NCBI GenBank assembly: GCA_964016885.1
Contig: OZ024745.1
Location: forward strand, 66,092,001 to 66,156,000
Reading direction: 5' to 3'
Length of the DNA: 64,000 bases
From: Eledone cirrhosa
Taxonomy: Eukaryota
Shown piece by piece: positions 1 to 64,000 of the stretch. Every line of letters begins with the position of its first letter. The stretch's first letter is position 1. Below the pieces are notes generated by a model, which saw only the letters and a program-made list of their open reading frames with translations, searched no databases and was not told where the DNA came from. The translations under genes were made by a program, and so were the position numbers.

Positions 1-2254
1 AATTTCTTACTTTCAACAACCTTAACAGAATGTGATAATTATAAAATGATAATGTAGTTGAAACTATTATCTTGATAATAATGTTGGAATTTGTTTCATA
101 TTTCAATTAGAAACACAAATAAAATAAAACTGTAAAGGATCTAAGTGTAGGAAAATTTCATTATTATTTTGAAATAAATAGGAACTTATTGTTAATTCCT
201 TTTAAATTGTTTTTAACAGAAATTTCCTTTCATCTTCAAAGTCAATTGCTTCATTTATTTGTTAGAGCTATCTATGCATACATATACATTTTGCTAATTA
301 TATATCAGTTGGCAAATTAAGTTGTGGTAAATTAAGAGATACAACAGTGCTGAACTAAATACTTTATATACTTTTATATTCCTGTATGTTCTTAGTTCAA
401 AGCCTACCAGGGCTGAAGTTCATTTAAATGACTGTATCTCTGTTTGCATCATTTTCCATTGTGCTTAAATAAAAAGTAAATAATTATTCATCAGTTATGA
501 AGATATTGGAAAAGGAAAAAAATGACCAACTAAATATATTTCAGTATTTATTTTTATCTCTCTGCATGCTGAGATCTTATCCTCTCAGGAGTAACTCTGA
601 CTTCCAAGTAACCTCTGAAGTAAAAAACTGCTTACCAATAATATACTAGTATTATTTATAGATATTTAAGACTTTATTCTATTTATGCAACTTTCTCCAT
701 GTTACAATGGACAGGATTCATTGCCCTGGAAATAATGGTCATTCTATTACTAACTAATTATTCAGGAGAAAGGAATATAAACCATTTTCAATGAAGGAGA
801 TAGAAAAAGTTAGTGAATTTCCCATCAAAACTTACTGCAAAATGGTTATCATTTGTTGAAAGTATTTTCTACTAGTTCTTTGAACTAAACATCTACCTTT
901 ATTGCTCTTTTAATCTGATCAACTTCCAGCATCTTAAATCTCTGAAGTTGTTATTTAGCCCTATGTCAAACGTGGTTAATCATAATTGTCATCAAAAACA
1001 TTTCAAAGGTGACCATTCCAAATTATAAGGGATATATAGGTCTAATTTATACATAGTATCCTTTTTTTTAAATTTAAGCTACTGTAGTATGATTTGAATG
1101 AAGATGTGCATGTTATCTCTTATAGATCAATTGATCACCTAGAAGCCTCTTGTTAGCTTGAACTATTTGATATCATATTGTATGTAGACAAAAAATGAAT
1201 ATGATTCCTAGTGACTCTTCCACATGACTCATACCAATACTGCTGGCATAAAAGTCAAAACTGTTACCAGGTATCTACATTGCTAAATCCAACCTCTAAT
1301 TATATGCCAAAATCTCTATGTTATTACCATCAGTAATTAATATCAGCTTACTCTCATATTTCATTTCATATTCATATACTACACAGCAACTACTGTTATA
1401 TATATCCTATTCTAGTGCAAAATATCTAATTAATTTTTACTCTTATCTGGTAGTTATATCAAGCAACAAATTTGCCACCACCTCATCATCTCCACAATAC
1501 ACACAACCTGTCCATAATAGCTAGGTGAGAAATAAAGACACTCCTTATAGATATGTACCTCCACATTATTTGCAAATCCAAAATTCACAATCCAGAAATT
1601 CTAGATTGGATCAGAGGCAACTGCAGTAAGACCAACAAAAGATATCCCTTGAAGGTATGTCATTGCCATCGATTTTGAGACTTAAACGGGGAAAAAAAAC
1701 TACTGGAATAAAATAATCATGTGTGTAATGGATACGTTTTTTTATGTTACACAAAGTGCAAGTCTTTCATTTAACCCCAGTTTAGCTGGCTTTTCTGGTT
1801 TCTCATCAAATGGATCTCAACCAAGTTGTAATGTCTCATACCCAATATTTCTTAATGCAGATAACTGTTAGAAATACATCTACTATGAAGATGTTTCATA
1901 TGTAACTTGTGGTTTCTCATATTTGAATACTTTAGCAATATCATTGTCATTGATAAACCTTTAACTGTATATCATTTGAGGAGAATTTCCTGGTTAACTT
2001 GCCCGCATATGAATTCTATCCATTTAATAATTTTAGATCATAGTTTCTGTTTAGAATGCTTTATTGCAGCATGTACTGCTACTGTTCATTAATCCACACA
2101 CACTCCATTTCTGACTCGTTTTATAAATCAAGAGTCTACTATCAGTTATATCTAACCACACAAACAAAAATATCTAGTTGTAGAGTGTACTAGAAAAGAT
2201 TTTGGTTTCAAAAAACTATTTATTTCATATCTTTTGACTCATAATTTTAATGTT

Positions 2255-2448
2255 AGACTGCTCAGATAACACACTTTGTGGCATTGAGTTATGGCTCTTT
2301 ACGTTCCAAGTTCAAATCCTGTTGAGGTTAACTTTGCCTTTCATCCTTATGAGTTTGATAAAATAAAGTATCAGTAATGCACTGGGGTCGATTTAATTGC
2401 CTTTCCCTCCAAGATTGTTGGTCTTGTGCCTAAATCAGAAACCATTAT
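2255..2448 (+). mobile_element. tRNA-derived SINE family A, older/longer variant
   Basis: B-box-like GTTCAAATCC, core GTTAACTTTGCCTTTCATCCTTA...GATAAAATAAAGTATCAGTAATGCACTGG, tail GGTCTTGTGCCTAAATCAGAAACCATTAT. Confidence 0.7.
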
Positions 2449-3000
2449 ATTGCACTCATATTATATCACACAAAAAATGATCCCTTTACCAAAATGAATA
2501 AATCGTCACTTATCAGACAATTGTGTATTTTGTTCTATTGTACTTCAAAATCCTCTGCTCCCGAGAACTTTCTTGATTTCTACTCGTTCAACTGTAATTA
2601 TTCAGTTTACCTACTGTCAACTAAGATCTCAAGATATTTCTACCTTTCTACAACTATATAACTCAGGAATATCTTCATTACCTCACAAATATCCAATCTC
2701 CATAACTAACCTGTCAACAACTCAAACAAAACACTAAAATGTCCCTTTTTATCAGAAAAGTAGGTTTTCCTTTTGCTTTATGTATTCTTTTGATATATAA
2801 AAGAAATTCTACTCAGAGGTCGACTGTCATGCATAGCACCACAGCTTTTGCAACTCGAGCTGTAAAAACTATCGCATGTTTTTTTTCTTTTGAATTTCAA
2901 AAAGCAGATTAAAGTAAATAATTTATGAACAAAGAATAGAACAGAAGTAATGATTCTTTTGTAGTCAAGAAGTCCTAAAATTATTATCAAAAATATGTTA

Positions 3001-3161
3001 TAATAATTGTTTCTACTTTTTGGCACAAGGCCAGCAAATACCCAGTGCATTACTGGTACTTTATTTTATCGACCCTGTAAGGATGAAAGGCAAAGTTAAC
3101 CTCGGCAGGATTTGAACTTAGAATGGCGTCCGACCCTCTACCGATACTGCCAATCCCCGCC
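3001..3161 (-). mobile_element. SINE family A, internally deleted copy
   Basis: Reverse complement of the family-A consensus. Flanking direct repeat CAAAAATATG(T/C)TATAATAAT at about 2988-3007 and 3180-3199. Confidence 0.85.
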
Positions 3162-4424
3162 AAATATATGATATATATCCAAAAATATGCTATAATAATA
3201 TCCATTCTTTTCCTATCACCATCAACAATAAAAGTAAAACATTCTAACTGTAAATTGAAACCATATCATAGAATCAGTTTATTATAAATTGACCATTTTC
3301 ATGTCCGATATCTTGGTGCCTGTCACCAGTAAAATAAGACAATGTAAACAGTATATCAACATCAACAAAGTTTTATGCTGGATCAATATTTTCTGAAAGG
3401 AATCCTCAAACTATGCTTGATTACATGATACACTTGTATAATTTCAAAACTGGCTCCTTCCTGGCTGTCTGCTGTTTTGTAATATAATTTATGAAATAAT
3501 TGTTGTGTTCTATATTTATTATATATAGAGAATGATCCCTCAGACTGATGCAGTGATATAATCTGTATATTTATCAGTGGAATATTATCTTAAATCTTTA
3601 CAAGACTAAAGAAAAAAAACACCAGAATTTTTTTATTCCTTATTATTTTACTTTATGTCTATTGTTTTTGTTTGTTTGTTTGTTTGTTTTTTTTTGTGTT
3701 TTTTTGTGTGTGCTTTTTTTTTTTTGTTTCAGTGGCTATGTTGAGTCACTGCCATCATATAAAGATAATTCTTTTACAAAACAAGGATTAATATATTATT
3801 TGTAATTAAAATATCTTAATATTGATTTTCATTGAACAGATACAACCAACTACTGTGGAGAAAAAAGTTTATAAATGAATGAATCCATCCCAGAATAATG
3901 GTACATATTTTATTTAATATAGCAGAAGATAAAAATGAAGTCTAGATTAATTTTGAAATCTAAAGATGTTGGGGTTGAGGTCATACCTAAATCCTGTAAT
4001 GTGTTCCACATTTTCTACTACATTTACCATTCCTAGGCAAAGGAGTGATCATCTATACAGTTACATGACCTACTAGAAATAGTAGCCAAATTTCCCTAAA
4101 AAAAACAAACATTGCATAATGTAGTAAAAACAGGTATGATAATCATGTACCTGCTCAATTAGGGATGACATGGGATAAAACAACAGACAACTGGCCACTC
4201 AAATGATACTTAATATTCATTTCCTTTTACTTGGTAACAATTTTCAAATTTTTTAAGAAATTAGCTACAGCAACAATGAGATAAAACAACTTCAAATAGT
4301 ATTCAAAATTATGCTTTTTTCTCATATGTGCAGGAAATTATAGTTTACCTTACAGCTTTTCTCATTTTCTCATAGGATATATCATTGCCAAATAGTTAAA
4401 ATGTTCCTTTCAAATTATGAAGTT

Positions 4425-4715
4425 CTGTGGCATCTTGAGCAAGTGTCGTCGCCCATAGACTAGATTGACTGAAGCCTTTTGAGTGCAACTAAATTGATAT
4501 AAATTGTATAGAAGTCCATGGGATGAACACTTCTTATAATGTAAATATTCTGCATAATCATAAATTTTGTCATGCTAAATCTCCTTGAGAATTACATGAA
4601 GAGTACACACGTGTCTGTGGAGTACTCAGCCACTTTACACATCATTTTAATGAATACATTGTTCTGTTGCCCAAACAACTGGAACACTCCTTACTGAAAC
4701 TGGCTGAGATCTATT
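4425..4715 (+). mobile_element. Decayed SINE-like fragments
   Basis: GTGGCATCTTGAGCAAGTGTC (CORE-like) followed by a segment that recurs on the minus strand near 9290-9430. Confidence 0.4.
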
Positions 4716-4859
4716 TATATTCTATCTTTATCATAGTGAATATGAGTATCATTAAGATATTCTTCTTCTTCTCCTCCTCGTTATCCTCATCATCATCCTC
4801 CCATCCTCCTCGTCCTCTTCATCATCATCATATTCATCATCCCTCTTCATCCTCTTTTT

Positions 4860-5580
4860 CTTCACTTATTTCTAGGAGGGTTGTGGGGGCCAAGTCTTCA
4901 AGAATACCTTCCAATGTTTCTGGTCAGAAATAGCCATCTCTAATTGATTTGGCTAAATCTCCAAGCAAGACCAGCTGAGCTTGTGGATGTTATTCAACCC
5001 TCTTGCTCGAGGGCAACTACTGGATTTCCTGCTGGTAGGTTGTACATGTAAAATCTGTCCAGCGTTTCTTTTCTGAGACATTCTAACCACATGTCTGTAA
5101 TATCCAAGTTGTGATCTCTCAATTTGGAGATGTATACACTCTAACTATAGAGACTCTATCAAGTAATGTTACTCCAAAGACCCTTATGAGGAACCCTATT
5201 TCAGCTGCTTATATTTTCGGTTGTATTCTTACTGTCATTACCCAATATTGATTATCATAGGTAAGGACTGGCATGAAAACTGAATCAACAAAAGCGAGTT
5301 TGGCTTTTACAACTACCTCCTTTCTTCTATTTACTGAATACTGAAGCTGATGCATGGCTGTACTAACTCCTGCAATTTTTGCATTTAATCCAGACTCCTA
5401 CTTTCCATTAGTTGTGAACATGGCCATAAGATACATGAACTTCTCCACATGCTTCAGTGAAATACTGCTCACATGTAGAGTGCACTGTGCATGATTCTTT
5501 GAGGGGATGAGTGTGTCTTCTCTGTACTGATTTTTATTCCTTCTTATGCAGCGCCCAGCAGCAAACTTATCAAGGTGATG
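4860..5580 (-). mobile_element. RTE-clade LINE 3' remnant (Expander/Rex3-like family)
   Basis: Minus strand is homologous to the C-terminal part of 15690-17330 (CTLHV..I.LKHVEKFMYL; IQAAEIGFL.RVFGVT). Adjacent simple-repeat tract at 4760-4860. Confidence 0.7.
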
Positions 5581-5974
5581 TAAGATACAAACTTTAAATT
5601 AGATGTCATACTTGGTTGTTTTAATATCTGGAAACTCTAATTTCCTGCACTACTAAAATGTTCTAATATCAAAGATCGTCATCATTTAGAAACAATATAT
5701 AAGAATTAGGAGAAAACAATCTTATTAGAAATAACATGTAACTATCTAAATAACATTTTAATAACAGAATATGTAAAGAGTCGTTTGGGTCAAGGGTTTT
5801 TGTCTTGTTATATTGTTATATTTATGCCTTAATTGTAGAAGATCTTGATATTTATGCCTTATGCTAAATTAAATACTGAAAAAGGAGAAAACATCTAAAT
5901 GCTAACAGATCTTTGTCAGTTGAGATAAATGTCAGTTACCAGATATTAAATTTTATTATTTATGAATCATTTCA

Positions 5975-6168
5975 GGGCGGTGGATTGGCAGTATCGGTAG
6001 AGGGTCGGACACCATGCTTACGTGCATTGTGTTATGGCCCTTACTATTCTGAGTTCAAATCCCGCCGAGGTTAACTTTGCCTTTCATCCTTACGGGTCGA
6101 TAAAATAAAGTACCAGTAATACACTGGGGCAATAGCTGGCCTTGTGCCAAAAGTAGAAACAATTATTT
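5975..6168 (+). mobile_element. SINE family A, full length with TSD
   Basis: A-box TGGCAGTATCGGT, B-box GAGTTCAAATCCC. 19-bp TSD ATTATTTATG(A/G)ATCATTTC at 5955-5973 and 6162-6180. Confidence 0.9.
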
Positions 6169-6589
6169 ATGGATCATTTCTTCAAAACACCCTGATGAAT
6201 ATAAGTTTAACATTACTTTTAGTTACTATTCTAACTGAAAATCCATTAGTTATTATTGCTGGTTATTATCACCTGATATCAGAGACATTTCCTACTATTA
6301 TTGACTATGCCTCATTAAATTACTCAGAAGTATTTATTATTCTAGCTACTATGCTCTCAGTGCACCCTCCTCCCCTGCTATATCACTTAGTTTGCAGAAG
6401 CTATCACCCTCTTTTATGGATCCTTCCTGGGATTAGAAAAGCTATATATCACTGGTATACTGACTATCACTTCTCAGATAGGCACTATCATCTTTCATAT
6501 TTATTAACATTCTGGTATTTGCTATGTTTAATCTATGTAGCATTGCTTCTGGTACATAGAGTAACCATGGTATATATGGTCCCATAACT

Positions 6590-6866
6590 CCTGATAGAGT
6601 TGTAGGAGCACCGTATTGACAGACAGCATTTCTTGGTCATTTTAATCCTGGTGAAGCCCATTCTTCTCCAGGCCTGAGTACAGCAGATTTCTTCCAGAGA
6701 AAGGAAGAATTGGCCCCAGTACTAGACTTGTACTTTGTTATTGACCTTGAAAGGATGAAAGGCAAAGTCGACCTCGTCAGGATTTGAACTCAGAGATCAG
6801 AGAACCAGAACAAATATCATAAAGCATTCTATCTGCCATTCTAACAACTCTGCCGATTCATCACCT
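6590..6866 (-). mobile_element. SINE related to family A with a different, longer 3' part
   Basis: Shared core AGGATGAAAGGCAAAGTCGACCTCG...ATTTGAACTCAG at 6750-6795; the 3' segment is unrelated to the family-A tail. Confidence 0.55.
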
Positions 6867-7399
6867 AAACATAGCAATTTCCAAAGTGTAAATAAATATG
6901 AAAGAACATAGGGCCTTGAAGTGTTCCTCTTCTCCTCTTTCATACAAAAGGAAACTGCATATCCTCGAATTTGTCTCTTGTTTTTTAATAAGTTGTGCTA
7001 AACACTTTCTATTACTTTCATAACTAGGTCTAATCATTTAATTCCTCTGTAGTTGCTCCTTTCTTGAGCATCACATTTTCCTTTGTAGTAATTAATGAGT
7101 ATACTGCTGTGCCACGCATTCACTATGATCCTGTCCTGTGTTACCTGATTCACTATTTGGCTGACTGGTTTAACTCTCCTACTTGTTTAGATAGTTTTTT
7201 GCATTTCAGCAACTCAGACAGTTCAGCGACTTTACCATTTTTCCTCTTGTTTATTTGTTTTTTTTACCCAATAATTCTCAATAGCTGGTTCCTCAGTTGC
7301 ATCAGCAGTAGGGTAGTCTTTCTTCTTCTCACCTGTTCTCCACATCCATCAGCCTCACATAGTAGCATTTTCAGGCTTTTTCTTTATATCATCATTGAT

Positions 7400-8550
7400 T
7401 CTAAGTGCACTAATGTCATTTTGAAGACAGTTTTCCTCAACAATATCTTGATTCACAAAGATACACTGCCTTGCGATCTGGAATACCTCACACCTCTGAG
7501 GCTCACATTGTAAAACTTTCTTCAGTCTCTTTTTGAGCTATATATACTTGTGGTTCAGCCTCTCTTTATGGCTCTATCCACTGCATTATTCCACCACCAG
7601 GTCACCCTCTGTCTGATTGGTGCTTTAATCCAGCCACAATTCTCGAAAGTATTCTGTAGTAGGTTGTCACATAGGAACTTTCAATTCTCCTCTTTGCCAA
7701 ATGTATCTAACTCATGTTCCCTCTCATCATATACATCAAGAGCTTTCCTGAAGTTTACTTAATGGAAAGATCTTTTAGCTTCCAAACTGTCCTCCTCCTT
7801 CTAATTTTCTTGTGTTTCTTGTTCTGTCTTGTTCTGTCTCTGATGTTGCCAATAACTAACTCATGTTGGGCATGCATTCTTCTCTGGGGAAGGATTTAAC
7901 ATTTATAATCATCTGTCTGTCTTGTTTTCTAACAAGTATAAAGTCAATATGGCTCAAGTGTTTGCTGGATTGATGAGTGATCAGGTGGCTGGCAGGTTTT
8001 TTGATGTTAGTATGGTTAGTTCATTTGCATCACAGAATTCAAGTAGCCTTATTCTATCTTCATTTCTTGAACTATAAACTTAGCCACCGTATACACATGT
8101 GGAGCAATTATTGCACTGTTCAACATATCCATTGAAGTCACCCACTGGTGGGATGATGAGATCTCTGTCATCTGTAACTGACGTCTGTAAATGTTCCTCA
8201 TAGAAACAGTATTTTTGTTGTTTACTCAGTCCTGCTGTGGTTTATAGGTAGAGATAATTTTCTATGAGTATTCTAAGATTGATAATTCTCTAATTTACTC
8301 TAACTACCTCAATTGCTTTATTTATCCAACTTTGCAGCTAATAGAATGCCTACCCCACCTACTACATCATCATTTCCTACCCAGAAAAGCTTTATCAGCC
8401 TTGTTTGCTATGTGAGTAGTGAACCTGAGGCACCCACCAATCACACCTTTTGAACACAGCATACACCTACTTATTGCCTCTCATGCATCTACACAATTTC
8501 TCTTGATCTACCTTTCATTGTGAGTGGCAAGCCTGAGTTGTGTTACCTGA
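7400..8550 (-). mobile_element. RTE LINE remnant, APE endonuclease region, decayed
   Basis: Minus strand gives GDFNGYV, LLEFCDANEL, IDFILVRK, VTWWWNN motifs shared with the 50307-51230 ORF; many stops. Confidence 0.8.
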
Positions 8551-10497
8551 CAATGGTGATTATGTCCTTTAGTAGTAGTACTTTGTACTTGGAATGGAAT
8601 AAGGGTGTACTCCAATTTGATAACCTTCACTCACAAATTTGGATTAAAGTTTCACACTTGATGATGGACCTCCATAAGATGAAATGACTGAAACAGCTGA
8701 TAACACTACTGTCATTTTATTTGTGGAGCATAGTTGATATATTCTGTTCAACTGGAGATATGAAGATTGTTTAGTTTTTTAACGTTTTGTTATTAATGTC
8801 CCTATATAAAGTTAAGATATATTATTATTTCAAATTAACCAAGTTGAATGACACAAGAGTATCCTTTTTTACTTTCAAAATATTTTTAACATTCTTAATC
8901 ATTGACTATATATGTAACTCTTTCTAGAGTATGTTTAATTGATGATGTAAAGATAAAAATAATAGATAACAGCTCTTAGTGTAGAGGATTCAAGTGTATA
9001 ATAAAAAATACAGTTTTCAACCAAGTATTTCAAAAACTGTATATTCATTACTATGTATGATAAATCCACACCATCTCCAGAATGAAACATTTCAGATAAA
9101 AGGCATTTATGTATTTATTATTTTTCATTAAATTCCAACAATCTTATAATTTCTACTGGTTCTGTTAGTATAAATAAATGAATTATTTATAAAGCATATA
9201 TGTCTTTCACTTTATTGTAAATTTACACAAACAGATGTTTTTCAGGACATTACTAACTTACCAGCAAAAAGTATAGTTAAATAACTAGTGAAACTGGTAC
9301 TTCGTAGTCATAGCATCAGTTGTAAATAGTTGGAATCTGCTTCACCTCAATATAGAATACATGATGCAAATGTACTCAGTGAGTTAATAGCAAGACAAAT
9401 CTAGGGGAGGTGTTCATAGGTATGTTCTCCTGAGAAAACCCCAAGTTTAAATTAAGGATATATTTACACTACACAGTAAACCTAACTTTGTATATTAAAT
9501 TTATGCATGTAAATTTATTTACTATATTTTTATATCCTAGAATGGCCACAGTCTAATGACTGAAGTCGTTTCTATCTACTCTTCCCCCTCTTTCTTTCTC
9601 TCCCTTTCTCCCTCTCACTTTCACTCACCCTCTCTCTGCTAGCCACCTCATTGTTTCCCTCGCCTGACCCTTTAGCAGTTTTTTCTCATTCACACGCGCT
9701 GGGATCAGGCTTATCTTTTCGCTCGTCTGCACAATCTAGAACTTATGTTCAGTAATCATCGTTGGACTTGAATTTTCTCTCTTCAAGTTGCCCGCACACT
9801 CTTCGGTTTGTTGTTTCCCAGGTTTTTTTCGATTTTTTTCGCTGTTTCACTCTTTTCTCTTTTTATCCCTTTTCCCTTCTGTTATCCTATATTTTCTTTC
9901 CCTCCTTCGTTTTCCCAATAACTTACCTAGTTATTGAACGTACTGGGCGTAGATATCTTGTCTTTAATGTGAAGAAATATCTGAGATCCCAAGCAGACAA
10001 CTGATGAGGAAAACTTCACCTGCGCCCCATTCTTGCTTTCTTCTTATTCTTATTTTTAAGCATATATATATACTGGGAGAAGTTTAATATGACTCCAGCA
10101 CTAACTAACACCTTACAGGGTAGAATGTGTGCTTTTGCCAGGACACCAGCACTAGCTCATTACAACCCTAGACTGCTCAGTATTTGTATAATGCTATCTT
10201 GGAGCACTAATACTAATTTCTTTTCAAATTTAAGCCTGGCCGGCTAGTGCTGCATATGCAAATGAGCTTTATCAGCTCAAATACATAGGTGAGAAAACTA
10301 TAAGATTCAAGTTCATTTTCATTTCAGTGGAAAGTTAGTGGATATGCAGCCATGACAAACACCAACCAATGAGAAATTGTTGTTTGCTTCGCCTGCTTTT
10401 TGCTGAGACTAAAGATGTGTGACAGTGGTCACACCTTTGAAAAATTTTATAGTGTAAAGCTGTCAAATGTTGTTCATAACCACCTTATATACAACAC

Positions 10498-11070
<573 letters not shown>

Positions 11071-12909
11071 ATGAATTTATAAATATATTTCACTATAGAC
11101 ACATCTTGTGTGCCATTATAATAGTTATTTCACTTCTTGAATTACATGACTTTTTTTTTCCTTTGTTGCATGATATGGTTGGCATCTCCCATATATTCTT
11201 ATTTCAGAAATTCAATACAATAAACTGCTGCCACTCAAATATCAGATACGCTGTCATTCTAAGACATCTCTCTGACAGAGTAGCTTGCCTTGGGCAGAGA
11301 CCAACAATTCCTATAGACATTTTTCTTGTATTTTTCAATATCACCACTTCAACTACAAAATTGTTTAGCAAGGTCTTCAAAGACAGACAGTTTGTTTAAT
11401 CTTTTGCCAAAATATTTTTTATGAATTACACATTTGTCTTTAATTCCCTGTTCCATTTTTTTGTCATCTATTCATTTATTTATTTATGTATTTATCTATG
11501 TATTTATCTATTTATTTATTGTCATTTCTTTCTTTCATATATTAGGTCACCAACACTCTTTCCATAATCATGAAAATAAAAGAAGAAATCATAAACTAAC
11601 TAGAATATTTTTAAGCACCCACACCTATATACCTTTGATTGTATGTTTGTTCATCTTTCTGCATGTATTTATGTCTGCATGTGGAAAGTGGAGGACATTG
11701 TTCATATATTTATATCGCAATTGATATTTTTCTATTCATTGGTACCTGGTATTCTAATTTTTTCTTGTTAAATTCTGTTTCATTGACACAAATGAAACTG
11801 TGTTTTGTAACTGAAAAAGGCAAAACATTTCCGAATGTTAAAAACAAGAATAATATAATGAGGAGCGAGCAGATACTGCCGAAAGGATGGATGATATAAA
11901 ATATAACCTTTATGCAATTAATTCAAATATGATGAAATTATTCTTTTATTTATTTATTTGTCTGTTTATTCATTTTTGCAGAAAATGCCAATTGGATTCA
12001 TGATTCATACACTATTCATCTGAAGATTATGAATGCTTTTGTTTTGCCTTTTTCATGAAAGCAACATTTCAGTGAACTTAGATCCAATTTTCCAGTCCAG
12101 TTGGTGGGAAGATAGAAATGTTTGAAATAGATCAAGGCTTATATGTCAGGTTGTTTAGAATTCAAATGCTGAGATATTCAATTTGTGTTAATACAGAGAA
12201 ATATGTTATTCAGTTTTCAAGAGTTCTAAAAGGAACCACTTGTTCCTAAATATGATTCACATTTAAACAATTAATAATAGAACATTCAATTGTATGAGAT
12301 AGGGAAACACCAACCATTCTCTGCAATATATTATGACAAAATATTTGTTAAATCATAAACACACATTTCTGCATATATGGCTGGAGATACTTTGAATTAT
12401 ATAGTTCATAAAATATACATATATGTAAACATCTGCTCAGATGCAGATATAAAATATTGGTTTGTAGTTAATAACCTAATTTTAAAAGATAGAATGATAT
12501 ATATATATTGCAAATGTTAAAGATATATGGTTGGAAATTATTTTTTGGCAGTTGTTTTGATTGTGTGGGAACAAGATCAATTACACAATGCAGCAATATA
12601 TAAAAACCACATAATGAGGCAGGTGAAACCTGATGACATCCACCTGCTCTGTACCAGTAATTGTTGTAGGTTTAGTTTTTAATAAAATGGAAGAATTTTT
12701 GGTATAGTTCTGAATGGCATGATTATATTTACTTTGTATCTAGTACTATCTGTATCTGGCAGGTCAGCTTAAGTTTAGGTATTTGGACAATATGTATTTG
12801 AGTTCCTGGACAGTGTTGGTTTGAAGTCACTTTGTTTGCATTTATGTATGGTTGATTAACAGTCTTGGCTATATATATATATATATGTGCCTGTGTGTGT
12901 TAAAACTAT

Positions 12910-14178
12910 CTGGAATGGTGGGTCACACCAAAGTCAAAATGGTGTCATACTCAATGACTGACGTAGCAGCAGCATCATCAACTGCTACAAGTGCAATGGA
13001 GATGCTTCAAACAGAGAAAACTTTAGAAACATTAAGTTAGTTGACCAGGTCATGGAGGTCACAGAATGAGTTATAGCACAGCTGATTAGGTATCAAGTTA
13101 ACCTCTATGAGATGCAGTTTGGATTTGTGTCAGGTAAAAGTACTGCAGATGCCCTTTTCCTTGTGAGGCAACTGCACGGGATGTAATTAGTTAAAATTAA
13201 ACCCCTCTACTTGGCATTTGTTGATGTGGAGAAAGCTTTTGACAGAGTCCTCCATTCCATTAAACCAGTTTCTTGTAAGGCCAGTATAAACCATGTATAG
13301 AGGAACAGTCAGCAAGGTCAGAATAAACAATGACAATAGTGAAGAATTTAGTGTGCAGGTCATTCCATCAAGGCTCAGTTCTTAACCCTCGCCTGTTTAT
13401 TATCATCCATCATGCTGTGACAGAGGAGTTTAAGATTGGCTGCCCATGGAAACCTCTGTATATAGATGATCTAACTCCTATCGCTGAATCTATGGCATGG
13501 AAGCAAGGTCTCAAATCAAAAGGTCTTAAACTTAACTTGTCAAAGACCAAAGTCCTAGTATGAAGAAAGCAAAACAAGGCCCAGATTCCCTCAGGGAAAT
13601 GGCCTTGCTCAGTATGCAGAAATAGAGTATGTAGAAATTCCATGCTATGTTCTAAATACAAACAAGGAGTACACAAGAGATGCAGTGGGATCACAGGCAG
13701 CCTAGCAAAAAATGTAGCTGATGTAGAGGTGCAGTAAGTAGTAAGAACTCATAGGATACTAGCTCCATCACTCCTTTCATACACCTCCCATGTTATAACA
13801 TGTCCTAAAACTCCACCGATGTCTTATCACCCACCCTTCACCCATGTTCCTAGGTCTACCTCCCCAATCCCCATGAACATCCCCCACCCTAGTCTCCAGT
13901 CCACACTTTAAAGTGGTCGTTTTTGTGCCATACCAAAAAGCATCCAATCCACACTGTAAAGTGGTTGTGTAGGTGTCATGACAAAAAACACCTGGTACAA
14001 ACTGTGAATCTGGTTGGCATTAAGAAGAGCATCCAACCATAGAAACCAAGCCAAAATCAGTTCTGTAGTAGCAAGACATGGTCATCTGACCTGTTTTGTC
14101 TTACAATGGGAAAGTTCGTCTAACCCATGTTAATGTGGAAAATGAATGTTAAACAGTGATAATAATGATGATGATGAT
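12910..14178 (+). mobile_element. RTE LINE (family A) 3' remnant
   Basis: MQFGFVSG, LYLAFVDVEKAFDRV, HQGSVLNP, LYIDDL motifs; long 3'UTR ending in (TGA)n. Confidence 0.85.
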
Positions 14179-14265
14179 GTGTGTATGTGTGCAAACAAAG
14201 GAAAAGAGCATTCAGAACCAAATGAGGAGGAGGTTAAATATATGTAGTAAGAGTTAGACTTATTT

Positions 14266-14322
14266 TTGCAATACCATCGGTTTTGCAGGTGCAAGCAAAT
14301 GTATCTAATACATCAGATGCTG
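14266..14322 (-). ncRNA. Decayed type I hammerhead ribozyme motif
   Basis: gcat-CTGATGT-stem II-cAAAA-CCGATGG-TA-ttgc; both core boxes mutated; lies at the 3' end of the decayed PLE. Confidence 0.4.
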
Positions 14323-15256
14323 TTTCGAACAAATGACAAAAGGTAAACACATGGCTACCAAGTGGGACTCTATTCAATGGTTCAGGTCACATGATGTAGT
14401 TTATAGAACAGCAGTAACAGATTTGAATGAGTTTCAGTAAGATTGATACATGTTGCTTCTGTGCTGTTCACATCCCAAACATCTGCTTTATATGCCAGCT
14501 CCGTGAGGCTCTTATATCTGGTTTCTTATAGTTGCATTCTTGCTGGGATACATATATATTTCATATGCTTACTTTAATTATATTGAATACCTAGAACCCT
14601 GTAATATTGAGATATTACAGTTATTTCTGTAATAGAATTCTTATTAATATTTTCATATCAATCGTATTAAGATTAAGAAGCATGCACCTATATTTGTAGC
14701 CACCCTTATGTTATAGGGTGTGCTGAACCATTTATATTGCTGTTTCAATATTTGGTGAGTCAAACTGGGGGTGGGGGGGGGGGGTATTTGTGTATGGCAA
14801 CTTTATAGAAAAGTTTTATAACTGGTGATAGATTAGAAATATGCCTATTGATATTGTCATCGATATGCTGAATGATTGTGTGGGTGGTTAGAGCCTTTAT
14901 GGATGTTTTTTATTCTATTTATAATATGGTTTGTATCAATGTTCAGCTTTATATCATAATGATTGGCTGTTTTTAAATTTGCATTTATTGATTTTATAAC
15001 ACTGAATTATGCACATATGCTAATGCACTTTTTCTGAGTTTATCTATAACTTTTTTGTTTGTCTGATGAAATTGAAGATTTAGAGAGCCCCAGATACTGT
15101 TTTAAATTACTTGTGAATAAATTATTACACTTATTAAATTTTTCACATTTTAGAATTCATCTCATTATGAATCTACATTGTTTTTTTTTGTCTTTTTTTT
15201 TGTAGATGTTATTAAAACATTTAAGTGTCTGGTTGCTCCCATTCAACTTATATTAA

Positions 15257-15367
15257 AGTCAATCCCGCCGAGGTTGACTTTGCCTTTCATCCTTACGGGG
15301 TCGATAAAATAAAGTGCCAGTAATGCACTGGTAATTGCTGGCCTTGTGCCTAAAGTAGAAACAATTA
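15257..15367 (+). mobile_element. SINE family A, 5'-truncated
   Basis: Core and tail match the 5975 and 51739 copies. Confidence 0.85.
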
Positions 15368-15689
15368 AAATTATGGTTAGTTTAATTCTTGTATTTATTG
15401 ATTCTAGTGTACATTTACTAATTATAACTGTATCACTCTTCTTAAGATTTAATAGTCTACATTTGGGATTATATATAAAATTATCTTGGTGACCCTTAAG
15501 ACTTTCGTTTTGGTTTGTGTTAATTAAAATGTGTAATAATATATCTTTAACAAGATAGCTAACTTCTGTGCATTGGTAAATGTTAGGTAGTTCAATCAAG
15601 AGGTTAAAGATACTATCCAAGCAAACAAGTAGGTGAAAGAGCTTGGCATAGAAATAAGTCCCCCTTCTTGCACTTGCATTATAAGCTGG

Positions 15690-17330
15690 CACAGAGTATT
15701 GCAGCAGAGAGAATAAAGGCGTCCAAAGTTCAGATAGGGGAAGACTTTTGGGTTAAGCTAGAATTCGACTTCAGATCAGCAAATAAAGTGTTCTGGCAGA
15801 TCATCTGCTGACTTCCTAAGAAGTCCTCCTCCACATCTGCTTTCAAGAATGTGTCTGTGGTTCTCCTCTCCTCAGAGAGGTGGAGAGAATATTTTGCTGA
15901 TCTCCTAAAGCTGATCACAACAGCATCTTCACATGTATATGTGCATTTAGGATGGTGACTAATATCTCAGGGGCTGAGGTTACAAGAGTAGTTAAAGAGC
16001 TCAAATATGGCAAAGCCACTGGGGAAGTTGAAATCCAGCCAAAGATGTTACAAGCCTTAAATAGAGAAGGTATTCTCTGGCTGACTCATGTGTACCAGGT
16101 GGCCTGGATCTTTGGAAAGGCCTGTAAGCATTGGCAATCAGGAGTGATAATCTTAATTTTCAAAGAGGGAGACAAGAGAGATTGTTCCAATTACAGAGGG
16201 GTCTCCTTGTTAAGCCTCCTTGATAAAGTCTATGCTAAGTGTCTGGCAAAGAGATGCAGGGAGATAGTCAAGTCCAAGCCAGCTGATGAACAGTGCAATT
16301 TTTTGCCCTGGGCAAAGCACAGATGACCAAATATTCACACTGCAGCAGGTCTTCAAGAAATTGTGGGAATATTGCCAAGAGCTATATTCTTATTTTGTCA
16401 ACCTTGAAAATGCATATGACCACATTCGTTGGGACCTGCTGTGGAAGGTTCTGCCAGTGTATGGGATCAATGGTCAGCTTCTTGCTGCCCCGATGTCTCT
16501 ATATGAATGCCCGAGAAAACCATCCAATGTGGGAATTGGACTCTGCCAAGAGTGCATATTGTCTCCTCTCCTGTTCATTATTTACATGAACAGGATTGAC
16601 ATGTGCAGTCGAGTTGGAAGTGGTATCATGACTGGTGGGTGTCAAATCAGTCGACTGGAAATTGCAGATGGCATGATGTTACTTAACTCAACAGAAGGTG
16701 ATCTGTGACTTGCACTCGATAGGTTTGATGCTGAGTGCAGCATGGCTGGAATGAAAATCATCAGTGCTGTGAAAACTGAGACACTCATCCCCTCAAGGAA
16801 GCCTGTGCAGTGCACTCTACATGTGAATGGAATTCCACTAAAGCAGGGAGAAAAGTTCATGTATCACAGAGCCATGTTCACATGTGATGGAAGGCAGAAG
16901 ACTGAATTATGTGCACGAATTGCAGGAACTGTTGCAGTAATGTAGCATCTTCAACATTTGGTAATCAGAAGAAGGGAGGTAGGCCTAAAAGCAAAACTCA
17001 TTATCTTCAATTCGGTATTCATGCCAACACTAACCATGGTCATAAATGTTGGGTAATGATCGAAAGAATATGATCGTGAATACAAGTGGCCAAAATGGGG
17101 TTCCTCTCAAGGGTCTTTGGATTAACGTTACTCAATAGAGTGCATAGCTCAGAGATCAGAGAGTCACTCCAGGTAGAGCTGCTACTTCTCTGAATTAAGA
17201 GATCACAGTTCCGATACTATAAGCATGTGGTTAGAATGTCTCTGGAAAGAATCACTGAGTAGATTTTATACGGTGTCTGAGGTCTTTTCCCACACAACGC
17301 TCTCAGGAAAAAAAAAAGAATAGAAGACTT
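15690..17330 (+). mobile_element. RTE-clade LINE (Expander/Rex3-like), frameshifted RT
   Basis: WQSGVIILIFKEGD, NYRGVSLLS, FVNLENAYD, QECILSPLLFIIYM and IADG (decayed YADD) across ORFs 15952-16945. Confidence 0.85.
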
Positions 17331-18804
17331 ACTGATTTGATATCTAAGTAAATATTTAAATTCTATTTGTAGCTTGCATAAAATCAGCCACAGTAAGTCA
17401 GCTGTGCTTTATATTTAGGAAACATAGTCACCAGAAGAGTGAAAAATAATGACAGTTCTACACGAATATATTACTGAGACTATATGTAGCCCATTTGTCA
17501 TAGTTTGATAACAATGAAGCCTTGTACATAATATTGCTGATAACAATGATATTTGTCCATAATAAATTTTATGACTAAATAAGTAGACAAAGGAACACAC
17601 AGAAAACTGAGAATGATGAAGCTCATGATTTCTAACAATTTTCTAAATTACAATGCACTCATATTATAATGTCTGGATTATGTTATTTCATTTCTTCTCA
17701 TTGAAGCTGGTAGTTTTCAGTGAATGATATTTTCAATATACAGAGAATTATATAATTCGCATAATCAGTAAATATCAGGGTAATTTCCATACAATGTTTA
17801 GTTTCATATGAGTACATTTTGGGTTCAAATTCTACTGCGGATCAACATTATATATACTCTTTTTCTGGGTGTTCAAGGCTAATTCAATCACTTCTACTAC
17901 TTCTTGAAAAGAATTAGCATCATTTCTATTCAAAAGAAATCAATATTTGATAGATGGCTGAGATTGCTTGTATTGAAAATAGGTCTTTAACATGGTTTCA
18001 GTGCTATGTTATGCGTTACAAAACTTGAAAATGTCATGCATGTCAAACTCACATTTATATTTCCAAATTTGGATAATTAGATATTGACAATTTCATGAAA
18101 CAATTTTCTGTATTTCTATACTTATAACAAATAAATAATGTATCTATTTTTGCTAAGATACTTTTTTACAGGGTTATTTATAATCAGTTAAATCAACATC
18201 AGTGTAGCACTGATTTTATAGTTTAGACATTAAAGCTGATTTAAGCAGAATTTAGTTTTATTATCATGCTAACTAATATTAAGTAGTAAAATTAGATCTG
18301 TATGAGCAAGGCGTGATCCCCTGATCTGGCTAGCTTCATAATGTGACAAGCCATATAACCTATGCAAGCATGGAAAATAGACATTCTACGGAGATGATGA
18401 TGATGATGAAGTATTTAGTCAGGCTCTTCTCTTCTTTTAATAATCATTGAATAATAATTGAATAATCATAGAGTTTGGATACGGATATTGTAATAAGAAA
18501 TCAAAGAGAAATTGATATTAATGTTGTTGTTTCTTTTCAGATCAATACTTTTGAATATTGTAACTAGTTATATGTGCTCGAAAAGTTGAAAGAATTGTGT
18601 AAATATATTTTAATACCTTTCATTATATCTTTCTAATAATTTTACCATAGATTTACATAGATTTCAATGTTATTGCAGCTTAGATTATCACAATGAAAGA
18701 TTTGAATTAATTTTCTGAAATAATCAAAAGAGAAATGATGCATTTATTCCAGTGCTGAAGCTTATTGTAATGTACAATATAGATTTGTATTAATAATGAA
18801 TAAA

Positions 18805-19372
18805 TGAATAATAATAATAATAATAATGGTTTCTTCATTAGCTACACAGAGCTTACATTAAGAGGACAATAAGGAAGATACAGTGTGTGTTTTTTTTATG
18901 TTAGAAAAGGTTTTAAAAAGACTAAAACACAAATATTTAAAAAATCAAAACATAAATATTCCCCCAAATCAGGGATATTCCCAAATATCACTTCCAGAGA
19001 AAACCCACAAAAAAGCCATGGTAACCTTGGCCACTAGGGCAAGTGCTCTATCTCAGTTCTCCTCCAATTTACAGGAGCATACTCAGAACAAGCCCATTCA
19101 CTTGGTCCATGCTTGCTTCTCTCACTCACCTTTCAACAATGTACTTGGAAGGCAGCATTTCCCTCTCCACCCTGATTTTTCCCTTCAAGTGAAACCTGAA
19201 AGTTAATTAGAGTTTCGCCAAAGAGGAAAGTACTTGTCTTCAACCGGTTCAAGTGTGTTCACTACATGAGCTCTTTTTCCATGGCCACAAGGCAGATAAA
19301 AACTGCCTGTCCTGCCCCTCTAAAGGAAGACGGTGGGGGAAATCTTCACAATGAACTCAGTCTGAGTACTGC
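18805..19372 (-). mobile_element. Tx1-clade LINE 3' remnant with (ATT)n tail
   Basis: Minus strand (GQAVFICLVAMEKE...TFLFGETLINF...KIRVEREML) aligns with the C-terminus in ORF 47209-47616; ends GAAGAAACC(ATT)n. Confidence 0.75.
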
Positions 19373-19439
19373 TTAAATTGATTATAAAGAAGCATATGAT
19401 AGTGCTTTCCACTCATGGATTTTGTAAACTTTGGATGTC

Positions 19440-20700
19440 CTGAAAACTTCCTCAGTAATATCAAACCTCCTGAAATACAACAAATCAGTTTGGAAAACAA
19501 TTCTATCACTGTCATACAACAATGGAACTATAAATTCCAGCAGTATAAATATTAAATGTACTATTTTTTAAGGTGATTCATTTTCTTCTCTGATATTTTG
19601 CATTGCACTCACACTGCTATCTTTAGTACTCAATAAAACAAAATATGGCTACAGCAAAGCCATACACTACCTGTTTTATATGGATGACTTGAAACTATGC
19701 CAAAAATGACAGCAAATTGGAAGGACTGTTGAAGACAGTTAAGGTGTTCAACAATGATGTAAGGATTGAGTTTGGATTGGAAAAATGTGTCAAAGCAACA
19801 TTGAAGAAAGGCAGAATGACAAGCACAAACTCAATAGAAATAGATGTGAATACAATAATTAATTAACTAGAACAGGAATGAACCTGTAGATATCTAGGTA
19901 TCATTGAAGGGTAAGATATTCACCATGGCAGCATGAAAGAGGGAATCAGGAAGGAATGTTACCGGAGAGTATGTGTGGTCTTGAAAACTGAACTCCATTC
20001 AAAGAATAAAATATCTGCCATAAATGCTCATGTAATCCCAGCTGTCATCTATAGTTTCAATATCATAAATTGGAATATAAATGAAATAAGGACAATATAC
20101 ACCAAAATCAAAAAACATTTGACCTGCAATAGACTACATCACCCAAAATCTGATGTGGATCACCTCTATCTTCCTAGATCAAACAGAGGTAGAGGAATGA
20201 TCCAGTTTGAGCTGTCATGCAAAATATCAACTATTCTCGAACTATTAGACTCGAACAAAACTGCTGATGACTGGATGTTGGAAATGGTTGCAAATCATGA
20301 AAGAAAGAAGAGTCTACATTCAATTATGAAGGAAAGTAAGTAGTTTGTGAAAGAATTGGGAATACATGTCAGCATAGGAAGCAGATGTAAAATAATGATG
20401 TGAATGTAACATGTCATGCTGGATGGTAAAAATTGTTGCAGATCACAATGGAAGAAGTGGTTACAATCAGTCACAAAGGAAAGTACGAAGTTTGCAGAAG
20501 AATTGGGAATATATTTTGAAAATGAAGACAATTGTGCAATTAAAGTCACAAAGAACATCAACGTGTTGGCAAAACATGAGGTTCAATAGAGACTGTGCAC
20601 TAAATAAGAGCAAAAACCACTGTATGGGCAGTATATTCTCCATAGCAAAAAAATCTGATGTAAATCAAACCTTCACCCGGCAGTGGCTGTGGTGTTCTGT
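19440..20700 (+). mobile_element. R4/Dong-like (RLE-type) non-LTR retrotransposon remnant
   Basis: GDSFSSLIFCIAL, LFYMDDLK, EFGLEKC, YLGI and HHPKSDVDHLYLPRSNRGRG motifs; stops and frameshifts. Confidence 0.8.
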
Positions 20701-21847
20701 CCCATGAGAATTAGCTTAATATGAGGGGCATATTCTGTGCATATTTTTTTTTTTTAACAGAAAAATTATTTCCAAAAAATAGTGTTCAAATATGTGGCTC
20801 TTAGACCCAAATACTATGGGGTCTCTATTTTAGAGGGTATTATATTCAAAGTTAATAACAAAAATATTCCACAAATAAGAATTCAAAACAACTTACAAAA
20901 CACAAACCTTCTAGAGCCAATATCAACACGTCTGTTGCAAATGAGTAACAAAAAAAAAAGAAATAATCAATTCATTATTAAAGGTATATTAGGCATTATA
21001 ATAAGAGATTTACAGTTTGTAAAACTTAATTAAGCACCATTGTTATAGCATCATTCAAAGTAGATAATAAAATAAAATGAAATCATAGATGGTTCTAAGG
21101 GATTAATGCATGACAAACTTATCTCTGTTTATTGATGCATTCTTTTTTATGAAACACTTCTTTCCCATTACATAATTAATATTTTTGTCATCTATTTATA
21201 AATTCTCTGGAAAACGGATTATAAAGATATTAACTCATTTATTGTCTACTTAATCTATGGGTATATTTATCACAGTAATTTGAACTCTTGTGCTGATATT
21301 GGTAAAGTAGGTCAATGTGACCACATGCTGACCTTGTAGCACATAGATGTTAAATGTTTCTTTGTTTTGAACTGTTGTCAGTTTGTTCCGAGGAAAGCAT
21401 CCTGCTAGAGTCATTTACAGTTTATCAAAGAGACACCTTTCTTGACACCATCATCACACAAAGGAGACTCACCACATACAGTTGGTTTTCAGCAAGCACA
21501 GAGATGTAGCACTTAGCCAAACACTCAGGCCCTCTTGACAAGGGCCCACCTCAACAAAGGTCAGTCCACACATAACAGTAAATAACACCTTTTGAATTAT
21601 AGTACACACACATACACCACAACAACATAAGCCTTGTTTTCTTATATTGTCAACAATAGCCTCATAGCAGGTTAAATTAATAAATATATTTATGTAGCAA
21701 TTTCATTTTTATTTCATTACCTATGTGATCAGAGTAAATCACTTACCCAAGGAATCATCACATTATCATCATCATAATGAACACCGTAGCTCACTTGCAC
21801 ACCCCCAATTTCTGGTCACAATATGTGAGGCACTCCTTCACCTACAC

Positions 21848-22247
21848 AATCTAATCTAATGTAATCTGGGCTGCGCCTAGGAGCATTCGATTTGGTGTAC
21901 TTCATATTTGTTTTGGTTGCTGAATACAATCAGGGGTCGCTGCTTCTCCTGAAGGTCAATAGTTCTCTTCTAACTCAAGCGGGAGCGCCTTTCCATTGTC
22001 AATTTGCATTATCATCTGCAAAGCCGCATTGTTCTCAGAACCACTACACCAGTTTTTCGACGCATGCAGCTGGAACTACCCATTTATTTGGCAAGATCAC
22101 AACTCATTTCTACAGCTGAGTAAACTCGAGCAAAGTGAAATAAAGTGTCTTGCTCAAGGAAACAACACATCACCCAGTCCGAGAATTGAACTCACAACCT
22201 TTTGATTGCAAGCTCAATGCTCTAACCACTAAGCCATGAGCCTTCAC
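21848..22247 (-). mobile_element. CORE-type tRNA SINE with (GATTA)n tail
   Basis: Head GTGAAGGC..TGGCTTAGTGGTTAGAG..GAGTTCAATTCTC; CORE-like CCTTGAGCAAGACACTTTATTTCAC..CTCAGCTGTAGAAATGAG; direct repeat CTACACAA at 21842-21849 and 22249-22256. Confidence 0.8.
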
Positions 22248-22337
22248 TCTACACAAGCCTAACCATATCACAAGGTAATCCACAAGTGAACAATGAACCA
22301 CAGGACCAACTAACATTGCCAGCTTATCTCCTGCTAT

Positions 22338-22626
22338 ATCATCATTTCAACATTTCATTTTACATCCGCTTTTTCCCTGCTTGCAAGGGTGGGACGGGAA
22401 CTGATGCTGGATTTATTTCTACAGCTGGATGCCCTTCCTAACACCAACCTCATTTACAGTGAGTGCTGGGTGCTTTTTTACTGTGGCGCTTCCACGACCA
22501 CTTTGCAGTGGAATGATATGGACCCCAGTCCCCATCATCTCATTTCTACAGCTGAGTAAACTGGAGCAATGTGAAATAAAGTGTCTTGCTCAAGAGAACA
22601 ACACATGCTCAAGGAAACAACACATA
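22338..22626 (-). mobile_element. CORE-type SINE with RTE tail, headless
   Basis: Close match to 62130-62389; small tandem duplication of GCTCAAG(A/G)(G/A)AACAACACAT at the truncation point. Confidence 0.85.
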
Positions 22627-22959
22627 TCTAAATAATAACTATTACTACATATTTATACAGTATAGGATCAATCTATTTTTATAGATTTCATGGTGTCTCA
22701 GTTACAAATATAGGGGAAAAAAAAAAAAAATTAAAAACCCTTTCTTTTTGAGATTCTATGATTGTTAATCATATTTTTATTATGCAATATTATTGGCAAC
22801 CGTTCAATCCAAATATTAATCTACCTAGTCACTTAACAACAATACATGTTGTAACTTTGGTACAACCCACATAATCCGCATTGCTTAGTTTAAAGTATGC
22901 TCAATAGAATTGATTCCTTAAATATTACTTAAACTTATATTCTAAGTTGATCCTAGTAG

Positions 22960-24348
22960 CTACAATTTGCCCTATCTTTAAAAAAGGCGACGGGGAACTA
23001 CAGACTCGTGAGCCTCACCTCAACTGTCTGTAAGGCCTTGGAATCTCTAATCAAGCGTGCAATTATGGCTCATCTTGCGTCTTTCACTGCCATCTCTCCA
23101 CGGTTTCATCCTGAAACGTTCCTGTCTCACAAACCTACTCGTGATGGAAGAATGGGTGACGAGGATAGTGGACGATGGAGATGCAGCCGATATTATCTTT
23201 CTCGACTTCGCATAAGCCTTTGACTCTGTCAACTACCACCTGCTCCTGTGTAAGCTCAGCAACTACGGTCTCCATGACTCAATTATAAAGTGGATTGGAT
23301 CATTTCTGGAGGGTCGTACTTGCAGAGTTCGGATCAATGGCAGTCTGTCATCGGGGGTGGGTGTAGGCAGTGGCGTTCCCCAGGGCTCTGTGTTGGGCCC
23401 AATTCTCTTCCTTCTATACATCAACGACATGCCGGACGTGATTGGTGGAAATGTGCTCCTATTTGCAGATGATGTGAAAATGGTAGCCTATAGGAACGAG
23501 ATCGACAATCTCAAGTCCATCCCTCCAGCGCGCCTGGAGTTGGTCCATTGACTGGGATTTATACCTCAATGTCGATAAGTGTTGCCATATGGCAGTGAGT
23601 ACACCTTATAACTCAGCTCTTACCTTCAATGGTGGCACTGCTCCTTTGAAGGAGGTTGAGGAGACTAAAGATCTTGGTCTGCTGGTCAACTCGTCCTTCA
23701 AACCATCAAAACATTGCATTCAAGCCGCAAACAAGGCAAGGAGCTCTCTTTTTCTTATTCGACGCTACTTTGCCAAACTCACTCCAGAAATGTTCAGGCC
23801 TCTCTATGTCACCCTCGTGAGACCGCACCTAGAATATGGCATCCAAGCATCAAACCCATATCCCATCCAGGATATCCATCACTTGGAGAGTTCAATGACT
23901 AGCGACTCGAATGGTACAGGGTCTTCATGAGCTGCCCTACGAAAGCCGACTGCAGAAGCTGAACCTCTTCTCCGTGGAGCGTCGACGGCTACAAGGCGAT
24001 CTTATTTTGGCTTACAATCTCTTCAATGGCCATTACGATCTCCCTCAAGATCTCCTATTCACTCCGGCACATGAAAGGGGTCTATGTGGATATGACAAAA
24101 AGCTGTTTCACCGCCGCTTTCGCCTAAATAGACAGAAAGCTGCTTTCTCGATCCGCATCTCTGGACCCTGGAATCGGCTTCCAGAAGAAGTAGTCAACGC
24201 GCCAACCACGCAACAATTCAAGGCAAAATTGGACCGGTGTTGGACCACTGTATTTCCGACTGTGTAAATTTTGCCCCTCTCCCCTCCTTACATGGCATCT
24301 GAAGTATCTATGTTTTATTTTCTGCCAAATATATTGAATTGTATTGAA
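22960..24348 (+). mobile_element. CR1-group LINE, 5'-truncated RT pseudogene
   Basis: SLTSTVCK, SGVPQGSVLGPILFLLYINDMP, LFADDVK, LVRPHLEYG, YESRL..LNLFSVERRR, WNRLP; short ATTGA-type tail; 6-bp TSD TAGTAG (22954-22959, 24349-24354). Confidence 0.9.
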
Positions 24349-24884
24349 TAGTAGGGTTTGAACTCAGATTTTCAAAGATGTAGCTAATTGCTGAAAGTAA
24401 CTTTTTCATCTTTGTTGAAATGATTTTACTACCGACTGCTCTCTATCAACATATATATGAACTCTAGACAAATGTTTCATGTTGCCACATTAAGATTAAG
24501 TATCACTGTTTAATTGCTTTACATTAAGGTAATTGGTGAAATTCAAAATCATGTAATATAACTTTTAAATATATATTCTTGTGGAGATAACAAGAAACAA
24601 GGCAAAGTTAATGGTCTTTCACAATAGCATAAGAGATATTATTAATTCTTAAATATCTTTTTAATATCAGTTTGAGACAGAAGATTGATTATTTTTTGTT
24701 TATCTTACATTTTGTGATAATACATGCTGAGATATCATTTGTCATATAGTATTATAGACACTTTTACAATTAACACCTCTCACATTTTATATTTTACAGA
24801 TATGAAACTAAACATAACACTTCCATTTTCAGTAGACACTATTTAAGCAAATGTTTGCAATGCACATTGAAATAATAATGGAAA

Positions 24885-25035
24885 TATATGATAATGATAT
24901 TTATGATAACACAGACATAAATATAAATATGATAATGATATTTATGTTAACACAAATATAAATATGATAATGATATTTATGTTAACACAAATATAAATAT
25001 GATAATGATATTTATGTTAACACAAATATAAATAT
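24885..25035. repeat. 35-bp minisatellite, about 4 copies
   Basis: Unit AATATGATAATGATATTTATGTTAACACAAATATA. Confidence 0.9.
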
Positions 25036-25704
25036 AAATAATGTTGTTAAGGACATTGTTAGTATAACAGCTGGTTGTGATCCTCTTCAAATGAAAAGAA
25101 AATATTGACAGAAAGAAAGTGCTGTATCATGCTGGCTCTTGTTCACAATAATAGGTTTGGTTGTATATATTCTTAATTTATAATTAGAAAATTTAATGAA
25201 TAACCTTAGAAGAGTTTTTATTTATCATATTTAAATTAATGAAATAGATGATCAAAGTGGATTTGACATCTTGAATGAGTTTAAATTTTCCTTAATTTAT
25301 TCTTAGCTCGTTGTTGAGTATTTGGTGAGTTTTATCAGATCAGAATGACACAACTTTCTGTCAACTATATATTACCTTATTTTTTTTTGTCTTGTTCCAT
25401 TTATTTTGTGTTGATTATGTATATTTGTAAGAACCTCAGTTCAAGAACTTATCTCATTACAGACAAATCAGTTCCCAAACAATTTGTCCAAATATAAAAC
25501 AAAGGGTATCTCAAATAATGAACATGCAAGCCAGCAACATCAGCTGGTGACAAGCTGGGAGTATCAGCAGGAAAATATCACTTGCTGTGTACTTTGTTAT
25601 TATGGTTATATCTGTCTGTCTTTCACACAGTCTCTCTCTCAATATTTCATATGGGACAAATAACTTTCAGGGACGAATTAAGTTGGTGAACCAAGGTTCC
25701 ACTG

Positions 25705-25756
<52 letters not shown>

Positions 25757-26699
25757 TACTAACTGGAATTAAACTTGATATGTTTTCAGCTCCTTTTTCA
25801 GAGAAGCATAACAAACTAACAGCATTATCCCTTTAATTTTGATTATTTTACCAAATCATTTCTACATTGACATTTCTTTTATATTGAAACAATTATCACA
25901 ACTATATAGCAAGTAAATTGACTTTTATATTGGTTGAAATTGTTCCGATATTGGATATTTGATATTCATTAGATACAAATTGTCTTAGAATTTCTAAAGA
26001 GAAAAATCTACATAACAAAATACCTCTTTTGTGATGCTAAAAATAGAATATAATTTGATTTTATGAAATATCTCTGCCCTTTTCTATATATTTGAAGCAT
26101 TCTTAGAAATTACTCAGTATTCAGTTTACTTCAAATGATGCATTTCATGTGCTTGACATTTTAGTTTATAAAATCCAAAGTATCAAAAAAAGTAAATAAC
26201 AAAAAACTTCATGTGTATTTTTATTTATGATTCTAGCATTTTGAATATATATAATATATTCTATATTTTTGTAATAAATTCGTGAAACAGATGTGAAATA
26301 TTTCTAGTGTTTATTTTTCAAATTTAGAATAATTTTATTAATGTAAATCTCATTAAAGCCCTAACTGAATAATTTACTCTGTGCATAAAATAATTTCAAA
26401 CAATTAAAGGTTGGGAAGCCCTTTCAGTTGTGTCAGCCTCCATAGTGTTGGTGATCTACACAATAAACACAAAGTGGTTGGTGATAGGAAGTGCACCCAG
26501 CCATAGAAAGCTTACCAAATAAAGAGTTGAGAGGACACTTCAGTTGTGTTAAAAACATGAAAACCCCTCATGTGCATTTAGTAGAATGTGCAATTATACA
26601 TAGGCGAGATCCAGACACCCAGCCTATCTGGGAGGTCAACAACTCTGCTTCTGTACTGACTTGGACTATGTAGTTCTGTCAAACCCTTGCAAGCATGAA

Positions 26700-29390
26700 A
26701 ATCACCATCCTCCTCATTTTACGTCCACCTTTCCTTACTTGCAAGGGTAGGATGTGTCCTCTTCAGCACAGCATCTCTCCATTTGTCATGGCCCTTTGTC
26801 ATCTCCTCTGTGAGCTTCAGCAATATGAGGTCAGCTCTCACCACCTCCGCCCATGTTTTTCGTGGTCTTCTTCTACTGCATCTTCCTTCCACTGGGATTT
26901 CTTGGCACTTCTTCACCCAGCAGTCATTTTCCATGCACATCAAATGGCCATACCAATGCAGTCTTCTCTCCTGCACTCTACAGTTTATCCATCTTATACA
27001 CAGCTTCATTCTCACTCGTCCATGCTTGGTCGTTCATGCACATTGACATTGCACATCCATCGGAGCATGCTTGCTCCATTTCTCTCCAGCCTTCGCATAT
27101 CCTCCACAGTTGCTGCTCATGTCTCACTACCATGCAGCATCGCACATCTTACACAGGCATCATATAACTGACCGTTTCTTTCGTAGGGAGAAACCCTTCT
27201 TTGTCAACAGAGGAAGCAACTCCCTAAACTTCTTCCATCCTGTCCTTATTCTAGATACTATCGCCTTGGAGCATCTTCCTCCCTTGCTAATCTGACCACC
27301 TAGATATCGGAAGCTATCAACCACCTCTATATATCCTACCTGCATTTGAAAATTGTGCCTATCACTGACACTTCTACTATCAATTTTCCCTGAACATCTA
27401 CTACATGTGAAGTTTTCCTTTCCTGTTAGTTTGCCTGCTATCTCACTACACCACTTGTGTACCCAAGATCTGCATTGTGTAAATTTTATAGAGTTTATGC
27501 CAACTTCTTTTCTACATATCGAGCATGGCCATTTCACTGATGGAATCAGTCTTGTCCTCTTTCCTACTTATTAATAATTTTGTCTTTGCTATGTTTACTC
27601 TCAGTCCCCTTGATTCTAACTACTGTTTTCACAGACCAATCTATTCTCTAGCTCCTCTACTGATTCTGCTATAAGTACCAGATCGTCAGCATAGAGAAGT
27701 TCTCATGGACAGCCAATTTTAAACTCCACTCTTATGGCTTGGAGAACTATAATGAATAAGAGTGAGCTGAGGACCAAACTCTGATTAACTGCTATTTGTG
27801 TCTGGAAATCCTCACAAAACTCCATTCCCACTCTCACTTTACTGATGCTCCTCTGTACATAGCTTGCACTGTCCTCACAAGCCATTCCTCTACACTTAGT
27901 TCCTTAGGGACCACCAGAAAGCCTTCTCTAGGTCAACAAAAGCTAAATATAGTGGCTTATTCTTCTCTAAGAACCTCTGTTGTAGATGTCTCACTAAAAA
28001 GAGGGCATCTATTGTACTTTTCCCAGGCAGTTTTATGCCCCTATAATTGCTCCTCTTCAGAGCATCCCCTTTACCTTTGTAGCAATTAACAAGAATACTG
28101 CTGCACCAGTTTTGGGGCATGTCTCCGCCATATATAACTTGATTGATATTGCTTGTAACCAATTTAGTTCCTACCTCTGGTCCCTTCAACATCTCAGCAA
28201 TTATCACTGATGGTCCAGCGGTGTTACCAGTTTTCATTTTCTTAATTGCTTCTTTGACCCTATAGTCATCATCCTCAATAGCTGGTCCCTCTGTTAGGGG
28301 TAGTTTCTCTCTCTCTCATTCATTCTCAACATTCATCAGTCTCTCATAATAATATTTCCAGTTCTCCTTTTTCTGAGCACCAGTGACGCTAAGTGTACTG
28401 GCATCATTTCAGACAAACCTATCTCCAACAACATCCTGATTTACACTGACACACTGCCTTGCAATGAGGAACACCTCACGTCTCTAATCCTCTCATTGCA
28501 GAACATTGACAAACCTCCTACTCTCTGTTTCCAATCTTTCCATGCTTGTCTTTTGTCTTTAATGACTCTCCCAACCATGTTGTTTCACCACCAAGTCACC
28601 CTCTGTCTGGTTGGAGCTTTGCTACAGCCACAAATCTATACAGTTGCATGCAGTAGGTTCTCACATAAGAACTTCCAGTTATCTTCTATATCATACAATT
28701 CTAATTTGTCTTCTTTCTTGTCATACACATCTTGTAGGGCTTTCCTAAACTTATATTTAAGTGAAAGGTCCTTACATTTAAGGTTCCAGACCTTCCTGTG
28801 TGTCTCAGGCTGTCTCTTGTTTATTGAGATGTCACTAATGACTAACCTATGTTGGGGGGGTACATTCTTCCCCAGGGTATGCCTTAGTATTTGTAACCAT
28901 CTGTCTGTCTCATTGCCTAACTACCAAGAAGTTAATCTGGCTTATGTACTTGCCTGATTGGTAGGTTATTAGGTGGTTGGCAGGTTTCCTGAAGTTAGTT
29001 CACTTATATCACAAAATTCAAGAAGCCTCACTCCTTCTTCATTTCTTGAGCCATCACCATAACCACCATGTACCCCAGTGTATCCATCCTAGAACTGTCC
29101 AACATGACGATTTAAATCATTTGCAAGGATGACCAGATCTCTGTACTCTGTCACTATGGTCGTCTCTAGAAATTGCTCGTAAAAGTGGTCCTTCTCTTCT
29201 TTACCTAGGCCAATTTGGGGAGCATGGGTAGAGATAATTGTCAGCAGTCTATTACCGACAACTAATCTAATCTTAATGATCCACAAACGTGGATGTGTGC
29301 TGCATGGCTCTAGCATCTCTACTATCTCACCAGATCTACCTCTCAGAGTGCCAACATTAAGTGTGGCAACCCTGAGATGTGTCATCTTTC
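26700..29390 (-). mobile_element. RTE LINE (family B), near ORF-length, decayed
   Basis: LRVATLNVGTLRGR start, APE motifs, LYLAFVDLEKAF, LLYADDL, C2C2-like WPCSIC insert, QERRLHWYGHL; ORF runs into the tail. Confidence 0.9.
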
Positions 29391-30887
29391 ATTGATTTTT
29401 CCTTTTTCTCTGCAATGAAAAACATTTAAAATCATTATTACTAATGTTGTTGATGTTAAATGATGATAATGATGAATTTAAAAAAATCTATTCAAATAAA
29501 CAATATTAAAAATGAGCTAATGAACATACCTCTATGATGTCACTTGGTATTTGAGAAAAAGCAGGCAAATCTCCCTCATATCACACCCTACAATCATAGA
29601 AGATAATATAGAATAATGTAGTCTTAAATACACATATAAAAACAAGATGATCATGAATGGAAAGCCTTTGCTCATAGGTCTGCTCAGTCTCCCCACCATC
29701 AACTAGAACAACAATATTACAAATAGCTTAAGAGTTGTGAGATCACAGACATGGAACACACCTTACTCTAATTAATTTTGATCTGAATACAACATGTTAG
29801 ATTTTTCTTTATTTCATCCCACCACCAAGTTTAAATAGATAAGTATCGATAAGAAACTTAGTTTGAGTCCAGCAAATATACCAACTTCTCTACAAGTCTC
29901 ACTTTTAAATATATATATATATAAAGGGAGGATCAATATTACAAATAGCTTTATCCATTATAAATAGTTTAAATCATAAATTGTCATAAGTAGTTTATTC
30001 GTCATTTGTGTAATATTGCTTTGCTGTTAAGAAGATATATCAATCTTATCCAATGAATGAATCAGAATTTGGAAACATTTCAAAATTGAAGAAATATTTT
30101 TTCTCTGTTGAAATATCCATATTTCCAGTTTGTTTTCATTCTTGAGACAAATCTTGTAATTGATAGCTTAAGACCATAAACAATTATAATTTTCATTTCT
30201 CTTTTGTTAGCATGAAGTTTACAGAACTTTATGCAATAAAAGATAGTAAAAAAAAAAAGAATAGTAATACGGAAGACTTATATTATATGAACTCAAACTT
30301 GAAAAATGATATAAAAGTAGAGGAAATTCTGGATAAGTTATCAAAGGTTACTGCCTAGGTTAATGTTGTTTGTTAACTGAGTGGAAACAGATTTTTCAAC
30401 ATTATACATCATTATTTTATATTGTTATTTAATCTGATTAAAGGTTGTTACTATTTTCCTAATGCTTTCACTGATGCAAGTGCAATACAAAAATGTTTGT
30501 AAAAATATAATAGATGAAATATTAATAGAATAGATTTCATGAGATTACTTCAAACTGAGTCATAGCATTATTGTAATGAAAGTTGCCTTCAGTTTATAAA
30601 AAATTAATACGTTATGATGTTGGTTCACTAAATATTGAAAAAGTTTTATCATTGTATATTCCCCATCACTAATATTTCTTCTTTGAATCTCTTACTTTTC
30701 TATACAAAGGACAACTTAATCTTGGTTTAGACAGTTGGAGACCAGCCATTTTAAGTATATTATATTTGAGTTCCCACACCTGAATCAACAGTTGTCAAAA
30801 GTTAGTCTAAGTGTGAGTAATTTTATTTCCCTATTCTAAATATATGTTTTATATCTTTTTTCATTAACTCACATACACACACACACA

Positions 30888-30968
30888 ATTTGAACTCAGA
30901 TCGTAAAGGGACGTAACTATGCTGGAAAGCATGGTGTATGACCCTCTACCGATACTGCCAATCCACCA
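30888..30968 (-). mobile_element. SINE family A head fragment
   Basis: Near-identical to the tRNA-like head of the 51739 copy. Confidence 0.75.
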
Positions 30969-31519
30969 AAGAAATTAATAATCACCATATATACTCGTGT
31001 AAAAGTCGAATTTTTTAGATCCTTTTTTTAAAGTTAAATTTAAGGTGTCAACTATTACATGGATACTAATTTTGCAGGGCTAGAATCCAAAGTACTGTCC
31101 ATATCAGTAGCAGAAGCTTAACAGATCTCTAAATGAATAAAAACAAAACGCAATGAATTACAGTAATATTACCAGTTCTATGCTCCAAAACACGTCCTAG
31201 TAAATAACGTAATCCGTAAACAAGGCTTCTTAGCTCTTATATATATTTTCACCGGCTCTATTACTCGTACCCATCATACTTAACAAACTAGCTTAGTGCA
31301 ATCAATTTATAACTCATAATTACTGTATATTACCATGGGTAATATATCTACTGGTGTGGTGTGCCACTGTCTACCATAATACTGTGCACATGGCTGGTAC
31401 CTTCTCAGTGTGTTTTGCCTCACAACTCTCCAATCATAATATTTTCATATTTGTGGTTAAAGTTAAACTCGGTTCTGATATGTTATTGTACAGTTCATTA
31501 GTGCGCATTTTTATTTATA

Positions 31520-31689
31520 AATAATTGTTTCTTTTGGCACAAGACCAGCAATTATCTAAGTGCACTACTGGTGCTTTATTCTATCAACCCCATAAGGATG
31601 AAAGGCAAAGTTAACCTCGGCAGGAGTTGAACTCAGACTGTGAAGAGCATGGTGTCTGACCCTCTACTGATACTGCCAATCCATCGCTC
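31520..31689 (-). mobile_element. SINE family A
   Basis: Consensus match; flanked by TATTTATAAATAAT. Confidence 0.85.
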
Positions 31690-31697
31690 TATTTATA

Positions 31698-31825
31698 AAT
31701 AATTGTTTCTACTTTTAGCACAAGGCCAGCAATTAGCAAGTACATTACTGGTACTTTATTTTATCGAATCTGTAAGGATGAAAGACAAAGTTAACCTCGG
31801 ACCATAAAGGGCCAATCCACTGCCC
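31698..31825 (-). mobile_element. SINE family A, internally deleted
   Basis: Consensus match; flanked by TATTTATAAATAAT. Confidence 0.8.
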
Positions 31826-32179
31826 TATTTATAAATAATGTAGAGAATGTTGTACCGCACCAGTGTTATTTCTACATACAGGATGATATCTTTATCTACA
31901 AATATTGATCTGTTATATGTGAAATACTACGTTCAACTTATGGCCAAAAATAATGGGTTAACATTTACATGAGATTGACTATTGAGTATATATGGTAAGT
32001 ATAGCTAATGAACCTAAATTATAATTTTCTGATGAACAGTTTGTATACTGATCGTTTCATTTTGGAAATACCAATTTGAATTTATGTGGTTACTTTAAAT
32101 CAGACAAAACTAAGGCAATTGATGATATCCAATTTATTCAAATGTTTATCTGAAGTACAACATAGTAAACATATCATCT

Positions 32180-32560
32180 CCTCTTTTTCAACCAGTTATT
32201 CCTGTGAGGGTCATGGGGGTTGAGTTCTCAAACACTTTTCCCAGCAGGTCTTGTTGGAAGCAACCATCTCCAATTAAATTGAATCCCCAAGTAGCACCAG
32301 CTGTGGGTCTTCAGCAATTCTCTCCTGAGATATTCTAACCTCATGCCCATAGTATTCAAGCTGTAAGATCTCAATTTGGAGAAATAATGGTTTTGTCTAG
32401 AGAAACTCTCTGCACACAATCTAGTGAGTAATGTTATTTCAAAAACCCTTCAGAGAAACCCCATTTTATGCACTTGTATTCACAACCCTATACTTTTGGA
32501 CATTATCCAAGATTCATGACTATAGGTAAGGGTTGGCACAAATACAAAATTCTCCAAATC
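32180..32560 (-). mobile_element. RTE (Expander-like) 3' remnant
   Basis: Homologous to 4860-5300 and 17020-17310. Confidence 0.6.
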
Positions 32561-32924
32561 ACATATTCCCTTACAGCATGACATGCTCAATTCATTTCAT
32601 CGAAGAAAAAAAATGTCCCAATAAAAAGGCAAGAACCTACCTGAATAGTTACATGTTTGCAAACGTTTATAAAATAATTCATAGAGAGAGAACAGTAAGA
32701 GCTCTGCTTGAGGGAATTTATCAATATTCAAGGGCCCTTCCTTTGCTCTCCAGACTTGTGAACTGCATAAACCTATTTTTTATAGAGATAATTTTTACAA
32801 ACATATAGTAGCTAAAGAATGAAACCCAAGGAAGAATTTCCAATAAGTTTTGTAAAGGAGACAAATTGTATAAAGCATGTGTAAAATGTATGGCACTACA
32901 TATCTAAAATAAAGTCTAAATCTT

Positions 32925-33620
32925 TATTAAGCCAGAAGGCTTGTTAGACCTGTTCTTATCATGGTTTCATGGCATGAAGGGACTAAAATTACAAACACCC
33001 CCTGCACAAAACGCCATTCCCCCATTCCATCATAGGGTTAAACCCCCAGTTATTGCTGGTACTCATTTTCAGCTGAGTATACTGGAGAAATGCAAAATGA
33101 AATTTTAGGAGAGATGGTCACCAATTTTAGAAGGCTGCGTTTTTTTACGATTTAGAGGGGAGTTCGTTTCCCTAGCTTGGTGGTAGAACATCTCTTCTAT
33201 TTGTTGTTAGGTGTAGGTAAACAATTAAGCAAAAAGAACATACCTTGAGATTATATGTACATGAGCATTTTAATCAGAGCAATGAACAAAACCGGTTATC
33301 ATATCAGTTGCTCCTTGATTGGTAATTCGTAATTATCATTAAGTGGCGGTGTTCAAATATCCCGTGACTGCAAGGTGCAATATCGCTGTTTCGCCACAGT
33401 GAAACGCGTCTGTTTGCATCAACACACAAAGTTGAAAAGAGAGGGTATTCAGCTACTGATGTCAGAACGTGACGTCAGAACTAGGGCAGTTAATCAACTG
33501 CCTCCAAAGTCAAAGCTAGGTGGCGTGATCTTCTACAAAAGGTTTTACTCAAGCCCAGGAATTGAACCCACGACATTATGATCATAAGTCTACCTTACCA
33601 CTAGGCCACGCACCTCCACA
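32925..33620 (-). mobile_element. CORE-type SINE split by a 436-bp insertion
   Basis: Head at 33545-33620 (GTGGAGGTGCGTGGCCTAGTGG..GGTTCAATTCC); CORE part at 33060-33106. Confidence 0.7.
33107..33542. mobile_element. Unclassified insertion between T-runs
   Basis: Cleanly interrupts a SINE CORE region; TTTT on both sides; internal hairpin GGCAGTT-AATC-AACTGCC (33485-33502). Confidence 0.6.
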
Positions 33621-36401
33621 CACTACATATACTGGAAATAAACTAAATTGAAAAGGATCCTCTGAATGTGGTGCATCCATAACAAAATAACCACTCACAA
33701 TCACAAGTTCTGCGGGTGCAGCTAGACATTAAAACCATAGTTACCATGAGGAATGATATAAAGATGATGTGGACATACTGTAAAATATAGGAAAACTGAA
33801 ACAAATGAGTTGTGTGAAGTAAAGAGGTATGGAATGTACATTTTGTGTGCCATCTAAGAGAAAAAAGAATGCATGTTCTAGATTAATTAAACATGAACAT
33901 ATAAAATAATACATATTAATGAATATATCAAGTTTTTCTTGAAATAGAAGTTCATCAACTGTAAAACTAAATGAAAGAATTATGAGGCACTATAATAAGA
34001 TGTAGTATATAAAACAGTCAACCCATTACCTCTGGGATGTATTCTTACATCCAAAATGATATTCTTAGAACTGCATTGTACAAAACCTTGACAGACAACA
34101 CTATGTTTTCTGGAAGATATTTTAGAAAAGCATGGTAAAGCTAAGGTACCTATATACTGTTGTAGAAGTTTTCAGATTGGTCTATAAAAACATCACTAAT
34201 GTATTTAAATTACAGTAATGTTTTCTAGATGAAAGCAATGTCAGTCGCTTAAAGGGAACAGCTGCAACAAACTGAAATGCCACAAATTCAAAAATTAAAC
34301 TAGTTTAGAATAGATTATAGTTGATTGGTCATATTAGAACACTAATCAACATGTATTGTGTATCTAATGAGAAAACTACAGATAATGAACTACACGGAAG
34401 AGATGGGCTCTGCCAAATTAAAAAAAATTACCCAAGAAACGGCAAATGCCAGTAGGGAGCCCCTACAACATCACAGAGTGACGGGTCTATACATATATCA
34501 CCAATTAACTATTGTTACATATATGATAATTATTATAATCCAGAAATGATGAAAATATACAACAAAACTGTTTAAATGTATGTTTAATTGGTGACTGTTT
34601 CTATCTAGGAGAGATATAAGTGAACCAGAGAATGCCGTATATTTTTCAGCATTAAGTCTGAAGAGGACCTGGATAAGGATAACTAGGTAATGTCAATATT
34701 ATTTGTTAAGAAATGAGCAGATAAAGTAATCGAAGTAATCAGAGTGTGAGGTTTGTGATAGGAGAATTAAGCTTAAATAATATTAGCAATTAGTGACTTT
34801 ACAATATGAAATAGATATACACAGAATCCTAAGCTGGCCTGAGAAGAAGGGTATAGAGGCTTAACATTTTCAAACAGTCAATATGTGTAGAGCACTTGAC
34901 AAGAAAGGGATTAGATGTGTTTAACAACTTGGAACTCTTATGAGACAACCTTCTCTCTCTCATTCACACACATACACACACGTACGTACACATTCACTCT
35001 TTCTCTCTCATTCTCCATGGTCCCGTTTGTTTCTGAATAACTGCAGATTCTGATGGTGACTATAGATGAACTGCAGTTGTTCATTTGTAAGTCCCAACAA
35101 AGTGTTTGAAGCCAGTAAAACTTCTGATATTCTAGCATTGTCCATGTGTGCAAGAACAAGGGGAGACACAATTTGATAAACACCATTAGAGGGCTAAGTA
35201 TAGCCATTCAAGTTGATGACCTTTACTTGGATGCTATCCAGAATGTATATTTGTATAGAAAGTGCACTTTGAATTATTCATTGAAGAGTTTACTTGTGCG
35301 TTGTGCAATAGGGTTAGAGATGTTTCAAAGATAGTGTATTTTATGGCTTTGAAAATGAAATACAGACTTTGTAATGCCATTCACAAGATTTGAAAAATAA
35401 GATAAGTTTCTGTGCTATGAAGAGAAATGACCACTGACATTTCAGTTAAGGAATTTCTCCAAAGAAATAAGACCATCACTCATTTCCACAGATTCTTGTT
35501 TTTTTTCTTCTTCTTTTTCTTTGTATTATAATCTCTTTCATGTGGGAAATGTTCTGCCATCTTGTCTACAATCACGATAAGGTATCATGGGGTATTTTTG
35601 CCTTGTTCATTAGTGAATCAATTTAGATTTTATTCATAAAGAAACAACTGAAAAGCTAGGGATTAAAATAAAATAAAGTATTAGATGCGATCTGTTTATT
35701 AATGTTTGCAAACCATCTAAAATATCTTCAAGATGATGATGATGATGATGTTAACAATGAATGCATATATATTTTCAAACTTTTAGATAAAATAGCAAAG
35801 GAAATCCATGAATAAACCGAAAACATATATCAATTTATCAACAAATAGATGTAACAGATATTTATTTTCAGCAGAAATCAATGTTTTTGTTGCTATAAAC
35901 AAGAATCTTGACACCACCTTGCCAATATCAATAAACAAAACTGATAAAAAGTAAAACAAACCAAATGATTTGATATCTAAAATACATTGTCAGAAAGTTA
36001 ATATGATATAATCTTCAATTGGTTGTATTATTTATATAAAAATTATCATTTTCTTTATTAACTAATAAAAAGAAAACATTTCTTAGAAAATCTTTCCAGC
36101 TTTTTCTCATAAATTTTTACTCAGATTGGAGTTTTTCATTAAAAGTAAAAAACAGAATGGTACAAAATGAATTTTATAAACGTTTAATTATGGTAATTCA
36201 TCATCGGCAGTATTAAGTCCATTTTCCCTTTGAACAGGTCATCACAGTCCGTACATCTCAGAGTGGCCTGAAGCTGCATACTGTTCACAGAGACAGCATG
36301 TGCCAAATGCATTTTATAAAAGCACCAGCACAAGAGAGGCAGTTATATTTTTGATTCAACTAAAGGATGTTAATCAACCAAAATCAACTCCATTATTTGA
36401 C

Positions 36402-36590
36402 GGTGAATTGGCAGTATCGGTAGAGGCTCGGACGCCATGCTTTGCAGCAAAGAGTTACGGCCCTTTATGGTCTGAGTTCAAATCCCGCCAAGGTTAACTT
36501 TGCCTTTCATCCTTATGGGGTCGATAAAATAAAGTACCAGTAATGTACTGGGTAATTTCTGGCCTTGTGCAAAAAGTAGAAACAATTATT
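36402..36590 (+). mobile_element. SINE family A with TSD
   Basis: 10-bp TSD ATTATTTGAC at 36392-36401 and 36585-36594; appears inserted in an older minus-strand SINE relic. Confidence 0.9.
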
Positions 36591-38466
36591 TGACTGATAC
36601 TTTGATGCTCCATGAAGAATGAAATACAAAGTTAATTAAAGCAGTATTGCAGCTTCTGCTACTAATGATTAAAATAAATATCTATGGCAGGATGCTGTTC
36701 CAATAGCCAACCACTTTATGGAGTGTACTGGGTGCACATTATCATGTCATCAACACTAGAGATATTGTTGTATCCTTGACACAAACAAATAATCATTTGA
36801 ATCCTTTTGTTGGCATGGTTTCTACAGTTAGATGCACTTTCAATCCCCATCCACGTTACATTGTGTACTGATTATATTTTCTGTAGCATGAGCTCTAGAG
36901 AGGCTGTTGTATCATGATTGAAGTGTTCTCTCAACCCTGTTTAATGTGGTTTTTTAAGGCTGGATGCCCTTATCAACACCAACCACTTTACATAGTGTAC
37001 TGAGTACTTTTACTGGTGAAACCATCACTAGGGAAGTTGTCAGACTCAATTGAAGAGCTCTCCCTAACGTAGAAGGGATAAAGTGCATTAAAATAATATG
37101 TCATGAGTAAGTGTCAATACACAGTGGGATAACAAGTACAGAGCCAAGGGATATGACAAGTGTGGGTGTTCATAGGGATAATGCAAGAGAGGTGAGGGAC
37201 AGAAAGTATGTCATGGGTGTATGAAAAGTATTGTGGAGTATGAGAGCAGTGGGAAGGAAGGGAAGAGGTAGAGTTTCAGAAAGAGCAGAGCATATTTTGA
37301 GGATTAAAACAGCTATGACTTGTGCATATGAATTTAAATGTTGGGGATGCTGGATTAGTTATTTATGAGTAATAATGAAGGTGGAGCAATGGTAGGTCAG
37401 TTCTCATTTACAATTTTTATACTGGTAGTTAAGTCATGATTTAAAATTAAATTGATACAATAATAGTCAATAGGTAAGGTCTTGCCTAAAGCTATACTTC
37501 CCACAGTGGGTTCCATTGTCGAATTCGTGTATCAAAACATATACAAAGCCCACATGAGTACTTTTACATGCAAATCTATCAGTAATGTTCTTTGTGTAAG
37601 CACATGTGCTACAATATATACTAATAAGTGGGGTACAAAAATAGCTGTGGAAATAATCTGAATTAAGAAGCAGATAAAATATGGTGACCAAAAAGGGGAT
37701 AAGACATTCAAGCTATTGATATTTGGCAGTCTAAATATATTACCTAGATATTTTAGTAGAAATATAAATTAAATTATGAAATGTGAAAAACAGTATAAAT
37801 GTTCTAGGAAAATTCTGGAAATTATGAAATAAATATTATAACAAGATTTTAAAGACAGATATATAATACATAGATATTTATTTTAACCATTAGAAGCTGA
37901 AATACTGTTTTTATTAATTTTGTCTTTCATTCTTCATAGGGCATCAAAGTATCAGTCAAATAATAGAGTTGATTATATCAACTAGGACCGATGCAACTCG
38001 GGTTTCTTCAAGCAAACCTCTAGGACTTGGCATTGGGTATAATGACATTGTCATCATAATCAACACCAGTTGTCATGTCTTTTATTTAAAATATATTTAG
38101 TGCAACCTTTTAAAGCGTGTTTTCTTTTTTAAAGATGGCAGTGTGATTTGAATGCAAGTTGGTTGCTATGTCTTGCAGGCTCTCACATTTGAATAGACAT
38201 TTTCTTCAAACAAATCATTGTTGTTGAAGTATTCATTAAAAAATATCGTTATTGCATTCACAGCTGCTCTCTACTTTGTTATAATTACTCTAACTGGTGT
38301 TTATATTGTCAGTATTTGGGTCTGTTGTGTTTATGTGACTTTAATTTTCGTCAATTAAATACTTTGATGGAGAAAAAAATGTTCACTCAGGATAGACATC
38401 ACTGCCTCTCACTGAACCCATCGCTTTCATTATTTTCAACATTGTTGACGATGTTATATCTTTTTG

Positions 38467-39058
38467 GGGCACTACAAAGCTATTAGCTGTCAGTGGAAGC
38501 AGCCGATGAAAGCAGGCGAAGGTGACGTCACTCGTCATACATCGTTTATTTCCGTTTTACTACCACGCGTAAGTGGAGTTTTTACGCGTTTTTTAGAGAT
38601 AGAGGGGGGGGGGGGGGGGAGGGAAGACTTAAAAGGGCCAAATTAGAAAACAAATACAAAAAGCAAATAGAAAACAAGTCATGGTTATAAAGCATATCGA
38701 TGTAAGTGGAGTTTCTAATTAACTTAAATTTTTTTTCTAATTTGGCCCTTTTAAGGGCCACCTATATTTTCATTTAAGTAACTCCACTTACATCGATATG
38801 CTTTATAACCATGACTTGTTTTCTATTTGTTTTTTCTATTTGTTTTCTAATTTGGCCCTTTTAAGTCTTCCCCCCTCTCTCTCCTCTTCCCCCTCTCTCT
38901 CTCTCTCTCTTCCCCCCCCTCTCTATCTCTAAAAAACGCGTGAAAACTCCACTTACGCATCGTAGTAAAACGGAAATAAACGATGTTTGACGAGTGACGT
39001 CATCTTCGCCTGCTTTCATCGGCTGCTTCCACTGACAGCTAATAGCGTTGTAGTGCCC
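38467..39058. mobile_element. Foldback MITE with very long TIRs (Mutator-like)
   Basis: GGGCACTACAA...TTGTAGTGCCC termini; arms about 250 bp and highly similar; 8-bp TSD TCTTTTTG/TTTTTTTG. Confidence 0.9.
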
Positions 39059-40739
39059 TTTTTTTGTTGTTTCTAATAGAATATTATCGATTTTCTCAGA
39101 AGTAAAACAAAATCAGACAAACACACACACACTGATGAACAACCCAGCACTTCCATGCTCATGCACAAGATGTCAAAAATGCTACAAAAACAATCAAACA
39201 AGCAAAAAGCGAGTGATATCCACAGTATCAGTGATTCCTTCTTATTTCATGCCCTACACCCCAGCCACAATGTCACCATCTCATTTCAGCAAAATTTGAA
39301 CTCAATAAAGCATAATAAAGAGATAAAGAGGAACTAAATACTGCAAGGCATTTTAATTAATTCCCCAATTATTCTGCTCATGATTTTGTATGTAGGACCA
39401 CATCACCTATTGTGCTTTTTCTAAGATGCTAGTATTTAATATGAGCCAGAAATTATTTTTCTATTCATCAAAAAAGGAAGTAAATTAACAATAACAAAAC
39501 GTAAGATACAAATGTTGTATATAAAGCACCATTAGTATGTGTTCTGCTAAATGAGGTAGGTGTTAGCATGAGTGTATATGATGTGAATATGTTGGTTTTA
39601 GTTTCCATATTGATAATAAGGAACTGGACAGAAAAGATAACAATAAGGACATTGATCATGTTTATTTATAGACAACTATAGAGAGACCAAGATCCTTCCC
39701 AAAATATTCTCTTCCAATGCATGTATACATCTAAGTTACATAGACACCCCTGTGTAGGAACACTCTGCTCTACGTAATAAATCTATCTGCTAAAGATAAC
39801 CACATCTTCTTCAAATCACACCCTAACATCGTCGAAAAGAGGATGTCAGCTACTAAGATCCTGTCTGTGGTGTGAATGCGGAAAAAAATAAGTCTGGTTG
39901 CAACTGGAATGTCCTTGAAGACACATTAAACTCATGCCACTTTTAAAACGATAGAAAATGATAATAGCAAAGAGGATGATTAGGCATTATAAAAATCATA
40001 TATAAGACACATAATGTATAATCTATAGTAGAGAAATAAAACAAAAGAATCAATGGAAATAATAGATATCTGTAGTAGCTGAAATCGTGTACACAAACAA
40101 AGATACAATATTTGAAATCAAACAGCATCACAGTTAACAAAATATATAATGATAGAAACAGGTCTGTTAAAAATAGTATTGGTCGAGTAATTTATGTAAT
40201 AAACTGCTGTATAAAACGGATGCACACGAGATACAGATGTGACAGATATAATTTAAAAGGACAACTAAATAATATCAAATCTACAAAACAAAATAAAAAA
40301 GGTAATGAAAGCTAATGTTACCAAGCTGAATTCCATTAGTATACTTCTCCAGCAGGAGTTGTTAATACATATGAACCCCAAGAAATGGAAGGAAAATGAA
40401 ACTTGTGATACATTATTGAATTCGTCGTAGGAAGTGAAATGTCTTAGATTATAATTTAAGAGGTTATCAGCAGCTATGTTTAAACCAAATCAACATGGAA
40501 ATTGAAATAATAATCATCATGTATATCAACAACCGCGAAAGACGAGCGTAAAGAGAGGTGGGGAAACTCATTGAATAACACAACCATTGAATTCTCTTCC
40601 AAGCTTATTCAAACCAATTTAAATGTTGCTACTCCGATAGAAAAATCTATTTCATATATCAATGGGTGTCGAATTGGTTACTTCAAGCAAATTACCGTCA
40701 GGCGTCTGATAAATTCCCAAATCATTTTCACACCTTAAA

Positions 40740-41205
40740 CTGTCGGCCAGCTACATTTTTCAGCCTGTGGCTTTCGAGACGTTTGGGGGAGTCAGGCCGC
40801 TGAGTGCGAGGTTCCTCTCCCCACTGGCGGCTCGCCTAATAGAGGTAACTGGCGAATCTCGTGAGGCGCTTGGCTGTTTCAGCGCTTCGAGTGTGCTGGC
40901 TTGCCTCAAAAATCATTAGAGAGGTTTCCCAGTACTTGCGACGTTGCTGTCTTTTGCTCTGGTGTTGGCTCGGTTGTTCACTCCTGCCTTTACATTTTCT
41001 TTAATATTGTAACATTAAAAGAATATATCTTTCTGAAAGAATAGCGAGCTATTTATAATGTTGTCTAAGCATTTGTAATGTTATTTATGTATATATTTAA
41101 AACATATTTGTTATTCTACTGTAAATTTATTTATATGCTCTGTTTATATTTTCATTCTGAAAGAATTGCAAACGATTTGTAATGTATTTATGAAATAAAG
41201 TTAAT
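40740..41205 (+). mobile_element. CRE-like non-LTR retrotransposon 3' remnant (RLE C-terminus plus UTR)
   Basis: 40752-40890 reads YIFQPVAFETFGGVRPLSARFLSPLAARLIEVTGESREA/WLFQR, matching the remembered CRE RLE tail F.P.A.ET.G..G....FL..L..RL...GD.R...FL.QR. Confidence 0.7.
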
Positions 41206-42847
41206 GCTTAAAATTGTATCTCAACCCATGAAGAGATAGTAGAAATTCTCACTCATTGCTAGCAAGGTTTGGAATAATCACCAGAGGCCAAGTCGATGAG
41301 GCTTAATTAGATGAGCTGGGGCACACATCTTGTTTACAAACATTTCAGCACCAACACTAGGGAGATTGACATGTATGTAATATGAGTGAAGAGTCCTTGT
41401 GATACTTTTTATTAAGGTTTCTTCGACTGGGTGCGCTTCCTAATACAAGCACTTTACAGTGTACTGAATGTGTTTTGTCGTGGCCCCAGCACTACAGAGG
41501 ATTTGGTTCATGACACAGTTGAAGAGACCTCTATACCCTATAGGAGAAGATAACTTGTCGCAAATGAGAACATGATTAGAAGGAGGTGTAGTAAGATGAT
41601 GAGTATGGTATCAAGTGTAAGTAACTATAAATTACGAAAGGTGTGTCATGAGAGTATGACAAGTGTGGAGGAATTCAAATGGTGTGAGGAGGCAAATCAT
41701 GGATTTATAACAATGGCGATGGGGTTTGACAGAATGATGTAAGAGAAGAAATTGATAAGCGTAATCTTGGATAGTGTGTGATTGGGTATAGTGTTGACGA
41801 AACCAATTACTAGATAGTGTGTTAGCCATTACTCTAAGGGGTTCCTAGCCACTGATTTCGGCTAGCGAGACAAGGCAGTCATTTTTCCGTTAGATTCAAA
41901 CTAACTTTAAAGTCTACTACTGCAAGCATCAACGCCAAACCATCACACAAGTATAATACACAATTTTGCTGTGACTCTTAGTTGTTTTTCCTGTGTTATC
42001 ACAATAACTTTAAAGCAAGTTATTATAACATTATTAATGTATCGGCATTATTATTGTTCATTCACTGCTAGCTATGTCAACCATACATCTCACCTCACTG
42101 AGAAAACGAACCAATCTAATCAACAATACAGCTACACATTTGACCAACAATCAAATTAAAATGCCACTACAGGTGTATTTGATACTGGGGTGACGATTGG
42201 ATGTACAGAGTTCTTAAGCCGTTGTAGAGTGTACTTTTCGTCTTTTTATGACAACCGTGAAGGCCAAAATCTGTTTTAACGAGAATAAATTTGTCTTGTG
42301 CACCTTTCTCTGACGAAAATACATGATTTTACGTTTTGTAAATATTTCAAGCAAAATATAATGATTATAGTGACTATTATTTCTTTTAATACGGTATGAA
42401 ACACAGTATTAAAATTAAATTATTGTTTGATTAAAAACGAAATAACTAGATACAATTACGACAAAATCCCTATTCAAATATTCCCTAAAAAACATTTTTC
42501 TTATCCTTCAAAACTGGAGGAACTACAGTATAACTGATCAAAATATAATATTAAATGAATTATTTAAAAATTAAATCATTAAACTGAAAAATGAGGAATT
42601 TAAATACAATTACTATAGAATTGCTATTCAATTAATTTTCAGGATTAAGAAAAAAACAATAAAATTTCTTATTTCGATCAATCATACATGTGGAGTATGA
42701 AAATTACGGCAAATTGCCTATTATCCTCATCCTAAATAATTGTTTCTACTTTAGGCACAAGGCCAGGTTTAATGAGATGATAATATTACTCCTATCAATT
42801 ATTATGCAAGAGAAAATCATAATTTACTGATAAGGAATGACGAATAA

Positions 42848-43038
42848 AGAATTGTTTTTACTTTTGACACAAGGCCAGCAATTATCCCAGTGCATTACTG
42901 GTACTTTATTTTATCAACCCCGTAAGGATGAAAGGTAAAGTTGACCTCGGCGGGATTTGAACTCAGACCATAAAGGGCCGTAACTCTTTGCAGCAAAGCA
43001 TGGCGTCAGACTCTCTACCGATACTGCCAATCCACCGC
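42848..43038 (-). mobile_element. SINE family A
   Basis: Full consensus match. Confidence 0.9.
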
Positions 43039-43230
43039 AAATAATTGTTTCTACTTTTGGCACAAGGGCAGAAAATTACGCAGTGCATTACTGGTACTTT
43101 ATTTTATCGACCCCGTAAGGATGAAAGGCAAAGTTAACCTCGGCGGGATTTGAACTCAGATTGTAACGGCTCGTAATTCCATGCTGCAAAGCATGGCGTC
43201 CAACCCTCTACCGATACTGCCAATCCACTG
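43039..43230 (-). mobile_element. SINE family A, tandem with the previous copy
   Basis: Full consensus match. Confidence 0.9.
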
Positions 43231-43252
43231 ATAATAATAAATATATATACTG

Positions 43253-43415
43253 ATCGGTAGAGCGTCAGACACTATGCTTTGCGGAATGGAGTTATGGCTC
43301 TTTACGTTCTGAGTTCAAATTCCCCCGAGGTTAACTTCGCCTTTTGCTGTCGATAACATAAAGCACCAGTAATGCACTGGGATAATTGCTGGCCTTGTGC
43401 TAAAAGTAGAAAAAA
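43253..43415 (+). mobile_element. SINE family A, head-to-head with the previous copy
   Basis: Consensus match with a small core deletion. Confidence 0.8.
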
Positions 43416-43668
43416 TGATGTTATGTGTTATGTCTAAAAGGATTAATAACGGCGTGAACACGGCTGAATACGAAACAAACGTAAATATTTTCAAGCAGTC
43501 TAGATGGTGAACAGTAAGCAACGTAAACATTCAGATTATGGGGGGGGAAAAACACGTAACTATTGCAATAGATCATATTTTGAACACACACACATATATA
43601 TCCACATGCCGCTTACAAAGTATCGTTGTAATATTTTATAGTTTCCGTGGATGGATTTGCTTCAGCTA

Positions 43669-43961
43669 CGAGGGTAAGCCAAACATTATCCGCACTTTCG
43701 CCATAACATATCTATAGGTTTGTGTCACTGCCTTCTGTTCATGTGGCCTCATAGATTGTACTATTGTGGTCACGTGATCGAAGTTTGAACGCAATCACGC
43801 CAGTTTTTTTGCTATTACAGTGTAGAAAAGTTGACACGATCAAGATCAAACTTCGAGATCGTGGCCACAATAGTAACAACTATACACACACGAGTAGAAG
43901 GCAGTGACAAACCTTAAGCTATGTTATGGTGAAAGTGAGGTTAATTTTTTACTTGCCCTCG
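43669..43961. mobile_element. Mariner-type palindromic MITE
   Basis: TA|CGAGGGTAAG...CTTGCCCTCG|TA; imperfect inverted symmetry over nearly the whole 293 bp. Confidence 0.85.
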
Positions 43962-44075
43962 TATAATATTCCGTTACAAATATTAATCGATACTGCAGTC
44001 CTTCATATGCCATAAATATTTAGTAAGAATCTGTTATATCTTCTAGTTTGATTTCGAAAGGAATATGTATACTTG

Positions 44076-44191
44076 TAATAATTGTTTCTACTTTTGGCAC
44101 AAGGCCAGCAATTATCCCACTGCATTACTGGTGCTTTATTTTATCGACCTCGTAAAGATGAAAGGCAAAGTTAACCTCAGTGGTATTTGAA
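44076..44191 (-). mobile_element. SINE family A, 5'-truncated, with TSD
   Basis: 14-bp TSD GTAT(A/C)CTTGTAATA at 44067-44080 and 44193-44206. Confidence 0.85.
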
Positions 44192-44269
44192 GGTATCCTT
44201 GTAATAGTGAGACTTAACATTATTAGCAGCTAATTTAATATATGCTGTAATTAGGCCATGGGTTTTACT

Positions 44270-44700
44270 GAAATGTATATACATTTTCCTTCACAAACAA
44301 TTAGAATTAAGAGGAAAATTGTTTAGAATACAATAGTTGCAAGCTTTATTCGTTTTAAAAGTATCATTCAATTTAACCAGATTACGAGCAGCAATATTTT
44401 GTGTTAAGTTAGATGTGGTGAAATTAGAATATTTTATTTTATTTCTATTATATATTCTTTCTAGATTTCTATTTTTATACTGCTATTAGATGGAATTCGT
44501 CTCTGAGTTGGTCGAGTATATACCAACTTGTCATATCACTTTCTCCAATAGTTTTGAGAAAGAGTACTAGAACAATCTTTTTTAAAACCAATCGACTCAT
44601 TGAAGAAAATATATATTTTCGAGCCTTGAATATCACTTCTATCTTGGATTCTTTAATCCAACATATTCTTCTAGCATTATCCAATATATTAAGTGTAATA
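44270..44700 (-). mobile_element. Highly decayed Penelope-like RT/linker relic
   Basis: IFKARKYIF..KK..LFLKTIGESD..YILDQL resembles PLE I.HARKSLLF..KK..LFDVTMGSYDGAE.CELVG.YIL; KACNYC...PLNSNCL resembles the Cys linker. Confidence 0.45.
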
Positions 44701-44919
44701 GAAGTATAATAATTATATATATGAAATTATAAAAATAAATGCTAGATTTATTACCTTAATTACTAAAACCAGTTTATTACTTTAATATTTACCCATAATA
44801 TTAACTTCACAAGATCCTTAACAATAGATAGTATTCTGTTTAATTTTGTTTGTCTGATGCTTCCAAAAAGGGTACTCAGTACAGTACAGTATAAGCATTT
44901 TCTATTTTATATATATATA

Positions 44920-44989
44920 GAAATGACTTCTACAAGACTTGAATTATTCCATTCGTATGAAACAGTTCTAGTCCTTTAGAAGTCATTTC
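44920..44989. mobile_element. 70-bp mini inverted-repeat element within (TA)n
   Basis: GAAATGACTTCTA...TAGAAGTCATTTC; 26-nt arms with 4 mismatches; TA runs on both sides. Confidence 0.65.
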
Positions 44990-45007
44990 TATATATATAT
45001 ATATAAG

Positions 45008-47850
45008 TATCCAGCCGGATCAGTTGGAGATGGTTGCTTCTGGCAGTTAGATTAGACTCGATGGGTTTTAGTAAATAATTAGTGTTAGATAAAAATAAGA
45101 CCGAAAAGGAACTGGTAGATAAAGTAGAAGAGGGACTTAGGAGTGGCAACGTAGCCAGCGTGCTAGCGGCGAGAACGGCCTTAGACTAGTTCTTCGACGC
45201 AAAGCATGAAGGCTGCGTTGTCAGAAGCAAAATACGTGTTCTGGGAAACGAGGGAGCGAAAGCTGTTAGCTGGGCCCGAGTGACGGAGGCGATAGTGACA
45301 ACAAGTCCACGATTCGGTCTTTGAAGGACCAAGACGGACGCGTGATACGTGAGCCGAAGCAGATGTACGCGGCCTTTCAGCGGCACTTTGCTCAACTGTT
45401 CGGGCAGGGCGGCGCGCTGGGAGTGGTTATGGATTCGGTCCATACCTCGACGGCCTACCACGACTCTCAGACAGCGAGGCGAAGTTCTGCGAAAGGCCTT
45501 TTTAGGCCGCTGAGATAGGGGACTCGCTGAGCCAATGCGGCAAACGAAAATCTCCAGGTCACGACGGTCTACCCTACGAATTTTACGTAGCAATGCCGGA
45601 CTTGTTCTCCGGTCTCCTGGAAGCGGTCTACTGCAACTGGCGGCAGAACGGTAGAATTCCCAGTTCTGTGACCAAGGGCGTAATCACGTTAGTCAGGAAG
45701 GACGAGAACAAGGGGGATGACATAGGAAACTTCGGCCCATAACTCTGCTCAACACAGAGTTACAGATTTTGGCCAAGCTGTTGGCAAAGAGGCTGGCGCT
45801 TGTCGTCGAAAACCTGGTGGGAGAAGCGCAGACATGCGCAATCCCGACCAGGTCCATACACGACAACCTCCACCTCATGCGGTACATCATAGAGAGGGTA
45901 GGGTGTAAACCCGGCTTCGGTGGGGCCCTGATCAACTTGAATCAGTCTAAGGCTTTCGATAGGGTTGACTATCGTTACCTGGATGCGGTGCTCGAGGAGG
46001 TAAGCTTCGGTCCCGTGTTCAGGGGCTGGATTGCTGCAATGCACAACAGCAACATCTGCTCAAGGGTCAAGGTGAACGGCTAACCTCGGAGCCGTTCCAT
46101 ATCACCCGATCCATCCAACAGGGATGCCCTCTCTCCTCCCTTCTCTACGTATTGACTCTCGAGCCACTACTGCAGAAGTTGGAGCGATTGCAGGGCATCC
46201 CTTTGCAACCGGGACTGCGGAAAGCGGCGTCAGCCAACACCGACGACGTAACAGTAATGGTGTCGAGCACCTCGCAAATCGGGGAGATCGGCACCTTACT
46301 GGAGGAATACGAAAGGTTCACAGGAGAGAAGCTAAACCGGGACAAATCCGTCGGTTTGCAACTCGGAATGTGGAGAGGCAAACCGATGCCTTCCGATGAC
46401 GTCGTCGGACGCTGGACGGAAGGACCGGTAAAGCTGCTCGAGGTCTGGTTTGGTCCTGACCTCCAGGTGGAGAAGAACTGGAACGAGGTGACGGCCAAGT
46501 GTTTGCGCTCACCCAGAAGTGGGCCGAGTGCAAACTATCCTTGAAAGTTCGAGCAGAGGTGGCGAACACTTTTATAGCGTCCGTCATCTACTACCGCTTG
46601 ACCGTTGTGCCTTGTCCAGCCAAAACGCTCACCAAAATGGAGTGCGCGCTCTTCCAATTCCTTTGGAAGAAACGGGCTCCTTTAGTGAGAAGATCCATCT
46701 GCTGCCAACACCCTTCAAACGGAGGGCTGGGTATGCCGTGGCTGACGATGCGCAAACACGCACTCAGGCTGCGGCACCTCCACGTATTCCCCACCAGACA
46801 ACCGGTGTGGGCCCCGTTCGTGAGGCGAGCCTTCGCACGACTCGTCTCGCTGACCGAGCTGCAGTCCTGAGTCAAGCAAAGACCGAGGAAAATGAGCGAC
46901 TGGCACATCGAATGTGCTCAGGCGCTCACAGTCCCCTGGCAAACGGACCCGGCGGTCAGTGGAGACTCCACTTCGATATTCTATAGAGGGTTGGTCCGCA
47001 GCAAGTGCGACGACACGCTCGGAGAAACTCTAGGCGTAGAGGAGAACGAACTGGCCAGTCTGTTCGGTAGGACCTTCCGCCCGGGACCAATGGACAACTT
47101 CCAAAAGTCCCTGGCCTGGCAGTGCTACTGAGGAGCTCTATCCGTTCGAGACAAGCTCTACAGAGACGGGCGCCCGGGTAGAGACCCTTCGAAAAAGATC
47201 TGTCCGAGATGCGTGCGCGACGAGGAAACCGTCGCACACGCATTTGTACACTGCCCGGGTCTTACCTACCTGTGGGCTATGTAGAACGACTATTGTCGCG
47301 GGTGGGACCAATCCAGTTGACTACCGAGTCCATTGTCATGATCAAACCGCAACGCTCCTTCAAAAACGGGGGTGAGGCGGTTTTCATATGTGTTATGGCT
47401 ATGGTGAAAGAGGTCATATGGTGGACGAGGTTAAAAGTGCTGAGGTCTGACACCTTTCTCTCCGGCGAGCAACTGATTCGTTTTTTCAAATATCATTTTG
47501 GAAGAAGAATCAGGGTGGAGAGAGAGGTGCTGTACCCCAGCAAATTTTATAAAAGGTGGGTGAATGTGGCAAAGATGGCCCGAGTGGTTGGGCCTTCTCT
47601 CTATATAAGCCTGTAGGTTGAGGAAAAATAGGAAGAGGGGAAAGGAGTACTCACTCTTGGTGCTCCTGGAGATGAAGGTTGTACATTTTTTCGGGGTGTG
47701 TACAACCCCTGTGTAACACCTCCCCCCTATTGGGGATTTCAATTGTTATTTGTTATTGTATTAATAGTATTATTTTCATATACCTGTATGTAAACTCCTC
47801 ATTTGTATTTGTCCTCTTCTTTTGTGCCCTTGTGTCTAATAAAGAAATGT
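45008..47850 (+). mobile_element. Tx1-clade LINE, 5'-truncated ORF2 pseudogene, in (TA)n
   Basis: RPITLLNTELQILAK, INLNQSKAFDRV, QGCPLS, NTDDVT, GGLGMP and CCHC knuckle CPRCVRDEETVAHAFVHCP; 3'UTR with AATAAA; visibly GC-richer than its flanks. Confidence 0.92.
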
Positions 47851-47921
47851 ATATATATATATATACTACCTTGATTAAATCTTAACCATCTAACATCTCA
47901 GGGTATGTCATGTATCATTTT

Positions 47922-47987
47922 ATTTTATCTGATGAGGACGTACTGTTGAACCTGATTCAAGTACCTCTGAAATATGTATAATAAAAT
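47922..47987 (+). ncRNA. Minimal type I hammerhead ribozyme
   Basis: Stem I ATTTTAT/ATAAAAT, CTGATGA 47929-47935, extended stem II, GAAA 47969-47972, short stem III TATGTA, UH = TA (47979-47980). Confidence 0.75.
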
Positions 47988-48021
47988 TTAATTGATCACA
48001 AGAACATCTATTTTATTAATA

Positions 48022-48026
<5 letters not shown>

Positions 48027-48076
<50 letters not shown>

Positions 48077-48098
48077 TCATCATCATCATCATCATCAC
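48027..48098. repeat. (TA)n followed by the (CAT)n RTE tail
   Basis: Direct reading. Confidence 0.95.
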
Positions 48099-51000
48099 CG
48101 TTTTACGTCCGTTCTTCCACGCTAGCATGGGTTAGACGAGTCGTCCTGTTGTGGGCAGTGTCTGGTCGGCTGACCATGCCTTGCTCATACAGGAACTGAT
48201 TTGGCTTGATTTCTACAGCTGGATGCCCTTCCTAACACCAACCTCACTTACAGTGAGTGCTGGGTGCTTTTTCGTGGCGCCTACACGTCCACTTTAGAGT
48301 GTGGGCTGGGTGCTTTTTTTCCGTGGCACCTCCACGGCCACCTTGCAGTGGGAGGGTGTGGGGGAATGTTCTCTATATGCTTCAGCTTGTACCCATGGGA
48401 GGTCGGGTACTCTGTATTACTGCGTGACGCCAGAGGTCACGGTCGTGTGTCATCGCCTTTGAGAGGTGTAATTGTGTAAGGTCGGCTTTTATCACCTCAT
48501 CCCAGGTCATCTTGGGTCTCCCCACTCCGCGGTTTCCATCGACTTCTAGTGCTCAGCACCTTTTTATGCAGCTGTCATCCTTCATACGCATCACATGTAC
48601 ATACCAACGCAACCGCCTCTCCTGCACACAGCATTTGATTCCTCTTATCCTCAGTCTCTCTCTCAATTCATTTATGCTTTGTCCATCAGAGCATGCAGGC
48701 TTCGTTTTTCTCTAATCTACGTAAGTTTTCCACCTTCAGCGCCCAGTTCTCACTACCATGTAACATTGCTGTTCGGATACACGCATCATACAGTCTGCCT
48801 TTCATTTTGAGGGAGAAGGCTTTTGCAGCTAGCAGTGGCAGTAGTTCCCTGAACTTCTTCCATCCCGTTCTTACCCTAGTTATTGTACTTTCTGAACACC
48901 CACCTCTCCGCTGCTAATTCGGTCACCTAGGTAGCAGAAGCTGTCTACTCTCTCTACAGAGCCCTCCAAGAGATTGGTGGTACTTGTTTTCTGCGGCTGT
49001 TTGCTGCTTGCTGTCCCAGTACAGCTGCTGCATCTGAAGACTACATTCTTAATTAAGCTTCCTGAGATCCCGCTACATCTCTTGTGTACCCATTGTTTGC
49101 ATTTGGGGCAGAGAATGGAGTTCCTACCTACACCTTTCCTACATACTGAGCAAGGCTATTTCCTTGAGGGATCTGGGTTCTGTTTTCTCGTCTACTTACA
49201 AGGACCTTAGTCTTTGTCATGTTGACTTTGAGACCCTTTCTTTCTAGTCCCTGCTTCCAAGTTTGGAATTTCTTCTCTAGTTCTACCATAGATTCAGCTA
49301 TAAGTGCGAGGTCATCAGCATACAGGAGTTCCCATGGGCATCCGGTCTTCAACTCCTCCGTTATTGCCTGCAGGTCTATGATGAACAGGAGAGGGCTAAG
49401 AACAGAGCCCTGGTGGACACCAACCTGTACGCTAAATTCCTCGCTATACTCATTGCTAATCCTAACTTTGTTGACTGCTCCCCTATACATGGCTTGTACA
49501 GCTTTCACAAGCCATTCATCTACTCCTAGTTTTCTAAGAGCCCACCAAATTAGAGCACGTGGAACTCTGTCAAAGACTTTCTCGAGATCGACGAATGCCA
49601 GGTAGAGTGGCTTACTTTTAGCTAGGTACTTTTCCTGTAACTGCCTCACAAGGAAGAGCGCATCAGTGGTACCTCTTCCTGGTACAAACCCAAATTGCAT
49701 CTCATCTCGTTTCACCCGGTCCCTAATCAACTGTGCTATAACTCTTTCTGTTACTTTCATGACCTGGTCCATCAGCTTTATCCCTCTATAGTTTCCTCTA
49801 TCGAGTGCATTACCTTTACCTTTGTAGCAGTTGACAATGATGCTACTGCACCAATCTTTTGGTATGACACCTTCTAGTATTACCTAGTTAACAATACGTG
49901 TGGTTATAGTGTGACCTACAGACCCAGATGCCTTCAGCATCTCGGCAGCTATATCCGATGGACCGGTTGCCTTCCCCATCTTCATATCTTTGATTGCCCT
50001 ACTTACTACGCTGCTGCTGACTTGTACTGCTGGCCCCTCTATAGGGTCTACTTGGGGTAGGGTCTCTTCTTCCCATGCGTTCTCCTCATTTAGTAATCTA
50101 TCATAATGACTCTTCCAAGCATCTTTCTTCTCAGCACTTGTGAGGGCAAGCTAACCTTTATCATTCCGGATACACTTCTCGCCAATGACATCTCAATTCT
50201 CTCTGACACACTGCCTCGCAATCTTGAACACCTCCTGTTTCTGGTCCTCACGTTGCAAAACATGCTTGAATTTTCTATCCTCTGCTTCCCTCCTAGCTAA
50301 GTATAGTTATCGCCTAGCTTCCCTCTTGGTCTCTATGTAATGTACCCTGCTCCCCCCATTCTTCCATTCTTTCCATTCCTGTCTCTTGGCCTTAACTGCC
50401 TCATCTACCTTATTGTTCCACCACCAAGTCACTCTCATCCTGTTTGTGGTCTTGCTCCAGCCACAGACCTCATCCGTCACCTCTAGTAAGTTATTTTTCA
50501 GGAACTCCCAGTGCTCTTCTACATTGAATGTCTCTATCTGTTCTTCTCTACTGTCGTAGGCGTTGAGTAAAATATCTTTAAATCTGTTACTGGCTGAGGG
50601 GTCTTTCAGCTTCCAGATCTTTCTTCTCCAGGTTGGCCTCTGTTTCCAGGTTCGTCTAGTTCTGACCGTGAGGTCGCTGACAACTAAGCTTTGTTGGGAG
50701 GTACATTCCTCACTAGGGAAAGCTTTTGTGTTTACGACCGTCCATCTGTCACGTCCTCTGATGAGGATAAAATCTATCTGACTAGAATGCTCCCCTGATC
50801 TATAGGTGATCAGGTGGTTGTCGTGTTTTTTAAAGTTTGTGTTACATATCGACATGTCATTGGCGTCGCAGAATTCTAGAAGTCTGAATCCTTCTTCATT
50901 TCTTGTGCCAACCCCATGGCCTCCATGGACTCTATTGAAGCCGTCACAGTGTTTACCTACGTGTCCGTTAAAATCTCCTGCGATGATTAGGAAGTGATTG

Positions 51001-51305
51001 TCGTTTGTTAGAGCAGTAGTGTGCATTAGGGACTCGTAAAATCTATCCTTAAGTTCGTCTGGCAACGCCGATTGGGGTGCGTAAGCTGATATTATTGTGG
51101 TAATTGTTTTATTCAGGACTAGTCTGAGTTTAATGATTCTTGCATTTACCCTGTACACTGAGATTACTTTATCTACACACTTGTCAGCCAGTAGTATACC
51201 TACACCACCCATCCCATCGTCATTTCCCACCCAGAAAAAAATTGTAGCACTGACTTTTTCCTACAAGGACTCTAGCAGACTCTCCTCTCCATCTAGTCTG
51301 TTGCA
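48074..51305 (-). mobile_element. RTE LINE (family A), EN+RT, relatively young
   Basis: APE ORF 50307-51230 (SAYAPQ, GDFNGHVG, SQIDFIL); RT ORF 49128-49772 (AFVDLEK, HQGSVLSP, LLYADDL); long 3'UTR and (ATG)n tail. Confidence 0.95.
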
Positions 51306-51325
51306 CACAGCATACATCATATATA

Positions 51326-51383
51326 TCAATGATATTAATAAATGGAAACTATTAATATAGTTTCCATTTATTGATATCATTGA
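51326..51383. repeat. 58-bp palindrome
   Basis: 27-nt arms TCAATGATAT(T/C)AATAAATGGAAACTAT with 1 mismatch and a 4-nt loop. Confidence 0.9.
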
Positions 51384-51738
51384 CATTATACTCCAGGAAA
51401 CTTGTTGAGTGCTTCGAATCTGTTATAAATAAATTTGTTGAATTACCAATAAATTAAATATCTCTTTTCTTATATATATATATATAAATGCTTATTGGTT
51501 TAAATCATCATAATATGATCATACTGGGGCACAGCTTTGATGAAATATTCATCAGTTATATCAACTCGGCATCTATTTGTGAAATACCGTAATTTTTATC
51601 AAACTTGTTTTGTAGAACTGCAAAGGTATTGGTCAGACATGGACACACTCAATTTTTATACACTCATATAGTAAGCTATAATTGAATAAATGCATACATA
51701 TACAAACATGTACACAACAATCATTATTTTACTTCCTC

Positions 51739-51930
51739 GGGCAGTGGATTGGCAGTATCGGTAGAGGGTCGGACGCCATGCTTTCCAGCATAGTTACGTC
51801 CCTTTACGATCTGAGTTCAAATCCCGCCGAGGTTGACTTTGCCTTTCATCCTTACGGGGGTCGATAAAATAAAGTACCAGTAATGCACTGGGTAATTGCT
51901 GGCCTTGTGCCTAAAGTTGAAACAATTATT
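51739..51930 (+). mobile_element. SINE family A, full length with TSD
   Basis: 15-bp TSD ATTATTTTACTTCCT at 51723-51737 and 51925-51939. Confidence 0.92.
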
Positions 51931-52858
51931 TTACTTCCTTGTGGCTCATAATTCACATCTAATCTTTTCACTTACAGTTGTTCATTTTCATTAGCTGTCC
52001 ATCTTTATTACTATCCTGTCATGCTGCTCATGTCATTTTTTTCTATTCAATCCCCTTGACAAAATCCATTATGAAGATTTCTCTTTCTCTTCACTCTCCC
52101 TTTCTCTTCACTCTCTTCACTCTCTTCTTTCCATCTTATTTGCCTTATAAGAGAAAATGCAACGTAAATTAGAGATGACTCTTTACACTTACAGGGGACA
52201 CATGCAACACTAGAGATAGTGCCAGGATAGATGTACCCTGCACACTTTGTAATCTTGATGGGGTTAGGAAGGCTCATAAACATAGAAATGAGGCAAGAGA
52301 GGATGCATATGAGCATGATGCTCAACTCTATCTAGGTGGATAGTGACAAACCGTCCAACCCATGCCAACATGGAAAAATTATGTAAAAATTATGATGAGG
52401 ATGATAATGATAACAATGGACCAATTAGGAAATCTAATGAACTGACTTGCATCAATTATTATCGCCTTAATTGTTACAGCTTGTTTAATTATTGAGCATA
52501 TGGTTAATTATCTTTAATTACCTGTCTTTAGTTGAAACTTTGTGGAACTATAAAAACATCTCAGACTTTGGGTCAATACATTTCTTTTAAAAGAATTAGT
52601 GATTATTTCAGGCCTGGAAGTAATCAAACTGCAAAACTTCATTCACAGTAATTATAGCTGAAGCTGAAATTTTTACATTAGGTTACACAAGGACATTATA
52701 TTGTTTTGTTTTAGCTTTCACAATGTTATGTTTGCATAATGATTTAATACTTGAATTATGTTTTTCGTCATTTCTTTACTTTAGCTTTTTGGATCTTAAG
52801 ACTAGAGGATTGTGGTTTCAAATCATGATATTCTACAGATAAATACCTTTTATACGTT

Positions 52859-53060
52859 TTAACCCTTTCAATACCAACCCACCTGAATCTGGCTCTGGTT
52901 CTGTGATAAAATAATCCATTTTAAAGTGTTCATTTCTAAATTAAAACCTTCCATCATAATTGTATTTAACCTCTTTGTTACTGGGTTCTTCACATCAACT
53001 TAATGAAAAAGTTACTGCATTTAAACCTTCTAAAATGTTGACTGTTTTCAAAATTAATTG
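52859..53060. mobile_element. Possible piggyBac-like MITE end
   Basis: TTAA|CCCTTTCAATACCAACCC start; no matching right end found. Confidence 0.3.
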
Positions 53061-55179
53061 AAATATCATTAATTAAGACAATACAGATATTAAGTAGGTA
53101 CAGAAGCTGTTCAGAAGCTGTTTATTTAATTGAGTTAACGCCCAACTTATTAATAATCATCTGATAAAGAAAACAATCCAAATCAATACTAGTATTATCA
53201 GAGCTCAAATTTTACTTACTTCTAAGTCAAGGAGAGAGAGAGGCAATGTCGGTGATCGTTTGTGTTTTCAGGGATTCAGAAACTGATTGGAACAAGGGAG
53301 GCAATACCCTTAAACTGTAAACATGACATAAATGCTTGCTATAAATTGAGCTCTACTAAAAGCAACAAAAGAGCAACTGGTTGTGTTAAACAAAGTGTAG
53401 GATGAAATCTAATCACCTGAAAACTTTTGATAAGGGGCAATAACCCCGAAGCAATTGTAAACTGTTTTCTCTCTACTACTGCTGAAACAATGCATCTGAC
53501 TCCAAATCAGGAGCACATCTGTGTATGTTTGTGATGTATAACTTAGTGGTTCTACAAAATAAAGAATTTATAAAATATAAAACCAGAAATAGGTATTGGA
53601 GTCGTTTTGATCAATGAAATTCTCTTCAATGTGATGCTCCAACATGGCCATAGTCTAATGACGCCAACCAGTATATATATATATATATAGCTTAATGTAT
53701 TGTAACATCATGTTACTGATGGTTTACCTACTTGAGCACTTGATGTGTAGGTGTGGATCCATTTAATAATAGAGCGTAGCGTTATATATTTGGTATCAAA
53801 CTTAGTGATGATAATCTCACACCTCGTTCCTACTTATTTTTAATTATATATATATATATATACTACAAGGTTGGCACCGCGGTTGGGATTTTACATTTCT
53901 CTCTCTATCTATCTATCTATATGTGTGTGTGTCTACTGCATTTGTAAATTATCTTATTACTATTTTGAAAGCAATTATAGAAATATTGCTATTTCCTACC
54001 TCTCAATGCATATATTTTTCTAAATGGTGAATATACTTCAAATAAATGCATATATACAACATTTTATAATTTACTGTAATATTCAAGTCCTATTTTCTAC
54101 GTTCTCTGAAATATTTCCATGAAAACGAGCTGGGTGATATCTACCTCCTATGGGTCAATGAAATTTAGCTTTAGTTTTCTATGTAGTGTGTCTATGTGTT
54201 GACTGTTTGTATAGTGTTGGTTTTATAAATCAAGTTTTACTTTGAAGTTGATATTTAAGTCAACCTTTAACATTTATGACAATTCCAATAACATACAATA
54301 TATCAGATACTTGTAAATTTGATTTAATACTTATATGCTGCATTTCAAACTAAACATTTCATGTACATCTAAACATTAATTACTTCAAAAAGATGGACAT
54401 AAAATAATTCATTTTATTCCATGAAATGCCAGAATTTATATCATTGCTTGTAAGCCATAATAATTTAATTTTATAATATTATTTTGATTGTATACCTGCA
54501 GAGTCATTGATATAGGAAAGAAAATCTGATGTCAATATTTATGACATCTTAGTTTAAGGAGAATGAGCAATGCACATATTCTTTTCAAGTCCCCACTCCT
54601 AGAATGATTTTGATAACGTTCTGGATTGATACTTATAGGGAAAGTTTAGCAGGCAAGAGATTTTGAGAGAAATGCAGTTTTGGAATGTTAAAGGTTTAAG
54701 CAAGGGGTTCACAGCAGAATTTGAAGAGAGGGGCACAGCAAGGAAGGTGGAGTCAGAAGACGCAGTGAATTGGGTGGATTTAATTAAGGTAGTACGTATG
54801 AAATATGTTCTTCATAGGAACTTGGTTTAGGTTTTTTTTTTTTTTTTTTTTTTTCTATATCAGAAATAAAGTTTTCGTCTTTCAGGAATTTTCTATTTGA
54901 AGCAATATTCTAAAGAAAAATTCCTGAAACAACATAGTTACAAGCAGAGAATTATGACATATTGGTAATGGTAGACGTTGTCTAGAGTCTTTGGCAAACA
55001 TTACAAAAACCCAAAACATCATAGATATTGTATCTCATGGTACATCTGATGATGTCGCCAGTTGTCTCATGTCATTGTATGATGATCTAAGCCAGCCAAA
55101 GAAATATGCATTTTATAATTGTGCAACATTAAAGAAAAATATTGTAATCTGACCCTCTGGTATTTTCATTGAAGTATAT

Positions 55180-55440
55180 CAATCATCGTTTTCATGTTCA
55201 TTTTTCCATGCTCGTATGGTTTGGATGGGTCCTTTACAGCACAGCATCTCTCTAATCATGTTCCTTCATCTCCACTGTAAATCTCAGAGACATGAGATCA
55301 GCACTCACCACCTTTGCCCAGGTTTTCCTTGGTCTACCTCTACTGTGGTTTCATTCTGCTAGGATTTCCTAGCACTTCTTCACTCAACGATCATCATTCA
55401 GGTGTATCATATGTCTGTGCCTATCCAGTCATCCCTCTTT
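55180..55440 (-). mobile_element. RTE family-B 3' remnant
   Basis: Homologous to 26700-26960 and 61760-62020. Confidence 0.7.
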
Positions 55441-55995
55441 CTACATACTGAGCAGTATTGATTTGTAACTTGACAGTGCTTAGCTCCTAGTGTAGCAGTT
55501 CTTTGTAACTTTGTAACTGTGTGAATGCTTGATGAAGGTCGAAGCTCTCTTGCACATGGCTACACACACCTCTCTGCTACTGTATGCAGCATCAACTTTA
55601 CGATATACACTATTTGTGTGAATTTTATTCATTATGTTTTCCATAATTTTGGCAGATTTTTTTTTATTCTGGCTTGATCCCCTTCCTAATATCAACAACT
55701 TTACAGCATGAACTGGGCACATTATTCATGCTGCCAGCAGTAGAGAAGTTGTCATACTGGAATCAAAATTCATCTCTGTCCTCTATCAGTTTTTATTCAG
55801 AGTGTGTATTCCCCTAAACAGGTTGCCTTTACTACAGTTTACAAAGTTTCAATATACAGCCCTACTTTCTACCTTACCTTTTATACATACACACCCACCA
55901 ACTTTATCCTTCACTCAGATCACTTTGTAACCAGATACCCTTATCTAGATCTCATCACAAACATTTTACAACACTTTTTTCCCCTTACCTGTGCT

Positions 55996-56108
55996 TAAAT
56001 CCCGCTGAGGTTAACTTTGCCTTTCATCCTTACGGGGTCGATAAAATAAAGTACCAGTAATGCACTGGTTAATTGCTGGCCTTGTGCCAAAAAGAAGAAA
56101 CAATTATT
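55996..56108 (+). mobile_element. SINE family A, 5'-truncated
   Basis: Core and tail consensus match. Confidence 0.85.
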
Positions 56109-56243
56109 TTATTTCAGTTTTACTCCCCTTTTGTCCTTACTTACCCACTAGGTTTTTAAATGTACTCACATAGGGTTGTATGCGCGCGCATATGCAGACA
56201 GACTTATGTATACATACATAATAATGTTTTGATTATTTTATTG

Positions 56244-56295
56244 TATGTGTGTGTGTGTATATATGTGTGTGTGTATATGTATGTATGTATATATG

Positions 56296-56370
<75 letters not shown>

Positions 56371-56393
56371 GTATATATATATATATATATATA
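56244..56393. repeat. (TG)/(TA) microsatellite
   Basis: Direct reading. Confidence 0.95.
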
Positions 56394-56394
56394 T

Positions 56395-57457
56395 TTATTC
56401 AGGTTTGAGGTTCACCACTGTATAGAGCTGGTCTATTCCGTATGGTCAATCGTAATGCAATAATATAGAGAGTACTCAACGTAAAGCAGTTCAACCGTCT
56501 TAGTTTTTATAGTTGGTGGTGCTATTACGGAGTTAAATATTATAATGAAATGACAGGAGGCTGGATTTGTGTAAATCCTTGAAAGGTTTATTATACTATG
56601 ATCATTTCAATGACCGGGTTCCGTATGAATCCGGTGATATCATCAGGTATTCGAAATATAATACGTGAATGTAATAGGTAAAATCCATGGGGCTGAAAAT
56701 CGAGACCCGAGGGCGACCGCTATTCTGTTCCTTCAACCTCAGCCGGTCGCCCTGGAGTGACGTGGCTAAATTTTATAGTATGCTACTACCGGTCAGATGA
56801 ACGAAAACAGAAAGGGATGGCAGCATAGGTTAACGTCGATCCCATGACACAAGGTAAAAGAAAGAAAGAAAGGAAGGAGAAGAAGGGGGAAGAAAGAAGA
56901 AGAGAAGTCAGGGTTAATGTCAGCTAAAAGGGGAAGGCAACTACTACTGGTCAGATATAGGCAAGCAAGAGGGGGAAGGAAGATAAGTCTGCGGGAGGAG
57001 GGGAGGAGAGAAGGAAGGGAAGAGAGAAGTAGAAAAGTAAGGGTTGATGGCTACAAGAAGGAAGATAGAAAGGAAGAGGAAGAAAGGTCGATATTAATGT
57101 CAGACCACAGTCAAGCCAGGAGTGGCGCGAGAAAATTTTCACAGGGACCCGCATCTTAGCGGAGATGAATATATTGGGAGTCAGTGTTTTACAGTGTTTA
57201 GACTTCTAGGATGAAGTTAAAAAAAATTAATAATCAATATTCAATATTAAAGAGGTTAGAAAATTTAAAGTTCAACAGTTTAACATTTAATTATATAATA
57301 GTTCCGATTTGTTCTGTAATTTAAAGGTACTATTTGGCGGTTAAAACAACGGCCGCGCCCCGGGCCCCATGGCGGATTAAGCCACGCCGAGTATTTTCAT
57401 TTACTGAAAGAAGGGGAAATTTAATTGTTTTAACGTTGTTACGGCGTTGGGGTGTCA
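56395..57457 (-). mobile_element. Non-coding PLE pLTR/3'UTR-like unit with hammerhead
   Basis: Pyrimidine-rich tract, GC hairpin 56710-56753, hammerhead 56593-56650; ends in (TA)n. Confidence 0.55.
56593..56650 (-). ncRNA. Minimal type I hammerhead ribozyme
   Basis: atac-CTGATGA-tatcaccggattc-atacg-gaacccggtcatt-GAAA-TGATCA-TA-gtat; palindromic stem III. Confidence 0.7.
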
Positions 57458-57559
57458 GGCGTTGAGTGCCTTGCGTTCGAGGTTGTCCATATAAGAGATC
57501 GCTAGCACACCTGATAGGCTTGATCCCATGGGCAATCCCGAGGTTTTTTGGTATATTTC
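57458..57559 (-). pseudogene. Inverted fragment of PLE RT (QxxGxPMGS motif)
   Basis: Minus strand reads EIYQKTSGLPMGSSLSGVLAISYMDNLERKALNA. Confidence 0.85.
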
Positions 57560-58439
57560 CCAAGACACGGCGAACAGAATCTATGAGACGTTCAACAACA
57601 CGGACGAGAACATTGACTTCAGTGTTGAACACCCCAACGAAGACGGGTCACTTGTCCTCCTCGACTTCCGAATCAACATCACGGAACAGGGAAGGATCCA
57701 CTGCAACTTCTACCGAAAGGCAGCCTGCAGGGACATGTTCGTTCACTACAAGTCCGCCCTCCCTAACAGTGCCAAAAGAGGATACATCACGAACGAGATC
57801 GCGCGAATCAAAAACAGATGCAGCGATCCCGCCAGTGGTGTCACTCATACCAAGCGATTCCTCGAGGTGCTGGAGACGAACGAGTACCCTACCTCGATCA
57901 CAGACAGAATAGGAGACACCAGACACAAGAGACAGAGGGGCACCCAAGGCAAGTGCTTCCTTAAAATGCCATACCTGGGCGAGAATACCACCAACGTTAT
58001 CCGCAAGGCTATACGGAGGGAGGGCCTCGACATACACCTGGCCCACTCAGGCCCCTCCCTGCGAAGATGCCTCTCCAGGAAACCCGGGAAATCTACTGAC
58101 GCATACTCCCTCAGAGATTGCCCGATACGCCATGCGAACTGTTGCCTACGCACATACGTCGTGTATAAGATAGAATGTGACAGGTGCAACCAATACTACA
58201 TAGGTAGCACAATCCGACCTTTGCACATCCGGATCAAGGAACACACTAAAACCAGGGCCTCGTCTTTCCGGAAACACATAGACAAATGCGGAAACAAAGA
58301 CGGAAGGCCCATTGTCACAATTCTAGCGACTGAAAGAAACGTCGGCACGTTACGTATCAAGGAAGCGCTTTTTATCAAACGCCTGCAACCGCAAATAAAC
58401 AACCGATCAGAGAGAAGCGAAATGAGATGGCTGGTTTAA
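57560..58439 (+). CDS. Penelope-like element ORF C-terminal half: RT thumb plus GIY-YIG endonuclease (5'-truncated, probably non-functional)
   Basis: FNNTDENIDFSVE, LLDFRI, FYRK, S.LPNSAKRG; VVYKIECDRCNQYYIGST.RPL..RIKEH; IKEALFIKRLQPQINNR; about 290 codons without a stop. Confidence 0.9.
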
Positions 58440-59052
58440 GTTAACAAACGATGCAGCAACACACAACACATGCACACACACACACAAACGAGACAACTAC
58501 ACACACGCACACACACACAGTAGCATTCCACCATACGAACATACTACACTGCCAATACAGAGGAACAAGGCAACAACACACGCACACACACACACAGTAA
58601 CGTTTAACAAACAGGCAGAGAAGGGACTGACAGCTAGCGCCACCCCACTCCCTCATTCGGCCGCTGACCTCTGCCCGACCGACCCCATTTCGCGCGCACG
58701 CGCGCTCTGCCGAATACCTCAGATATTCAAAACAACAAACAGCGGAGGACGCGTTTCGCACCTGTCCGACAGACAACCTTTTCCCCCACCCCGGAAAAAA
58801 CCCCAGTTGATAGATGTGAATCCGAAATATATAGGGACTATTAAATCTCTCCCAAGGTAACTCTCTCTTGTGTTGTTATTTTTATTTTATCCTTTATACT
58901 CTTCCCTTCATTCTTCTACACATCTTACACATCTTATACACACCACGCATCTCAACGTACACCCACTTACATCTCTCTCTCCACCACCGGATCTTGTTAC
59001 CGGAGATTTACCCATTTGCATTGTCGAGGCTTCCAAACGACTTAAAGATATT

Positions 59053-59055
<3 letters not shown>

Positions 59056-59109
<54 letters not shown>
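59056..59109. repeat. (TA)n microsatellite at the PLE 3' end
   Basis: Direct reading. Confidence 0.95.
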
Positions 59110-59112
<3 letters not shown>

Positions 59113-59199
59113 GAGGTTATATTTACTATCCAGGAAGCAACAACCATTAAGGCTGTCTTTTTTCCGGGTATGTCAATATTTATTTATAAAACAAATCTG

Positions 59200-59266
59200 T
59201 ATTTTATCTGATGAAAGCGCACCATAATTTGCCTTGGTTGCCCTTGAATATATATATCATAAAATA
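59200..59266 (+). ncRNA. Type I hammerhead motif with a damaged GAAA box
   Basis: Stem I TATTTTAT/ATAAAATA, CTGATGA 59208-59214, stem II AAGCGCACCA/TGGTTGCCCTT, GAA(T)A-TATATA-TC. Confidence 0.6.
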
Positions 59267-59309
59267 AATATGGTTTTATAATTATAGTTTCCATTTATTA
59301 ATATATTGT

Positions 59310-60160
59310 ATATATATATATATGTTTGTGTATATGTATGTGTGTGTGTATGTATATGTTTATTATATTTATATATGGTTATATGTATGTGTTTACGTAT
59401 ATGTGTGTGTATGCGTATGTATATATGGGTTATTATGTGTGTATGGATTTACGTATGAGTTTTTTGTATGCGTGTGTTGATTTCTTATTACGTACGTGTA
59501 TGCGCACGCATTTATATACGTATGTACGTAGGTTATGAACCATTGCTCTTTATTGTAGGCTTTTATGTGTATGTGGATGTGTGTGTATATGGTTGTATGT
59601 ATGTTTATATATATACGTGTGTATGTGTATATGTATTTTTGCACGCATGTGGATGTGTGTGTGTACGTATGTTTATTTTATATTTTTGTGTGTGTATATA
59701 TAATATATATATATATATATACATACACATACATATGTGTGTGTGTTTTTATACGTGTGTATGAGTATTTATGCTTGTATATGTGTGTGTGCGTGTGTAG
59801 GTATGTATGTATATATATATTTATGGATATGCCCATCTCGTGTATTTGTTTATTTTTAAGTTTTTTCCCCTCCCCCACACATTCATACTTATCGTTGTCA
59901 ACATGTCTCCTTTTTGTCTTTATTTTGTTTTTGACTTTGTATTTTTTGTTCTTATTCATTTATTTATTTATTCCTACTAATTCATGTATTTGTATGTGTA
60001 TGTATTTATGTCCCTGTCCGTATGTCTATGTAGACGCAAATACGCTTATGTGAAAAGTATACGTCTACGTATGTTTTAAGTATATGCGCGTGATTGAGTG
60101 TGTGTATGTTTACGTTCTGGATATGTATTGTTTATATATATATATATATATTTTTATATA
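59310..60160. repeat. Long degenerate (TG/TA)n low-complexity tract
   Basis: Direct reading. Confidence 0.85.
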
Positions 60161-60253
60161 TTCTTTTTCCCCTGTTTTTTTCTCAGCCTCACTTTCATAT
60201 TTCTTAAATTTTGTTTTCAAATCCATATTTAATAAAAACACCATGTTTTTTTA

Positions 60254-60311
60254 TTCATTCTGACGACTGAAAACAGATACATCTGCTTTCAAGAAACCAC
60301 TGGTAAATGAA
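60254..60311 (+). ncRNA. Type I hammerhead ribozyme
   Basis: TTCATT-CTGACGA-stem II-GAAA-CCACTGG-TA-AATGAA; all core nucleotides present, first stem II pair mismatched (C.A). Confidence 0.72.
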
Positions 60312-60407
60312 ATAATTATCTTATGTTGTTTATTACATAACTAATAAGCTCTGTAGCCTACATAGAGCACTCTTTTTTCCTGTACCTTCCCGACCGAAAT
60401 ACTTCAC

Positions 60408-60453
<46 letters not shown>

Positions 60454-61139
60454 TGGATAGACAAATAGATTAAATTTAAATATTGATATGTATACACACA
60501 CACAAATATATTATACTTATGTGATATAAGACAAATGACTAATTGCATATCTGTATGTGTGAGAGAAAGAGAAACTGGTTTGTAGTTTTAATTATTAAAT
60601 GTAAAGTTTAAACATAAAAGCTGGGAATTGGAACTGTTAGAAAGTTTGAAACAAAGGTGTAAAACCAAGCATTTATCTACATGGAAACATTTTGCAGAAA
60701 GCATTAACCTTTTAAAAATACAGCATATGTTAACATGAAAGTTATACAAGAAAAGAAATATTCTAGATAATTACAATTCCTCTACCGAAGATGTTACAAT
60801 GTTACTGACAAGTTTAAAGGTATAATCACAATTGACATAGAACAAGTGAAATAGAATAAAACAGTTTATTACTGAAGAGAAAATTAATGCTTTGGCTACA
60901 TGTGCGAATGTAATAGATATAAAAAATAATTGATATAGGATGTATAATGAAAATGATAGTACTTAGAGAAAACAAGATAAGCTTTAAGAAAGAGCTCATT
61001 GCGAAATTCTCAATTGAATGTAAAAAGAAATTTTGCTGTATTAATTGTGCATATGGGTTATGTGTGTTTTTTTGTAAACATTTAAAGATTCTACCTCCCA
61101 TTAAATTTGTGTATAGCATATTCATGGGACATATTGCCA

Positions 61140-61356
61140 AAATGACTAACAGCAGATGAACCACTCACATCACTTTCTGGACCCCATAAGGCCACACAAG
61201 AACCATAAGGCCACCAGAAGACCAGGTGGTGGGACGATTTTGAGAAAACTGAAAAATGTTGGCTGTGAATGACTCAGGCTTGGCAAAAGATAGTGAAGCT
61301 AGGGGAAGGCCTATGTCCAACAATGGACTTTCCAGGACTGAAGATGATGATGATAT
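61140..61356 (+). mobile_element. RTE-type 3' remnant (further family)
   Basis: RP..TRWWDD and KAYVQQWT-like terminus followed by (GAT)n. Confidence 0.55.
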
Positions 61357-61619
61357 TCATGGAAAACTTTTATATATCAATAGTTATTGCACACTGACAT
61401 GCGACTATTTATATGAGAATTACTTACAAAATAATATGCCTGCATGTTTTCACCAGATTATATTATTTGAAATGGTAAAATCACCAACCAGTATTATATT
61501 CAATTTGACTAAATGGGAATTATGAATTTGGAAAACAACGTAAATATTCATGACAAGCTCTTTGCACATGCTAGCAGAAGAAATGGACATTAAATTCTAT
61601 ATATATACATATATATAAA

Positions 61620-62022
61620 TTTTGAGTATATGTTGGCTGGAGAGAAATGAAGCAAGTATGCTCTGTTGGATATGCAATAACAATGTGCGTGAACGACCAA
61701 GCATAGACGAGTTGAGAAAGAAACTGGGTATAAGAGGGATAAGTTGTGGTGTGCAGGAGAGAAGACTGAGATGGTATGGACATGTGATGCGCATGGAGGA
61801 TGACCGCTGGGTAAAGAAGTGCCAAGAAATCCCAGTAGAAGGAAGACGCAGTAGGGGTAGACCACGAAAAACATGGGTGGAGGTGGTGAGAGTAGACCTC
61901 AGATCGCTGAAACTCACCGAGGAGATGACGCAGGACCGTGACAAGTGGAGAGATGCTGTGCTGAATAGGACCCGTCCAACCCTTGCAAGCAGGAAAAAGC
62001 GGACGTAAAATGATGATGATAT
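61620..62022 (+). mobile_element. RTE family-B 3' fragment
   Basis: ORF 61622-62008 (QERRLRWYGHVMR..GRRSRGRPRKTW..DRDKWR); stop codon immediately before (ATG)n. Confidence 0.9.
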
Positions 62023-62070
62023 TGAAATAATATTCAGTGAAGTTTTAAGCAGTGTATATTATATATATAT

Positions 62071-62391
62071 ATGGCTTAGTGGTTAGAGCCTTACAATCGA
62101 AAGGTTGTGAGTTCAATTCTCAGACCAGGTGATGTGTTGTTTCCTTGAGCAAGACAATTTATTTCACATTGTTCCAGTTTACTCAGCTGTAGAAATGAGA
62201 TGATAGGGACTGGGGTCTATATCATTCCACTGCAAAGTGGTCGTGGAGGTGCCACGGCAAAAAAGCACCCAGCACTCACTGTAAATAAGGTTGGTGTTAG
62301 GAAGGGCATCCAGCTGTAGAAATCAAGCCAGAATCAGTTCCCGTCCCACCCTTGCAAGCAGGGAAAAGCGGACGTAAAATGATGATGATAT
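62071..62391 (+). mobile_element. CORE-type tRNA SINE with RTE-derived 3' end
   Basis: A-box TGGCTTAGTGG, B-box GAGTTCAATTCTC, CORE-like segment; last 52 nt match the adjacent RTE tail at 50/52. Confidence 0.9.
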
Positions 62392-64000
62392 GTGTGTATG
62401 AGTGTGTGTTTGAGCAATAAAAACAGAAGTCAGGTGTAGGTTGAGAGTTAGTTTATATATATTTATACATATATATACTTACATGTGTGACCTTGAACCA
62501 ACACTCTGCAAGATGCATGTTACACTTTTATGTTTGACACACATGAACCAATGAAGGAATAATATACAGTTTTATGTCTATCAAAATCTTCAACATTCTG
62601 ATACAGTGTTACAGATTATTAAGTAAAAATATGAAATCTTGTATTCTTACTGCAATAAACAAAATTAGTATTGTGACAGTTCATGAACTAAGCAAAGAAG
62701 TGCCCTTATAATGAGTAATGCAGCTGCAAGATTATAGTATAGTAGTAATTTCTCCCTTAATTCAGTTATTATACCAACATTACTACCTAGAAGTAGTATA
62801 TAATCCACTACCAAATGTTAAAACCTATCATTTTACTGCTGCCAACCAATGATATTTAGTCTAATTAGTGTTCACTATGAGCTAACATCAAGTTCATTAT
62901 TTTGTTATCTACTTGTTTGAATAAATGTGTGTGTTTATGTGATTTGTTAAATCTACGACACCATTTAGACTTTTTGTCGTTCATCCAGCCCCTATCCCAC
63001 TCAGTGTTTTTAACTAAAATGTGTTGTTAACATTGCTGGTAATGACGACATGGTCATGGTCTCTCTCTCTCAGTAAAGTTGAAGGTCAATATTTTTAACA
63101 ACATTCTGAAATCACTTCAGGATACGTATGAAGTGTTGGAACTGAAAACCAACAACTTCTATAGTATCTCAGACTACAAAACAGTAATAGGAATGTCAAA
63201 AAAGAGAAACAAATTTTAGGATGCAATTCTAACATCAGTCACTGAAGATGTTGTCCTTTCCCGAAAAGAAATGTTCAGATGTGGGATGTTCAATGTCATT
63301 TTAGATTAGTTGACTGCTGCAAGGTAGCAATCAGATCGTGACAATCCTATGCAGTTTACCTGCTATAGAGATCCTTATATAGAGATAAGAACTGAAGCTG
63401 GAAAACATATCACTGTTTTCCCCTATCATGTTACTAATAGAAGAAGTTATCTGGTTTGTCAGTCCATGTCTCACCCCATCTCAACTGTAAGCTTTACTCC
63501 ATATTAAGGGCTTGCTGATACTATTTCAAGTAATAATGTAGCTCTTAGAATATATTTCAGCTTGATGGCTACTAGTTGTTCTAGTGCAAATTAACACACA
63601 TAAATATATTACAATAACTATGCTGTCTGCAGGGACAGCTAAATTACCACTCAGACTGGGGTTTAGAGTTTTCCCCTCCTCCCTCTCTCTTTTTCCTTCG
63701 TTGCTGCATTCTCTTTTTTGTTTCCTCTTTACCTTTACTTTTCTTGTTTAATTTAGATATTCCAGACTGAAAGAAACAATTTTATGCACATACTACTTAC
63801 CTGAACGATGAAAGAATATCTGTTCTCTGCATGGATAGAGAAAACAGTGTTTTCAGATGCCAAGTGTAGAGAGAAAAACGTTTTGTAGCTATCTATGTAT
63901 ATACCATTGCAACATTTAACTATTTATATGTTACCCTATTATATGTATGTGTATATAACTTGTCAGTTCTAACTGCATGTACTAACTGAACTTTGATAAA

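Follow-up and report, generated by a model that had tools for sequence, protein, structure and literature searches.

The Hydra clade of Penelope-like elements (PLEs) is defined by the RWK, DKT, CxCx5C, CxxC and CxH motifs, hammerhead ribozymes and (TA)n targets (PMC8557442). The sole octopus family in the supplement to that paper, Hydra-1_Obim from Octopus bimaculoides (Craig et al. 2021, PMC8557442), has a single ORF for a reverse transcriptase (RT) with a C-terminal GIY-YIG domain, a hammerhead near the 3' end and a (TA)n target. The minimal PLE hammerheads are of type I, with a small palindromic helix III; they are described mostly as single dispersed motifs ascribed to truncated PLEs, with head-to-head pairs 100–700 bp apart, and the published motifs have low activity, as dimers only (Cervera and de la Pena 2014, PMC4209133). 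Non-LTR retrozymes are short non-coding units with a type I hammerhead, kin to PLE pseudo-LTRs (PMC7229834; Li et al. 2026, 10.64898/2026.07.22.740005), and are arranged in head-to-tail tandems giving circular RNA (Cervera and de la Pena 2020). For Poseidon PAc of Anolis carolinensis, in vitro experiments demonstrated that RT initiates at two internal sites, which define the tail, together with extension of both strands, the use of uncleaved RNA as a substrate and an AT-rich target (Frangieh et al. 2024, PMC11167929). Whether the template of PLEs is the sense or the antisense RNA was left open in one paper (PMC3846280). In L1, an extra G at the junctions of full-length insertions marks copying of the mRNA cap (PMC11702581).

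The window, that is, the whole analysed stretch of 64,000 nucleotides from Eledone cirrhosa, contains at 47865–48026 (+) a unit which is almost certainly the terminal pseudo-LTR segment of a Hydra-clade PLE of about 4.25 kb, encoding RT and GIY-YIG and residing in a TA repeat. The unit is a short copy of the ribozyme end of this element and has likely arisen by copying uncut RNA up to its capped 5' end. Positions in the element are counted from C3 of the hammerhead core (0, window 47929), so that window 47865 is −64. The unit extends from the common start at −64 to the short class of 3' ends, its own 3' end at about +95 falling a few bases short of the usual one. It is preceded by a (TA)8 target tract at 47850–47865 (+) and followed by a (TA)24 target tract at 48027–48074 (+). 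The last A of the former doubles as the first base of the element: the A at 47865, common to the tract and the unit, is the probable 5' terminus. The first seven nucleotides, ACTACCT (47865–47871, +), form the putative transcription start; longer copies read TC-ACTACC, which is Initiator-like. Of the first-pass annotation, which had described a stand-alone unit of about 160 bp bounded by TA on both sides, the size and both flanks stand; the 5' base is moved to 47865 and the stand-alone status is abandoned.

A complete type I hammerhead motif can be read directly from the sequence at 47922–47987 of the window, all features being on the forward strand. In stem I, ATTTTAT (47922–47928) pairs with ATAAAAT (47981–47987) over 7 bp. 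The core CTGATGA (CUGAUGA in RNA) at 47929–47935 is followed by stem II of 33 nt (47936–47968), GAAA (47969–47972), the palindromic stem III TATGTA (47973–47978), self-complementary with two G-U pairs, and, directly after it, UA (U 47979, A 47980), with the predicted cut after 47980. Hence the intact type I hammerhead between TA tracts, proposed from the letters of the window, is confirmed with every part in place, and the constituents of the minimal PLE type, that is, the CUGANGA/GAAA/UH core and three stems, are all present.

Scores computed on the window are rather low. An Rfam scan of the window yielded no hammerhead family at E ≤ 5; a bare hammerhead descriptor produced 21 matches in the window against 11.5 ± 6.3 in shuffled sequences, i.e. 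no enrichment; and the hammerhead fold is weak (z = −0.99). For stem III, intramolecular closure has a cost of about 3.5 kcal/mol and the two-molecule (dimer) duplex a weak −2.2 kcal/mol, which agrees with the weak, dimer-type PLE hammerheads described earlier (PMC4209133). The evidence that places the motif above chance is not these statistics, but the genomic matches of its 30-nt core and the covariation in stem II. The core has 130 exact matches in the genome and none for the reversed control. The first-pass reading of a minimal hammerhead of the PLE type, dispersed and palindromic in stem III, is supported. For covariation we considered 26 related variants, hand-picked from 83 with a selection pattern that included stem I. 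Six of the seven stem II pairs differ on both sides, 97.4% of cells pair whereas slid controls drop to 31–60%, and the stem III palindrome survives an AU-to-GC change in four of the 26 rows. The anticipated stem covariation is present for stem II, across sister families. Stem I shows one-sided changes only and, since it was part of the selection pattern, is little informative.

Comparison of the unit with the 3.0-Gb source genome produced 1008 candidates, the 40 best-scored of them 98–100% identical, and in 13 of the first 30 loci the shared sequence extends upstream of the unit. The element consists of the RT/GIY-YIG ORF, an AT-rich 3' UTR of about 1.7 kb and the 160-bp unit; at loci L043/L044, L080, L137 and L139 one continuous sequence links the start codon, RT, GIY-YIG, the 3' UTR and the unit, in this order. 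Full-length copies have a part of the unit in front of the ORF as well, as a 5' leader, and the 105-nt "tail" behind the unit is the leader immediately before the ATG (L043, L080). Such duplication of the unit, together with a leader-derived tail, corresponds to the pseudo-LTR layout of PLEs (PMC8557442). With respect to membership in the PLEs that carry an endonuclease (EN+), a single ORF with PLE RT and C-terminal GIY-YIG is linked to the unit, and the pseudo-LTR, the inverted 5' copy and the optional tail at one end are all observed. The suggested dependence on a PLE RT/GIY-YIG protein is upheld, whereas the existence of an independent non-autonomous family is not: the same 160 bp end the coding 4.25-kb PLE, and short and long copies are mixed.

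None of the copies read has an intact ORF; the longest open frame, 750 aa, belongs to a sister subfamily. Pfam applied to the ORF pieces gives a weak GIY-YIG match (E = 3.5e-4) and no RT match. Out of 8000 scored candidates, 189 are homologues of the family protein, the best of them with about 35% identity over 95% of the length; one of the matches is from an argonaut. The protein features RMRWRA, DKTNN, CNCRNKPDC, CALC and CLH, and no CCHH motif is seen on reading it. These five motifs match the published marks of the Hydra clade, and hence, with RTs compared by eye, the family is assigned to it; an initial assignment to the Neptune clade was replaced following the published definition (PMC8557442). 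The element shares with Hydra-1_Obim the single RT and C-terminal GIY-YIG ORF, the RWK-like, DKT, CxCx5C, CxxC and CxH motifs, the hammerhead near the 3' end and the (TA)n target, and its RT motifs match the published alignment by eye, but it is a different family with its own hammerhead and flanks. While the described Hydra elements are mostly shorter than 3 kb, this one reaches 4.25 kb owing to the 3' UTR; further differences are its clear pseudo-LTRs and inverted arms and a tail of about 105 nt rather than 30–40 (PMC8557442). The family is new, but its clade, ribozyme and target have all been described, and the element structure, the ribozyme, the TA target and the inverted arms all belong to already known PLE biology. 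The copies L043 and L044 (G000:C2, 4.2 Mb apart), and likewise L058 and L059, are nearly identical including the flanks, which may be due to either segmental or assembly duplication.

Within the window, DNA shared with the 4.25-kb element is confined to 47865–48042. A decayed non-LTR retrotransposon lies immediately upstream of the unit (45186–47849, +, the start being approximate), identified by an RVT_1 match (E = 1.2e-6), ORFs and 3' ends; judging from its motifs, we take it to be L1/Tx1-like. It terminates in AATAAAGAAA. We considered the possibility that the 5' TA tract is the tail of this LINE and rejected it, as among 20 copies only three, including the one in the window, end in TA, and most end in (TCTA)n-like repeats. 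On the other side, a presumably RTE-like LINE on the reverse strand (48073–51260, RVT_1 E = 7.4e-31) abuts the 3' TA tract with its (GAT)n tail. The 3' half of another, GC-richer PLE with an open GIY-YIG frame is situated at 57495–58439 (+; Pfam GIY-YIG, E = 9.3e-5), with an (AC)-rich stretch 3' of it. This PLE, 10 kb away and called young in the first-pass annotation, is unrelated to the Hydra family; its protein has only 14/45 identities with the family ORF (E = 0.013) and no DNA is shared there, and it was rejected as a partner. An Rfam Histone3 stem-loop at the gathering score (34 bits, E = 4.7e-6) is found at 38739–38783 (+).

We then mapped 99 distinct contexts, out of the 130 exact matches of the 30-nt core, on one real copy. 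By their 3' ends the copies form two classes, short (49 copies, near +111) and long (46 copies, near +221), with four others, and both end sites are TA-like within the element itself. A (TA)n tract follows the 3' end in 90 of the 99 copies, compared to 3.1% of random window positions, so that the TA-flank enrichment expected from the single unit is evident among these copies. Contigs from three runs on one sample of unspecified kind, which inform on neither starts nor expression, cover a part of a full-length copy with loose TA ends at both 3' sites. Different hammerhead families are nested in the same TA tracts at L004, L012, L069, L095, L105, L132 and L179, and hence TA microsatellites seem to be common landing sites.

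An inverted arm is present on the 5' side in 68 of the 99 copies, and neighbouring copies stand head-to-head. Among the inverted structures reaching a terminus, 49 of 51 join one short and one long end, although a pair can be counted from both its arms. The hammerhead cut was considered as a source of the 5' ends and rejected, as only one of 53 inverted-arm ends is situated at the cleavage site. Given that the hammerhead is intact, this indicates that cleavage does not shape the template.

To see how the two classes relate, consider the tree of short and long copies (123 rows, ambiguous rows excluded). It is poorly resolved, with 33 short/long label changes against 40 in shuffles (1 and 8 of 500 shuffles were as low). 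The slight clustering is partly due to paired arms. At that, the starred branches alone force at least ten changes, three sets of identical rows span both groups, and every subfamily contains an intermingled set of short and long copies. Such mixing agrees better with copies arising again and again from full-length masters than with a lineage of their own.

The 5' ends are concentrated in a narrow region: 52 of 97 mapped ends fall within −71..−53. The −63 region is retained in 104 copies. The match runs on upstream in 53 of them and ends after only a few further bases in 12; the other 39 are junctions, and of these 35 keep the A at −64. This A sits in an Initiator-like TCACT, and an Inr-like TCACT was noted in the pseudo-LTR of a rotifer PLE (PMC3846280). 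Several distant sister families retain the sequence CACTAYC 5' of their hammerhead. The base preceding the 23-mer that starts at −64 is the native C in 1306 genomic matches, G in 209 and A or T in 409; the native base is missing in at least 618 of the 1924 exact matches. T is the commonest non-native base and may originate from the target or from a palindrome, while A accounts for 14 of the first 100 listed.

Neither the element nor the TA target has this G. Each of the 30 G copies examined, which come from several subfamilies, is a junction with no upstream continuation. A loose test allows the G to be taken from the inverted arm in up to 18 of the 30. In arm-free copies with ATAT followed by one non-T base (n = 29), this base is G in 16, C in 8 and A in 5 cases; in those with a true, clean TA tract (n = 20) the counts are 14, 4 and 2. 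The window copy has no extra G and belongs to the G-less class (14 such copies with the longer pattern). Since the extra G in L1 marks a copied cap, by analogy the short units are likely to be run-off cDNAs extending to the capped 5' end. A limited search, with subscription papers outside its scope, yielded no report of cap-derived G or run-off copies in PLEs, nor was this combination of a start site and a cap signature found in print.

We consider the following mechanism to be probable. Transcription would start at the A of TCACT (−64, window 47865), as suggested by the DNA junctions, and produce capped sense RNA. The GIY-YIG domain would nick the (TA)n target, and RT would initiate inside the leader, at +111 or +221, reading through the intact hammerhead of the uncleaved sense RNA and arriving at the cap after 175 or 285 nt. 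Addition of C opposite the cap would leave the extra G at the junction. One cDNA joined to the target would yield a solo unit, as in the window; if another cDNA, initiated at the alternative site, were joined to it head-to-head, the result would be an inverted pair that has a single tail. The solo unit probably represents a dead end, and cleavage by the hammerhead would be only weak, in a dimer or with the help of the protein. Two internal start sites defining the tail, extension of both strands, uncleaved RNA and an AT-rich target are common to this scheme and Poseidon PAc. The start sites here, however, are in the non-coding leader, TA-like, and could pair with the target, whereas those of PAc are in the ORF and non-homologous to the cut DNA, and run-off to the cap is not among the features of PAc considered here (PMC11167929).

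Several observations do not favour this mechanism. The start and the cap are read from DNA junctions only, the window copy lacks the G, T is the commonest non-native base, the arm could account for the G in at most 18 of 30 copies, the tree shows slight clustering, the ORFs are broken and the stem III duplex is weak. Moreover, a 7-bp inverted repeat at −70..−51, in the top 1.5% among cDNA end hairpins, predicts ends near −70 to −74. It suggests a rather unlikely, but the most serious, alternative, in which the element is the same, priming takes place at the 3' pseudo-LTR and the short copies result from ordinary 5' truncation of the cDNA, with RT stalling or folding back at the hairpin, the G being non-templated or derived from the arm. 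PLEs typically show both 5' truncation and palindromic junctions (PMC8557442, PMC3846280), and the hairpin can explain some fold-back junctions, perfect ones being observed in several copies (L028, L101, L109); hairpins as a general cause of the breakpoints at −460, −541, −381 and −1053 were not supported. However, the start is exact to one base in 35 of 39 cases and is six bases off the hairpin prediction, G follows clean TA tracts where no arm is available (14/20), and the sister families keep CACTAYC rather than the hairpin, the sister unit at 59.1 kb starting at the same A. The copies resemble the published minimal PLE hammerheads in the type I fold with a small palindromic helix III, in being mostly single and dispersed or head-to-head, and, as far as can be judged from sequence, in low, dimer-dependent activity; the difference is that the single motifs here share one exact start, which argues for a defined origin and not for random truncation.

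The fixed start and ends, the abundance of copies lacking the native upstream base (at least 618 of 1924) and the mild clustering of labels on the tree could also be produced by a SINE-like non-autonomous derivative with its own transcription from −64, which the PLE protein would copy anew. Chlamydomonas is known to have non-autonomous derivatives of PLEs (PMC8557442). This explanation is improbable: every junction is different, the short copies of each subfamily lie nested among its long ones, and, if the analogy with anole holds, the protein would need ORF sequence downstream of the priming site (PMC11167929), which the short copies do not have. Finally, the unit had been proposed as a candidate retrozyme, in which hammerhead repeats arranged in tandem give rise to circular RNA by processing. 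Its type I hammerhead, non-coding character, low GC content and size near the 150–450 bp range (PMC7229834) are those of non-LTR retrozymes, but the copies here are solo or head-to-head, not a single one of the 99 forms complete head-to-tail monomers, and same-strand repeats are limited to partial slips of 65 and 81 bp, without the second ribozyme half, in two of the 99. As the unit also belongs to a coding PLE, the retrozyme reading is largely refuted and retains hardly any probability. The two exceptions, L047 and L073, contain three- and four-fold 65- and 81-bp repeats of only the first half of the hammerhead and might possibly be raw material for tandem forms.

Returning to the run-off copying of capped RNA, the junction pattern carries more weight than the element itself, as it bears on how PLEs make pseudo-LTRs, tails and inverted arms. 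The one-base start and the extra G in hundreds of copies lead to a sharp prediction, a capped start at the A of TCACT and an uncleaved sense template. Solo hammerheads of such size should not be counted as retrozyme monomers. With somewhat less assurance, we favour a more general view, that the solo and head-to-head hammerhead units of animal genomes are a regular "strong-stop" by-product of PLEs with a cap-derived G. The genome would then record the start, settle the choice between sense and antisense templates, and explain inverted pseudo-LTRs as two cDNAs from two internal sites.

An unusual junction was observed at L106 (G000:C10:17553780-17556945), which contains several tandem 10-nt words from the first bases of the unit, as if RT had slipped repeatedly at the template end.

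The window contains three more hammerhead-related units. The short unit of the sister family (59110–59310, +) lies between TA tracts and has a damaged core (GAAT); a 17-nt inverted tail end comes first, after which the unit starts at the A of CACTAYC, the motif described above. Another type I motif, TTCATT / CTGACGA / GAAA CCACTGG TA / AATGAA, is seen at 60180–60410 (+); this unit ends in (TA)18 and has relatives in L009, L023 and L188. The third hammerhead-like core, CTGATGA ... GAAA TGATCA TA, is located on the reverse strand (56400–56650); its stem I is poor, and the unit terminates at a TA-rich tract at 56398.
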